Below, in pieces: positions 1 to 64,000 of a stretch of DNA of 64,000 nt (the stretch's first letter is position 1; every line of letters starts with the position of its first letter). The stretch lies in NCBI GenBank assembly GCA_010093995.1, contig ML992501.1:1394566-1458565 (forward strand), read 5' to 3'. The DNA comes from Elsinoe ampelina (lineage: Eukaryota). The notes under the pieces are model-generated. The model had not been told where the DNA came from. It worked only from the letters and a program-made list of their open reading frames with translations, and ran no database searches. The position numbers and the translations under genes were made by a program.

Positions 1-294
1 CAACAAGCCTGGTCAGGACAAGATCCTGGTCCTTATCAGGCTCCAGGACACCGTGGCTCCAATGGCTATGCGAAGCCAGAACGCATACACCAACCCATGC
101 CGCAAACTAGTACGCAGGTCCCTCCAACATGGCAGATGAGCACGCAAGGGACCGAAGCACAATTGGCCGACCTATCAGCCATGTTCATGGATCCGCGATT
201 CACCGATGTCGAAAGAGTCATTACATTCGAGGATGCGAACTTCTATATGCCACAAAATGGTTATGCACAGTACGGAAATGGGAATTTACAATAA
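1..294 (+). CDS. 3' end of a gene entering from upstream; probable fungal (Zn2Cys6-type) transcription factor C-terminal tail
   Basis: Frame 1 is open from base 1 to TAA at 292-294. It is Gln/Pro-rich and ends in LSAMFMDPRFTDVERVITFED, resembling the acidic DPxF..xDRVIxFxD tail of many fungal TFs. The DNA-binding domain is outside the window, so the product is inferred. Confidence 0.55.
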   Translation, partial: QQAWSGQDPGPYQAPGHRGSNGYAKPERIHQPMPQTSTQVPPTWQMSTQGTEAQLADLSAMFMDPRFTDVERVITFEDANFYMPQNGYAQYGNGNLQ

Positions 295-1768
295 ACCCAT
301 CCGTAACAGTTTGTTCCCAAACTCTAGGAAATAGTAGTCGGCGTATACCAATCCATGGTCGGCATAGGGTTGATGAGCATGCTCGTTGTGATTGGTAGTC
401 GCATTGCGGAGGATCGCATCGAATTTGCTCTCGGATACCTGGAAACCATCTTCACCGCCAAGTCCAGCATAATCCTGGTCCAGTGACATGTCTATTGTCT
501 CTGATACAATCTCAAGCGCAGCTTGAAGGAAGTCCTCTCCGACGGTCCAGCTTTGTAGCCGGTGTGATTCCGGCGCTGAGAGGGACTGAATACCCTGGTG
601 AATCAGCAAGAAACCATTGGCCACGATCACTGCCGCAGACGTGTCTCTCAAAGGTTCTCGTGGGTTGTCCTGTGGAGCGTCAAAGTCCCAGACGGGCACG
701 AGCGGGTGGTGATGTCGGCTTTCTCTCAGCCTTCGCAGGAAATATGACCCACACCCAACGGCTGTCTCAAGGAACATTACGTCTCTTGTCCATTGATACG
801 TCTGCGCAAATCCCATTACGGCCCAAGCTTGGCCCCGACTCCAGCAGCTCTCGTCCTTCCATCCTTGATTGGTCATTTTCGCCTTCACTCCTCCGGTCTT
901 GGTATCGAAGTTGACCAGGTGGTAGGACGAATAGTCCTCACGGAGAATCGTCTTGCGTACAGTATGGGCATGCGTTGTGGCCATTTCGATCAGTCTGTCA
1001 TCGTTCTGCCGATGACCGATCGTATATAACAAGTCTAGATTGCACATGCTATCGATGATGACGAGGAAGTCGGTCTCCTTGTCAGTGAAGGAGTACCTGT
1101 AATTGATGGCCTGGTCCCAGCTACGGATCGCCCCAACCCTCGAGTCCCACCGGCTCGCCAGCGCGTGGGCGGCATTTGAGACTCCCTGGAGATAGGAAGC
1201 ATCGCCTGTCAATTCCCAATCGGTCTGAAGTGCAGGCTGAACGATAAAGCCCATATCGTGGGTGTCCGTCCGGCTCGACATGTTCTGGATCGCCACAGAC
1301 CAATGTCGTCCAAGCTTTAGGAGATGCTGGTACAGGTCTGTAGAAGAATATGGACTGCGACCCTTGGCGATGTGGGCGGGCCATCTTGCTGATCTCTCAA
1401 GCAAGCTGTAGATACAACCCGGGAAGAATCCACAAGTCCAGAAGTCAGCTTCGCGATACTCGTAGCGACCTGCTTCGGGGCCAGACTGAGGCACGGTGTG
1501 AGGGTAGGCTGGTAGTGGTGCCTGACTATATCAACCCGGCGTTCAGATCGCAAGATATGAATATTGTTACCTTCGTCTCCAGACCTCTTTGTGCTACTTG
1601 TAAGATCTTGGCGAGAACGTTCTCGGAGAAGAGTTGTGACAGATTGATCCCTCGTACATGATGTCGAGCACCACCACCTGTCCCTGAGCTAGTATCTTTC
1701 GAGGCGGTCGTGCAATCTAGGGTTCGCACGTCATTGCTGATGCCGTTTGATTCAGCAGGAAGAAGCAT
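286..1768 (-). CDS. Glycoside hydrolase family 88 (unsaturated glucuronyl hydrolase), 2 exons
   Basis: Motifs WTCGFFPG, THDMGF, IIDSMCNL, WSRGQAW and YADYYFLE. Exon 1 is 1768-1571 (MLLPAES...LFSENVLAKI...ETK). A GT-AG intron at 1570-1522 joins it in frame to APLPAYPHTVPQSG. No signal peptide seen. Confidence 0.92.
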
Positions 1769-3102
1769 CTCCTTTCCTGTGTACTGGTGAATCAAAAACG
1801 ATGCAACAAAGTCACACAAGAATACAGAACAAAATTCAGATGCCGCAGTGCCCTCCCATTTGAACACGTCTTACCTCTATTCCGAACTGCTGCAATAGGT
1901 AATATTTGCCTCGTCAACTTACGGGTGTATTTTCTCCCTTGGATCTGCAAGGCCCAAGGAACGAGTGTCAATTCGGAGTGGATCTTTGTCCGGCTACCGA
2001 GAGTCAAGATGGGCATAACGTTCTCCGCGGGGATACGAGCCACCCCCAGGAAGCGAGCCCCCCTTTAGAAGCTGGAAAGCGGTGAGATAGGGCCGAAGAT
2101 ACCCCGACAAGCCAGTTTTAGTGAGAGATGTACATCTTGGCATACCTTATGGCTTCTTAATCGATCGAGCTTGTTGTTAACCCCTTTAATCCATGTCGTT
2201 AGTATAGAGGCTCTTAAGGCTAAGGCTTAGAGTTAGTGTTTTTAGCTTATAATTAAGACCTTAGAAAGCGCTAAAGAACCTATTTTATAGTGTAGAATTG
2301 CTTCCTTATGTCCTTTAGCTATATAGCACTATTTACTAACTCTAGCTATCTCTAATCTCTTACTATAGAGAACTTATCTTAGCTTAACTAGCTTAACTAG
2401 CTTAACTATTTAAGTGCTTAATAATAATCTCTTTCTCCTCTACTATCTCCTCTATTACTTACATAGTAGTATTAGCTTTATCTACCTTAATACTATTAAT
2501 CTCTAGTATATATTAATAACCTCTTATAGCCTCTTACTCTTCCTTAGCTATATAGAGGCGTTAGATAGTAGCTTAGTAATCCTTTACGGAGTGTTAGTGT
2601 TAAGCTTAAAGAGTTTACTAGTTAGCTATAGAGGTAGATTAACAAAGTTACTTAGCTAATTTAACTCTCCTTTTATAAGCCTTATTATACTTTTTATCTA
2701 TATTAACTACCTTCTTATTAATAGCTAACTACTTACTAACCTTTTTAGCACTAAGCACTACTCCTCTAGAGGGGTAGCCTCTCTTCTACTTCTTCTATAA
2801 GGCCTTCTTCTTAGTACGCTAAGTAACCTTATAGAGTTAATTCTTAAGTAAGATAGCTCTTTACCTCTCTATCTTCTTACTCTTATAAGCTTAGATAAAG
2901 GCCTTATAAAGTTGTTAAATTACACTCTATTAGTAGCTAATAACTCGCTACTAAGTATCGATATGTTACTTAGTAAGGTAATTAAGCTTCTAGTAGAACT
3001 ACTAGTTAGTTTTAATAGAGGTATTACTAGTTAGTAAAGAGTTAGAGAATTAGTAAGAGAGTATTAAAGGCGATAAAGAAGTAACTTCTTAAGGAGTTAA
3101 GG

Positions 3103-3199
3103 ATTATAAGAATTATAAGAATTATAAGAATTATAAGAATTATAAGAATTATAAGAATTATAAGAATTATAAGAATTATAAGAATTATAAGAATTATAA
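3103..3199. repeat. Perfect 9-bp tandem repeat (ATTATAAGA), 10 full copies plus a partial copy
   Basis: Units read directly at 3103, 3112 ... 3184, with a partial unit at 3193; lies inside the pogo #1 transposase relic. Confidence 0.97.
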
Positions 3200-4248
3200 A
3201 GGCTATATAGATTAATATTAAATTTATATAATTATAACTTCTAAATCGAGAAGCATTAATCTAGTTACTCTAAAGGCTATTATTTACTTAAGCTCTTTAA
3301 ATACTTTATTATATATAGTAGCGTAAGCCTCGAGGAAGTAGTACTTATTAATCTAATTAATTCTCTTATATATAATATTACAAATTGCCTCTTAATAGTT
3401 ATACTTTAGTTATAAGAAGATTAAAATATTAAGAGGCTAAAGGAAGTAAGAGGTATAAGGTAGTAGCTTAGTAAGGATAATATAGTACTTATAGGCTAGC
3501 TAGATAAATTTAGCTATAAGGTATAAGTAATAACTATTAAGGATAAGTAATCTCTAGTAATATTTAAGATTCTTCTTCTTTATAGTCTTACTATTGTTAT
3601 CTACTAGCTAGGTATAAGAATTAAAGTGCTTTTTTAACTAGTAGAGAGTAATCTTATTATTTAACTAGCTAGTTAGTAAGGTAGTAATAGAGGCCTCTTT
3701 ATATAAGGAGCGCACTAGTAGTTAGATTAGCTTCTTAATCTAATTCTCTATTAGGGCCTCTCCTTTAAGAATAAAGAAAGGAGGTACTTAATAGCTAGCT
3801 ATATTAACTGTTTTAATTATCGTAGCTTACTTATACTAGCCTAGCTACTATAAATAGGTTTAATACTAATCTTATATTTGTGCCTATATCTAATTTAACT
3901 CTATTATACTAATATAGTAGCTAATTTCGTCTATATTATAAAGGTTATAACTCTTAACTTAGTACTTCTAATAGAGGCCTCTAATAAGGTTATACTAGTG
4001 CCTAATCTTATTAAAGTTCTCTATCTCTTCTAAATAAACAATATCTATAGCTAGACGCTATACTATACTAATTTTGTAGTGTCTTTATCGAAAGTGCTTA
4101 TACTAGTACGTACTAAGAGGCCTAAAGATAGTATTTAGTAGTAACTTTAAGGTTTATAATAGAAGTAGATAAGTGTAATTTATAAGCTAGTAACTACTAA
4201 GATTAAAGCCTCTACTAGCTAGAAACTTAATTAAGCTAATAAGAGCTT

Positions 4249-4711
4249 TATTACGAACTAGTAGAACAGCTAGAATATAGGGACGTTAGGACTAATTAAG
4301 CTGCTAAGATTATTATATAACCTAGCTCGACGTTTACCTAGTTCTCTATCTTCTCTAGCGGCTCTACCTCTAAAACTATAGAGCACGTAGGTTACTAGCG
4401 GACATATACTCTATGTTGCCTCTAACTCTCGCTATGGAGTATATAAAGTATATAGAGAACGTAATAGAGAATATATATATATAGGAATAGTCCTTACCTT
4501 ATATAAGTACTATAGTTAACCTTGTCTAGATAGCGAACACTAGTATTGCTAAGGCTAGCCTTTATAATACTATCTAATTGTACTTTATTATCTATAAGAT
4601 ATATCTTCTTTAACTCTTACCTTAGTACTATACTACTATAGAAGTAGAACTACCTTGTTCCTAGCTTAGCTTAGACTACTAGTGTAGGCTATATTTAGAC
4701 GGTTCGTAACA
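4249..4711 (+). repeat. Gypsy 5' LTR (463 bp)
   Basis: TATTACGAAC...GTTCGTAACA, i.e. mutated TG...CA inverted termini; colinear with 10755-11217. Confidence 0.95.
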
Positions 4712-6591
4712 TTTTAACTACCCTTACTATAGTATAGTACGCTACGAGGTTAATAAGTAACTCTCGCTCTAAGTTACTATTAGCATCTTTAATCGCTAGT
4801 AAGCTAGAAAAGCTTACTATTAACGACATGTCTACTACTAGTTTAACCTCGGGCGAATATAGAAGGTCTTTTAGTATAGAAGGATAGAGTAGGCCTAAGT
4901 TAGAGGTAGAACTCTTCTATAGGGACCGTGCCTACTTAAGGCGCTTCCTTGTTTAACTTAAAGCCTTCTTCGCCCTAGAGGGAGATAAGTATAGTAACGA
5001 CGTAGTAAAGGTCCTCTATACTAGGATACACCTTAAGAGCGCCGCCTTCGAGTAGTTCGAGCCTTATATAAGTAGCTACCTAGATAGATAACTAGGCCTA
5101 GATATAAAGGCTATCTTTAAGAGCTTTAGCATCTTCTAGGCAAAGATTAAGTAAGTCTTTAACGTATCTAATAAGGAACGCGTCGCCGTGACAAAGATCT
5201 AACAATTATAATAACGTAGGTCTATAGCCTAGTACTATTCCTAGTTCTAATAACTCGTAATACACCTAGACTAGGACAATAGTACTAAACACTTAGTATT
5301 CTATTAAGGACTAAGCGACTCGGTTAAAGACTAAATAATACCCGAGCTGCCTAATAGCCTTTAGGAACTAGTAGACACTATAATTACTATTGACAATAGA
5401 CTTTACAAACGACGTATAGAACGTCGTAGAGAATATAAAGTAAATACTAGATATACGCGTTCCTCCCGAAACTATAGAGACTCTATAGAACTTAATACTA
5501 TATACGAAGGCTGCCTCTTATAGGTATAAGGCTATAGTCGTAGAGGAAAGTTCCTTAGTAGAAAAGAGAGAGAGAAGTATAGATAAGATAACTTATGTTT
5601 TAAGTGTAAAAGACCTAGGCATTAGGCTAGGGACTACTAATAAGAGGCGCTAGCCGATAGATTATATATAATAGTTGCCGGGCTAGTAGAAAAAAAGGCT
5701 AACACTACTATAGAAGACCTAACGACCTTTAGCGTAGGCAAGGAAACATAGAAGGAGTCTACGACGACTCGAGAGGCAATAGAATTCTCTCTAGATATTA
5801 TACTTAATATCTCTACGACTAATAGTAAATAACAAAGCTAAAACGTAACGCTATTATAGATAGTATATTACGATAACTCTTATTATATTTACTTATTAGA
5901 TAAGTAGGGATCTAGTTAGTTCCTATATAAGCTATCTAAGTATAGATAACTAACAAAATAGCTAGACTAGGGGCTTAACCTAGAAAGGCTCTCTATAATT
6001 AGTAGTAACATTAACTAACCTTAGAAGGTAGTTAGTAACAATTACTAATATACAATTATCGAGATAAAGTATTAGGACGCAAGTACTACGTAATAATATA
6101 GTAGCCTTACCTTTAGCCCTTACGGCGAACTATAAGAAAAGGCGTATTATATATCGCTCTAGAAATGTATAAATCTAGATTATAAATAGTACTATACTAT
6201 CTACTTATATAATATGCTCGGAGAAGACGCTATTAGTCTTAAATACACTACGGACTTCTTAGTAATTAAGATAGGTAGTACTATTCTCTATAGCTAAGTA
6301 AAAGAATATACTCGGTGTAGCCTTACTAACTATAACTATACTAGAGGTAGTAGCGATAAAGAGAAATATAACGAAGAATACACCGAATAACTACGATATA
6401 ATAATACAAATAAGGACTTATTCGACAATAACGACAACGACGTACTACTATCGGGCGAACGACTTAAAGTATACCTTATAGAGATATAGAGGAATTATAT
6501 AATAATATACACCTACTACTAGAATAGAACGTAATAAGACAAATCTATATAACTTGTTTTTGTCTTTAATACTAACGCCTAGCTATACCTA

Positions 6592-6721
6592 NNNNNNNNN
6601 NNNNNNNNNNNNNNNNNNNNNNNNNNNNNNNNNNNNNNNNNNNNNNNNNNNNNNNNNNNNNNNNNNNNNNNNNNNNNNNNNNNNNNNNNNNNNNNNNNNN
6701 NNNNNNNNNNNNNNNNNNNNN
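6592..6721. other. Assembly gap (130 N) inside the Gypsy element
   Basis: Run of N characters. Confidence 1.
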
Positions 6722-9700
6722 GGATTAGCTACTTATCTAAGGAGCTATAATAACAAAAAACTAGCTAGTTATCGCCTAATAAGGTAAGACGATAATACTA
6801 GCTAAAGCCTTAATATAATAAAGATCTACACGTTAAACTACTTTATACTAGAAGTAGAAATATAAGAGAGTAAGATAAGAGCAATAATAGATTTAGGAGC
6901 TAACTATAGCTACGTCTCTATAATAGTTGCTAATTAGCTTAAACCTTATTAACACTAGAAGGAGTTACCTTACCTACTTACTATAGTAAATAGAACCCCT
7001 ATAGAGAAGAATAGGAAAGTTACTTAGGAACTACGAAACGTTATAATCTAAATCGAAATATATACGGAAAAACGATCGATCGATATAGTTAACATATAGT
7101 ATAATATAGTACTTAGTATAGACTAGCTTTAATAATATAATCTAGACGTAGACTAGATTAAAGAAACACTCGAATTCCCTAAGTATAATTATAGAACGTA
7201 AAGAGCATAATTAGCTCTACGAATACTAACTATAAGGACAGTATAGGTACGACTAATAGTTAGAGCTATTGCTAGCGTAAGCGATTAAGTACTTCCGCTA
7301 GAATATAAAGACTTTAAGGACTTATTTAAAGAAAGGAAAGGCATTACGGCCTTACCTTAATATAAACTATAGAATTACAAAATACCTTTTAAAGAAGGTA
7401 AATCCCTAATACACTATTAAGGTCTTATACTACTATCGAAATAAGAGGAGAATGTCCTTAAGGACTATATCGATAAGTACTTACTTAAAGGATTTATACG
7501 ACTATTAAAATTACCTATTACGTATAGAGTGCTTTTTGCACTAAAAAAGGATAGAACGTTATAAATATATATTAATTACTAGAAACTTAATACACTTACT
7601 AGGAAGAATTGCTATCTCTTACTAAGGATTAACAAACTTTAAGACCGACTACTTAGAGCTAAATAGTTTACTATAATTAACATTAGAGACGCCTATTATT
7701 AAGTATAAATAAAGGAGAGTAAGGAGTAGAAGACGGCTTTTAGAACGTAATAGAGTCTATATAAGTACCTTATTATACCCTTTAGGTTAACTAACGCTCC
7801 TATAACCTTCTAAGAGTTAATTAATAATACTCTACGAGAATACCTTAACAATTTTATCTTAGCATATTTAGATAATATTATTATCTTCTTAAAGATATAT
7901 AATAAACACGTAGGACATATTCGTAAAGTACTATAGAAACTAAAAGAAAAAGACCTACCGGTAAAACTCTCTAAGTATAAGTTCTATAAACATAAGATAT
8001 AATTTCTAGGCTATGTTATATCTACTAATAGTATTAGACCTAATCCGAAGAAGATCGAGTTAGTAAATAACTAGCTAGAACCTACGACAGTTAAGGAGGT
8101 TTAAGCGCTACTAGAGTTCTTTAACTACTACTATAAGTTTGTTAAAGGATTCTCTAAGGTAGCTACGCTAATATTTAACCTTACGAAAAAGAAAACTAGC
8201 TTTATCTTCGATAAGAGATATAGGTAGGCCTTTAAGGAGCTAAAGCTTAGACTTACGATAGTACCTGTCCTAGTACTCTTTAACCTAGACTAATAAGCAC
8301 TACTAGAAACAGATGCCTTAGACTTTATAATAGAAGCGTATCTAGCGTAGAAGGGCGTAGAAGAATAACGCTGCCTAATTGTATACTACTTACGAAAAAT
8401 GACTAGACTTAAACTTAACTACGATATATACGATAAGGAATTACTTATAATTATAGAAGCGTTCCGCGAATAGAGAGTATACCTAGAAGAGACAACCTTA
8501 CCCGTATAAGTCTATACCGACTATAAGAACCTTCTATATTAGATAACAACTAAGGTTCTTAATAGACAACAGATTTAATAGTTAGAAACACTTATAAGCT
8601 ATAACTTCTAGATCTACTATGTTAAGGGATTAGAGAACAACGAAGTAGACGCTCTTAGCCGCTAGCCGGATTACTTAAAAAATATAACAATAATAGAGGC
8701 CTCTATACTAAAGTAGTAGGACGGCGCTCTAGTCTATAAGTACCCGAAGGTAGAGTAGTTATATAGCCTTACCTAGGAGCTTACGTAAGAACGGAAGAAA
8801 GAAGTTATTTAAATATACTATAATAACCTAATAGCGAGATATAGTAGGATCAATAAGACTATTAAACTTATTACACGAAACTACCTCTAGAAAGAACTCT
8901 AAAACAATATTAAGACGTATATTGCCGCCTGCGATATATGCTATAAGTCTAAGCACTCTCGATATAGACTATATAGCCTACTATAACCCTTACTACTACT
9001 AGATAAACTATAGCAATTAGTTACGATAGACTTTATAGGACCTCTACTACTATTAGAAGAACCTCTTATAGGTGTAAAGTATAATAGTATTCTAGTTCTA
9101 GTAGATAGGTTTACGAAGTATTACTACTTTGTCCTATATAAGACAATAGTAACTACTAAGGATATAGCCTTTACCTTTCTCTAAACAATTGTTTTACGAC
9201 ATAGAGTACTATAAGACCTAATAACTAACAGGGATAAGCTATTTACGTCACAATTCTAGTAATCATTTATAGACCTACTAGAAGTTAAATATAAGCTATT
9301 AATCTCCTTTTACCTATAAACGGATAGATAAACTAAACGGGTAAATTAAGTACTAGAGTAGTACCTACGATACTACCTAAACTATAAGTAAGACTTATAA
9401 GCGACGCTATTACTACTTATAGAGCTCGCTATTAATAATAGAAAGTTAGCAAATAGAATTTTACTATTCTATATAAACTATAGAATACACCCGGATCTAT
9501 ACTATAACATACTTAGAATTAAGCTAGTATCTAAGGATGCTAATATACTAGTAGCTAACATTAAGAAACTACACGACTAGCTATACTATAATATAGCATT
9601 TATATTATAAAGAATAGTAGAGTTTGCTAACCGAAAGAGAATTACGAGACTAATTCTATAGGAGGAGGAGAAAGTTTACCTCCTTAGTAAAAATATTAAA

Positions 9701-10199
9701 ACAAAACAACTAAGTAAGAAACTTAACTATACTAAACTAGGACCCTTTAAGATCCTAGAAAAGAAAAACAAGAACGTATATAAACTAGAACTACTAAGAC
9801 ATATAAGGATTTATCTAGTCTTTTATATATTACTACTAGAGAAAGTACTATAGAATACTATACCTAGACCTATCGAACTAGAGAAAGAAACATAGGAGCT
9901 ATAGTATAAGATAGAAAGGGTTTTACATTATAAACTTATAAAAGGAAAACGCTACTATCTTATTCACTAGAAGGGACATTAGTATAGTAAAGTAATATAG
10001 GAACTAGAGAAGCACCTTACCTCGTAAGTAATCCTAGATTACTAGATTAAGAACCTATTCTAAGCAAACCGACTAGACAGACCTAGCACTCTAAACACTA
10101 AACAAAAACGAGAATGCCTAAGGAAGATCGCTTAACTAATAGAAGTACCTTAATCGTTACTAAGTAAGGAACTCTAATTAGAGTTAGGCATAAATAACT

Positions 10200-10680
10200 A
10201 CTAGTCCTATAGTAGGACAGAATCTACTAACAATAGTATTTCCTTCTACTCTAAGACTTAAATACGAGTCTCTTCTAGAGAGATTACTTTCTCTACCTTG
10301 TCCTCTAACTTTTATATCTCTTCGCGTAGGTAAAGCTTATTACCTATAGCTCTTTAATAAGTCTCTTTTACCTTTTTATAAGCTTCTTCGGCTTCTCTTC
10401 TAGTAGCCTTAGCTATAACTAATTCCTTTCGTAAACGAATATACTTAGACTAAAGACGCTACTATTCCGATTTTGTTACTTAAATATTATAACCTAAGTA
10501 GTTACTTACGATATACTAGCTATAGATACCCGACCGAATATAGACCTTATAGTCTAGCCCCTTTAATTTGTAACGAGAATAAGCCTATAGCATGTTAGTT
10601 CTAAATAGTTTAATAAACTCTAAGAGATTCTTTTATATAGATATACTAGATTTGCTATGCCTTCGACAACTAGAAGGCAT
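10200..10680 (-). pseudogene. Antisense accessory ORF of the Gypsy element: RIP-destroyed Zn2Cys6-like cluster plus coiled coil (3' end approximate)
   Basis: From ATG 10680 one frame reads ...ML*AYSRYKLKGLDYKVYIRSGIYS*YIVSNYLGYNI*VTKSE**RL*SKYIRLRKEL... Six Tyr codons are spaced x2-x6-x8-x2-x7, and each is one G>A change from Cys. Confidence 0.7.
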
Positions 10681-10754
10681 ATTTAGTATATAGCGTATAA
10701 GAATAAGGAAGAATACTTACTTGTTAGAACAACTCGATTAAAGAAGAAGAGTAA

Positions 10755-11217
10755 TATTACAAACTAGTAGGACAGCTAGAATATAGGGACGTTAGGACTA
10801 ATTAAGCTACTGAGATTATTACGTAACCTAGCCTAACGTTTACCTAGTTCTCTATCTTCTCTAGCGGCTCTACCTCTAAAACTATAGAGTACGTAGGTTA
10901 CTAGTAGACATGTACTCTATATTGCTCCCGACTCTCGCTATAGAGCATATAGAGTATATAGAGAACGTAATAGAGAATATATATATATAGGAATAGTCCT
11001 TACCTTATATAAGTACTATAGTTAACCTCGTCTAGATAGCGAACACTAGTATTGCTAAGGCTAGCCTTTATAATACTATCTAATTGTACTTTATTATCTA
11101 TAAGATATACCTTCTCTAACTCTTACCTTAGTGCTATACTACTATAGAAGTAGAACTACCTCGTTCCTAGCTTAGCTTAGACTACTAGCGTAGGCTGTGT
11201 TTAGACGGTTCGTAATA
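10755..11217 (+). repeat. Gypsy 3' LTR (463 bp)
   Basis: TATTACAAAC...GTTCGTAATA; the differences from the 5' LTR that were inspected are C/T and G/A transitions. Confidence 0.95.
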
Positions 11218-11708
11218 GGCTTATTCTTAACTAGGTATAAGTCGTTACTAGTGTTAATATAACTCGAGGTGTAATACTTACTTACTCTTTAGCTAGCGAC
11301 TTAGAGTCTTATATTTTACTAAAGGAAAGCATTTTATAAGCTAATAGATAGAAATTGTGCCTTTTAAGGCTTAATACTTATAGATAGCTACAATAATTTG
11401 CTCTTTATAGTGGATTTTAGCAGTTGTTAGTATTATAAAGTAGTTTATATTAGGTGAGGAAGTATAAGATTAAGAGGCAGATTATAGAAGTTTTAATTAC
11501 TCGATTAGGCAATAGGATCGGAGTAAATTTAGCACCTCTAATTAGCTTCTTTAGGCCGTTTATCTATTTTAAGAATATTAGCTAAGGTAGACTTACTTTC
11601 TAGAGATAGCTTATATCTCTACGAAGAACGTTAGTAGAGAACGAGATCGAGTAAATAACTAGCGATATAACTAGCGACATAATAGGACTAATGTCTATAC
11701 TTTATATA

Positions 11709-14423
11709 ATATACGCTATAGAGGTTTATAGCTCTCTCCCCTTTATAGCGCTACTAAATCGAGAGTAGAATTACCGCCTATTAGTATATATAAAAAGGCG
11801 TCTTTTTAGTAGGTCTAAATATATCTTAGCGAGCTAAAAGCCCTAGTATAGTTTCTTCTTAAGGCTTAAAAATGTAAAGCTAAAAAAAGATAGTATAGAC
11901 TAGCTCTTAAGGCTTAAAAATTAAAGCTAAAAAAAGATATAATAAGCTATTACTACTAGCTATTATATAGAAGCATTTATAACTCTTAACTATCTAGCAC
12001 TTCTAGAAGCTAAATGCTCTAAGTGCTTAGAGGCTAAGTACTCTAAGTACTCTAAGTACTTTAGCTAACTATCTCCTATAGTAGTATCTAAGCTCTTTAT
12101 ATTTACTATTAAGGTAAGAATTATAAAATCGATAGAGGAGGAGTTAGTAAGGCTAGAGAGAGTAGCAATAGTATAAAAGGTAGTACTAGAAATAAGAAGG
12201 AGAATATTAAAGACTAGTAAGGCTAGAGAGGTATAATAAAAGGTTATAGTAGTATTAGTAATAGAGAAGAAGGAGGTAAAGATTAGCATAAAGAGTTTAC
12301 TAAAGAGATTAAAGTACACCGCTGCCTTTTTTTAGCTAGCCTTTAACTACTTAGCTAAGTACTAAATTACGAGTTAGACTATAAGTTAAATTATAAGCTA
12401 GATAAGGCCTTTAAAGGCTTAATTCTCTTCTTGTAATTATTACGCTAGAATATAGCGTTAAGGTGTTACTACCTTAATTACTCGTATATAGTTTATACTA
12501 TTTAAGTTTATAAGTCTTTATAGCTAAAGAGTAACTTATAGTTTTACTAGTGCTTTTAAGCCTATTAACGCTTAGTATAAGTAATATAAGTCTCCTCCTT
12601 AAGCTATTTAAGTAGCTATTACTATTTATGCTTTTTAATTAAGTCTTCTATGTTAAGTATATATATATTAGCCTTTATATAATTCTTTAGCCTTGCCTTT
12701 TTAGTTCTTACCTCTTCTTCTAACTTAGCTACTCTCTTATAAAGAAGTATATTAGTGTTAGTAGCAATATTATAGCTCTTTTATAGCTTCTCTACTATTA
12801 CTTCTACTATAGAGTTAGTAAGATAGCGTATATAGCTAAGCTAATAGTTAAAATAATACTAAGTTTAAGGTGTAATATTAAGAGTAAAAGGAGTAACATC
12901 TAGTAGAGAGCTATCTAAGAGAACTTAAGAGAATAAGGTAGCTATAAGGCTATTAAGTCGATTAAGTACTTAGTGTAAATTATAAGGCTAGATTCTAGCG
13001 GCTTTAAAGGCGTTAAGTTAAGTATTATAGCTAAAGGTAATATTATAAATATTTAAATAGGCCTTAATAAAATTAATATATATAATCTTATTAACTACTC
13101 GGTGTACTTTAGCTTAGATCTTATATTAATAATTAGCCTTTAAAGCTATAAAGATTATAATATTAAGAGGCTAAAGAAGATATATTAAATACATAAAGAG
13201 AATAAGAAGAATAATACCTTTCTTATAAGTAAGTAATAGAAAGGGGAGCGACTTATAAGTGCTATAGCTATCTATTATAAGTAGCCTTTTATAGTGCTAG
13301 AGATTCTTCTCTTTTACCTCCTCTATTAAATTTAGATAGTAAGGTCTTATATACTTATAAAAAAGACATAACTACTCGATAGTATAATTCTTATCTAACT
13401 AGCCGTTTTATAATACTACTATCTTACTGTTTTATATACTATCTTATAGTAATAGTTAAGTAAGCTAGTAGCTCTAATTAACATTAATATTACTACCTTT
13501 AAGAATGATATAGAGGGGTATTTAATAGCTACTAGCACTTAGAGTCTTAATAGTTATAGCCTATGTTCTATCCTCTAGTTAGCGGCGTATTAGTGCCTTT
13601 AAGTCTCTCTTAATAACTAACTAAGCTAGGCTAGTTTAGCCTATTATATATCTAGTCTTATCTATGTTATATATGTTCTAACTATTAATATTATACTAGT
13701 TAATTGTTGCTTCTAAGGTGCTAAACTATAACTTAATAGAAGCTAGATCTTAGTTCTTATTTGCTCTTTTACTATTAAGGGCTTAAGTATACTTAAGAAA
13801 TAGTTCTAAATAATATTTAAGAAACTTATAAGGCTAGTTTTTACTAATAGACTAAGGCTAAGACTAGTAAGAGAGAGAGAGGTTATTTATCTAGTTATAC
13901 TAGATAATTTAATTAGTAAGTTTACTAATTATAGTATAAGTAGAAGAGTATCTACTATTAATAAGATACTTAATATATCTAACTAAGGCCTTCTCTTATA
14001 TAGAGGTAAGTTGTTATTATAGTATAGCTATACTTAACTACGTAGTATAGAGGCTCTAAATATAGTATAATAGAGTTATTATAACTACTTCTAGATAGTA
14101 ACAGGTAAGCTCTTTAAAGCTTAGAGAGTGTTTAGAGGTATAATATTCAGTAATTGTAGCTTAAATTGCCTCTTTATAGCATGTAGTAGTAGTTCTAGAA
14201 GAGGGTATATTATAGTAATTAGGTAGTTAATACTAAAGCTGTCGAGTAAAACTTAGAGATTTCTTAATTGCCTATTTAAGCTAAATACTAGAGCTACGGC
14301 TCGTACGCTAATAGGCGTCGCTTCTCGGCATAATATAGCTCGTCTCTATATCGAGTTAAATTAGTAAGCTTACTACTGTAGGCCTATAAAGGGGGGGGAG
14401 CTATAAACCCCTATGGCGCACGT
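11709..14423 (-). mobile_element. Fot1/pogo-type DNA transposon #2 (2715 bp), RIP-degenerated
   Basis: 40-bp TIRs at 11709-11748 and 14384-14423 are 33/40 identical, all 7 differences being transitions. TA TSDs at 11707-11708 and 14424-14425. Minus-strand relics: YNIDKTRYIIG (=YNMDETG) ~13660, RLLIIDSYSTY (=RLLIMDGHGTH) ~13270, and YLL*PLNI (=HLLQPLD) ~13170. Confidence 0.92.
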
Positions 14424-14713
14424 TACCTATCACATCTGAGCAAGTTTCCTATCAGCCCACGTTCCTCGTCAGCTGTCATGCTCTACCCGATCCCCGTTCC
14501 TCCTCCCAACGAACTCCTGGAGCCGCGCATATCGTGACTCTGTGCCACCGCGCCCTGGCCCCCGCCGATCCCAGTTCACCCAAGGCCGCCCGCGCCACCC
14601 GCGTCCAGATTTAGACGTCGCAGTCCCTCACCTTGAAATCCAGCTGAACTGCACCTCATAACCCACCAACTATGCCACCCTACTGACATTTTCCTCGCGA
14701 CCACCCCACCACA

Positions 14714-16525
14714 ATGGAAAAGTCGCGGTCGGCACAGGACGACTCCCCGCGCGCGCCCGCGGCGGCCATCAAGAAAGGCTCGGTGTGGACGGCGTGGCTG
14801 TACCTGTTCGACTGGTACCCGAGCCACTACCCAGCCGAAGAGAGGAGGTTGATGCGGAAGATGGACGCGTGTCTGCTGACGTTTTGTTGTTTCATGTGTA
14901 GGTGACTCCCCTCCCTTCCCGTGGGCATCAAGCGGATATTTTTTTTGGTGGGAGAGAGAAGGGGGCGGCACTGATCGGTTGTGCTTAGTTTTTCTCAAGT
15001 GGTTGGATTCGTCCAATATCAACAATGCTTACGTCTCTGGGATGAAGGAGGATTTGGGCCTGGATGGGAATCAGTACTCGCTTTTTGGAACGTTTTACAA
15101 TGTTGGGTATTTGGTGTGTCAGGTGCCGTCGCTGTTGTTGTTGTCGAGGCCGGGGATCGCGAGGTGGTATTTGCCGACTATGGAGGTGTTGTGGTCGGTT
15201 CTTACTTTCTGCCAGTCGCAGGTGCGGAATGAGTATGATATCTATGGGACGAGGTTCTTGCTGGGTCTTCTGGAGACGCCGGCTGCTTCTGGTGCTACTT
15301 ATGTCTTTGGCTCATGGTACAGGCCGGAGGAAGTGTTCAAGCGGGCGGGGGTCTGGTATCTCTCAAACAACGTGGGTGTGATCATGGGAGGTTATTTGCA
15401 GGCTGCTGCATATACGAATCTCAATGGCGTCGGTGGTATGGCCGGTTGGCGGTGGTAAGTGGACATGCTTCTATCGGGAGGCGTGACTGATGTCTTTCCA
15501 GGCTCTTCATTATTGATGGCATCATCAGTCTGCCTATCGCTTTTGCAGGGTTTATCATATTCCCCGGTCTCCCGTCAAGTCCGAAACCATGGTGGCTCAC
15601 ACCAGCGGAGCATGAATTGGCTCGCAAGCGCATGGAAGATGCGGGTGTGGCAGTAAGCACCAAGCTCAGCTGGAAGATTGTCAAGAGAGTCCTCTGCAGG
15701 TGGGAATTCTACATTGGCGTCTTTGCGTATACTTTGTGAGTGACTACACCCCACGTCCAGTCCCACATCACTGACTTGTCACTTAGCTTCTTGTCATCTT
15801 CATATCCACATGGCCAAATGGCTTTGTGGTTGAAAGATCAGGCTGCCAAGTATGGCAACTACACAGTACCACAGATCAACACAATACCCACTGGTGCTCA
15901 AGGCGTTTCGATCATTGCTGCTCTGCTCGCCACCTCGCTCTGTATGGTCTATCCTCTTTGGGCTATCTTCACCGTTGTGCAGGTTATCTACATGGTTGCT
16001 AACATCTCTCTTCTTGTCTGGAATGTACCCGTGGGGTGGCACTGTCAGTCGATGAATTCTGAAGTGCACCGCGTCTCGCTGATGTATGATAGTCACTTCC
16101 TACTACCTGCTTGGAGTATCGGCAGCAGTGACACCCATTCTTCTCCCGTGGGTCAATATGATCTTGCGAGACAATGCAGAGGAGAGAGCAGTCACTGTCG
16201 GCGCTATGGTAGGTCTTCGCGGCACCAATTCTTGATGTCTATACTGACTCCCACGCAGCTCACACTTGGCTGGGGCATCTTCTCCTTCTATCCTATCACT
16301 GTCTTCCCGGTCTTGGAGGCACCTCGATGGAAAAAAGGCTACAGTGTCAACATTGTGTTTGTGTTCATGACCTGGGCACTATTCATCGCTGGCCAGTATT
16401 TGTACAGGCGCTACGGACTTGGTCAAAAGCAATCGGAATGCTCGACACCGGACGACAAAAGTGCCAGCAGCCAAGACGGCATCGATGAGAAGAAGAGAAC
16501 GACGACTCATGTAGAGGTACGATAA
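14714..16525 (+). CDS. MFS transporter, anion:cation symporter family (FEN2/Liz1-like), 6 exons
   Basis: Motifs [36 protein letters not shown] and GMAGWRWLFIIDG. GT-AG introns at 14898-14988, ~15455-15501, ~15737-15786, 16044-16092 and 16209-16258. Confidence 0.9.
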
Positions 16526-17074
16526 TATTCTTGTATACTAGGATTCAAATAGCGACCATTTTCACACTCCACTCTCCCAGACCAAGACTGAGGGGTATGT
16601 GATCTGCAGATCACCCCACCGGCCACCCCCAGGAAGGCCACGCCTGCGGGGTAGCACACAAGCTTTTTCAATCTACATGGTTGAATTCTATCCCCTCTTT
16701 CTGGCCTTCAATGTCAAAAACACGCTGGTCAAGACGTCACGAGGTGATGGGCACGGCCGGCCGTCATTGTCACAAAAGGCAAGCGCTGGAAAGTACAACA
16801 CCGACTATGGCCCTCCCGCTGGATGCCCAGGCGCCGTCGTTTCCTTGTCTTTGCAAACAGCATCACTGCCTCGTAAAGTTGCTAGAGTGTGCTGATTCTC
16901 AGACGTCGATCAGGATGTGTACCTACTTTGCCCTGCATGGTCAAGACTATACTTGAGATGCGGCGCTTGGTCAAGGATTTTGCCCGCCGGAGGGTTGTCT
17001 ATAAGAACCACAGCTGGGATCTGGCCGTCATGAGTAGACATCTTTTCATCTCTTGATCTTCCAATCTACGAAGG

Positions 17075-18139
17075 ATGTTGTTCCCAAAACTCCTTATCTC
17101 GCTGGCCGTTTCTGTTACTGCTGTCTCAGCGGTGGCTGTGCCTGCGAAAAGACAAGACGAAGCCAAAGCGGCCTACTTCTTTGTCAATTTCCCTGTCTGG
17201 GATGAACAGATCTATTTTGCACTCTCTAACGGCAACGACCCTCATTCATACACGAGACTCTGTCTTGACTGCCGCAACGAAACCGAGGCGATCCTCAAGT
17301 CAAACGTTGGCACGAAAGGCGTTCGTGATGCGCACATCGTTCAGTCGAGAGACGGCAGCAAGTTCTACATGACGGCCACGGATCTCCAGGTCAATTCATT
17401 TACGGGAGACTTCAACGCCGCGACCAGGTTCGGCAGCCGCAGTATTGTGATTTGGGAGTCTGACGACCTTGCCACATGGAGTGCTCCACGCCTGACTCAA
17501 CCACTTGTCAACGCCTCCGCGGGTAATTTCTGGGCACCGGAGACAGTATGGGATCCCGAGCAGAACACTTTTGTCATGGTCTTTGCTTCTCGTTTTTGGT
17601 CGCCATCTGATCCTGACCGAACCGGTCGTCAACCTCCGAACGTTCTCATGTACATCACTACTGACGACTTTGTCACGTTTTCGGAGGCAAAGACATACAT
17701 CTCGCCTGGCTACCCTGTCATCGATACTACATTCTACCACGCCACTGAGGAAGGGCCCAACGTGTGGTACAGATTGGTCAAGAGTGAGGTAGACTACAAG
17801 ATCTATCAAGAGAAGTCAACTACAGGGCTCTTCGGGACCTGGACAAGAGTTGGAGGCGCTCCCAACTCACAACGGATCGAGTTCGCCCGTGACTTTTCCA
17901 ACAATGAAGGAGGTCTGATATTCCGAGACAACGTCGATCCTGGTCTCTACCACTGCTGGATCGACCAAAGTACTACAGAGCAATACATCCCTGCCCAAGC
18001 GCGCACTCTCAACGACATGGCCGCCTGGGAACGAGTTCCACTCGACAACTTCCCCACGAACGTCAAACACGGCGTCGTCGTCCCCGTCAATCAAGCCCAG
18101 TACGACCTCCTCCTGAGCGTTTACCAACGCAAAATCTAG
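17075..18139 (+). CDS. Secreted GH43-like glycoside hydrolase (five-bladed beta-propeller; putative arabinosidase)
   Basis: Signal peptide, then GVRDAHI, ATDL, GSRSIVIWESDDL, FWAPE, VIDTT, NEG and KHG motifs; single exon. Confidence 0.88.
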   Translation: MLFPKLLISLAVSVTAVSAVAVPAKRQDEAKAAYFFVNFPVWDEQIYFALSNGNDPHSYTRLCLDCRNETEAILKSNVGTKGVRDAHIVQSRDGSKFYMTATDLQVNSFTGDFNAATRFGSRSIVIWESDDLATWSAPRLTQPLVNASAGNFWAPETVWDPEQNTFVMVFASRFWSPSDPDRTGRQPPNVLMYITTDDFVTFSEAKTYISPGYPVIDTTFYHATEEGPNVWYRLVKSEVDYKIYQEKSTTGLFGTWTRVGGAPNSQRIEFARDFSNNEGGLIFRDNVDPGLYHCWIDQSTTEQYIPAQARTLNDMAAWERVPLDNFPTNVKHGVVVPVNQAQYDLLLSVYQRKI

Positions 18140-18146
18140 CATCCCC

Positions 18147-18998
18147 TTAGATAGCTTTCTCCACTTCAGCAATAAACCTCAAAACCTCCCTCTGACACTC
18201 CTCCGCCTTCTCCACATAGATCTCATGCCCCCTCCCATCAACCACCACCAACCTCGCCCCCTCCACCTGCGCCTGAATCCCCCTCTGCTCCTCCACCTTT
18301 GTCGCCGCACTCCTCGCCGGCGCCAGTATCAGCATCGGCACCTTGATATCCTTCAAGTAAGCCCTACTATCCAACCCGCTCAAAAACTCCGCATACCCCG
18401 CCAGCCCCTCCGCAGACGACACCCCGACCTGATCTTTCCACCACTCCACGTATCGCGGGTCAGGCACACTCACCGTTCCCGGCACCCCACTCAACGCCTC
18501 CGCCCACCCCCTACTCCCCAGCTCGCGACACGCAGTCGGCCAATCCTTGTGCCCAAAAGCGAACATCTCCAACGCAGGCGGCGGGACGTACGTCGGCGCC
18601 GAAATGATCGTGAGACTACGCAGGCGCTCCGGGTGTCGTGCGGCCAGCACCTCGCCCAGCATGCCGGAGGTGGACTCGCCGATGAAATGCACTGTTTCCT
18701 CGCCGAGTTGGTCCAGGGTGTCGATGATTTCGGCGATGATGGTGTCGAGGGTGTAGGCGTAGGTGGAGCCGGGAGCGGGGGTGGAGGAGAAGCCGTGTCC
18801 GCGTAGGTCGCGGCGGATGATGCGGTGGTGGGCCGAGAGGGCCGGGATCCAGTGGTGCCAGAAGGCGGAGTGGCGGGCGAAACCGTGTTGGATGAGGATG
18901 GTGGTCGAGAGGAGCCAGGGTGGGGTGTATGAGGAGATTTGCACGTGGGTGGTTTGGCCGGAGGGGTGGGTGAGGAGGAGGCCTGGGGGGGTGATCAT
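18147..18998 (-). CDS. Alpha/beta-fold hydrolase, intronless
   Basis: QHGFAR oxyanion region, RDLRGHG, nucleophile elbow GESTSG and C-terminal GHEI histidine motif. Confidence 0.88.
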   Translation of the reverse strand: MITPPGLLLTHPSGQTTHVQISSYTPPWLLSTTILIQHGFARHSAFWHHWIPALSAHHRIIRRDLRGHGFSSTPAPGSTYAYTLDTIIAEIIDTLDQLGEETVHFIGESTSGMLGEVLAARHPERLRSLTIISAPTYVPPPALEMFAFGHKDWPTACRELGSRGWAEALSGVPGTVSVPDPRYVEWWKDQVGVSSAEGLAGYAEFLSGLDSRAYLKDIKVPMLILAPARSAATKVEEQRGIQAQVEGARLVVVDGRGHEIYVEKAEECQREVLRFIAEVEKAI

Positions 18999-19285
18999 GG
19001 TGAAGAGTGAGGGCGATGAAGAAGATGGTGGTGGTAAGGATGGAGGGTCATGGTGTTGATGTGAGGGCTCGTGTACGATACTGTATGCGTATGCCCCTCA
19101 TGTTGGAGTGATTGAGGCACGAGCTGCTCACGTGACAAATGACAGACTGTTTGTGGGAAGTGGGGTGCAGTGCGGGGTGGCTTTTGGAGGCGGGGCTCGA
19201 GAAAAGCAGGAAAATACCCCTCGGGTTTGTCAAATTTGAATGGAGGAAATCAAAATACCATTAATCATTGCTCTGCAGCTATACT

Positions 19286-20941
19286 CTAAACATCCGTCTT
19301 GGTCACCTGGACGCTCGAAACAATAGCCAAGTTGGCAGCCTCATCCTCGGAGAACGTATTGTACATGTCAAAGTCATCCTTTTCTCCAAGCCCAGGCGGA
19401 GGAGCCACGGTGTTGAGTGCGTAGTGGATCAGGAAACTTATGGCAAACCCGAGAGGATATGCCAGAGCATATAGACGCTTGCATCCGACCGGCACTTCGA
19501 TTGCAGGGTTGACTGCATTGATGAAACCTGGAATCTGAGATGCGAATCCACAAGTCCAGCTAACAAAGGTCCGCCAATTGACTCCGTTCCAGAAATAGTA
19601 GATACCATCTGGTTTTCCGTGATACAGGTCACTGAGCTTGAGGGTCTCTTTACGGATGATAAAGTAGTCGCAAATCTGCACTCCGACCATGGGACCGAGG
19701 AAGACGCTGTAGGCAGAGAGCACAGTGATGAACGTTGCAGCCGATGAGAGCAATTCCCATGGGCACAGTGCGATCGACAGTACGAGACCAATGTAAGCAC
19801 CTCGTCTGATGTTGATGTACTTTGGCAGAATACCGGCCAAATCCATGCCAGCAGAAAAGGCATTGTCGATACTGTTGATGGCAAGCTGGCAAGTGACCAG
19901 GCCCAGACCAGCGAAGAAGGCGCCAGCTCTGGACCGAGCGTTGTAGTCCTCGTCAAGCCACTTCTGCGCGAGATCGGGAGGATTCCAAATGGCAGTACCA
20001 TAGATGCCTTGGGTTGCGGAAGAGGTCAAGCATCCGAATAGTGGGAGGATTGTTCCGAGTGTAATAATCGAGAAGTATTGACCGAAGACCTGGTCGCCAG
20101 GCTTGCGTGCGAAACGAGAGTAGTCGGGCTGGTTGGTGAGACCTACGGCGATACTGCCAATGGTGGTAGTAACGCCCGAAACAATGTTCCATCCAAGCTC
20201 TGTACTAGACTGGGGCTTTGCTGGGGCTGATAGGAGAGGACCACCGCCACCAGCTGCGTTGAGTGACCAAATCATCATGCAGCACAGGGTGATCAAAGAC
20301 ACTACGTTCATCCAGTAGATTGTCTTCTTTATTCTCTCTGGTGGAATATAACATACGGGCACCATTAGTACGTTGAATAGGACCCAGCCGATGAACTGCT
20401 TGGTGTTGAGAGCGGCGGAGTCTGGGAAGACGTCCCTCATACGCTGGAAGGAAGGGAAAATCGCGGACAGAATGACTTGTACACAGAGCCCTCCGGTCCA
20501 GGATTGCACCTACAGAGTCAGTGCTGATTTCGTCATTTGGAGAACTGGACTTACAGAAAACCACACAAGAGACAACATGATGCGCTGTACGAGAGCGAAA
20601 TAAGCCGCATTAAGGCCCCAGATGTACCGAGAGATGACCACGAAGCCGACATGCCAGACCGCTCCCACCTTGCCGTTAAAGACAGCAACAAGAGCGATAA
20701 GGACCTTGCCGACGATGATGGCAATGATGGCTTGCCATACCGATAGACCAGCAGCGACAAGTGAGGCGCCGAGCTGCCAGTTGCTCAACGCAATCTGGTT
20801 GATGGCCCAGAAGGAGATAAAGGCCATAGTGTTCCATGTTCGCCTATGAGGCGGTAGAGGTCGAATGTCATCGTTGATGTAGGTATCACAGTCATTGTAC
20901 TGCGAGGTGGGTACCCTCAGGAATTCCAGGACCTTGGACAT
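19286..20941 (-). CDS. NCS1 nucleobase:cation symporter (Fur4/Dal4-like), 2 exons
   Basis: Motifs NDDIRPLPPHRRTW, NQPDYSRFA, DLAGILPKYINIRRG and GVNWR. Intron 20554-20510 joins WFS to VQSWTGG. Confidence 0.93.
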
Positions 20942-21602
20942 GGTAACGAGAGAAGGACGTGCGTGACATGTGGTTGCAACCGTGGGCATGCGAGCCTAAT
21001 ATGGCCCCATGCTGATCCCGGGTTATCCATGAACTCCCGATGCATATCAGTGGTGGGGGAAGCCTCTATCGCCACAGATTCGTCTATCGCAAAGGGGGTG
21101 GCATGAGACAGACATGATAAGGGTCGGCTTGATTGACTGATATTGATAGACGTTCGCTGCAGCATGCCCGGACATGATTAGGGCATGGATCTCTGGTTGT
21201 TTGAGTGCCAAAGTTGGAGTGCGGTTGAGCGGGTAAATGAGGGTCGAAATCGCGTGGAAGGACCCTGAAGCCCCGAAACGTCTCCACTCGGACGTGCCCC
21301 TCGGCCTGATAACGCGACCTCTCCATACCGCAAGCTCCAACGAGACGTGCCCGATTCTTACGAGTATGCTATTGTCTGAGACCTATCGTTTGCTGGTTAA
21401 TGCTACCGCGCGGCAGGACTGGCTCCGGTACGACCACGACGGGTTCGGGTGAATGTTGATGGAATGGATTGCACGGCGATACTAAAGAAAGGCATTCGCC
21501 GCTGCTAGATGGTCACATTGTGTTGACATTGAACCATTCTCGAGACTACACGACATATCCAAGCCTCCACGACAAGTCATCCAACCTGGAACCACAACCA
21601 AA

Positions 21603-24600
21603 ATGTCCTTACGATATCGCGTTGGCGTTGACGTCGGAGGCACAAACACAGATGCGGTGGTGCTGAGCATCGCAGCAGATGGCTCTGTCCAGGATGTGGT
21701 GTCAGCATTCAAGACTCCCACCACACCAAACGCCACCGAGGGTATCACAATCGCTTTGAAGCATGTTCTGGACGTGTCAAAAGTACCGACCGAAAGCATT
21801 GATTGCGTCGTCATTGGAACCACAGCATTTCTCAACGCAGTAGTTGAACAAGATCCCAGAAGACTGAGCAAAGTTGGCATTATTCGACTATCTCGGTCTT
21901 TTCTGAGAGAGATTCCTCCCTTCAGTGACTGGCCGGAAGGCCTCGCGGCAGTCTGTGATGGTTACACAGGCCACATTGACGGAGGGCTGGCGATTGACGG
22001 CAGTCAGGAGGCACCAATCAAGGAAGCTCAAGTCATTGAGCAATGTAAGGAAATCAAAAAGCTCGGTCTGACGGCTGTGGTCGTCGCTGGTGTCTACTCT
22101 CCCATTGACGAGGTCTTCAAGCAGGAAGATAAGGTTGCGGAGATTGTGGCGAGGGAACTACCAGAAGTCGACATTGTCAGATCACATACAGTCTCCAACA
22201 TCGGTTTCAAGGAGAGAGAGAATGCCTCAATTCTCAACGCCGCCATCCTTCGATACGCAAGACGGACTCTACGGGAGTTCAAGGCCTCGATGAAGGCACT
22301 CAACCTCACATGTCCGCTCTACCTTACTCAAAACGACGGTACAGTGGTGGATTGCAAAACAGCTAGCGACGTACCGATCCGGACATTCTCATCTGGACCC
22401 ACGAATTCCATGCGTGGTGCCGCTTTCCTTGCCGGTATCCGCGGCATTCAAAGTAGTACCACGATTGTTATTGACGTTGGCGGGACTACCTCGGATATCG
22501 GCATTCTCGAGAAGAGCGGCTTCCCACGGCAGGCTTCTGCATATGTGTCAGTGGCGGACGTCATGGTGAACTACTCGATGCCTCAACTACATTCTATTGG
22601 CATCGGTGGCGGCTCAATTGTCCGGACTTATGGAGACAAGGTCGTCGTTGGTCCGGATTCGGTCGGTCACAGACTCCTAAAGGAAGGACTGGTATTTGGA
22701 GGTTCAACCTTGACAGCTACTGACATTACTGCTGCTGCTGGAGATGCTGACGTTGGCAAGGTCGAGGCAGTGTCACATCTGGAGAAAGATTTCGTCACTA
22801 AAGCACAAGACAACATCAAAGCACAGCTCGAGACCGCCATCGACCGAGTCAAGACTTCTCCCGAGCCGCTCAGAGTCTTACTCGTGGGTGGCGGGTCTAT
22901 CGTAGCACCGAAAGAGCTCAAGGGCGCAAGCGAGCTGGTAGTTCCTCCCCATCACGATGTCGCCAATGCTGTCGGAGCAGCCATTGCTAGCGTCAGCGGA
23001 GTGGTCGATATGGTGCAGAACACCTCCGTGAAATCACCCGCGGAGGTACTCGAACACGCCAAGACTCTCGCTGTAGAGAATGCCATCGCTGCAGGCGCAA
23101 AGAAGGACTCGGTCGTTGTGGTCGAGGTTGACTCTATTCCTCTTCAGTACGTCACGAACCAGGTCCGCACGATTGTCAAGGCTATAGGAGAGCTCGATTC
23201 TAGTGCACCCCGGCCAGATGACGGCTTAGGAGACGCAAATCCAGAGGCAGATGCCACTGCGCATGCAACTCCGGAGGTCCAGAGTAAGAAGCAATACACC
23301 GTCGAGACTGTCAATCCTACAGTCTACCGTCCAAAGATCGTAGAGAATGAGGAAGGTATTGCCGAGTGGCACATCACCGAGACCGACTTGTTGTGGTTCA
23401 CCTGGGGTATGTATATCCTCGGATGCGCTGGAGGAGGTAACCCAGATTCCTCGCGAATCCTGCTCAGGGATCACCTTCGCAAAGGTCACAAGATGAGAGT
23501 CATCGATGCCTCGTCCCTCAAAGATGACGCAAATATCTATTGGGGAGGACACATGGGCTCACCAGCTGTTTCGGTCGAGCGTCTGGCTAGCACTGAGACC
23601 GTGCAAGCTGTTCGAGCTCTCATGAAGTACATGAGACACGACTCCTTTGACGCAGTCATGGGCTTGGAGATTGGAGGCGCGAATGGTCTCGAGCCCTTCC
23701 TCATCGGTTCCTCGAAGTATTTCGACCGCCCAGTCATCGACGCTGACTGGATGGGACGAGCCTATCCAACGTAAGTTTACAGTGACTCTCACGATATCTG
23801 CTATGAAACTAACTCCAAAATGTTACTGGCAGACCACAATCGCTGCACACAAGCCCGGCGAGCTCGTTCCCTGCGCCATCGATTCAGGAGATGGCAAGAC
23901 AATCATAATGACCCGGGCGCCAGACGATGAGATTGTGGACCGCGCTCTTCGTGCGTCCTGTAGCGAGATGGGCTCCCGAGTTGGCATGGCCGCAAAGCCA
24001 ACCAAGACGGAGTACGTCCAGAAGTACGGCGTCATCAACACGGTCTCTCTGGCGTGGCGAATCGGTCGATGCATCGCTGTCGCGCGGGCTACGAACACCA
24101 TCTCTCGCGTTGCTGAAGCTATCGTAGAAGAGGCGGGAGGCAAAGAGTCCGCGAAGATCCTCTACCGCGGCAAGATCACCGCCGTGGAGCGGAGACTGTA
24201 TAAGGGCCACTCGCTGGGCAAGATCATCATTTCCGGTGCATCAGAAGAGGACTCCAAAGACGCTCTGGGTGGCGATGCCGAGGCTATCGCGTGGGGAGGC
24301 ACGCTGGAAATCCCATTCAAGAACGAGAACATCCTTGCCGAGCATACCAGTGAAGGTGGAGAGAAGAAGATTATCGCCACTGTTCCGGATCTGATCGCTG
24401 TGCTGGATGCTGGCACTGGGCTTGCACTTGGTGTGCCGGAGTTCAAGTACGGTGTTCCTGTTGTTGTGGTGGGTATCACCTGCTCGCCGAGGTGGACCGA
24501 GGCGCCGATTGGATTGGAGATTAGTGCTCCGCCAATCTTTGGGTTTGACGTGGACTATATGCCTCTTGGGAGGTTTGTCGAGCCGCGAAGTGTTATCGAG

Positions 24601-24642
24601 GAGTACAGGGATAGCAAGTATGATTCTGGTATTGAGAGGTGA
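21603..24642 (+). CDS. Hydantoinase A/oxoprolinase-like ATPase fused to DUF917; intron lacks a canonical acceptor
   Basis: Hydantoinase A motifs GVDVGGTNTD, SSGPTNSMRGA, DVGGTTSD and ANAVGAA. DUF917-like motifs LGCAGGG, MGSP, EIGGANG, DADWMGRAYP, FKNE and VPDLI. Donor GTAAGT at 23771 and branch CTAAC at 23809; the in-frame join needs an acceptor at 23821-23822, which reads TG. Confidence 0.88.
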
Positions 24643-24911
24643 GGAGGCTAGAGTTCGAATGTAAGAAGATCCTGCGCAGGGCTGATCTCTTGGTGTTGGG
24701 CCATGCTATAGTGCCTATCGAGCTTGTGTAACTACATTTTATCCTCGAAGAACTCCATGTTGTTGTCGTGTCTTGTCCAAAGTCGGTCCAGCGGGCTACA
24801 GCTCTCAACTTTGATTATGCATGATGATCTGCTAAAGTGACCTACCCGACAAAATTTGCATAGCGCCTTGCCAAGAGCTCGGCGTGCGATTTTTGCAGCA
24901 AAAGCGCGAGG

Positions 24912-25053
24912 TGTTGTAATGGAAGGCTGGTACAGCTTCTCTGGTACTGAAGAACTGGTACTGATGAGTCAGCGCACGCACAGTAGATAAATCGGTTATT
25001 GTAACTCTCTGAATGAAACACACGTCTCTCGATCCGATTTGCTAGTTATAACA
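24912..25053 (+). repeat. Copia 5' LTR (142 bp)
   Basis: Identical to 30140-30281 except T at 25049 versus C at 30277. Confidence 0.98.
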
Positions 25054-28000
25054 GGTTATGAGCCCGGCGCTTCTATAAAAGCACTTAAAGCTATAGCAAA
25101 TTAAGCGTGTCATTATTAAAAGGATCACTAAGCCGCCTATACTAAATTCTAGACTAGCTACATTAAGATAAACACTTATAGTAGCCCACATTAACCCTTT
25201 AATCAAACGGTTTAAACGGCTTAAACAAGCTAATTACATTAATTAAATTAACAGGCCTTTAGCTAATTACTATTATTATGTCTAGATTAGCAAAAATGCT
25301 CGAGACTTAGATTCTTAAGAGAGGAAGCAACTATAATACTTAGAGATTAACCCTTAAGGTAGCCCTCCTTAAAAAGGATATACTTAGATATGTAATTTAT
25401 AACATCGACTAGATACTAGTAGTTATAAAGCCTAAAGAACTAGCCCTAGATGCTAGTAAAGGCACTAAGGCAATCTATAAGGTTAGGAACAAGACCTAGC
25501 ACAAGAATAATAGAATTACTTATAGTGTTATTATAATAAGGATTTATAAATCTATTAGACCTTACTATAGTACAACTTAGAAGACTTTAAAGGAACTTCT
25601 AGACACTATTAAAGCTACATTTAAACCTATTATTTCATATAAGCTGTATGTAGCTATCTATAACCTTAATAAGGTAATTATAACGAGTTATAACACCTAA
25701 AGGTACTATAAAGATTTTATAAAGTACTATTATTAATACACTATTACTATAAAGCAAAGAGCAAGCACTATTAGTGCTAAACTAGATAAGTTTAGGCTCC
25801 CTCTATACTATATTAAGACTATGTTTATCATAGAAATAGAGACTACTAAATAGTTAAGGAGCTAGAGATCTAGCCTTAACTATAAGAAGAGTCTTAAAGA
25901 GATAATAGACTCTCTTAGAATATAGAAGCCCCTATACAATAGAAGAACTAATCTAAACCCTATTTATAGAGTAGCTAGTTATATTAAGGATTAATACACT
26001 TAGTGCACTTATTATATCTACTCTAATATAGATTGCTTTAAGTAGCACCCTAAGAAAGCACTAAAGAGTTAGAGCAAAAGGGATAACAAAGATAGGTTAA
26101 ATAACAAAGGCATAAAGGCTAAAGGCAAAGGTAACAAGTTAAAGACTAAGAAAGTTAGAGGTTAAGTAGCTATTAAAGAATCTAGAGAACCTACTAAGGT
26201 AGGTAAATTAGATAAACGCTCTAACACTAATATTAATATTATTATACTAGTCTATAGAGTAGTAGTAGTGTCTATATTATTATCCTTAACCTATAGCAAG
26301 AATAGAGCAATCTATAACTCTAGTGTATTAAGGCACTTTATTAAAGACAGGTTATAGTTCTTAACAATCAAGGTACATAAAGGTGTTCTTAAATTTAAAT
26401 AAGCTATTAGCATAAAGAAGCTACTTAATATAGAAGTTAGTATAGTTAGGCTTACCCTAACTAATAGCAAAGGCAAGAAGTTAATTATTAAGCTTTATAA
26501 TTGTATATACTTACTATTATTACTAAACACCCTTATATCTAATCTTTAGAATAAAGAGGAACTTAGTATCTCTATAGTTAGCAAATTCTTAATGAAGGAT
26601 AGAAAGGAAGTTAGCCTTATTAAACACTTTAAAAGAGTTAAATAGCTTAAGAACTTTAAAGTATATAAGCCTTAGAACTATAAGGAATTACCTATAAGGC
26701 TAAAACTATAGAAGCTATAGGCTATAAGAGCAAATCTAGCTATTATAACTACTTAAAAGCTAACATTAGAAAGATAGCACTAGAGGTTAGGCTATGCTAG
26801 TAACACTATTCTCTCCCTTACTAAAAGTTAAGCTATTAGATTAGAAGAACTTTAAATATTAGATCTTAGCTACTATAAACTATGTGCTATATTAAAGGCA
26901 TAGAGGGTAGTATTAAGAGAACTAAGGGATACGCTAAAGTGCTTACTAGATAAACTCTATCTAGACCTTATTAGTCCTATTAAACTATAGTTAAGTAAGG
27001 GCTATAGATACCTTCTCTTTATAACATATAGCAAGAGTAAGTACAAGTTTATTACTATTCTCTTCCTTAAGAGTAATATACTAGCAGTAATTAAACTTAT
27101 CTATACAAGGAATAAAATAGTCTATAATAAGCTTTTATTTATCTTTATCTCTAATAGAGAAAGTAAATTCAAGAACTATAAACTAGCAATAGCTATTTAT
27201 CTTAAAGAGTAGAGATAGAACATCTCTACACCTAATACTTAATACTAAAATAGTAAATCTAAGGCTACTAATAAAGTAGTTATTCTTAGAATAAGATACA
27301 TCTTTATTAATTATAAAGCACCCCTTAAACTCTAGTATATAGTTATAGAGTTTATAATCTATATTAGTAATAGAATTACCTATACTAAAACTAAGAAGAT
27401 CCCTATATAAGAGCTAAGAAAGAATCTTCTTAATAATAATAGGCTAGTCTTATTAACTTATATTAGACGCTTCGGCTATAGAGCTTATGTCTATAACTAA
27501 CATATTTCTAAATTACACAAATTCTAAGCTAGAGCACTACTTAGTTAGCATGTTAGCATATAGAACAACTTAACAACTAATTACCTTATCTAGATACTCT
27601 ATTAGTATTATACTTAGTAAGCCTAGAAGAGAAAGATTATTATATCACCCTATATAATATTCAATAAGAACATAGTCTATAAAGACTAGGTAACATAAGT
27701 TATTAAATAGCTATATATCCTATAGGTATAACAACCTAAGGCTTTATAGCTTTAGGGGGAGTAGACATTTAGTAGTAATCATAATTAAGGCTATAGCTAT
27801 AACTAACTACCCTTTAGTTATAAGAATCTATAAACTACTTAGGCTAAATAACCTTAAGTTAAACAACTAACATCTAACTACTCTTCTATCCCTAGATATA
27901 AACAACAATTATCTACCCCTATTAAAGAATAGAAGAAGCAATACTAACATCCTAAACTAGATCCTTAACCTGTTAATAAACAGGGGGAGCAACTTAATGT

Positions 28001-30139
28001 TACTAATTATAAAGGTAAAGACCTTATAATACTACTACCTAAAGTTATTAGTGAACTATATTTAACCTTTAATCCTATAGTTAATGTTAATTAACTACTA
28101 ATATATATATAGAATAAGGATATTAACTTCCTTATTACACTATTTAATATATAACCTCTAACTAGTAAAAGGAAAAGATCTCTCTTACTATAAGAAACTA
28201 TTAGAAGGTCCCTTAGAATACATCGCTAGATTAATTACAAGAAACTTAACAATAGTAAGATTATTAGATCTATAGCTGTTAATTTTAAGCTAGACCTACA
28301 AATAGTAAGAGATGTACTATTCTCTCCTAAAGGTTATTACTAGTAAGCTATAATAGAGGCAGAGTAGAAGGCTCTAACTAACTCTAAAACCTTTTTAATT
28401 ATTAAGAAATCTTAGGCACTAAGAGGTGTTAGGCTAATAATAGGCAAATAGGTCTTTAAGACTAAAAGGCTTACTAATAGTAAAGTTAAAAGATATAAGG
28501 CTCGTTAGACTATAAGGGGCTTTACTTAAAGAGTAGGTATTAACTTTGTTAGAACCTTTACACTAATACTAAGAGCTGAAACTAGGAGAGTAATTCTTGT
28601 ATATGCTCTTTATTATAACTAGGTTATTATAACAGTAGATACAGTTACTGTATTTCTTAGACTAGACATTAATATTAAGAACTATATCTCCTACCTAGAA
28701 GGCGTACTAATTCCTAGTAAATAGAACAAGCTTATTGTTCTTATAAAGGGCTTATATAGGCTTAAGTAAGCTACTACCCTCTAGTATAACGCTATAGTTA
28801 AGGCACTTCTATTACTTAGTTTTATTAGATCCTATAGTAATACCTATCTCTTTATTAACAAGTATTATATAGTTCTTATACATATTAACAACTTTAGAAT
28901 TATTACTACTAAGTAGAAGCATATAGACAAGCTAGTTAAAGATCTTTATCTTAAGTTTCTAATAAAGATTATAAACTTAAACCTCTTCCTTAGTGTTTAA
29001 CTTTATAGAACTAAGGACTTAATTAAGATTAAGCAATTACACTACTTAAAGAAGAAGCTTAAAGGTTATAATCTTTACTAAGTAAGAACTGTAAAGCATC
29101 CTATTAATTAACTCTATAAACTAACAAATAGCTAAGTTAATACTTAGTACTATAAGACATTTAATAGGATTATTAGTGAATTATAATATCTAGCTAATAA
29201 CATAAGGCCTGATATTAGCTATGCCACTAATTACCTAGCTAGGTTCCTTTAGAATCTAACTATAGCTTATATAGTTACAGCTAAGCAGATCTAGAGGTAT
29301 ATTAATAGGACTATTATAAAGGGCCTTACCTTTAAGAAGACTAATAGACTATTAGTTAACATAATTAAGGCCTACTCTAACTTAGACTTTGCTAGAGATA
29401 GATTAACTATAAGATCTACATCTAGTACTATCATTTATATACTTAGTGCACTAGTTATTTAGAAGTTAAGGCTATAGAAGATTATTGTATTATTAAGCAC
29501 TAAGGCTAAATACCTTGCCCTTACTAAGACCTATAGAGAGATTAATTAGTTAAGAAATCTTATTATTAAACTTAGGCTACTTGCTAATATTCACCTTAGC
29601 CTAACTATAGTCTTTGTTAATAACAAGTTAGCTATTAAACTTACAAGAGATTATACTAATTTAAGGAGATCTAAGTATATTAATTTAAGGAATTATTACT
29701 ATAGAGAGTAGCATAAACTTGGAGTAATTAAGCTTAAGTACATTAATACAACTTAGTAATTGGCTAATGCACTTACAAAGCCTAAGTCTCCTAATAAGAT
29801 CCTTAATTAATTAGCAAAGGCTAATTACTTAGTGTATATCTACACTATACACTTATTTGGATTTTATATGTATTGTCATTTCAAGCATGTTATTTATGCT
29901 ACTACCACTTATTAAGCTATCTTATTTGTCTAAAGCTTAAAGCAAATTGTTTCATCATTAAGAAGAGAGAAAGGAAAAGCTATTATAACCCTATTACTGG
30001 CTGCTCATGCCTGAGCTACATCCACCACTCAGTACCATCATCACCTTCAACAACCCCCACCTATCCCCTACCTCTAATCACTTCACTTACATGTGACAGG
30101 ACAGTTCTCCAGCTTCAGCAATCTATACCAGAGGGGGAG

Positions 30140-30281
30140 TGTTGTAATGGAAGGCTGGTACAGCTTCTCTGGTACTGAAGAACTGGTACTGATGAGTCAG
30201 CGCACGCACAGTAGATAAATCGGTTATTGTAACTCTCTGAATGAAACACACGTCTCTCGATCCGATTTGCTAGTTACAACA
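30140..30281 (+). repeat. Copia 3' LTR (142 bp)
   Basis: TGTTGTAA...TTACAACA inverted termini; 141/142 identical to the 5' LTR. Confidence 0.98.
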
Positions 30282-30594
30282 CGAGGGGCATCCGCGGCTA
30301 ACCCCCGCTCCGCCCCATTCATCCCCCGCCGAGCTTCCTCATTGACCCTGGTATCTCTATCCTATCCGCCTGTCAGTCTTTCAACGGAAGGTGACAAGCA
30401 TTTCCTATCCATCTGGATCATCCCTGCCAGATCAAATCATGCAGATCTGAGCACTCTCATGGTTTTCCCAACAACGAGCCGTCGGCGACGTCGGTCCTCA
30501 TGGTGGTATTTAGGAAGGGCGGACCCGTCGCTTATCGAGATGTGGTCGAGCAAGCACAAGTCCTGCACGCCTTCCACAGACTCTTTCAGGTGAG

Positions 30595-32315
30595 ATGCGG
30601 TCCACAACTATTCTCAGTGGGCTTCTTGTCCTGACCTCCGTTCATGGAGTGCAATATGGCAACAATTTTGTCGCTGTCCGGAGGGATCCACCTCAAGTCG
30701 AGGCCAATTTTCCACGACCAAATGTGACACTTTTGTCGCCCGCCTTCACGAATCCTGGATCGGTGCCGCCAGAGTTCTCGAATGGCACAGAGGGACCTAC
30801 GAGCGATGCTGTAATGAGTAAGTCCAGTCTCTCCAAGTCACATCCGTTCGCAGCTGCAGTCTCGCAAAGTCATGGTAATAATTCAAGGGAGACTGACTCT
30901 GCACAGATGCATACCTACAGGCTCTCGCCGAGAAGAACGAATGGATCACCTACCAACCCGCCGACTACCTCTCCGAAGAAGGCAAGACAATCCCCTATCT
31001 GTTCCTCTCTCTATCATCGGTCGCTCCTGAGCCAGGCAATATGGCGGCGTACCGAGAATCTGCTCCTGCAGGAAAGGTTCGCGTTTGGATTCAGGGGGCC
31101 GTGCATGGCAACGAGCCTGCTGGCGATCAGGCCGTCCTTGCTTTACTTGGAAAGATGGATGCCGACCAAGCATGGGCTCGGTCAATTCTGGAGAAGGTTG
31201 ACATTCTGGTCTTGCCTCGCTACAACCTTGACGGTGTTGCCTACTTCCAGCGAACGCTCGCCACGAATTTCGACCCGAACAGAGATCATATCAAGCTTGC
31301 TCGTCAACAGACTCGAGATATCAAGGAGACCTTTACTGGTTTCGCTCCTCATGTCGCAGCGGACATGCACGAGTATGGCGCATCTACCAGATACGGTGGT
31401 CTCTACGTTCAAGCCTCGGACGCTCTCTACTCTGCTGCGAAGAATCTCAACATTGCTCCCTCCATTCGCAACTTGTCCGAGACACTCTTTGCCCCTGGTA
31501 TCGGCGCAAACCTGGTTAGCAATGGTTTCCGATGGGAGCCATACGTGACTGGCTCGTCCAGCACAGTGCCAAATTCTACCGTCACTTTTGCCGAAGCCGG
31601 CAGCGATTCGAAGATCGGCCGCAACGCCATGGGACTCACTCAATGCATTACCTTCCTTTTCGAGATGCGCGGCATCGGTATCGCTGACCAAGAATTCTAC
31701 CGTCGCACGGCCGCTGGATTGAACATGCTCGAAAGCACTGTGCAGATCGCCGCGGACAACGCTGAGCTCGTCTACGAGACCGTCGAAGGAGGGATCGAGG
31801 ACTTCGTCAACAGTCAGGATCCTGTAGTTGTCACTGACAGGACCGAGCTGTCAACGCGGAATTGGCAATTTGTGGAATTCGCCAGCGGTAACTTGGTCAG
31901 CGTTCCAGTCCGCTTCCGCAGCACTACACCTACCATCGCCAACCTGACTCGCGCCCGACCTGAAGCCTACATCATTCCCAGATCGTGGGTAGATCTGGTC
32001 CGTCGCCTCGAAGTCGCTGGACTGGAGGTCGAGACTTTGCCCAACACTTTCCGTGGGAACGTCGAAGTCCTCACTGCCCAATCGTTGGATTTTGACAGCG
32101 GATACTACGAGGGTGTGGTGCTTGCGACTGTCACGACCACTGCGAGCCAGAAGAACATCGAGTTACCAGCTGGCAGCTTCCGAGTGAGCACGAGGCAGAA
32201 GAACGCTGCATTGGCTTTCAATGCTCTGGAGCCGGAGAATATCGATAGCTATGTCTCGTTCAACATCATCCCGCTTGAGCCAGGTGATGAGTACCCCGTC
32301 TTCAGGCAACTCTAG
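30595..32315 (+). CDS. Secreted M14 zinc metallocarboxypeptidase (carboxypeptidase 2/MCPB-like), 2 exons
   Basis: Signal peptide; HGNE, NLDG, DPNRDH, DMHEY and FEMRG motifs. Intron 30818-30906 joins the two ORFs in frame. Confidence 0.92.
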
Positions 32316-32453
32316 CGGGTGAAGCGATCCAGTCGCACATCGGTCGAATATTGATACACAACAACAAGAATGGGAAAAGGAGCACTTCACTCTCGCTCTC
32401 ACTCTAAGCTGTCATCCATAGTCGACAATAGTCATCGCCCATAAATCTACTAA

Positions 32454-34163
32454 TCAAGACATGACAAACCCCTCATACCCCCTCCTCTTCACCTCCTCAA
32501 TCTTCCTTCTATACTCCACCGCCGAGCCCCCATACCTCACCACCTTGCGCCTCTGCTTATGCTTCAAATTCCGATTCACCCCCGTGGTCCACGAATCAAC
32601 CTGGCTCCCCAACAACTTCCCATCCAGCTCCACCACATACTCCGTCCACCCCCTCTCCGCCTCCTCCGTCGCCTCAACCCTCTCCACCCCCCGTTCATGG
32701 CAGTGCTTGATCAAATCCATGAACCACCCCACATTCGGCTCGATCGTCCGCGGGATATTCCCCAACGCTTGGTGAGGGCCAAGACTCATGAACATGTTCG
32801 GGAAGCCACGCACCGCCATGCCGAGGTAGGTGTGGATGTTCGGCTCCCAGGTGTCGCGGAGTTTGAGGCCGTCGAGGCCGCGCATGTCGATGGCGTCGAA
32901 GCTGCCGGTTATGGCGTCGAAGCCGGTGGCGTAGATGATGATGTCGTGGTCGAAGGACTTGGCTTTGGTCGTGATGCCGGATTCGTGGATGCTGACGATG
33001 GGGTTGGTGTGGAGGTCGACGAGCTCGACGTGGGGTTGGTTGAAGGCTTCGTAGTATTCTGTTTCGAGAGGGACGCGGCGTGTGCCGAAGCCGTGGTCTT
33101 GAGGGATGAGCTTGTCTGCTACGGACGGGGAGTGGATGCGTTCGCGGATTTTGCGGGCGACGAAGTCGGAGTAGAGACGGTTGGCGGTGGGGTCGGTCAT
33201 GAGGTCCTGAAAGCCGCCGATCCATTTGGCGAAGCTGCGTTGCTGAAAGAGGGATTCCCATATTTGTTCCCGTTCGGCAGGTGGGACGTCGGTGGTCTTG
33301 CGGGGGATGAAGTTGTGGACGAAACCGGAGGGGGAACTTGCGCATTTGGCGAAGATGGAAGGGTAGGAGCGGCGGATGGAAGCCATTTCTTCTTCAGAGA
33401 TGGGTGAATTGTGCATGGGCGCGGTCCAATTTGCTGTCCGCTGGTAGACAGTCAACGAAGAGACAGTCTTGTAGATGGTCTGGATGACTTGGATACCCGT
33501 AGCACCTGTACCGATGATGCCGACTCTTTTGTTGCTCAGATCGATTGGGGCGCTGGGCCAGCGCGAGGTGTGGAAAGACTTGCCACGGAAGCAGGTGACC
33601 CCTGGGATGTCTGGTAGAGTAGGCTCATTGAGAAGCCCAATCGCCGTGACAAGGAAGCGTGATGTGTAGACCCGCGAAGAGTCGTCGGTCAACAACCAAG
33701 AATTGGAGTCTGCTTGAAAGTGTGCAGACTTGATACGGGTGCTGAACTGGATGTCCTTCGTGAGATCGAATCGTTGTACGATGTATTGGATGTATCGGAG
33801 TGTTTCTGGCTGAGCGGCGAAATGCTCAGACCAATTCCACTCGTCGAGCAAGTCTTGAGAAAAGGTAAAGGCATATGTATAGCTTTCAGAATCGAATCGA
33901 GCTCCAGGATAGCGATTCCTACAAGGTGAGTGTCAGCTTGAATAAGACTCTTCGACATGCTACCGAGAAGCATACCAATACCATGTTCCGCCCTCGCCAG
34001 AACCAGCCTCGATGATCTTCGCGCGCAGTCCATCTTGACGTGCCTTGTACAGTGCGTATATACCGCTCAATCCAGATCCTATGATTAGCACGTCGTATTC
34101 TGTCGCCTCATTTGTTTTGCTCAATTGTCGACTCAACTCTTCAACTCTTGCGACTGCAGTCAT
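32454..34163 (-). CDS. Type I Baeyer-Villiger monooxygenase (cyclohexanone monooxygenase-like), 2 exons
   Basis: GSGLSG, GGTWYWNRYPGARFDSE across intron 33975-33919, BVMO fingerprint FRGKSFHTSRWP, GTGATG and ATGFD. Confidence 0.95.
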
Positions 34164-35121
34164 GACTGCTGCGCCTTGTCCTACCTAGCTTCTTGCAACC
34201 TCACAGTCGCACATTGACGCTGCTGTGCTGTATTCGGTCGATAGATGCTGGGAACAGCAGGAGTCTGACCGCATCGCTTCAACTTGGTTAGTAATCTATG
34301 TCCAGCAGACCCACCTGTACAAGTTTACTTTGTACACAACAAAGATAGACACAGGCCAATGGACTGCGCCAGGTGATGCGCAGACAGCATACCGATAAGA
34401 GTGGCCATTGCTAAATCACGCATCGTCAAAGACCAGTGAGGTAGCGTCTCAGGGCAAATTTTCAACCCTGCGGTGATGTGTCAGCGGGGACGGACCGTTG
34501 CCGACCTCATCCTGTCCGACCTGTCGACGATGAGGGACCTCAGTGTTGGAGATTTGGTTCGAATATACACGAATGCAATCTCATTGTCGACCGAGGCATG
34601 TTCTCGCTATATCTGCATGGCGGTCGCAGCGACAAGACTCCAATACCGGGAGCTGTGTCTTCGCGACCCTGACCGAAAGCCTTGGACTGCGTCATGTTCA
34701 CCCCCCCACTCGGGATACAACACGCGTTTTCCATAACTCTGCCTTCTTGGATTATCTCGCTTGTTGCTACGCTCGTAGTGTTCCGGTCCCATCTTTACAC
34801 TGCTTGACCTCTCGGCTGCAGTACCGACCTGGAACTTCATGCAGCGATCCACTACGACGGCAGGGTTCACCGCCAAGTTACATCGTCTGAGGCACCATCA
34901 ACGACCAGACAAGACCATGAGCTTCTTCGCTGCGCCTTCCTTGTCAACAAAAACAGCCTCAGGATGCACTACGATGGAGCAAGGATAAATTGCTTGCAGT
35001 CCGCTCCGTCCTTGAACTTTACTGGCCATTTCTACACACATTTGCTACACACAGTATACATTGCCAGCAGGTCCGAGATTTAGCTCAGTCTTCCCCTCTT
35101 AGCGCTAGGGCTCTACGCATC

Positions 35122-36684
35122 ATGGGTGACAATGAGAAGTCTGAGATACTGGATACGGTCCACAACGATGAAGCACTCAAGGTACTAGCAAATTACGCTG
35201 GTGATGTTGAATGGACCCAAGATGAAGAAGCTCGCCTTCGTCGACGTATTGATTGGAAACTCATGCCTATTCTTTGCATAACTTACGGGCTGCAGTACTA
35301 CGACAAAGCTATGCTTAGCCAGGCGGCTCTCTTCGGCTTGAGGCAAGACTTGGAGCTCACGACCGGTAACAGGTACTCCTTCTCCTCAGCCATATTTTAT
35401 CTCGGATTTACCCTAGGCGTGTTGCCGGCCATGGCTCTTGCTCAACGCTATCCCATTGAACGGGTTACTTCTGGTATAGTAACAGTCTGGGGGATATGTG
35501 TCATCCTGACCACTGCGTGTCGCTCATACCGTGACATCTACGCACAACGATTCTTCCTCGGCCTCCTTGAGTCGGGTGTCAGCCCTTTGTTCATGGTCAT
35601 TGTCGGGACGTGGTACAAGAAGGACGAGCAAGCATTTCGCATGGGCATCTGGTATTGCTGCACCGGATATGCCGCCATCTTTTCTCCACTCGTCAACTGG
35701 GGCTTCGGGCAGATCGGCGGTCCTCTCAATGCTTGGTATTACATGTACTTCTTTGCTGGATCAATCACAATTCTCTGGGGAATAGCTCTGTACTGGGTAC
35801 TGCCGCCTGACCCAATCCGAACCAAAATCCTCGATCAACGTCAGAAGTACATTGCCGTGGCTCGCCTGCGGTCTAACAACTCGGGTGTACGGAACAAGCA
35901 CTTCAAGAAAGAGCAAGTCTGGGAGCTTTTGCTAGATGTCAAGTTCTGGCTACTGTTCGCCTACGCCTTTCTTTGCATGATCACCAATGGACCAGTCTCG
36001 ACATTCATTCCGATCATCATCAACGGCTTCGGTTTCAGCACTCTCAACTCTCTCTTACTGAGCATGCCCGCCGGCTTCATCACTGGCACTCTTCAGCTCA
36101 TCGGGCCATTCATAGCTTACAAGTATCCTGGTGTCCGCACATATTTGATATTCTTCTTTCAGATGGTCACTACCCTCGGTGCTCTGCTTCTTTTACTACT
36201 ACCACTCTCAGCTACCGGCGGTCTGCTCTTTGGATGCTTCATTCTAGCTGCATTTGGTGCCGGATATGCGGTCGTGATGGGGCTGCAGATCGCAAACATT
36301 GCTGGCTATACCAAGCGCACAGTAGCATCTTCAGGGCTGTACATCGGCTACTGCCTGGGTAATTTGACCACCCTCGATATCGGTCGTCGCTGATTCATTC
36401 AGGCAACTTTGTTGGTCCTCTCGTCTTCGAGCCACAGGATGCTCCTCGATACGTTCCAGGCTTCATCATCACAACTAGCACTGCAGTCGCAGCTGGCGTC
36501 ATTGCGATCCTGTATCGCCTATTTTGCATGTGGGACAACAAGCAGAGAGACAAGACAGGTGTTATGGAGGGCTTTGATCATGCTTATGAGGATGATCTCA
36601 CGGACAAGAAGGTTTGTATGACATGCCAGCCGGGTCACCATCACTGACTCTTTTCAGAATCCTCAATTCCGATACGTGTTGTGA
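35122..36684 (+). CDS. MFS transporter, allantoate permease (DAL5-like), 3 exons
   Basis: Motifs RRIDWKLMP, QYYDKA, WYKKDEQAFR, NIAGYTKR and C-terminal DLTDKKNPQFRYVL. Introns at 36359-36402 and 36612-36657. Confidence 0.93.
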
Positions 36685-37419
36685 TCATGCTTGGTCTATC
36701 AAGTACAGAGGCAGTGCATATCCAAATTGATGTCGTCAAGAAAGATTTCTGCCCCAAGAGTAAGAATAGAGGACTCTAGATGAGATGGCTGAGACTCAAG
36801 GGTTACCCTCGTCTGACTGGTCACAAATTATGCCTTACTTTGTCAGATTGTAAAGTCTGTAGTTCATGTGGCCAGGACGTCAAGCTGGAGCTTCGCAATC
36901 GAATCAAGGCAATTGCTAAGTTCACAGATAAAAATCCTTCACTCTGCCGTGAGTGCGACCATGTGAAACGTATGCCATTGGTTCCGGCATGACGGCGAAG
37001 ACCAGATGGCGGACTTCACACTGCGACTTCATCTCGATGACGGAACCGTTGAATGTGTTTCGTTAATAACAACAATTTCATACATGCAGCCCAAATGGAA
37101 TGTGATTAGCCACGGCGATTGAATCTGAAGCTTGCAGGTGCTAAGGTGTGTCGGCTCACCCCATTCTGGGACGAGAGTATGTGAACCACAATTTAGATCT
37201 GAGCCAACTTCAATTATTCCCCGCCGATCCGAGGTCTACAATCCCTCTTACAATTCATTGTCTGTGCAGCAATTGATAAACAAGTGAGCAACACCTGACA
37301 ATACGATTATGCAGCTTCGAATACAACAGAAGAATACCTGGAATTTCAGATCGTTTCTGAAAAACGGTTCAGACATTCAAAAGTGAAGAGACATCGAGAC
37401 AAATCTAATGCAGTTTTAG

Positions 37420-38914
37420 GAAAGCTCTATTCGAAAGGGACAAGACAGACGCTGAAGCATTCGTGTCACGAATTCAAGCCGAATTGAACCCCTTCCAGGA
37501 CGACAGCAAGACAGCGACTCGGCCGCCGACTTGGTACGACAATGAAGTCGAAACTATCGTGGAATTATGCACAGTAGCCCTTGCCGCAGGACTGGAAGCA
37601 TGTACCTCAAAGGAGCAGATGCTACAATTTGGATGGCGCGAGAACGATTCGACGGCACCAGCCAACACCGCCGAAGCACTTCACATGAGTCACGAAAGCC
37701 TCGGTATGTTCACCAACGCAAAGCTACACTACAACGGAGTGATAGTGGTCCCTTCAGCTGGCCATGCCCCTGTCTACGACTCAACTGAAGAGATTTTCGA
37801 TCACTTCGCCAGCGACGACATCGAGATTGACGTCCAAGTAGAAGAGACTCTATTCAGTTCGGAATGTAGAGCCACCAAAATGAGAACAAAACATTTGCGT
37901 CACCGCCTACTTTCTGGAGACAAATTCGCGATCAACTCATTGAACTTGGTCGCACCGAAACAAAACATTCGTCCCCCGGCCATGGACGAGGACGATTGCC
38001 TAATGTACTCCGCCTTGAACACAATCATGTTCGCTGACGGCGCTGGGCGAACCAACAACAAGCAATGTGCAGACCTAGAAAGGTGGACTCTGGTGGGTCA
38101 CGGAGCCCTAACTAGTCCGCACACTGACAGCCATGGTCTCTCTACGTTTCTCACGATCAATGTTAGCCAAGTCTTGTTCTTCTATCTTCCGCACCCGTCC
38201 GCCTCGCAAATCGAACATTGGATCCAACATCCCAACGATGAGCTCCTAGGAGCCGGCGACTGGCGTTACGTGCTTCTGAAGAGAGGTACGACAATTTATT
38301 TTCCCGCTGGTACGATCCATGCAGTGGCGCGACTCCGTGCTGGTCCGGCATCGGTCATTACAGGCGGATACGTGATGAGACGCTCGGAAATCTCCTCCTT
38401 TGCTCGGATCTGCCGCATGCAGAACACTTATGATTACGTCACGAACGAGGAATGTCTGGATATCAGAGAGTGGCTTTGGGCGGCCGCTGTAACCGTCACA
38501 GGCGGTCTGACCAGACCAGACTACCCCCAGCGTTTTGATGGCCTGACAGCCTTGGCCGAGTTCTGGGCGCACGCTGAAGTATGTCTTGAGATTGGTGAAG
38601 AATTTCGTCACAAAGAGACTATACTGACGAGAACACAGGCTGTGGATGACAGAATTACCGCAGAAAACGCGATGGCACACAGGGACAAGAATTGGGAACA
38701 GTTTCACCGTGCGTTACGCCAAAAGTCGACGACAACGACCAAACATCCGAGTTCTCGACGCAATCGCGTGAGGACAGCCAAGAAAAGGGTCACAGCACCA
38801 ACAGAGGAAGAAGAGCATGGACACGACGTACGACTACCACAATCGGCCTCTACCGCGGATGCAGACCGAACAGAGCGACTTGCCAAGAGAAACACACGAC
38901 GCCACGTCACTTGA
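37420..38914 (+). CDS. JmjC-like (Fe(II)/2-oxoglutarate cupin) protein; last exon, upstream exon(s) unresolved
   Basis: TSPHTDSHG (HxD at 38120-38128) and WRYVLLKRGTTIYFPAGTIHAV (distal His at 38318). A CTAAT...TTTTAG acceptor ends at 37419. The C-terminal tail is basic and NLS-like. Confidence 0.75.
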
Positions 38915-39803
38915 GAAGGGATTGAAGACGGTGGTCGTTCAGATGTGAGATGCTGGTTCCAGAGTACGAATCAATAGTCCCATGCGCATGGTACTTGAGC
39001 GTCCCCAGCTCATTTGCACTGCTCCCTCACTCTAACCCCGTGCTTCTTCCCGATGACCTCGCACTCATCAATTTTCCGACATGCCGCGACGCTGGAGTTG
39101 AGCACTAGTGGCGCAGGTGCAACCCACAAACAATCAAGTATGTTATCGCGAGACCAGAGTTGACTACTGGTCATTACAGTGCGCGAGGACACTCTTGATA
39201 TGCCTCCACGGCCCAATTCAAGGCCCTCTTCACTCCTCTCAGCAACCTCGCCACCTCCCTCTGCCCATGCTCCCAGAGTCACCGGGGGTTTCGAGAAGGT
39301 CGTGAGGCTTGTGCCAGAAGAGGGATGAAAGCGAGGACAGAGAGTAGATTTCTGAACACATTGCCATCGAGTGCATGCTGTATACAAGCGCTATCCCCAC
39401 AACACTGGTAGGTTCTTTTCCAAAGTCCAGCTTGTACTTCCTTCGTTCTGTGCCTCAAGATTCTCACCAATCCCCTCCCCCCTCGCCTGCGATGCCCTTC
39501 AACATAGACTGACCATTAACGGTCAAGCCGGTAGTCAGGTAGCAGACGTGTCGAGTCAATGGACATGTCAACCTTGGTCCATGGAATTTGGAAAGTTGGA
39601 ACAACATCGAATGGTACGAGTGTGAGGTGCTAGAAGATGCGCTTACAATGAACTTTACTTGAAAGGCTGTAGCAAATGCCGGCGAAATACATACTGTGGG
39701 GATTCCGACCTGAATAGCCATGCATGTTGAATTCTTCTCCCATACCCATAGCGTGACTCACTCCCCTTGCCGTTCTTGACTCCTTTACTTCACACCAAAT
39801 ACC

Positions 39804-42181
39804 TCAATCCTCGACATCGGGCATACCACGCTGCTTCATCCAAGCCAACATACGAACCCATGCGTTCGGCCTCTTGCTGGGTTGCCAGCAAGCCAAATGC
39901 TTGTTCCAGGCCAACGCACAAGATCCACACGAGCGATAATCATCTGGTAGATCCAAGCGAGGGTATGGGGTGGCGATAGCAGGCCCAGCATCGTCACAAG
40001 TACAATCATCGGCGTCGGGGAAGTGTTGGCGGACGACATCGGGATGACCACGGCGAGCCAGGACTTCGTCCAGTCCAGTCTTGATGTCCGCGTCGGAATT
40101 CAAGTCAAGCTTCAGATGATTCTCGACCCCCCTGAGTGCGGTATGACATCCAAGGCAGAGCTTTCTGACTTTGGGGAACTTTGGGTAACCTCTGTCGGCG
40201 TCGATATCATGACCAGGCGACGAGCAGATACAATGGCCATCGTTGAGGTGATTGACGTAAAAGCCCACCCTGGATTTCTTCCAGTTGCTGAAGTTCAGGG
40301 AGACACCATGCCTCTGACGAGGATGCTTCCAGGTGCCAGCACAGGTGCCGCAAGTCCATATGTCCTCTGGCGTACCGGCTAGCTTCTCCGCATACTGTGA
40401 ACCATCTGGTGCGTCTGATGGGGGGGCACCAGCGTACATGGTGCGACCACAGATACACGTCATGGCTCCCGTACCATGGAGCCTGGCGCGAGTGGCTTCG
40501 GTGGCGAGTTGATTGGCTCGTCTGTCGAACCAGCGGACAAAGAGCTCCAGCGTGGGCTTGCTCAGGACTGTGGGCCTTTTGCAGCCTTTGTGACATTTGG
40601 TCCGTCTGCCATTGCACTCATGTCGGCCTCGCTCGTAACTGAATGAGCCATAACACCACTTGCAAAGCCAGATGTGCTTGCCATCCGGGGTGTAAGTGAA
40701 AGAAGATGCTTTCCACAAGGTGGCGATGTTTGGATCATCTGGGCAACCGTGACCACGGAAGTGACATAGTTGGGGGTCAACGGGTAGTCCTTGACTGAAT
40801 GGGTGGGCGAGATTGAGTGGCTTGAACCGGAGGGGGCTAGGATCGTCCGAGATCACCTCCTGGGCCCCCTTGACGCTGACATCTGTGCGCCAACCGTTGC
40901 GATAGGTGGAGCTCACGTCGAAAGTGCGAGTCAAGTCCATCATCATCCCTTCCCACCAGACGATGTCGCCGCTGGTGAAGGATGAACCCGGAGGAAATGA
41001 AGCGAGGGCGCGGAGAATCATGACTACGCCTGATTTTAGCGCAGCGCTGAGGTGGACACTCTTCTTGGCGTCGCCCCAGACGAAACCCCTTTCAACCCAA
41101 GCTTTCTTCATGAGGTGGTACTGGTACAGGCGACCCCAAAGACCATTCGGGCCTCTTGCACTGCTAGTGTAAGCCTTTCCAGAGCTGAGAGCGTCGATGT
41201 AGATACCTCGGAGTTTCAAATTCCCATCGGTCAGTGTTGGGAGGCTCAAGAGGTCGGCAAGGCCGATAACCTGTTTCCCAAGCATGGCGCGGACAGCCGG
41301 CGAGACACATGCGTGGAAGTCGGCCATGACCTTTTCGATTGTGGTGTGGAGGAAATAACTGCATGCCGACCACGACATGGGCATTTCCTCGTCCGGGTGC
41401 ATGTGTACCATGTCAAGTGCCTGTCGTCTGCGGATCATGAAGCGTCCACGCAACCGCTTGTCTGCCAGTAGTAGGGCACTCGGATCGTGGCTTCCTGGCA
41501 AGTCGACATGGTTGGAAGGTCCAAGGTCAAGGTAATGCAATGCCTGAGTCCCCAGGGCTTTGATCTCCTCAAGACGCCTCCGAACTCGAGCCTTCTTCAT
41601 GTCGGCGTAAGAGACGGGATCCTCATCGAGAGACTCGGTAAGCTCGACACGATGGCGCTTTGTCGGCACTGGGATGACGTGATTGTTGGTGCCTTCATCG
41701 GGCTTGATGTCATCTTCGTACACTTCTTGGATGTCGTCGTCCCACTGAATGGCGAAGGCTTCGCTCGCCAATACTTCTTGGTGCAACCTTTAATTGATGA
41801 GAGTATGGTTGTAATCGCCCAGGTCTGCGTTGGGTCCGGTGCTGCTCGCTTCAACCTTTGCATCGTTAGCGATTGCGTCGAATCGGGTCTTCTTGTCCCG
41901 TGGACTTACCGCGACGTCTTTCCAGTCGTCAATCTCATCGCCATCCATCTCGCTACCCTCGGTCATCATACCTTCCCCGTAGTCCTGGTCGTTTCCCCGG
42001 TCAGTCGTCGTGGCAGTAATTCGAGGCATATGTCTCCTGAATGCAGCCTGGAGGGAAGTATTAGAACAGACTTCTGCAGGCAGTTGATCGACTGGGGACT
42101 CACATCGAGATTGTCGTGGATAACCATTCCGTCGCCATCACTGTCAGCGCTGATCCCAGGTCTCTCTGATGATGATGTCAA
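39804..42181 (-). pseudogene. GIY-YIG-like nuclease with four Cys-rich zinc-finger-like units; one in-frame stop; 5' end unresolved
   Basis: RGIYIDA...AYTSSA...GLWGRLYQY...WWEG at ~41207-40945, and four CxC/Cx6C...Cx2C units at ~40770-39880. ORFs 39804-41786 and 41790-42029 are in one frame separated by TAA. A GTGAGT...CTAAT...CAG intron (~42103-42048) adds an in-frame upstream exon. Confidence 0.65.
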
Positions 42182-42472
42182 CTACATGAACACTCAGTCT
42201 GATGAATTGGGAGATAAGCGAATCTGAAGAACTCCTTGCTAGTCAGAGATTTGGACGAGGATCTTCCAGTTCGATCATGGATTAGTGAAACGGAGGATGA
42301 GTGGTGGATCCAGCCTCGGGATGAATTGATGCAGGGTCTTTCTTGGCACTGTCACTCCCCTCCGAGAGTGCGAGTTTTCCGGTCTTGGCGGCTTCATAGA
42401 GTTGCATCACCAACTATCTTATCACTTTAAGGCTTGATTATTCTATCAATTTTGAACTTGAAGGTGTTATTC

Positions 42473-43888
42473 TTATTTAGAGTAATTGTTATAACCTTAT
42501 ATATCTCTATACTTCTTTCTTAGCTTCTTAAAAGCTACTAAACTATAGTACTTCCTTACCTTTTAGTTAAACTCCTTTACTTCCTAGACAGCCTTAAGTC
42601 TTGTATTAGCCTCTAACCTTGTAGTCTTCTTCTAATTACAAACTGCAAATATAAAGGCTTTAAGAGGCTTCTTTTATTTATAGTAGAGTATTTTATAAGG
42701 ATTTAAATCTAGTAAAAAGGCTAAATAACTACTAAATTTAATACTAAGCCCCTTAATATAGTAGGCTATAATCTTTCGAGCCTTATAATAAACAGTGCTA
42801 TTGTCTTTAATTACTACTACGTAGCGGCTAGAGTTAGAGCCTTTAAGCTACTCTATATAAGGAAAGAGTAGCTTATTATAGACTTTAAAGGTATACTAGA
42901 GGCTATTAAGTTTACATGCTTTAGCCTTAAAGTTGTTATATTTAAATAGCTATTCTAGCTTCTTCTTATAAGTCTTATACTTAAAACTAGCTTTAGTGTT
43001 ACTCTTATTAACTTTATAGATATAGCGTTAAAGAGCCTCTAGCTACTAGTACTCCTCTAAGTCCTTATTATAGATAGCTTACTAGCGCTTCTTATCTATA
43101 AGCTAGCAGTTTATAGCATTAATAATAGCTAGTTTACTCTTTAGATTATACTACTTAATATTATTAAAATTCTACATAATATAAGGCTATAGTATAAAGC
43201 AATTTTAAGCACTTATAGTAGCCTATTACTTATATATAAAGTTTAGTAAGATCTCTATTCTAATTAGAGTTACTCCTTAAGGTATAGAGACTCGTTTATT
43301 AGCTATACTACTAAAGGTCTACTTCTTTTTATTATAGATAATAAGAATAGCTTATTCTTTAATATATCTATAAAGCTTACTACTATCCTTAGTATATTTA
43401 AGTTAATACTCTAGAGAATACTAACTAGGCTTCCTAATCTTATAATTGTAACTAATAGGCTTATTACTCTCTAGGTCGCTAGCGTAATAATCTAGATAGT
43501 CTTTAATATTAAAGACCTACTTCTTATAAAGCTTTAGAATATTTATATTAAGTTCTCGGAGTACTTTATACTTATTTGTCTAGTTAGTAGAGACGACTAG
43601 ATCCTAGCTACTATTTAGCTAGATAGTATTTTAAACTATAAAAGACTTAGCCGAGCCTAGCGCAATAAGCGGTTTTAGGCCTTATAGGCCTTTATTCTTT
43701 GCATGCTCTATTAATTTATATAATTTACTACTCTTAGTAGCCTTTAAAACCTTAGAGAATAGACTTTAGAGAGTATTCTTATAGATTCTAAGGAGCTCCT
43801 CTACCTCTAAGATAGAGAGGCTAAGATTAAAGTAATAAGCAATTACAGTTTAATAGAGCTATAAAGGGAGGTCTTTACTACGTCCTAT
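42473..43888 (-). mobile_element. Tc1/mariner (IS630-like) transposase relic, RIP-degenerated; TIRs not resolved
   Basis: N-terminal HTH-like IGRSKDLPL*...LSILEVEELLRIYKNTL. DDE relic VIKDNSTVY (=EDN..xH) and LAFLLDLNPYK (=P.xSPDLNPxE). AT-rich block spans ~42430-44160. Confidence 0.82.
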
Positions 43889-44467
43889 AATTGTTTAAGC
43901 TTTAATAACATATTATTAATAGAGTAATAACTATATAGAGTTACGTGTAATAGAGTAGATAAGGAGGTAAATAATACTAAGACCGAAGAAACTTACACTC
44001 TTAGAGGCCTAAGATTTTTAGGTTGTTATTGACACCTCGAAATATAGTGTAATAACTACTAGAACCTAGTATCTAAGTATAGATAGTAGACTTTTAGATT
44101 TGCTATTTACATCTAGTAGTATTTGCATTAATATTCTTACTAGATGCTAACAATTCTAGGTGATTACGACTGGCAAGACAAGGGGGTTAATTGCGTCTAT
44201 TCGTCAAGATATCGAGACTTAGAAAAAGAAGAAGAAAACTAGTGTACAAAGCACGCGTGATATCGAGGGCGGAGCGGCCGGAAGCCCGGGCCGCGATGCC
44301 GAGATCACGTGACCAATCCGAACTGTATCTCAACCGAATCCAGTTCATATCCATCTCGCATCACTAGGATCCTTACCTTTCTAAGGTGTAACTAACACTC
44401 TAAAAATCCCAGTATATACTAGTGTAACATGAGTCAGCTTAATTTTGACAGAGGCTTCCTATGAGAA

Positions 44468-45493
44468 ATGAGTTCCTTCATACTCCCCACTGCTAGGGGT
44501 GCAAAGATGGCATATCAACCGTTTCCTGAGGAGCTTCCTGCGGAGTTCATGCACATAACCATTCTCGGCAATACACTGGATATCTACTATGACTCGCAGA
44601 AGCAGACCTACGTCCCCGAGGTTTACGCCGAGGGTCAACACCCCCAGAATCTCTCTTTGTATACTTCGCTTGAAGAAGATGTCTCGCCTGAAGGTCCAGC
44701 TTTCGAAGTTCCACCACGGGTTTCATCTGGCTTCTCTCCGCTCTCACACCACGCCATTCCTCCTGCGTCAAGGGACAGCGCATTTCCGGAACCCGTCCAA
44801 CTGGCCCTAGATGCTCGTAGCTCTCGGTATATCCTTATCAAGTCATACACGGAATTGAGTGATGAGCAGTACGAAGCAATCGAGTCGCTGGGTGTATCTG
44901 ATCTTCAACAACGCGACGACACTCTCTACCTCGGAGTCTACGATCTAGACGATCTCGACATTCTACGACGCCTTAGCTACCTCGCATATGTAGACGTATA
45001 CCAACGATTCTTCAAAATCAGCACACTTCTGAAATGGGGTATACGTAAACAGCTCGCTCGTATGCATGACGATCCTATCGCATCTGGACCCGCGACCGCT
45101 ACCGAACCCCACGTCGATGTTACGATCGGACTCTTCCGTGATCCTATACCTAATGCGGGACAAATCTACGATGAGCTTGTTGCGGCAGGGATAATCCCGC
45201 CATCGGACGAGCGACCGACCGAAGACCACATCCATACGTCTGTAGCGCCGAAAGACCTGTCACGTCTCACTTGGTATGATAGCGTTGAGTGCATAAGCGA
45301 TAATTCTGATGTGCAGTTTGACAACAACCAAGTCAGGAATATCTTGAGCATCTCACGCGCTTCAATCGCTCCACCTCTCGTCCACCCGGGGCTGGATGGA
45401 AAGGGTCAAGTCATCCACGTCTCCGATAGTGGGCTCCTCAGCCCGCTGCGGATCTACGATCAGATGGATTCAGCGGAGGTTTGCGTGAAGTAA
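44468..45493 (+). pseudogene. Truncated S8 subtilase (KP-43-like): prodomain plus first catalytic-Asp strand only
   Basis: Prodomain-like YILIK...LYLGVY...YVDVY...KIS, then NNQVRNIL and GLDGKGQVIHVSDSGL. The ORF stops ~18 codons later, with no HG(T/S) or GTS motif before the next gene. Confidence 0.7.
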
Positions 45494-45716
45494 TAGCCTA
45501 AACGTTAGATGTCACAGCACCAACATTTCCGTCCTCATACAGACACTCTAACCATGGCTTCTAATCGGCCTTCGCCGAACGCCGGACCTGATGAATCAGT
45601 AGCAGGACAAAGTACAACACAAAGCACGTCGCTCGAAGGATCCACGATCGACCGCCGAAAACAATATCATTTTCTTCGTTGCGTAACCAATCTCACATCA
45701 CACCCCCTCCACTCCC

Positions 45717-47634
45717 TCACAAAGCACACTGCGTCCCATTCTGCGTACAAAACGGCATCTGTCCCCATCAGCACCCCTCCCAACAATCTCAAAACAAATA
45801 CTCACATGCACCGGCTCCGCCATCACCCCCCTCGCGACCAACCGTTCCCTCATCTCCGCCAACCTCGGACTCGCCTCGATCTGGCTCCTATTCCTCCCCT
45901 GCTCATCCCTGGCCCCGGACCAAAGCACCTCGGCCGCCGCCGCAGCTCGCGGCCACACTTTTCGATCGACGTCGATTTCGTCCGTCTGCTCGCCCCACAT
46001 GTGGACTTCGCCGCCGATGACGAGCGAGGTGAGGTTGGCGGGGATGTTGGAGAGGGGGTCAAAGGCGTAGATCTGGCGCCAGTTTTTGCGGGGGGAGCAG
46101 TAGTCGGCGAAAGGGTAGTAGCCTGCTGCCGATTCTGGGCGGAAGTCGAGCCATTGGCCGTGGCCGCAGTCGAGGTACTGGGGATGTTAGCTGGGGCAAG
46201 TGATGCGAAGGGGAGGGAGTGAGAGGAGGGGCGGGGGGAGGGGAAAGGGAAGCGGAGGGGACGTACCCAATTGTTGTAGTCTCCTGCGATGGCGCGCTTG
46301 CCGCTTTGCACGGCTGCGAGGATGCTGTCGCTGCCTTTCCAGGCTTGGACGAGGACGTCGTTGCCGATAGTCAGGTTCCACTCGAGTAGCATTTCCTCCC
46401 ATACGACGGGAGTCAAGCCTCGGGCACGAATACGGTCGTGCTGGGCGTCCATGAAGCGCTGCATGAAAGGACGGATCACGACTCTATCTGTGCTGTTGAC
46501 TGCTTCTTCGAGGGCGTACTGGCTCGGCAGAACCTCGTCGCCGCCGAAGTGCCAGTAACCGCTGAATTCGTTGACCCTGGGAAGGACATCGGCGAAGAGG
46601 TCATCGAGGAATTGGTCAACTTGTGTACTGGCGAGCTTGAGGGATCCGGACGGCGGCTGCAGGGCGTAAGTGTCCCAGTTGGGTTGCACGTTCCAGGCGA
46701 CGGTCAGTCCGGGATATGCAAGTTCCACGATACCGGTGTGACCTGGCATGTCGATCTCGAGATAGACCTGGACGCCGCGGTCGGCGCCATACTGCTGAAT
46801 CTCACGGAGAATGGATGGCGTGTAGATGAAGTCTGAATTGTAGGCACCTGTTTCAGTAAGTCGTGGTAGAGCTGGTACCTCGAGTGGCCAAGACTGGGAA
46901 TCCGTGATGTGCAGGTGGAGTCTGTTCATCTTGTTGTAGGCTAGAGCATTGATCTGGCGGATGATGGCTGCGGGTGAGTAGTATGAACGGGCAACGTCAA
47001 GGTTCATGCCGCGGTGAGGGAATTTGGGACTGTCTGAAATGGAAACAGGGGCAAGCGGGGTGTAGGGTCGAGAGTCGCGGGTGAGGTAGAACAGCTGGGT
47101 AAAAGTGTTGAGGCCGTATGAGATACCGATTGAGGTGGCTGCGGTAATGGTCACCTCGCCTGCCTCGCTCACCATCAAGGTGTACGATTCGTCGACGTCG
47201 CCGAGCTTGGCGTTGGTGATAGAGTCGGGCTCGGTGGTATTCTGAACCAGGTTGATGCTGCGAATGGTCGCGGTCGAGCTGTTTGATGCCGGATCGAAAT
47301 CGGTATTCCTCTGACGAAGCCGCCATGGGTAGAAGCCATGTTCGAAGATAGTGTCGGTGGTGTCATCGATGGCAGTTGACACTATGTCTGGTCTGTCTGT
47401 CTGTCTGCCATAGCCACCGCCGGTCTGCAGTGATTGGAGTCTTAGTAATTGCACAAGTCTTGATCTACTTTTAGAGTGTCTCTGTACCTGATTGCCCACA
47501 GCTTGGTAATTGAATTGAACATTGTCATCAATGAAAAGTACCGAAGTGCCCAAGCTTTGACTTGTAGGTAGAGGCCAAATGGCAGCAACGTACGCCACTA
47601 GGGTGGACAGAACGATGCCGCGTGACCAAGCCAT
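45717..47634 (-). CDS. GH20 beta-N-acetylhexosaminidase, 4 exons
   Basis: Signal peptide, IWPLP, FPHRGMNLDVAR, HITDSQSWP, EIDMPGH, HFGGDE, YLDCG and WPRAAAAAEVLWSG. Introns at 47487-47425, 46266-46178 and 45805-45759. Confidence 0.96.
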
Positions 47635-48642
47635 ATCGCTCGTGTGGTTGTGAAGAGAATCTATGGCAGATCTGCTGTTTCAGACAGGAGGGTAAAAGAA
47701 ACACGACAACAGTCAGCAAAGTTTGGCTGGGGTTACCAAGCTATGTTATAGCGATCACCAAAATGCTGCCCTACTGCGGCGAAGCAGGACAGAGGTACAC
47801 GCCAAATGTAGACAAGACTTTGTGCGCACGGGCGAACCGAATCAAGGACGGCGGCGGACAGACGACGGAGCTCTCGACAGACAGACTGGTCTCGCTGGAC
47901 CAGTTACAAGAGTCAAGCAAGGTTGGCGGTTGCTATGATTCGTCCCGACCTGTCAGTTCCACAGGCGCCCTGTAATGTTGCTGTTTCGAAGATATCACAG
48001 CTGAGCGGCGAGGAAACCAGGGAAGCTCGAATTATCGCACAAGCAGGGTCCCAGGTGGAGTTGGGAAAAGAAACGGCGCGGACAGGGAAGCTAGCGGCAA
48101 GTCCATGCGCCGGCGCAATGACGGCGTAGAGCTGCAAGGTTCATGCACCCAGCAAGCCGTGAGTGGAGGGGAGAGGACGCGTGCGTGAGACAAGCAAAAG
48201 ACAAGATTCTGAAAGTGCACGAGATGAGGTCGTTGATGCCGGGTGAATTGCGTAAAAATCTGGTCGAGGTAGGGCAAGAGTAGGCCACGAAAGGGAGGGT
48301 TTCGCAAATCAAGCTAAACCATCTTGAGTAAATGTGACGCTGCTCCTCCTGCAGTATGTAGATTGCAATCCAGCGCCTGTCAATACGACTGCGGCGTGGT
48401 CGACGTTACGTGGTTCAAAGATAGGTCGTCAGCAAACGCCTCAGAGTATCATCGCGCAAGTGTCTTGACTATTGTACTTGTCACAGGTAGTTCTTGTCTA
48501 CAATGCAGTCTTCACAGCTCGATCGCTGGAACGATACGATGGGAGCCCTAGTAATTGCTTCACCGGAGCACATCCGAGGGTCCGGAATACCGCCGAAGTG
48601 AGAACGATTGCGTTGCACAAACATTGATCCATTTTCCCCCCA

Positions 48643-50047
48643 TCAAAGCGGCATCCGCTTGTGTTTCCATTGCTTCCCGCCACTTCCGTAGCTGGCCGCA
48701 CATTGGCCAGAGCCTTGTATCCTGTACTCATAGATGGTCAATCCCTCCAATCCGACAGGTCCCCTCGCATGAATCTTATTTGTACTGATACCCACTTCTG
48801 TGCCGAAGCCGAACCTCATGCCGTCGCTCATCCGCGTACTGCAATTCCAAAACTTGCACGCAGAATCAATGGCATTCAGGAAATAGTCAGCAGTCTCTTT
48901 GGACGATGTGAGAACAGCATCTGTGTGATGCGACCCATGTGTGTTGACATGGTCAATTGCCACATCGACCGCCCCTTCTGCAGGGATGGTCTTGATAGCA
49001 AGCGTCAGATCCAGGAACTCGGTGTCGAAATCCTTGTCACCCGCATCCTGCAGTAGCGCGGCTTGATGCTTGTCAAGCGTTTCCGACAGAGCCTGTTTCG
49101 ACGACTTGTCACACCGAAGCGAGACTCCTTTCTGGAGCAGTGCAGCGGCAACGCCCGGAAGGACTGTCGAAAGAGCTGCTTCGTGCACGAGTAGTGCCTC
49201 AAGCGAGTTGCACGCAGCCGGGTAATCCGTCTTGGAATCAACGACCACGTCGACAGCCATGGCCGGGTCGGCGTCTGAGTGGATGTACATGTTACACAGT
49301 CCGTCCGCGTGTCCAAGTACCGGCATATGTGCTTCCTTCTGACAATGCCGGACCAGGTCATTGGATCCTCGAGGGATCACTAGATCGATGTACTCGCTCA
49401 ATCGTAGTAATGGGTCCACCGCATCACGGGTGGTGACGAGCTGTATCGAGTCGTTTGGCACTTCTGTATCTGCCAACGCCTTGGAAATGACTGTTGAGAT
49501 GGCTTTGAAGGATTCTGTAGACTCCTTACCGCCTTTTAGAATTGCGGCATTTCCAGATTTGATGGCAAGGGAAGCGATATTGGCAATGACTTCTGGACGA
49601 GCCTCAAAGATGATGAGGAGGACTCCAATCGGACAGCTCTGACGATGCAGTATGAGTCCCTCGTCAAGTTCTGTTCGCAAATCGATTTTGCCCACTGTTA
49701 TAGTGTCAGCTGGTGATAATACGCAGAATGCCCTTTGTGAATGTACATGGATCCTCCAACCCTTTGACATCAAGAATGCCTTGCAGCATGTCATCATATT
49801 TGCCTTTGCGGGACAAGTCCAGCCTTTTGAGTATGCTTTGACTGAGTTTCCCATCCGCAGCCAGTTGTGATGCAGCCTCGAGATCTCGAGCATTTGCCGC
49901 GAGGACTTCGTCTTGAGCATCCGACAAAGCCTTGTGCACGACTTGTAATGCTTGGTTCCTGGCGCTGACTGGGAGGATAGCAAGTTTTCGAGATGATATG
50001 CGGGCTGCTCTCGCCGCCTCTTCGGGAGAGGCATTTGTTAGCGACAT
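48643..50047 (-). CDS. PRO2: Gamma-glutamyl phosphate reductase, 2 exons
   Basis: Motifs PIGVLLIIFEARP, LKGGKE, IPRGS, YPAACN and EVGISTNKIHARGPVGL; intron 49746-49695. Confidence 0.97.
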
Positions 50048-50247
50048 GTCTCTGGGGAAGAAAATAATATGATGTTTCTATTGGTAGTTTAGTCTGCGTA
50101 TTACCATGATATTCGACAATATTGTGGATGAGTCAAAAAAACCTCTCCTTGTTCCAGAAGCCACAGTCTTGGCACACACAGCGCTTAGGACGGTGGCAAT
50201 TTTGCGCTGATGAATGTACATTTGGGTATCTATTATGCAGAGAGCGA

Positions 50248-52416
50248 TTATCTATTGCTGAGGTTCCGGACCCTCTTGACAGTATCTACATTCACCGTCG
50301 GTCGTCGCTCCATCAATACGCTAATTGGCTGTTGCTGCTGCTTCTCAATAGGCCAAAGATCACTCAGCCCAAATGACTTTTGACCTCGAAGTTGATGCTT
50401 AGCCATGCCGTTCCAGATGAACTCTCGACTGCGTTGTTCTCCTCTTTCAATACTTGATTTTTGTTGTTGCTCGACCGCAGTGTCACAATCCTCAGCAGTA
50501 GCAAGAAGCTCGCTGATCGTCAGCCAGTCCCTGTAATAATGACCCTTCCGGCCACTGCTGTCGTCACTGCCATACTCGAGCTGACTGTCCATAGATACAA
50601 GAGTGGAGTAGAAGTCTCTCATCGCAACAGAAGATTCTGCGGAGCCCAACTCGCCGATAGCAAGCTGAGGCGGCACATCAGTAGCCGGGACGGCAACCTT
50701 CCCGGTGCCATCCTCGAGCAAGCCTTTCAACGCGCTGACGTCGTCGTGGATAAGTTTCGCTGCTTCCAGCATCTCATGGCCGGATTGTGGCTCAGCGAGA
50801 GCAGTGGCACTTGCGGCTCTGTCCATTTTCGAATTGGCATGGCTCAAGATATCAGCCTTGCTGTCGTTCATCCCCAACCGATCGGCCTCAGCGCTGAAAA
50901 GTCGAAGGTATTCACACTTCAGTGCTGCTTCTGCAAATAGAGTCCAATCTCCAGGAGCCAAGACATCATCTTTCTGCTGACATAGCTGCGACCATGCCTG
51001 ACGTAGCATCGCTCTGTCTCCCATGTTGCCTGCGGTTTGCAATAGGATCGCCGAAGTGACACCAGTCTTTTCGCCGGAGACGTTGCCTTCTGCGTGCAGT
51101 CGTAATACGAACGCAGTTGCGTCTGCGTGACATGCTTGTTTGCCGAAAGCGGTTAGCATGTGATTGATTGCCGATATGTTTTGCTTGACACCATGCTCGT
51201 CGAGCACTGCGAGAATGGACTTCACTGCCGCAAACAACAAATCCGTGGTCTCCTCTTTGATGCTGCGTGTAGAGGTGACAAAGCTAGGAAGATGGACCAA
51301 GCGGAGCACGATGAGTAGAGCCTTTGCAGCATTACTGGAAGATAATGAATGAGAGCTCGCCAGGACGACATAAAGTAGACGGATTGTCGCTCTTGCTGTA
51401 ATCAGACATAGATGAGGCTCCCATTGTCCCACAAGACGCATCTTGTCCAACACATCATTCAAAAGATCGTTGCGAGTGTACTTAGGATAGCGACTAGCCA
51501 GGTGGAAAGTTGTAAAGGCTTCCAGAAGTGGTCGTTGCTTTATGAGATCCGCAAAACTGCCCATGTTCAGCTGCTTGTCAGGCACCGAGCGAAGTATGGT
51601 GTCGAGCATCAGGTACGCATCCTGAACTCTGTTCCGCTGCAAACGAGCCTTTATGATGGAGCTGAGAAGCTGAAGAGGGACTTCGCTCGTCAGCGAAGCG
51701 CTTGAATGGGATGGCGCAGCATTTGGCGAGAGGTGGTATTCGAGATAGTTGCCAGGAAAGCGCTTGAGGTAATCCTGAAAGATGGCTTCGAGATCGGAGA
51801 GCGGTCTTCCTTCGTCTACCTTCAGGTCCACGGCTTGAGCATAGACAGATTGGTCGAGAAACTCATTGCCTTGCCTGATCAGCCATGACCAAAAATCTGC
51901 GGCTTGGTCGTTGAGGCCGAAGTGTCGATATGTACCAAGCAACGTGGAGATGGCTGGAGGGCAAGGTGGAAGATATCCACCCTTGATATCTACAGTAAGC
52001 ATATGGAGTAGCGTTGATATCTGCTGAAGACTATCGTCACTGGCAGTCCGTGTTGACTGTCTGACATCATTGTGGAGGCATCGAGCTATGTCGAGTGCGT
52101 CCTGAGGTCCGAATGGAGTCTTGCCACGAAGATGACTGTAGTTTCTGAGGACTTGTGCCGTGTCGCCGGCGGCGATTGCTTCACGAAGACGTTGTAGGTC
52201 ATTCACCTGATCGAAGGTGTCGCTACGTCGCGTCGCCGGCCGTGGATGTGCCACACGACTTTTCTGCTTCCTCTCCTGCGCGGCAGGAGTGCCGATGGAG
52301 AAGCATCTTCGCTGTGCTTCGAAGCAGTGACCAAGATGAGGTGCCGTTGTTGAGCATATCGCTACATGAACATCTTTGAAGTGTCGCGAGCGAAACAAAG
52401 TGCTTCGCGATAGCAT
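50248..52416 (-). CDS. Probable mitochondrial helical-repeat (PPR-like) protein
   Basis: Long intronless ORF. Arg/Ser-rich presequence-like N terminus from MLSRSTLFRSRHF. PPR-like segments AISTLLGTYRHFGLNDQAADFWSWL and SAINHMLTAFGK. Family call and start codon are tentative. Confidence 0.6.
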   Translation of the reverse strand: MLSRSTLFRSRHFKDVHVAICSTTAPHLGHCFEAQRRCFSIGTPAAQERKQKSRVAHPRPATRRSDTFDQVNDLQRLREAIAAGDTAQVLRNYSHLRGKTPFGPQDALDIARCLHNDVRQSTRTASDDSLQQISTLLHMLTVDIKGGYLPPCPPAISTLLGTYRHFGLNDQAADFWSWLIRQGNEFLDQSVYAQAVDLKVDEGRPLSDLEAIFQDYLKRFPGNYLEYHLSPNAAPSHSSASLTSEVPLQLLSSIIKARLQRNRVQDAYLMLDTILRSVPDKQLNMGSFADLIKQRPLLEAFTTFHLASRYPKYTRNDLLNDVLDKMRLVGQWEPHLCLITARATIRLLYVVLASSHSLSSSNAAKALLIVLRLVHLPSFVTSTRSIKEETTDLLFAAVKSILAVLDEHGVKQNISAINHMLTAFGKQACHADATAFVLRLHAEGNVSGEKTGVTSAILLQTAGNMGDRAMLRQAWSQLCQQKDDVLAPGDWTLFAEAALKCEYLRLFSAEADRLGMNDSKADILSHANSKMDRAASATALAEPQSGHEMLEAAKLIHDDVSALKGLLEDGTGKVAVPATDVPPQLAIGELGSAESSVAMRDFYSTLVSMDSQLEYGSDDSSGRKGHYYRDWLTISELLATAEDCDTAVEQQQKSSIERGEQRSREFIWNGMAKHQLRGQKSFGLSDLWPIEKQQQQPISVLMERRPTVNVDTVKRVRNLSNR

Positions 52417-52660
52417 CCAGAGACAATTTGCCAATCTTTGTGGGCCAGTGGTGCAGGTGTTCACTGTCGAACTCTGCACCCTGCATGGAGAAGCGCGGCA
52501 GAGCCGCATGGGCGCCAAGCATCACGGCCGCACGAAGCTGCCTTTCGAGATGCTGTCTGGCCTCATCACTCATCTGCAATTGAACATTCAGAAGCACCAA
52601 TCTCGATCTTCGCGACTCACTGGGCCATACAGAATAGCATCTCGAGCACTGAGACTCACA

Positions 52661-53318
52661 ATGGCACCCAACATGACGCTGTTCAGCGTCAATGCCATCC
52701 TGGTACTATCGTCCGACGACTCGTCCCGTATCCTGGCCAAGTACTACTCTCCTCCACATGCTCCGGCAAACGCACAGGGTAATAATTTCCCGGGAGCGAA
52801 TCCATACCCGACGGTGAAAGATCAGAAAGCGTTTGAGAAGGGCCTGTTGGAGAAGACCGCGAAGCAGACCAGCGACATCATCCTCTACGACAATCGAGTC
52901 ATTGTCTTCAAGATGGAAAGCGACATCATGCTCTACGTGGTCGGAGGAGCAGATGAGAATGAGTTGTTCTTATACACAGTTGTTCTGGCGCTCCGAGATT
53001 CCCTGAACATCTTGCTCAAGTATGCCTCCCAGCATACCTATTAAGGGTTCCTGAGCTGACATGATATGTAGGAATTCCGTGGACAAGCGAACCATCATCG
53101 AGAATTACGATCTCGTATCACTTGCGATTGATGAGATTGTAGATGACGGCATTGTACTGGAAACGGACCCCGTCGTAATCGCATCGAGGGTCAGCCGGCC
53201 ACCAGTCCAGGACATGGCCTCTGTGAAGGGCTTTGACTTGTCGGAAGAAGGATTGCAGAAAGTCTGGGAGTTCGGCAAGCTTAAATTGGGCGAACGGATA
53301 CGGCAAGGATTGCAGTAG
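52661..53318 (+). CDS. RET3: Coatomer subunit zeta, 2 exons
   Basis: RILAKYY, QKAFEKGL, DKRTIIENYDLVSLAIDEIVDDGIVLETDP; intron 53020-53071. Confidence 0.96.
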
Positions 53319-53963
53319 ACGCATTGAAGGACACGACTTGATGAAACCGGCGTTACAGCATACACCAGCGAGGTCTGCTGGACAATTCAGTTCTGGGAGC
53401 TATATATGTCTGGGCAGCTGCAGTGCAGGTTGGGATGGATTCCTGCATGGAGGGAGACTTTCGAGCACCGACCGATATAGCAGGCAGACCTATACGATGG
53501 GCAGCCATCAGCAAAGCTCATGGGGGCTATGACTGGCGACCATGGGGAATCACATATCCCCGCATGTGCCAAAGCACGAAAAGCAGGCATGAAGAGGATT
53601 TATACAGCACTGTATGAAGCCCAACTAGTACGGGCTGTGGTCGTTGTAATCATCGTAGAACGGGCTGTGCCACGACACCCCGCGCCATAGGAGGAAAATG
53701 AAGTTCAGCAATGGGACTGAGCTCCTCCTTTCGCTGCTTGTCCTAAGTGTAAAAAACGAGCATTCGCAAGTGACCAGCATGTGCCCGGCCGGAGTCTCAA
53801 TCCGTTGATCTCGTCCCGACGTCATCATCAACATTTTCTGCCCCGCCATCAACGAGATGCGCGCTGTTTCGTGACACATCCCATCTTCTACTTCGCATCC
53901 GTCTTCTCAACAGCATTTGCATAGCGCTTGGCTTTAGTCGATTCTTCACAGCCTCCACACATC

Positions 53964-56900
53964 ATGAAGCAAAGATTCTCGTCATTAGACGTAAAGGTGA
54001 ATTCCGGCACCATTGAATCTCTGGCGCAAGGCTAACTCTAGATGCCAGATCATAGCACACGAGCTCGCCGCGAGTCTGGTGTCTTTGAGGGTCAGCAACA
54101 TATATGACTTGTCTTCAGTAGGTCTGTCCACCCATCATGGGTTGCTTAAGCTCATCAGACTCCAGCGTATCTTTCTGATCAAGTTCGCCAAACCCGAGCA
54201 CCGCGAGCAACTCATTGTGGACTCAGGATATCGATGTCACCTATCTAACTTTGCTCGATCGACTGCAGCTGCTCCCTCAGCATTCGTTACTCGGCTCAGA
54301 AAGTCGCTTCGAACTAGAAGATGCACCGCTGTCAAGCAAGTAGGCACAGATCGCGTCATCGACATCACGTTCTCGGATGGTCTATACCACCTGTACCTCG
54401 AGTTCTACGCCGGCGGAAACATCATTCTAACAGACAACGAAAACACGATCCTCGCATTACTCCGGACAGTCAGTGAAGGAGCTGAGCATGAGCAGTTCAG
54501 AGTCGGCGCGAAGTACATCTTGTCCTTGCGGCAGAATTACGCAGGCGTGCCAGAACTGACGAAAGATCGGGTGCGCAATGGTATACAAAAGTTCCTCGAC
54601 AAGGCTCAAGAGCAAGAAGGGCAGAAGAAGAAATTCAAGAGAAAGCCTGGGGATGAGCTGCGTAGGTCACTTGCAACTTCTATAACAGAGTATCCACCAG
54701 TATTGCTGGAGCATGGGCTGCATGTTGTCGGATTCAAGAAGGAGACGCCAGTTGCCGATGTGCTATCGGACAACGGGCTCTTGGACCACTTGATGAGGGC
54801 TTTGGATGAGGCAAGGAAGACTGTGGAAGATATCACAAGTCACAGCACAGCGAAAGGGTACATATTGGCCAAGTCAGACAAAAAGAGCCAGTCTCAGGAG
54901 GAAGCAAATCAGGAAAGAGAGAATACGAAGCTCATGTACGACGATTTTCATCCATTCAAGCCGGCGCAATTCGAGGGCCAGAGTGATCTCACATTTCTGG
55001 AGTTCGAGGGGTTCAACAAGACAGTCGACGAGTTCTTCTCGTCAATCGAGGGCCAGAAGCTGGAGTCAAGGCTACAGGAGCGCGAAGAAGCAGCCAAGCG
55101 CAAATTGCAAAACGCCCGAGATGAGCACGAGCGACGCATTGGTGGACTGCAACAGGTGCAAGAACTCAACATCACTAAAGCGCAGGCGATCGAAGCGAAT
55201 GTCGACCGAGTTGAGGAAGCTCGAGCAGCTGTCAATGGGCTCATTGCCCAAGGCATGGACTGGGAGGACATTGGACAGCTCATCGAGATGGAGCAAAGCA
55301 GACAGAATGCTGTCGCACTCACTATCAAGCTGCCATTGAAGCTACAAGAAAATACCGCTACATTACTGCTGGCTGGATATGGTGTGGAGGATGACGACGA
55401 TGAGATGGCCGACGAGAGCGCGTCTGAAGCGTCAGAGAGCGAGGACGAGAGCAAACAGCCAACAAAAGCGTCATCAGACAAACGACTCGCCGTCGATATT
55501 GATCTGTCACAGTCAGCTTGGGCTAATTCGAGACTCTATTATGAAAACCGAAAAGTGGCAGCTTCGAAGCAGGACCGAACTCTCCAGGCTTCCTCGAAAG
55601 CACTGAAGAATACGGAGCAGAAGATCACTGCTGACCTTAAAAAAGGTTTGAAGCAGGAGAAGCAGACTCTGCGTCCTGTGCGGAAGCAGTTTTGGTTCGA
55701 GAAGTTCAACTGGTTTGTCTCATCTGATGGATATCTGGTTCTCTGCGGCAAGGACGCACAACAGAATGAGCTGTTGTACAGGCGACATCTGAAGAAGGGA
55801 GATGTCTACGTCCATGCTGATCTCCACGGGGCGGCTTCGGTAGTCATCAAGAACAATCCTTCAACACCGGACGCCCCGATACCTCCATCGACACTTTCTC
55901 AAGCTGGCAACCTTTCAGTCTGCACATCAAGTGCGTGGGACTCAAAAGCAGTCATGTCAGCATACTGGGTCAACGCCGACCAGGTTTCAAAGACGGCTCC
56001 TACTGGCGAGTATCTGACCACAGGTGGCTTCATGGTGAGGGGAAAGAAGAATTTCTTACCACCTGCGCAACTACTCCTTGGCTTTGCAGTGCTCTTCCAT
56101 ATCAGCGAGGAAAGCAAAGCGAGGCACAAGAAGCATCGCATCGAAGAGCCAGCCCCAGAAACCAACGGCCAGTCCAGGAAAGTGGTCCTCGAGGACGAGG
56201 ATATGGATGATGATGACTTTCCTGACGCTGGTACGGATTCACCAGGCAAAAGCAATCCTGTTCAACAGGAGATCGATAGCGACGACGACGACGACTTCCC
56301 GGATGCGAAAGCAGATGAGTCTGAGGACGAGCTGCCGAATGCCATCGAGCCTACAGCTGGTGGTGCAGACGGCAGTGTAGATGAGGCGAATGACGATGAC
56401 TCAGATGAAGGAGAAGCCGATCGCAAGCCTCGTTCGAACCCATTACAACTGGGCGGCTCAGCCCCTCCACACGATGATGATCAGGAAGACAGCGAAAATG
56501 GATTTGTCGTCCAAGAGGAAGAATCTATGGACAATGATGACACTGCAAATAAGGATCAGCAGCAAGATACGGGTATCAAGCATCTCTCCGCAGCAGCACG
56601 TCGCCAGCTCAAGAAAGGCACTACCAATGCCGAGAGCAGGGGAGGCAGTCGACCTGACACACCGTCCAGCGGTACGAACAAATCTGCGGCGAATGCAAAA
56701 CCTAACCAGCCGATCCGTGGTAAACGTGGCAAAGCCAAGAAACTGGCCACCAAATATGCAGATCAGGATGAGGAAGACCGAGAGCTCGCCATGGCGCTTC
56801 TTGGCTCACGCAAGCCCAACGATGAGACCGCCGAGGTGCCCGAAGATACCAATAAGGAGACAGCAGAAGAAGCTCGCGCTCGTCGACGGGAGCAGCATAT

Positions 56901-57408
56901 CAAGGCGCAGAAAGCTGGACTTGAAGCTGAAGAGATTCGAAGGCTCAATCTGGACGAAGGCGTTCCGGACGCTGAAGAAGGTGATGAGCAGACTGGGTCT
57001 CTCGCTGGTATCCTTGATGGTCTGGTAGGTACACCACTACCCGGTGATGAGATTCTGGAAGCCATCCCCATCTCAGCTCCTTGGGCGGCATTGGGGAAAT
57101 TCAAGTACAAGGCCAAGATGCAACCAGGTGGTCAGAAGAAGGGTAAAGCGATACGGGAAGTGGTAGGCAAATGGGTGAAGGACGCCAGCGAGCCGCGCAA
57201 GGTAGACACCAAGAGCGAAGACGTGGAGAGGATCTGGCCACGAGAAGCGGAGTTGGTCAAAGCATGGAAGGAAGCCGAGATCGTTGGCGTAGTGCCCGTC
57301 AAGACAGTCAGAGTCATGATGGCTGGCGGTAACGAAGGAGCAAAGGGAGGCAAAGGCGGTAAAGGAAAAGGAGGTGGTCGAGGCGGCCGAGGAAGCAAGA
57401 AGAAGTAG
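53964..57408 (+). CDS. RQC2: Ribosome quality control complex subunit (Rqc2/Tae2/NEMF), 3 exons
   Basis: MKQRFSSLDVK, NFACT-R motifs WFEKFNWFVSSDGYLV and HADLHGA, KTAPTGEYLTTGGFMVRGKKNFL and KYKAKMQPG. Introns at 53997-54048 and 54118-54165. Confidence 0.97.
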
Positions 57409-57454
57409 TCAAATATCGGCCAAACCAAATCTCATCAGCCACATCCTCGTCCCA

Positions 57455-59366
57455 TCATGCAGCGACAACCTCCACCTCAACTTTATACCCAACCCCCTCC
57501 CTCCCACCAACCCAATTCTTCTTCTTCCCCACCTTGACCACGTCCTCGATCTCATCCTCAAACTCCCCCTTCCACTCCCTCGCCTCCTCCTCCGTCCCCT
57601 TCACGCTAATAGTCAAGACAACCCTATCCCCCTTTCCCTCCCTCCTTTCCCACCTCCCCATCGTCTCCACCCCCGCCCCTACCTCTCCCGACCCCTCCCG
57701 GATCCCCGCCGGCCAAACCACCCCCACCAGTCCCCCAATCCGCCCAAGATACCTCAACCACCACCTCCCCTCCCCTCCCCCCGGCACCAACTCGCTCAAC
57801 CGCTCATAAAACCCGCGATCCGTATCCGCCAACTCCCCTACCCCACCCCAGCGCTCGCACAGCAACACCCCCAACATCGCCCTCTCCCCGTGGCCCAGCC
57901 CGTGCGTCCCCGCCAGTTCCCCAGTCGAGCTAAACCGCAAAGCAGAAGAGGGGCGAATATCCTTGACCTGCCCGGCGTGGACGTACAACGTCTGCGCAAA
58001 AGCCTGCACCACTTCCCTCCCCAGGAGTCCAGCGCCTTTCTCCCTCCCACCGTCCACGACACCGGCGGGAAGGGCCGTGAGGAGCAGGGAGGTGAGCAGC
58101 GCGGGGTCCCCTCGGGCGAACGGGGCTGTAGCGACCACGAGCGGCGCCTCCCTCTGCACGACCAAGGGGAGGTCGGCGAAGAGATGGCCTTCGCGTACGC
58201 CGCCCTGGCAGAAGGTGGCGGTGGAGATTTGCGGGAGGGTGAGGGCGAGGGAGCGGATGAGGAGGGAGACGGCGGGGATTTGAGAGGCGCGGCGGGGGGC
58301 GATGCGGAAGATTTTCTGTCCTTGTTCTGGTTGTTGGTCGGGAGAGGGACTGGAGAGGGAGGGGTTGATGAGGGTTTGGATCGCGGTGGTGTCCAAGAAG
58401 GAGGAGCGGGGGGCGGAGAAGCCGTTGATTATGGGGATGGGGTAGGGGTGCGTTTGGTGCGTGGACATGAGGGCGTAGCCCCACCCGCGGAAGCCGCCGC
58501 CGGAGAGGTAGAGGGGGATGCCGTCTGGGTTGGTCTGGAGGGTGGTGGGGAGGGAGAGGTGAGCGACGGCTTGGTGGAGAGATTGGGTGACTTCGGCTTG
58601 CAGAGTGGCGAGGGCTTGGGTGGCGTTGGGGGAGGATTGGGCTTCTTTGATGCGACGGGTGAGCGCTGCTGCACCGTAGGGGAGAGAGATGGCGCCTTTG
58701 TCTGGGAGGCTGATCCGTCCGTCGGGAGATCTGGTGAGGTGAGATAGTTGGGTGCTGCCGCCTCCGAGGTCCATGACTAGGCCTTCGACGTGGCCGAGAG
58801 AACTGGCGACGCCAGATGCACCAATGCGGCCTTCGTCCTCTTTGGCTAGTAGTGAGACCTTCCAGCCAGTGGCGTTCTCAATCTGTGCGATGTACTCTTT
58901 GGAGTTGACAGCGGTGCGAGCCGCCTCAGTAGCGAGGATCGAGACATTCTCGTCTTTGCAGCCAAACGATATACATGTCCTCTTGAAGCGGAGAAGCTGC
59001 TTGATGACACTCGCTGTTGTGTCCGAAGGTATAGGCTGTCGAGACGTGCTTCCTAGTGGGTACTGGGCATCATAGAGCGAAACAGGTATGCGTGACTGGT
59101 ATAGGGTGGGTAAGGTGCGGGTCAACGGTGGCGCAAGTGACGTGAGGGATAGTCGAATGCCATTGCTGCCTTCATGTCAGATTTACGCATGACTTGTATA
59201 GAGTCACAATATCAGGAATAACGAAATTAGACTCCGGGATCTCGACCCTGTGCTGGCCGTGAGTCGAGTTTTGTCAACTGTAGAGGAAAAGATAAGAAAG
59301 CTCTGTGAACAACCTGCCCATATCCACTATCCCTCGTATATATTTGGGATCCGGCATTTCAGCCAT
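57455..59366 (-). CDS. RTG2: Ppx/GppA-family protein, retrograde regulation protein 2-like, 2 exons
   Basis: GIVDMGSNGIR across intron 59313-59166, ATEAAR, MDLGGGSTQ, LPYGAAAL, LSGGGFRGWG and GGVREG. Confidence 0.9.
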
Positions 59367-59661
59367 CGTGCAAAGATAACCTGGAATCTGAAGTTATGTG
59401 AATCGTCTGGATGCGATTGCTGATGCCGTCATGATAGGAGATAGAGGTCGTAAAGGTCGGTGATGAGATATTCATACCGTCAATCGAGGCAGGATTTCAG
59501 TGGGGATGTAAAACTTCGACCAGGAACACTCGGGGACGAGACGGCACAATATGTTGTATTAACACAGATACTACTACTACTGGTATATTCAATACGAAGC
59601 TGAAACCCTTGCAAGCACCGTTTTCATCGTGTATTGTGGGACGAACCCCCTGATATGGTTC

Positions 59662-61887
59662 TCAAGACATGGCCCTAACGTGCATATCAAAGACCTCATT
59701 CCGCCATCCTCTCACATCACCGCCCTCTTCAATCCTTTCCGCTGCTTCTCTGGCCTCTTCTCGCCACACCTTGACCACAGATCCTGGTGCATACACACCC
59801 TTGAAGATGCCCTTGCCAGGCTCATCCACGCCAACTCTAGTGTAGACCTCCCCGTCATCCTCTGGCGTCAATCGGGCAGCGATTGCCTTGAAGAATGTAA
59901 CAAGATCCTTGGGATCAGCGATTCTAGTAGCTCGCAGCCGTTCTCTAGCGAATAGCAATTCACGATTGGCGGAGTGGAAGAACTCTGCTACAGCTTCGGC
60001 CAACTGCTTCTCCATGACTTTTCGCAAGATGGGTCGAAGGAGCGGCTTGATGATCCAGCTGAGGAAGGAGAACTTGCTCTTCTTGAGCTTGTAGTTGAAT
60101 TTGTGGATATGCACCCTGACGTCCTTGAGTGTGACCATCTTCTCCATGCGTTCCTTCGCAATTTCAACGTCAATGTGAATGTCCATGCCGCGCTCGTCAA
60201 GAGCAAAGCTGGCAATACCCTCATCAGCGAGACGGAAGAATCCAGCGTGAGCTCGCAGCCAGAAACCCACGTCTTGTGCTGTAGCAGACACACCATCTAG
60301 CTTCAGCGTGACGTTGTGTGAGGAGGTGGAGACGGTGCGGAATCGAGCAGCACGAACGTCGAAAGCGTTGAAGGTTTCAATTCGGAGATGATGTGGCAAG
60401 AAAGATGTGTGGTTGATGGTCTGACCAGGAGAGATGATAAGTGGTTCCAGAAGAAGGTCAATTTCTGGTGTGGACACTTCGAGGCGAGGAATTGGGATGT
60501 TTTGAATCGAGTTGATCAGAACTGGGATAAAGACGTTCACTGCATCAGTGATCAGATCTTGGTTTGCAAGACTGTGATGAGGTGAGAGAATGTGGAAGAG
60601 CTGAGTAGAGGTCTGGACGAGTCGAGCGACATCCTTGTCTTCGAGAACCGATTTGGCTGTGACCTCGAGCTGGCGCAGGAAGTTTTCGATATCGTCACGC
60701 ATGTTCTGAGATGCCTTTGACTGGCGAGACTTCTCCTTCAGCTCTTCAATCCGATCTTGAGCGTTGTCGAAGAATGAGGGATCAGTCAACATGGCCTGAA
60801 CACCGTTGCCGACCTCGATCATTGACTTTTCGAATTCGGGATCCTTGTCAAGATGACTGGTCAGCTGACGGAATTGTGATTCCAGCTCGTCCCATGCCTT
60901 TGAGTCACCGAACGATCTGACCGAAAGCCACAGGTTCTTTGCAGCACGATCCAACTCGGCATTCTCGCTAACGGAATCCTCGACTGCCGCCGCAACATCC
61001 TCAGCCACTCGAGAGTATGACAAGATGACTCGCTTGAACAAAGTCGACAGAACCGAGACGGACTCTGAATAGTCAGGTCTCTGGCGCAGCTTCGAGACTG
61101 CCGACTTCAGTCTACCGATCATGGCATCGCCCTCGTCACCCTTCAATTTCTCCAATGCACTTTCTTCTGCATCCTGGACAACGGTGGCAGTGCTGGTTGC
61201 CACCACCTCAACCACATCGCCGACCTGATGCTGAAGGTCTTCGCCGGTGGGTGCAGCAACTTTGCCATTGGTAGGCTTGCTGAGATCATTTCCGTTGGGT
61301 GCATTGTTTTCGATCTGCTTCGCAGCTTGATTTGCTACCTTCGAGACAGACTGTGCAGTGTCCTGGAAGACCTCCCGTGCCACAGTGTTGAGATCGGACA
61401 AGAAGATGCGAAAGTCAGAATTAGTGAGCAGTAACGATGAAACAGTGTTGAAGCTGTCGTAGGCGGCTCTAGCGCTTGCTTTGGTGTTGGAGCGAGCGGT
61501 CCTGCGGGCAATCTTGTCGGTATCCACATGGATGCGAGATTTCGACAGGTAGTAAATGAAGTCTTGGATTTGGTCCTCTGACGCTTTATTCTGGAGCAGG
61601 TCCATCAATTGTTGCAGGAAACGTTTCGAGTACTTGATCAAGAGGCGACCAGAGTCACTCAATGCCGTATCGTGTGGGTTCAGGATATCTGCAGCCAGAA
61701 GAGTTCGGAGATGAACGATTGTCTGTTCGGTCGATGGCATGTATCCTTGTCCAAAGGCACGCAACATCTGATAGGTGTGGAGCTTCTGGTGAAGCTCCCT
61801 CTGCAGGGTTGTATCATCTTCATATTGTGGCAGCAGAGGTTGCCTGTCGTCGTCTTTTGATTTGCGGAGGCCAAAGCAGGAACTCAT
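59662..61887 (-). CDS. Conserved uncharacterised fungal protein (DUF5923/DUF4449-like, BPI-like C terminus)
   Basis: 741-aa single-exon ORF: helical N half (GYMPSTEQ, LLTNSDFRIFLSD) and beta-rich C half (IPIPRLE, DEGIASF, KFSFLSWIIKPL). Confidence 0.75.
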   Translation of the reverse strand: MSSCFGLRKSKDDDRQPLLPQYEDDTTLQRELHQKLHTYQMLRAFGQGYMPSTEQTIVHLRTLLAADILNPHDTALSDSGRLLIKYSKRFLQQLMDLLQNKASEDQIQDFIYYLSKSRIHVDTDKIARRTARSNTKASARAAYDSFNTVSSLLLTNSDFRIFLSDLNTVAREVFQDTAQSVSKVANQAAKQIENNAPNGNDLSKPTNGKVAAPTGEDLQHQVGDVVEVVATSTATVVQDAEESALEKLKGDEGDAMIGRLKSAVSKLRQRPDYSESVSVLSTLFKRVILSYSRVAEDVAAAVEDSVSENAELDRAAKNLWLSVRSFGDSKAWDELESQFRQLTSHLDKDPEFEKSMIEVGNGVQAMLTDPSFFDNAQDRIEELKEKSRQSKASQNMRDDIENFLRQLEVTAKSVLEDKDVARLVQTSTQLFHILSPHHSLANQDLITDAVNVFIPVLINSIQNIPIPRLEVSTPEIDLLLEPLIISPGQTINHTSFLPHHLRIETFNAFDVRAARFRTVSTSSHNVTLKLDGVSATAQDVGFWLRAHAGFFRLADEGIASFALDERGMDIHIDVEIAKERMEKMVTLKDVRVHIHKFNYKLKKSKFSFLSWIIKPLLRPILRKVMEKQLAEAVAEFFHSANRELLFARERLRATRIADPKDLVTFFKAIAARLTPEDDGEVYTRVGVDEPGKGIFKGVYAPGSVVKVWREEAREAAERIEEGGDVRGWRNEVFDMHVRAMS

Positions 61888-62346
61888 GATTGCTTCTGAG
61901 GTGCGAACAAAAGGGATTCTGCCCTTTGAGTCGCGTTCGCAGCAGTTGTCGATTGTTGTAAAGATGAGATGTCTTGCGTTTCCAAGTCAAGACCAGGTTG
62001 GTTTTGGCGTCGTTGTGTCGTCATTTTCGAGGTTTAAAGGCGTCCATGGATCCTCCCGATTTAAGACACATCACATGACATCCAGGTTTTCGGAACCTAC
62101 AAAGTGGGGATAGGGGAACGTCTGGGGACTTTGCAAATTTGTATAGAGCTATGTTTTCTGGTCATCTCGTTGCGGACCAATGCTTTGTCGAGGCTCAAAT
62201 GACCGCACGTGACTCTTCCGTCCCAGAGTCTCGCATCTGTATTGGAGCATTCGAACATTTCAGTGTTATGTATTTGACGGTGGCTATATACAATTGTCGC
62301 CATTTTGTGGCTCACACAACGGGAATTTTCTGCTGTCTTGCTGCGC

Positions 62347-63635
62347 TTAAACACGGGCAAGCATGTACCTGACACCGGCCCAGGTCTCGACGGCGGTAGG
62401 TCTGATCTGAGCAGCAGGGAGCACGAAGCCGGTGCTACCAGTGTCACGAAGCTCATAGGTGAAGGAGTAAGTGGCACCACCAACATCTCCAACGTAATCG
62501 GTGGAGGAACCAGATGTGGCGTAGAGAGTGCTGCAGGACGGACCAGTGGTGTAAGTGGTACCAGAAACAGCGCGAATAGCAGCACCGGCACCTGCGGCCA
62601 AGGAGTTCTGGGCAGCCTGGTTTGTGGCCTGGGCGGTGCAGCTGTAGCCCTTGGGAGTGAGAATGTACTGGCCGTAAGAGTGGAAGTCAATGTAGAGTCT
62701 GATACCCTGGGCAGCCTTGAGGGCCTGGACGTTGGCGACAAGACCGCGGATCTCTGGAGAATCACCTTGCGCAACTCCACGGTACGTCTCCGAGCAAGGA
62801 TTTGTGGATGACCCTCCAGGAACAGACCACTGGTATGGCCAGTTACGGTTGTTATCGCGACCCACGCAGGTGTTCCCGCTGACAGTCTGCCTGTTCTTGC
62901 GCCACAAGCGATCAGTGGTTTGGGAGTAGAGGAAGCCATCCGGGTTGACTGGGACACTGTTAGAGAGTATCAGGGACATGGGGATGAGTATTGCCTACCA
63001 ATGGGGAAGATCTCGAATTGGAACTTGTTGACCGCAGTGGTAACCTCAGTGTTGGTGTTGTAGCCAGTCAGAAGCTGGTAGGCGAAGTACTCGACGTTCA
63101 TGGAGGTGATCCACTCACGAGCATGAACGTTGCCGTGGAACAACACATTGGGCCTTGCGTTCTCGCCACCGCTACCCCAGATACGGATACCAGTGATAAC
63201 ACGACCCTGGGAAGAGGAGCCCGCAGTGATGATCTTGGAGTTGGACGGGAAGGCACCCTGGAGATCGCGGAGGAAGGTCAAGTGGTCCGCGTACGGGTGG
63301 TAAGTGTCCCACCAAGTTGTGGAGGGAACTGCGGCAATGCTGACATAGTCGCTGGTGGTCTCCTGCGCGATGGAAGCGCCAAGATCCTCGTCGACTACGG
63401 TGCTGTTGAGACCGAGAGCCTCGAATGCGGCAAGCTTGGCTGGAGAGACAACGACATCAACCTCCTCAGCAGAGCTGATCTGCGAAAGATGGAATTGGCG
63501 AGTGGACTCGTGAATGGCCTTTGCGTCACCAGCGACACGGAATGCCTTGAAGCCGGTGTAGTCGACCTTTGGCTCACGAGGGAGGACGGAGGCTGTGGCC
63601 AAAGCGGCGAGAGAGGACCAGATAGCAGCCTTCAT
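62347..63635 (-). CDS. Secreted carboxypeptidase A (M14A) with propeptide, 2 exons
   Basis: Signal peptide, HAREW, VNPDG across intron 62998-62949, WRKNR, DNNRNW, DFHSYGQ and ELRD. Confidence 0.95.
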
Positions 63636-64000
63636 GGTGGATGATTTGCGGGTTGAAGAGTGATGGGTACAAGCTCTGGGGTGGGACGTACGAGTTATAT
63701 ATTCGCCAAAGCCAGAATCGCGGTCAAGAGGGTGTTTCGAATATGGCAGGTGTGATCTGCAGTCTCACGCCTCTGGGCTGATAGACTTTGGAGACCAATC
63801 TTGTGAAGGTTTGTATGGCGGCCCATGGTGGTGGCCAGCATGTGGAATTCCCCGGTGACGCGAGAACAGAGGCGACAATGTCAACCATGATGGGCTGGCG
63901 GTGATTGTGGACCTTCCTAAACCAAGCAGAACCCGCGACGTGCTCAAGCCCGAGGAGGGAGACCATTGGAGGTTGTGACCAAATGAACAGGACATACCAA

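Follow-up and report, generated by a model that had tools for sequence, protein, structure and literature searches.

The chromovirus and its antisense frame

The stretch of DNA analysed here, referred to throughout as the window, comprises 64,000 nucleotides of the Elsinoe ampelina genome (assembly GCA_010093995.1, contig ML992501.1, positions 1,394,566 to 1,458,565 of the forward strand). It contains an LTR retrotransposon with an additional frame on the opposite strand, and the features of this element are as follows, in window coordinates.

4244..4248, plus strand: left target-site duplication, AGCTT; the right copy, at 11218-11222, reads GGCTT and differs by one transition
4249..4711, plus strand: 5' LTR (93.7% identity with the 3' LTR over 461 nt)
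4801..5700, plus strand: RIP-degraded gag, limits approximate and translation judged by eye, with the remains of a CCHC knuckle close to its end
6722..10135, plus strand: RIP-degraded pol (protease region, RT, RNase H, integrase, SH3, chromodomain), its start hidden by an N gap
9905..10027, plus strand: chromodomain remnant, mapped by offset from copy L041
10132..10680, minus strand: antisense accessory gene, dead in the window copy; about 182 codons with a presumed end, collinear with intact relatives of 150-230 aa
10219..10473, minus strand: long, charged helix that is predicted to form a coiled coil; codons 70-154, corresponding to helix 75-159 in the P0003 model (pLDDT above 90)
10489..10581, minus strand: six-position motif with a conserved C3-C4 loop; Tyr here, Cys in intact relatives (Cx2Cx6Cx8Cx2Cx7C)
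10603..10647, minus strand: conserved N-terminal helix ahead of the Cys motif, comprising codons 12-26 and mapped via alignment A1 from helix 17-31 in the P0003 model
10740..10751, plus strand: polypurine tract of 12 purines that ends three bases short of the 3' LTR
10755..11217, plus strand: 3' LTR and candidate site of an antisense promoter

The host element is a Ty3/Gypsy chromovirus, with an LTR pair, a 5-bp target duplication, a polypurine tract and the domain order RT, RNase H, integrase, chromodomain. When the window pol was read with X at its stops, Pfam matches were obtained to RVT_1 (E 4e-18), RT_RNaseH, Integrase_H2C2 and SH3_Tf2-1. The final domain of this order was scored as Chromo in L041, the least-mutated copy (E 5e-6), and in 11/11 relatives; in the window copy, both the chromodomain and gag were without a Pfam match at E 1e-4. 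A run of N at about 6590-6721 hides the gag-pol junction. RIP indices of the region are 1.75-2.44 for TpA/ApT and 0.21-0.29 for (CpA+TpG)/(ApC+GpT), and comparison of the window copy with 29 other copies gave 2030 transitions and 24 transversions. Dating by LTR identity was rejected because RIP inflates the differences between LTRs.

Other AT-rich, RIP-mutated DNA (2500-4248 and 11218-11700) surrounds the chromovirus, which is nested in it, and includes a 9-nt repeat array at ~3071-3232. Also in the window are a RIP-mutated DNA transposon of 2.7 kb (11707-14425), which has 48-nt inverted ends that are 81% complementary and is without a Pfam match, and a RIP-mutated Ty1/copia element (24911-30281) with 143-nt LTRs that are 99% identical and an RVT_2 match at E 1e-20. 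The minus frame of the DNA transposon presumably resembles a pogo/Fot1 DDE transposase. A third AT-rich block of ~1.9 kb (42400-44300) gave no Pfam match in six frames.

A preliminary description of this locus, made from the letters alone, had placed a minus-strand frame starting at ATG 10680 between the chromodomain and the 3' LTR, in which Tyr codons at zinc-cluster spacing are followed by a charged stretch. The frame, the charged stretch and the spacing x2-x6-x8-x2-x7 are all present in the sequence, with Tyr codons at 10581, 10572, 10551, 10524, 10515 and 10491-10489 (codons 34, 37, 44, 53, 56 and 64). The stops were likewise correctly described as being of the RIP type, 13/13 in the first 160 codons being TAA or TAG, and the 3' LTR, put at about 75 bp away, begins at 10755, at a distance of 75 nt from the ATG. 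The extent given for the frame (10200..10680) held at its start and not at its end, since the frame probably continues past 10200 to about 10132. The ATG is present in 29/30 copies.

The pol frame and the antisense frame end on the same TA in the window (10132-10135), as they do in copy L041, and at the intact locus L112 the stops of the two genes overlap by 4 nt; the stops at 10132-10135 may predate RIP or stem from it. Splice-donor-like GTAAGT/GTAAGG sequences occur 25-40 nt upstream of the ATG, both in the window (10715-10720, minus strand) and in a related element at locus L106 (near 7938), with no splice acceptor between donor and ATG in either element. An intron in the antisense gene is not needed, because the relatives align as one collinear stretch (residues 6-148).

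The exact TRY spacing was observed a single time in the window, and 100 shuffles gave a mean of 0.02. The Zn2Cys6 consensus allows 24 spacings, for which arithmetic on the shuffle result gives an expectation of roughly 0.5 per window. As the spacing was fitted post hoc and the loose consensus is expected about that often, the Tyr pattern alone is weak, and the proof of an antisense gene therefore rests on intact relatives.

Within the E. ampelina genome, 112 matches to the antisense frame were found, 100 of them nearly full length. Four copies (G000:C16:476478, C16:469026, C6:167242 and C6:180767) match codons 1-114 only and possibly constitute a deleted subfamily. Among 95 distinct copies, the first 160 codons contain 4-17 stops per copy (median 14). 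The preliminary description had expected that less-mutated copies would have TGY at the six motif positions and an open antisense frame. TGY was indeed recovered at four of the six (in order, in 9, 20, 0, 0, 11 and 2 of 95 copies); it was absent from the other two, and none of the 95 copies was open. Four Tyr codons outside the motif likewise show TGY, in 1-7 of the 95 copies, and the TGG codon at 10464 survives in only one. The two TGY-free positions are compatible with near-saturation of TpG sites. No stop-free match to the antisense gene was present among the 38 scored in this genome. No copy examined in the genome can make the accessory protein, and the window copy, itself dead, serves no function.

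Intact relatives in other elements

Relatives were sought with the least-mutated natural copy, which was read with X at its four stops and carries Tyr at three of the six positions. This query retrieved 84 proteins at E<=1e-3 (best E 6e-32, 48% identity). Among 38 homologues (alignment A1, counted by hand), the residues aligned with the six Tyr are Cys in 36, 38, 38, 37, 38 and 38 cases, and the three exceptions are Tyr, within two proteins that have apparently been hit by RIP. The search was not selective for Cys at these sites, as three of the six were Tyr in the query itself. A search in the opposite direction, started from an intact relative, recovered the window's frame at E 7e-6. The preliminary description had held that the gene is invisible until its mutations are reverted; this was mistaken, as the intact relative finds the frame directly and a natural copy read with X suffices to find the 84 proteins. 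A word-index protein search with the same X-read copy scored 0/96 candidates, and Pfam on two mutated copies gave nothing useful.

Alignment A1 holds 38 of the 84 matches, from which repeat proteins and short or weak matches were excluded, and alignment A2 holds 57 of the 84. Alignment A4 holds 25 of 58 metagenome loci: 30 were chosen, L131 was excluded for its stops, and L136, L138, L144 and L150 were excluded unchecked. Conservation of Cys3 and Cys6 is overstated in A4, because its loci were found by patterns containing Cys3 or Cys6. A profile of the N-terminal region gave 209 longer matches among 8000 candidates; the best 120 of these 209 are all 159-280 aa in length, none has a host-type fusion, and the few that are named are hypothetical proteins of Sporormia, Hortaea and Aureobasidium. 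One relative has been automatically named a Zn(2)-C6 domain protein in UniRef, and a search of the ESM Atlas with an intact relative returned three unnamed ascomycete clusters at 0.90-0.95.

The ORFs of 14 of the 58 loci were read for genomic context. In 11 of them a long ORF on the opposite strand lies tail to tail with the gene, and by Pfam 11/11 of these ORFs are a Gypsy pol that ends in Chromo; the 3' ends of the two frames overlap in 8/11 of these intact loci and are within 102 nt of each other in the other three. The remaining three of the 14 loci are LTR-flanked and comprise two mutated elements of 7.3 kb and one of 2.4 kb without pol. The latter (L106, 7551-9959; the same match occurs in L105) has two LTRs, a perfect CTATC target duplication and the antisense gene, together with a gag remnant in which a CCHC knuckle was recognised by eye. 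It is a non-autonomous derivative that has retained the accessory gene. Both the presence of homologues among fungal proteins and the linkage to Gypsy elements, as envisaged in the preliminary description, were thus borne out, as was its central claim of an element-borne antisense gene: the six Tyr correspond to six conserved Cys in the intact relatives, a coiled coil comes next, and the neighbour is a chromodomain pol.

Protein-level constraint was visible in two comparisons. Between the same two elements, the accessory protein has 48% identity and pol 40% over 768 aa. Two intact relatives (one pair, counted by hand) differ at 50 of 453 sites, 35 of the differences being at third positions, and within columns 22-378 of this pair, 29/34 differences are at third positions and there are four amino-acid changes. 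Shadow ORFs on the opposite strand of the relatives (for example L132, 258-743) were rejected as the selected frame because they are in register, so that the changes hit their first positions. These sequence comparisons show the antisense frame to be a copy, inactivated here by RIP, of a third gene that is encoded antisense between pol and the 3' LTR in a clade of ascomycete Ty3/Gypsy chromoviruses and whose protein is about as well conserved as pol.

Predicted structure of the product and its likeness to zinc clusters

In the AlphaFold2 model of an intact product (P0003, mean pLDDT 86), residues 17-31 and residues 75-159 each form a helix, a small Cys module containing two short helices lies between them, and the tail is acidic and of low confidence. 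The intact product is thereby predicted to be a protein of ~190-200 aa with an N-terminal helix, a divergent six-Cys module resembling a binuclear zinc cluster, an 85-residue dimerising helix and a short acidic tail bearing Trp.

The preliminary description had called the gene Zn2Cys6-like, from the consensus Cx2Cx6Cx5-12Cx2Cx6-8C. Cys spacing in the intact relatives fits this consensus (x2, x6 in 24/25, x8, x2, x6-8). In Foldseek, solved Zn2Cys6 proteins (Hap1, Pho7, Gal4, Leu3, Ppr1, Put3 and Cep3) occupied all listed ranks 1-24 for the full model and listed ranks 1-20 for the N-terminal model, with E values for these neighbours of 0.2-6, so that no fold match was significant. The N-terminal model superposed on the isolated Hap1 and Lac9 clusters with TM 0.58-0.65 by target and rmsd 2.1-2.9 A. 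VIA-align gave Z 2.5 to Ppr1 and 2.1 to Hap1, tied with unrelated chains, and for the full model it gave generic long helices only (Z 7.0-7.5). By structure, Zn2Cys6 clusters appeared in the ESM Atlas at TM 0.23-0.32 only.

Sequence profiles pointed in the same direction at low scores. Zn_clus was the commonest Pfam family match, with 19/57 members at E<=1 (best E 0.0026); none of 30 members scanned reached its curated cut-off of 21 bits, four of the 30 lying at E 0.03-0.08 with a best score of 15.0 bits, and the same scan included four further proteins that are unrelated repeat proteins. Against the PDB, a profile of the full family found coiled coils only, and the N-terminal profile found Lac9 (E 0.17) and Leu3 (E 1.5), with a ribosomal zinc ribbon ranking above them (E 0.11).

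Gal4-type proteins bind two Zn and recognise specific DNA, typically CGG triplets; Gal4 contacts DNA through a Lys in its recognition helix (Cys2+4) and has a Pro two residues before Cys4. By hand count, Lys is found at Cys2+4 in only 4/25 relatives, and Gly stands at Cys4-2 in 25/25. The conserved residues lie instead in the C3-C4 loop, where VHxRSG is nearly invariant. The Zn2Cys6-like label was thus upheld by the spacing and the six Cys, with Foldseek ranks pointing the same way at E 0.2-6, and it fell short at the Pfam cut-off and at the replaced Lys and Pro. In Cys spacing, in a predicted helix-loop-helix cluster followed by a dimerising helix, and in top Foldseek rank, the product resembles the Zn(II)2Cys6 factors of PF00172 (Gal4, Hap1, Ppr1, Put3, Leu3, Pho7 and Cep3). 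It differs from them in its sub-cut-off score, the replaced landmarks, an extra N-terminal helix, a fixed x8 loop with VHxRSG, an 85-residue helix predicted to be antiparallel, a length of only ~200 aa and its location in retrotransposons. The product is Zn2Cys6-like and not a clean Gal4-family member, and its membership of that family is doubtful in detail.

A homodimer was modelled at 0.48, compared with 0.00 for the best control, with runs agreeing in at least 93% of contacts and a pLDDT of 81; this job carried zinc, unlike the calibration, and long helices pair easily in such models. In the calibration, the dimer mark was reached by 21/30 solved pairs and 0/23 single chains (for eukaryotes, 17/29 and 0/30). 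Contacts are antiparallel (88-123', 109-109' and 130-81') and run along residues 71-144 in three agreeing runs. Gal4-type proteins dimerise through a short parallel coiled coil that brings the two clusters together, and this element is far shorter than the 85-residue helix. An antiparallel dimer would hold its two zinc modules apart, one at each end of a rod, and in this it would be unlike Gal4. Taking the models together, the product probably works as a dimeric, nucleic-acid-binding zinc-cluster protein.

Possible roles of the accessory gene and related systems

The most likely of the readings considered, and one that we regard as about as likely as not, is that the accessory protein is an element-encoded nuclear regulator that would bind element DNA, as the preliminary description also proposed. 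The accessory transcript would start from an antisense promoter located within the 3' LTR or beside it; the product would enter the nucleus, bind element DNA, most likely the LTR, through its zinc module and the conserved basic C3-C4 loop, and set transcription of the element, as retroviral accessory regulators do. The RNA contigs of four runs covered none of the gene and included one 80-nt piece of the LTR, which is neutral on expression. The products of plant antisense ORFs are nuclear where tested, according to a passage of PMC7264820, and we count this in favour of the regulator reading.

Several other explanations were weighed against a regulator. The product might instead be an anti-silencing factor: rather than acting at a promoter as a transcription factor, it would bind chromatin, RNA or host proteins and so protect the element from host silencing, whether through RNA interference, heterochromatin or repeat recognition. 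Plant transposons encode such anti-silencing proteins (VANC), counter-defence would be valuable where the host mutates elements this heavily, and the Gal4-type recognition residues have given way, with near-invariance found in another loop, VHxRSG. Such a factor is nevertheless rather unlikely, given that Pfam, the PDB and the ESM Atlas showed no likeness to a known suppressor, that the best fold neighbours are DNA-binding zinc clusters and that every copy examined in the genome has been inactivated regardless. A structural role we judge unlikely: here an antiparallel dimer would bridge the two LTR ends, tether the integration complex to chromatin or carry that complex into the nucleus. The antiparallel contacts in three agreeing runs and a helix far longer than the Gal4 dimerisation element would suit such a role, as would the retention of gag and the accessory gene by the 2.4-kb element without pol. 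Nuclear import has been suggested for such ORFs in a passage of PMC7264820. The predicted orientation of coiled coils is unreliable, however, the integrase chromodomain is already available for targeting, and the acidic aromatic tail would seem more like an activation region.

That the antisense RNA is the effector, forming double-stranded RNA with the 3' end of pol while the protein is incidental, is a mechanism discussed in a passage of PMC7264820, and the overlapping or closely adjacent 3' ends at all 11 intact loci would permit it; strong protein-level constraint makes it very unlikely as the sole explanation, and both functions could coexist. It is highly improbable that the gene is a passenger, a captured fragment of a host transcription-factor gene. 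A large host family shares its Cys spacing, but 14/14 loci read lie in LTR elements, conservation equals that of pol, the best 120 of the 209 longer matches keep to a narrow size without host-type fusion, and the 38 matches scored in the E. ampelina genome included no stop-free one; selection in many element families largely refutes the idea. The chance of a fortuitous Tyr pattern is practically negligible. RIP makes Tyr codons common and the loose spacing is expected at ~0.5 per window, yet the frame aligns collinearly with intact proteins that have Cys in the place of each Tyr, and this alignment and the reverse match refute the explanation.

Passages of PMC7264820, PMC8365987 and PMC4227169 describe ORFs that run antisense between pol and the 3' LTR, both in plants and, as brtn, in Boty-like elements of Botrytis and Sclerotinia, and give their function as unknown. 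Compared by description only, brtn is alike in being an extra antisense gene between a chromodomain pol and the 3' LTR of a fungal Gypsy element; it differs in that these passages on brtn mention no zinc cluster. Among the matches listed, none was named brtn and none came from Botrytis. The accessory gene may belong to the same family as brtn, and a Cys motif may already have been noted in its original description (Zhao et al. 2011) or in the supplements of PMC8365987. The plant aORF-3R genes (Grande gene23, RIRE2, Retand and PvRetro13), as presented in passages of PMC7264820, have the same place and orientation, occur in most copies, show gag-pol-like conservation and have been proposed to be regulatory. 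They differ in having plant hosts and SMC-like and transposase 28 domains without a six-Cys cluster (PMC7264820, same passages). The E. ampelina gene likewise spans nearly the full frame in 100/112 matches in its own genome and is conserved alongside pol.

HTLV-1 offers an analogy only, in that its antisense regulator is dimerising, encoded antisense and read from the 3' LTR. This regulator is HBZ, which has a bZIP domain. An antisense promoter in the 3' LTR of HTLV-1 is mentioned in a passage of PMC7264820. In a literature search judged by titles and abstract starts, with subscription papers outside its scope, none of the papers listed reported a zinc cluster for an antisense ORF of this kind. 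Antisense accessory genes of LTR retrotransposons are already known, and what may be new is the unnamed divergent zinc-cluster-like domain.

It is possible, and we propose it tentatively, that this widespread ascomycete chromovirus clade consists of 'complex' retroelements that encode their own divergent zinc-cluster protein, expressed antisense from the 3' LTR, which would bind element DNA with a recognition surface other than that of Gal4 and could couple the two LTRs as an antiparallel rod with a zinc head at each end. In a passage of PMC7264820, the role of antisense accessory genes in LTR retrotransposons is treated as an open question. Members of the present family are annotated either as hypothetical proteins or under the name of host Zn(2)-C6 factors although they are located in transposons, which bears on annotation. 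The family combines a recognisable metal-binding module with a predicted architecture and has hundreds of intact members, which makes the function of an antisense gene testable. If the 'complex' retroelement reading is true, it would provide a molecular function for the antisense accessory genes of fungal LTR elements and would link the fungal Zn2Cys6 family to mobile elements.
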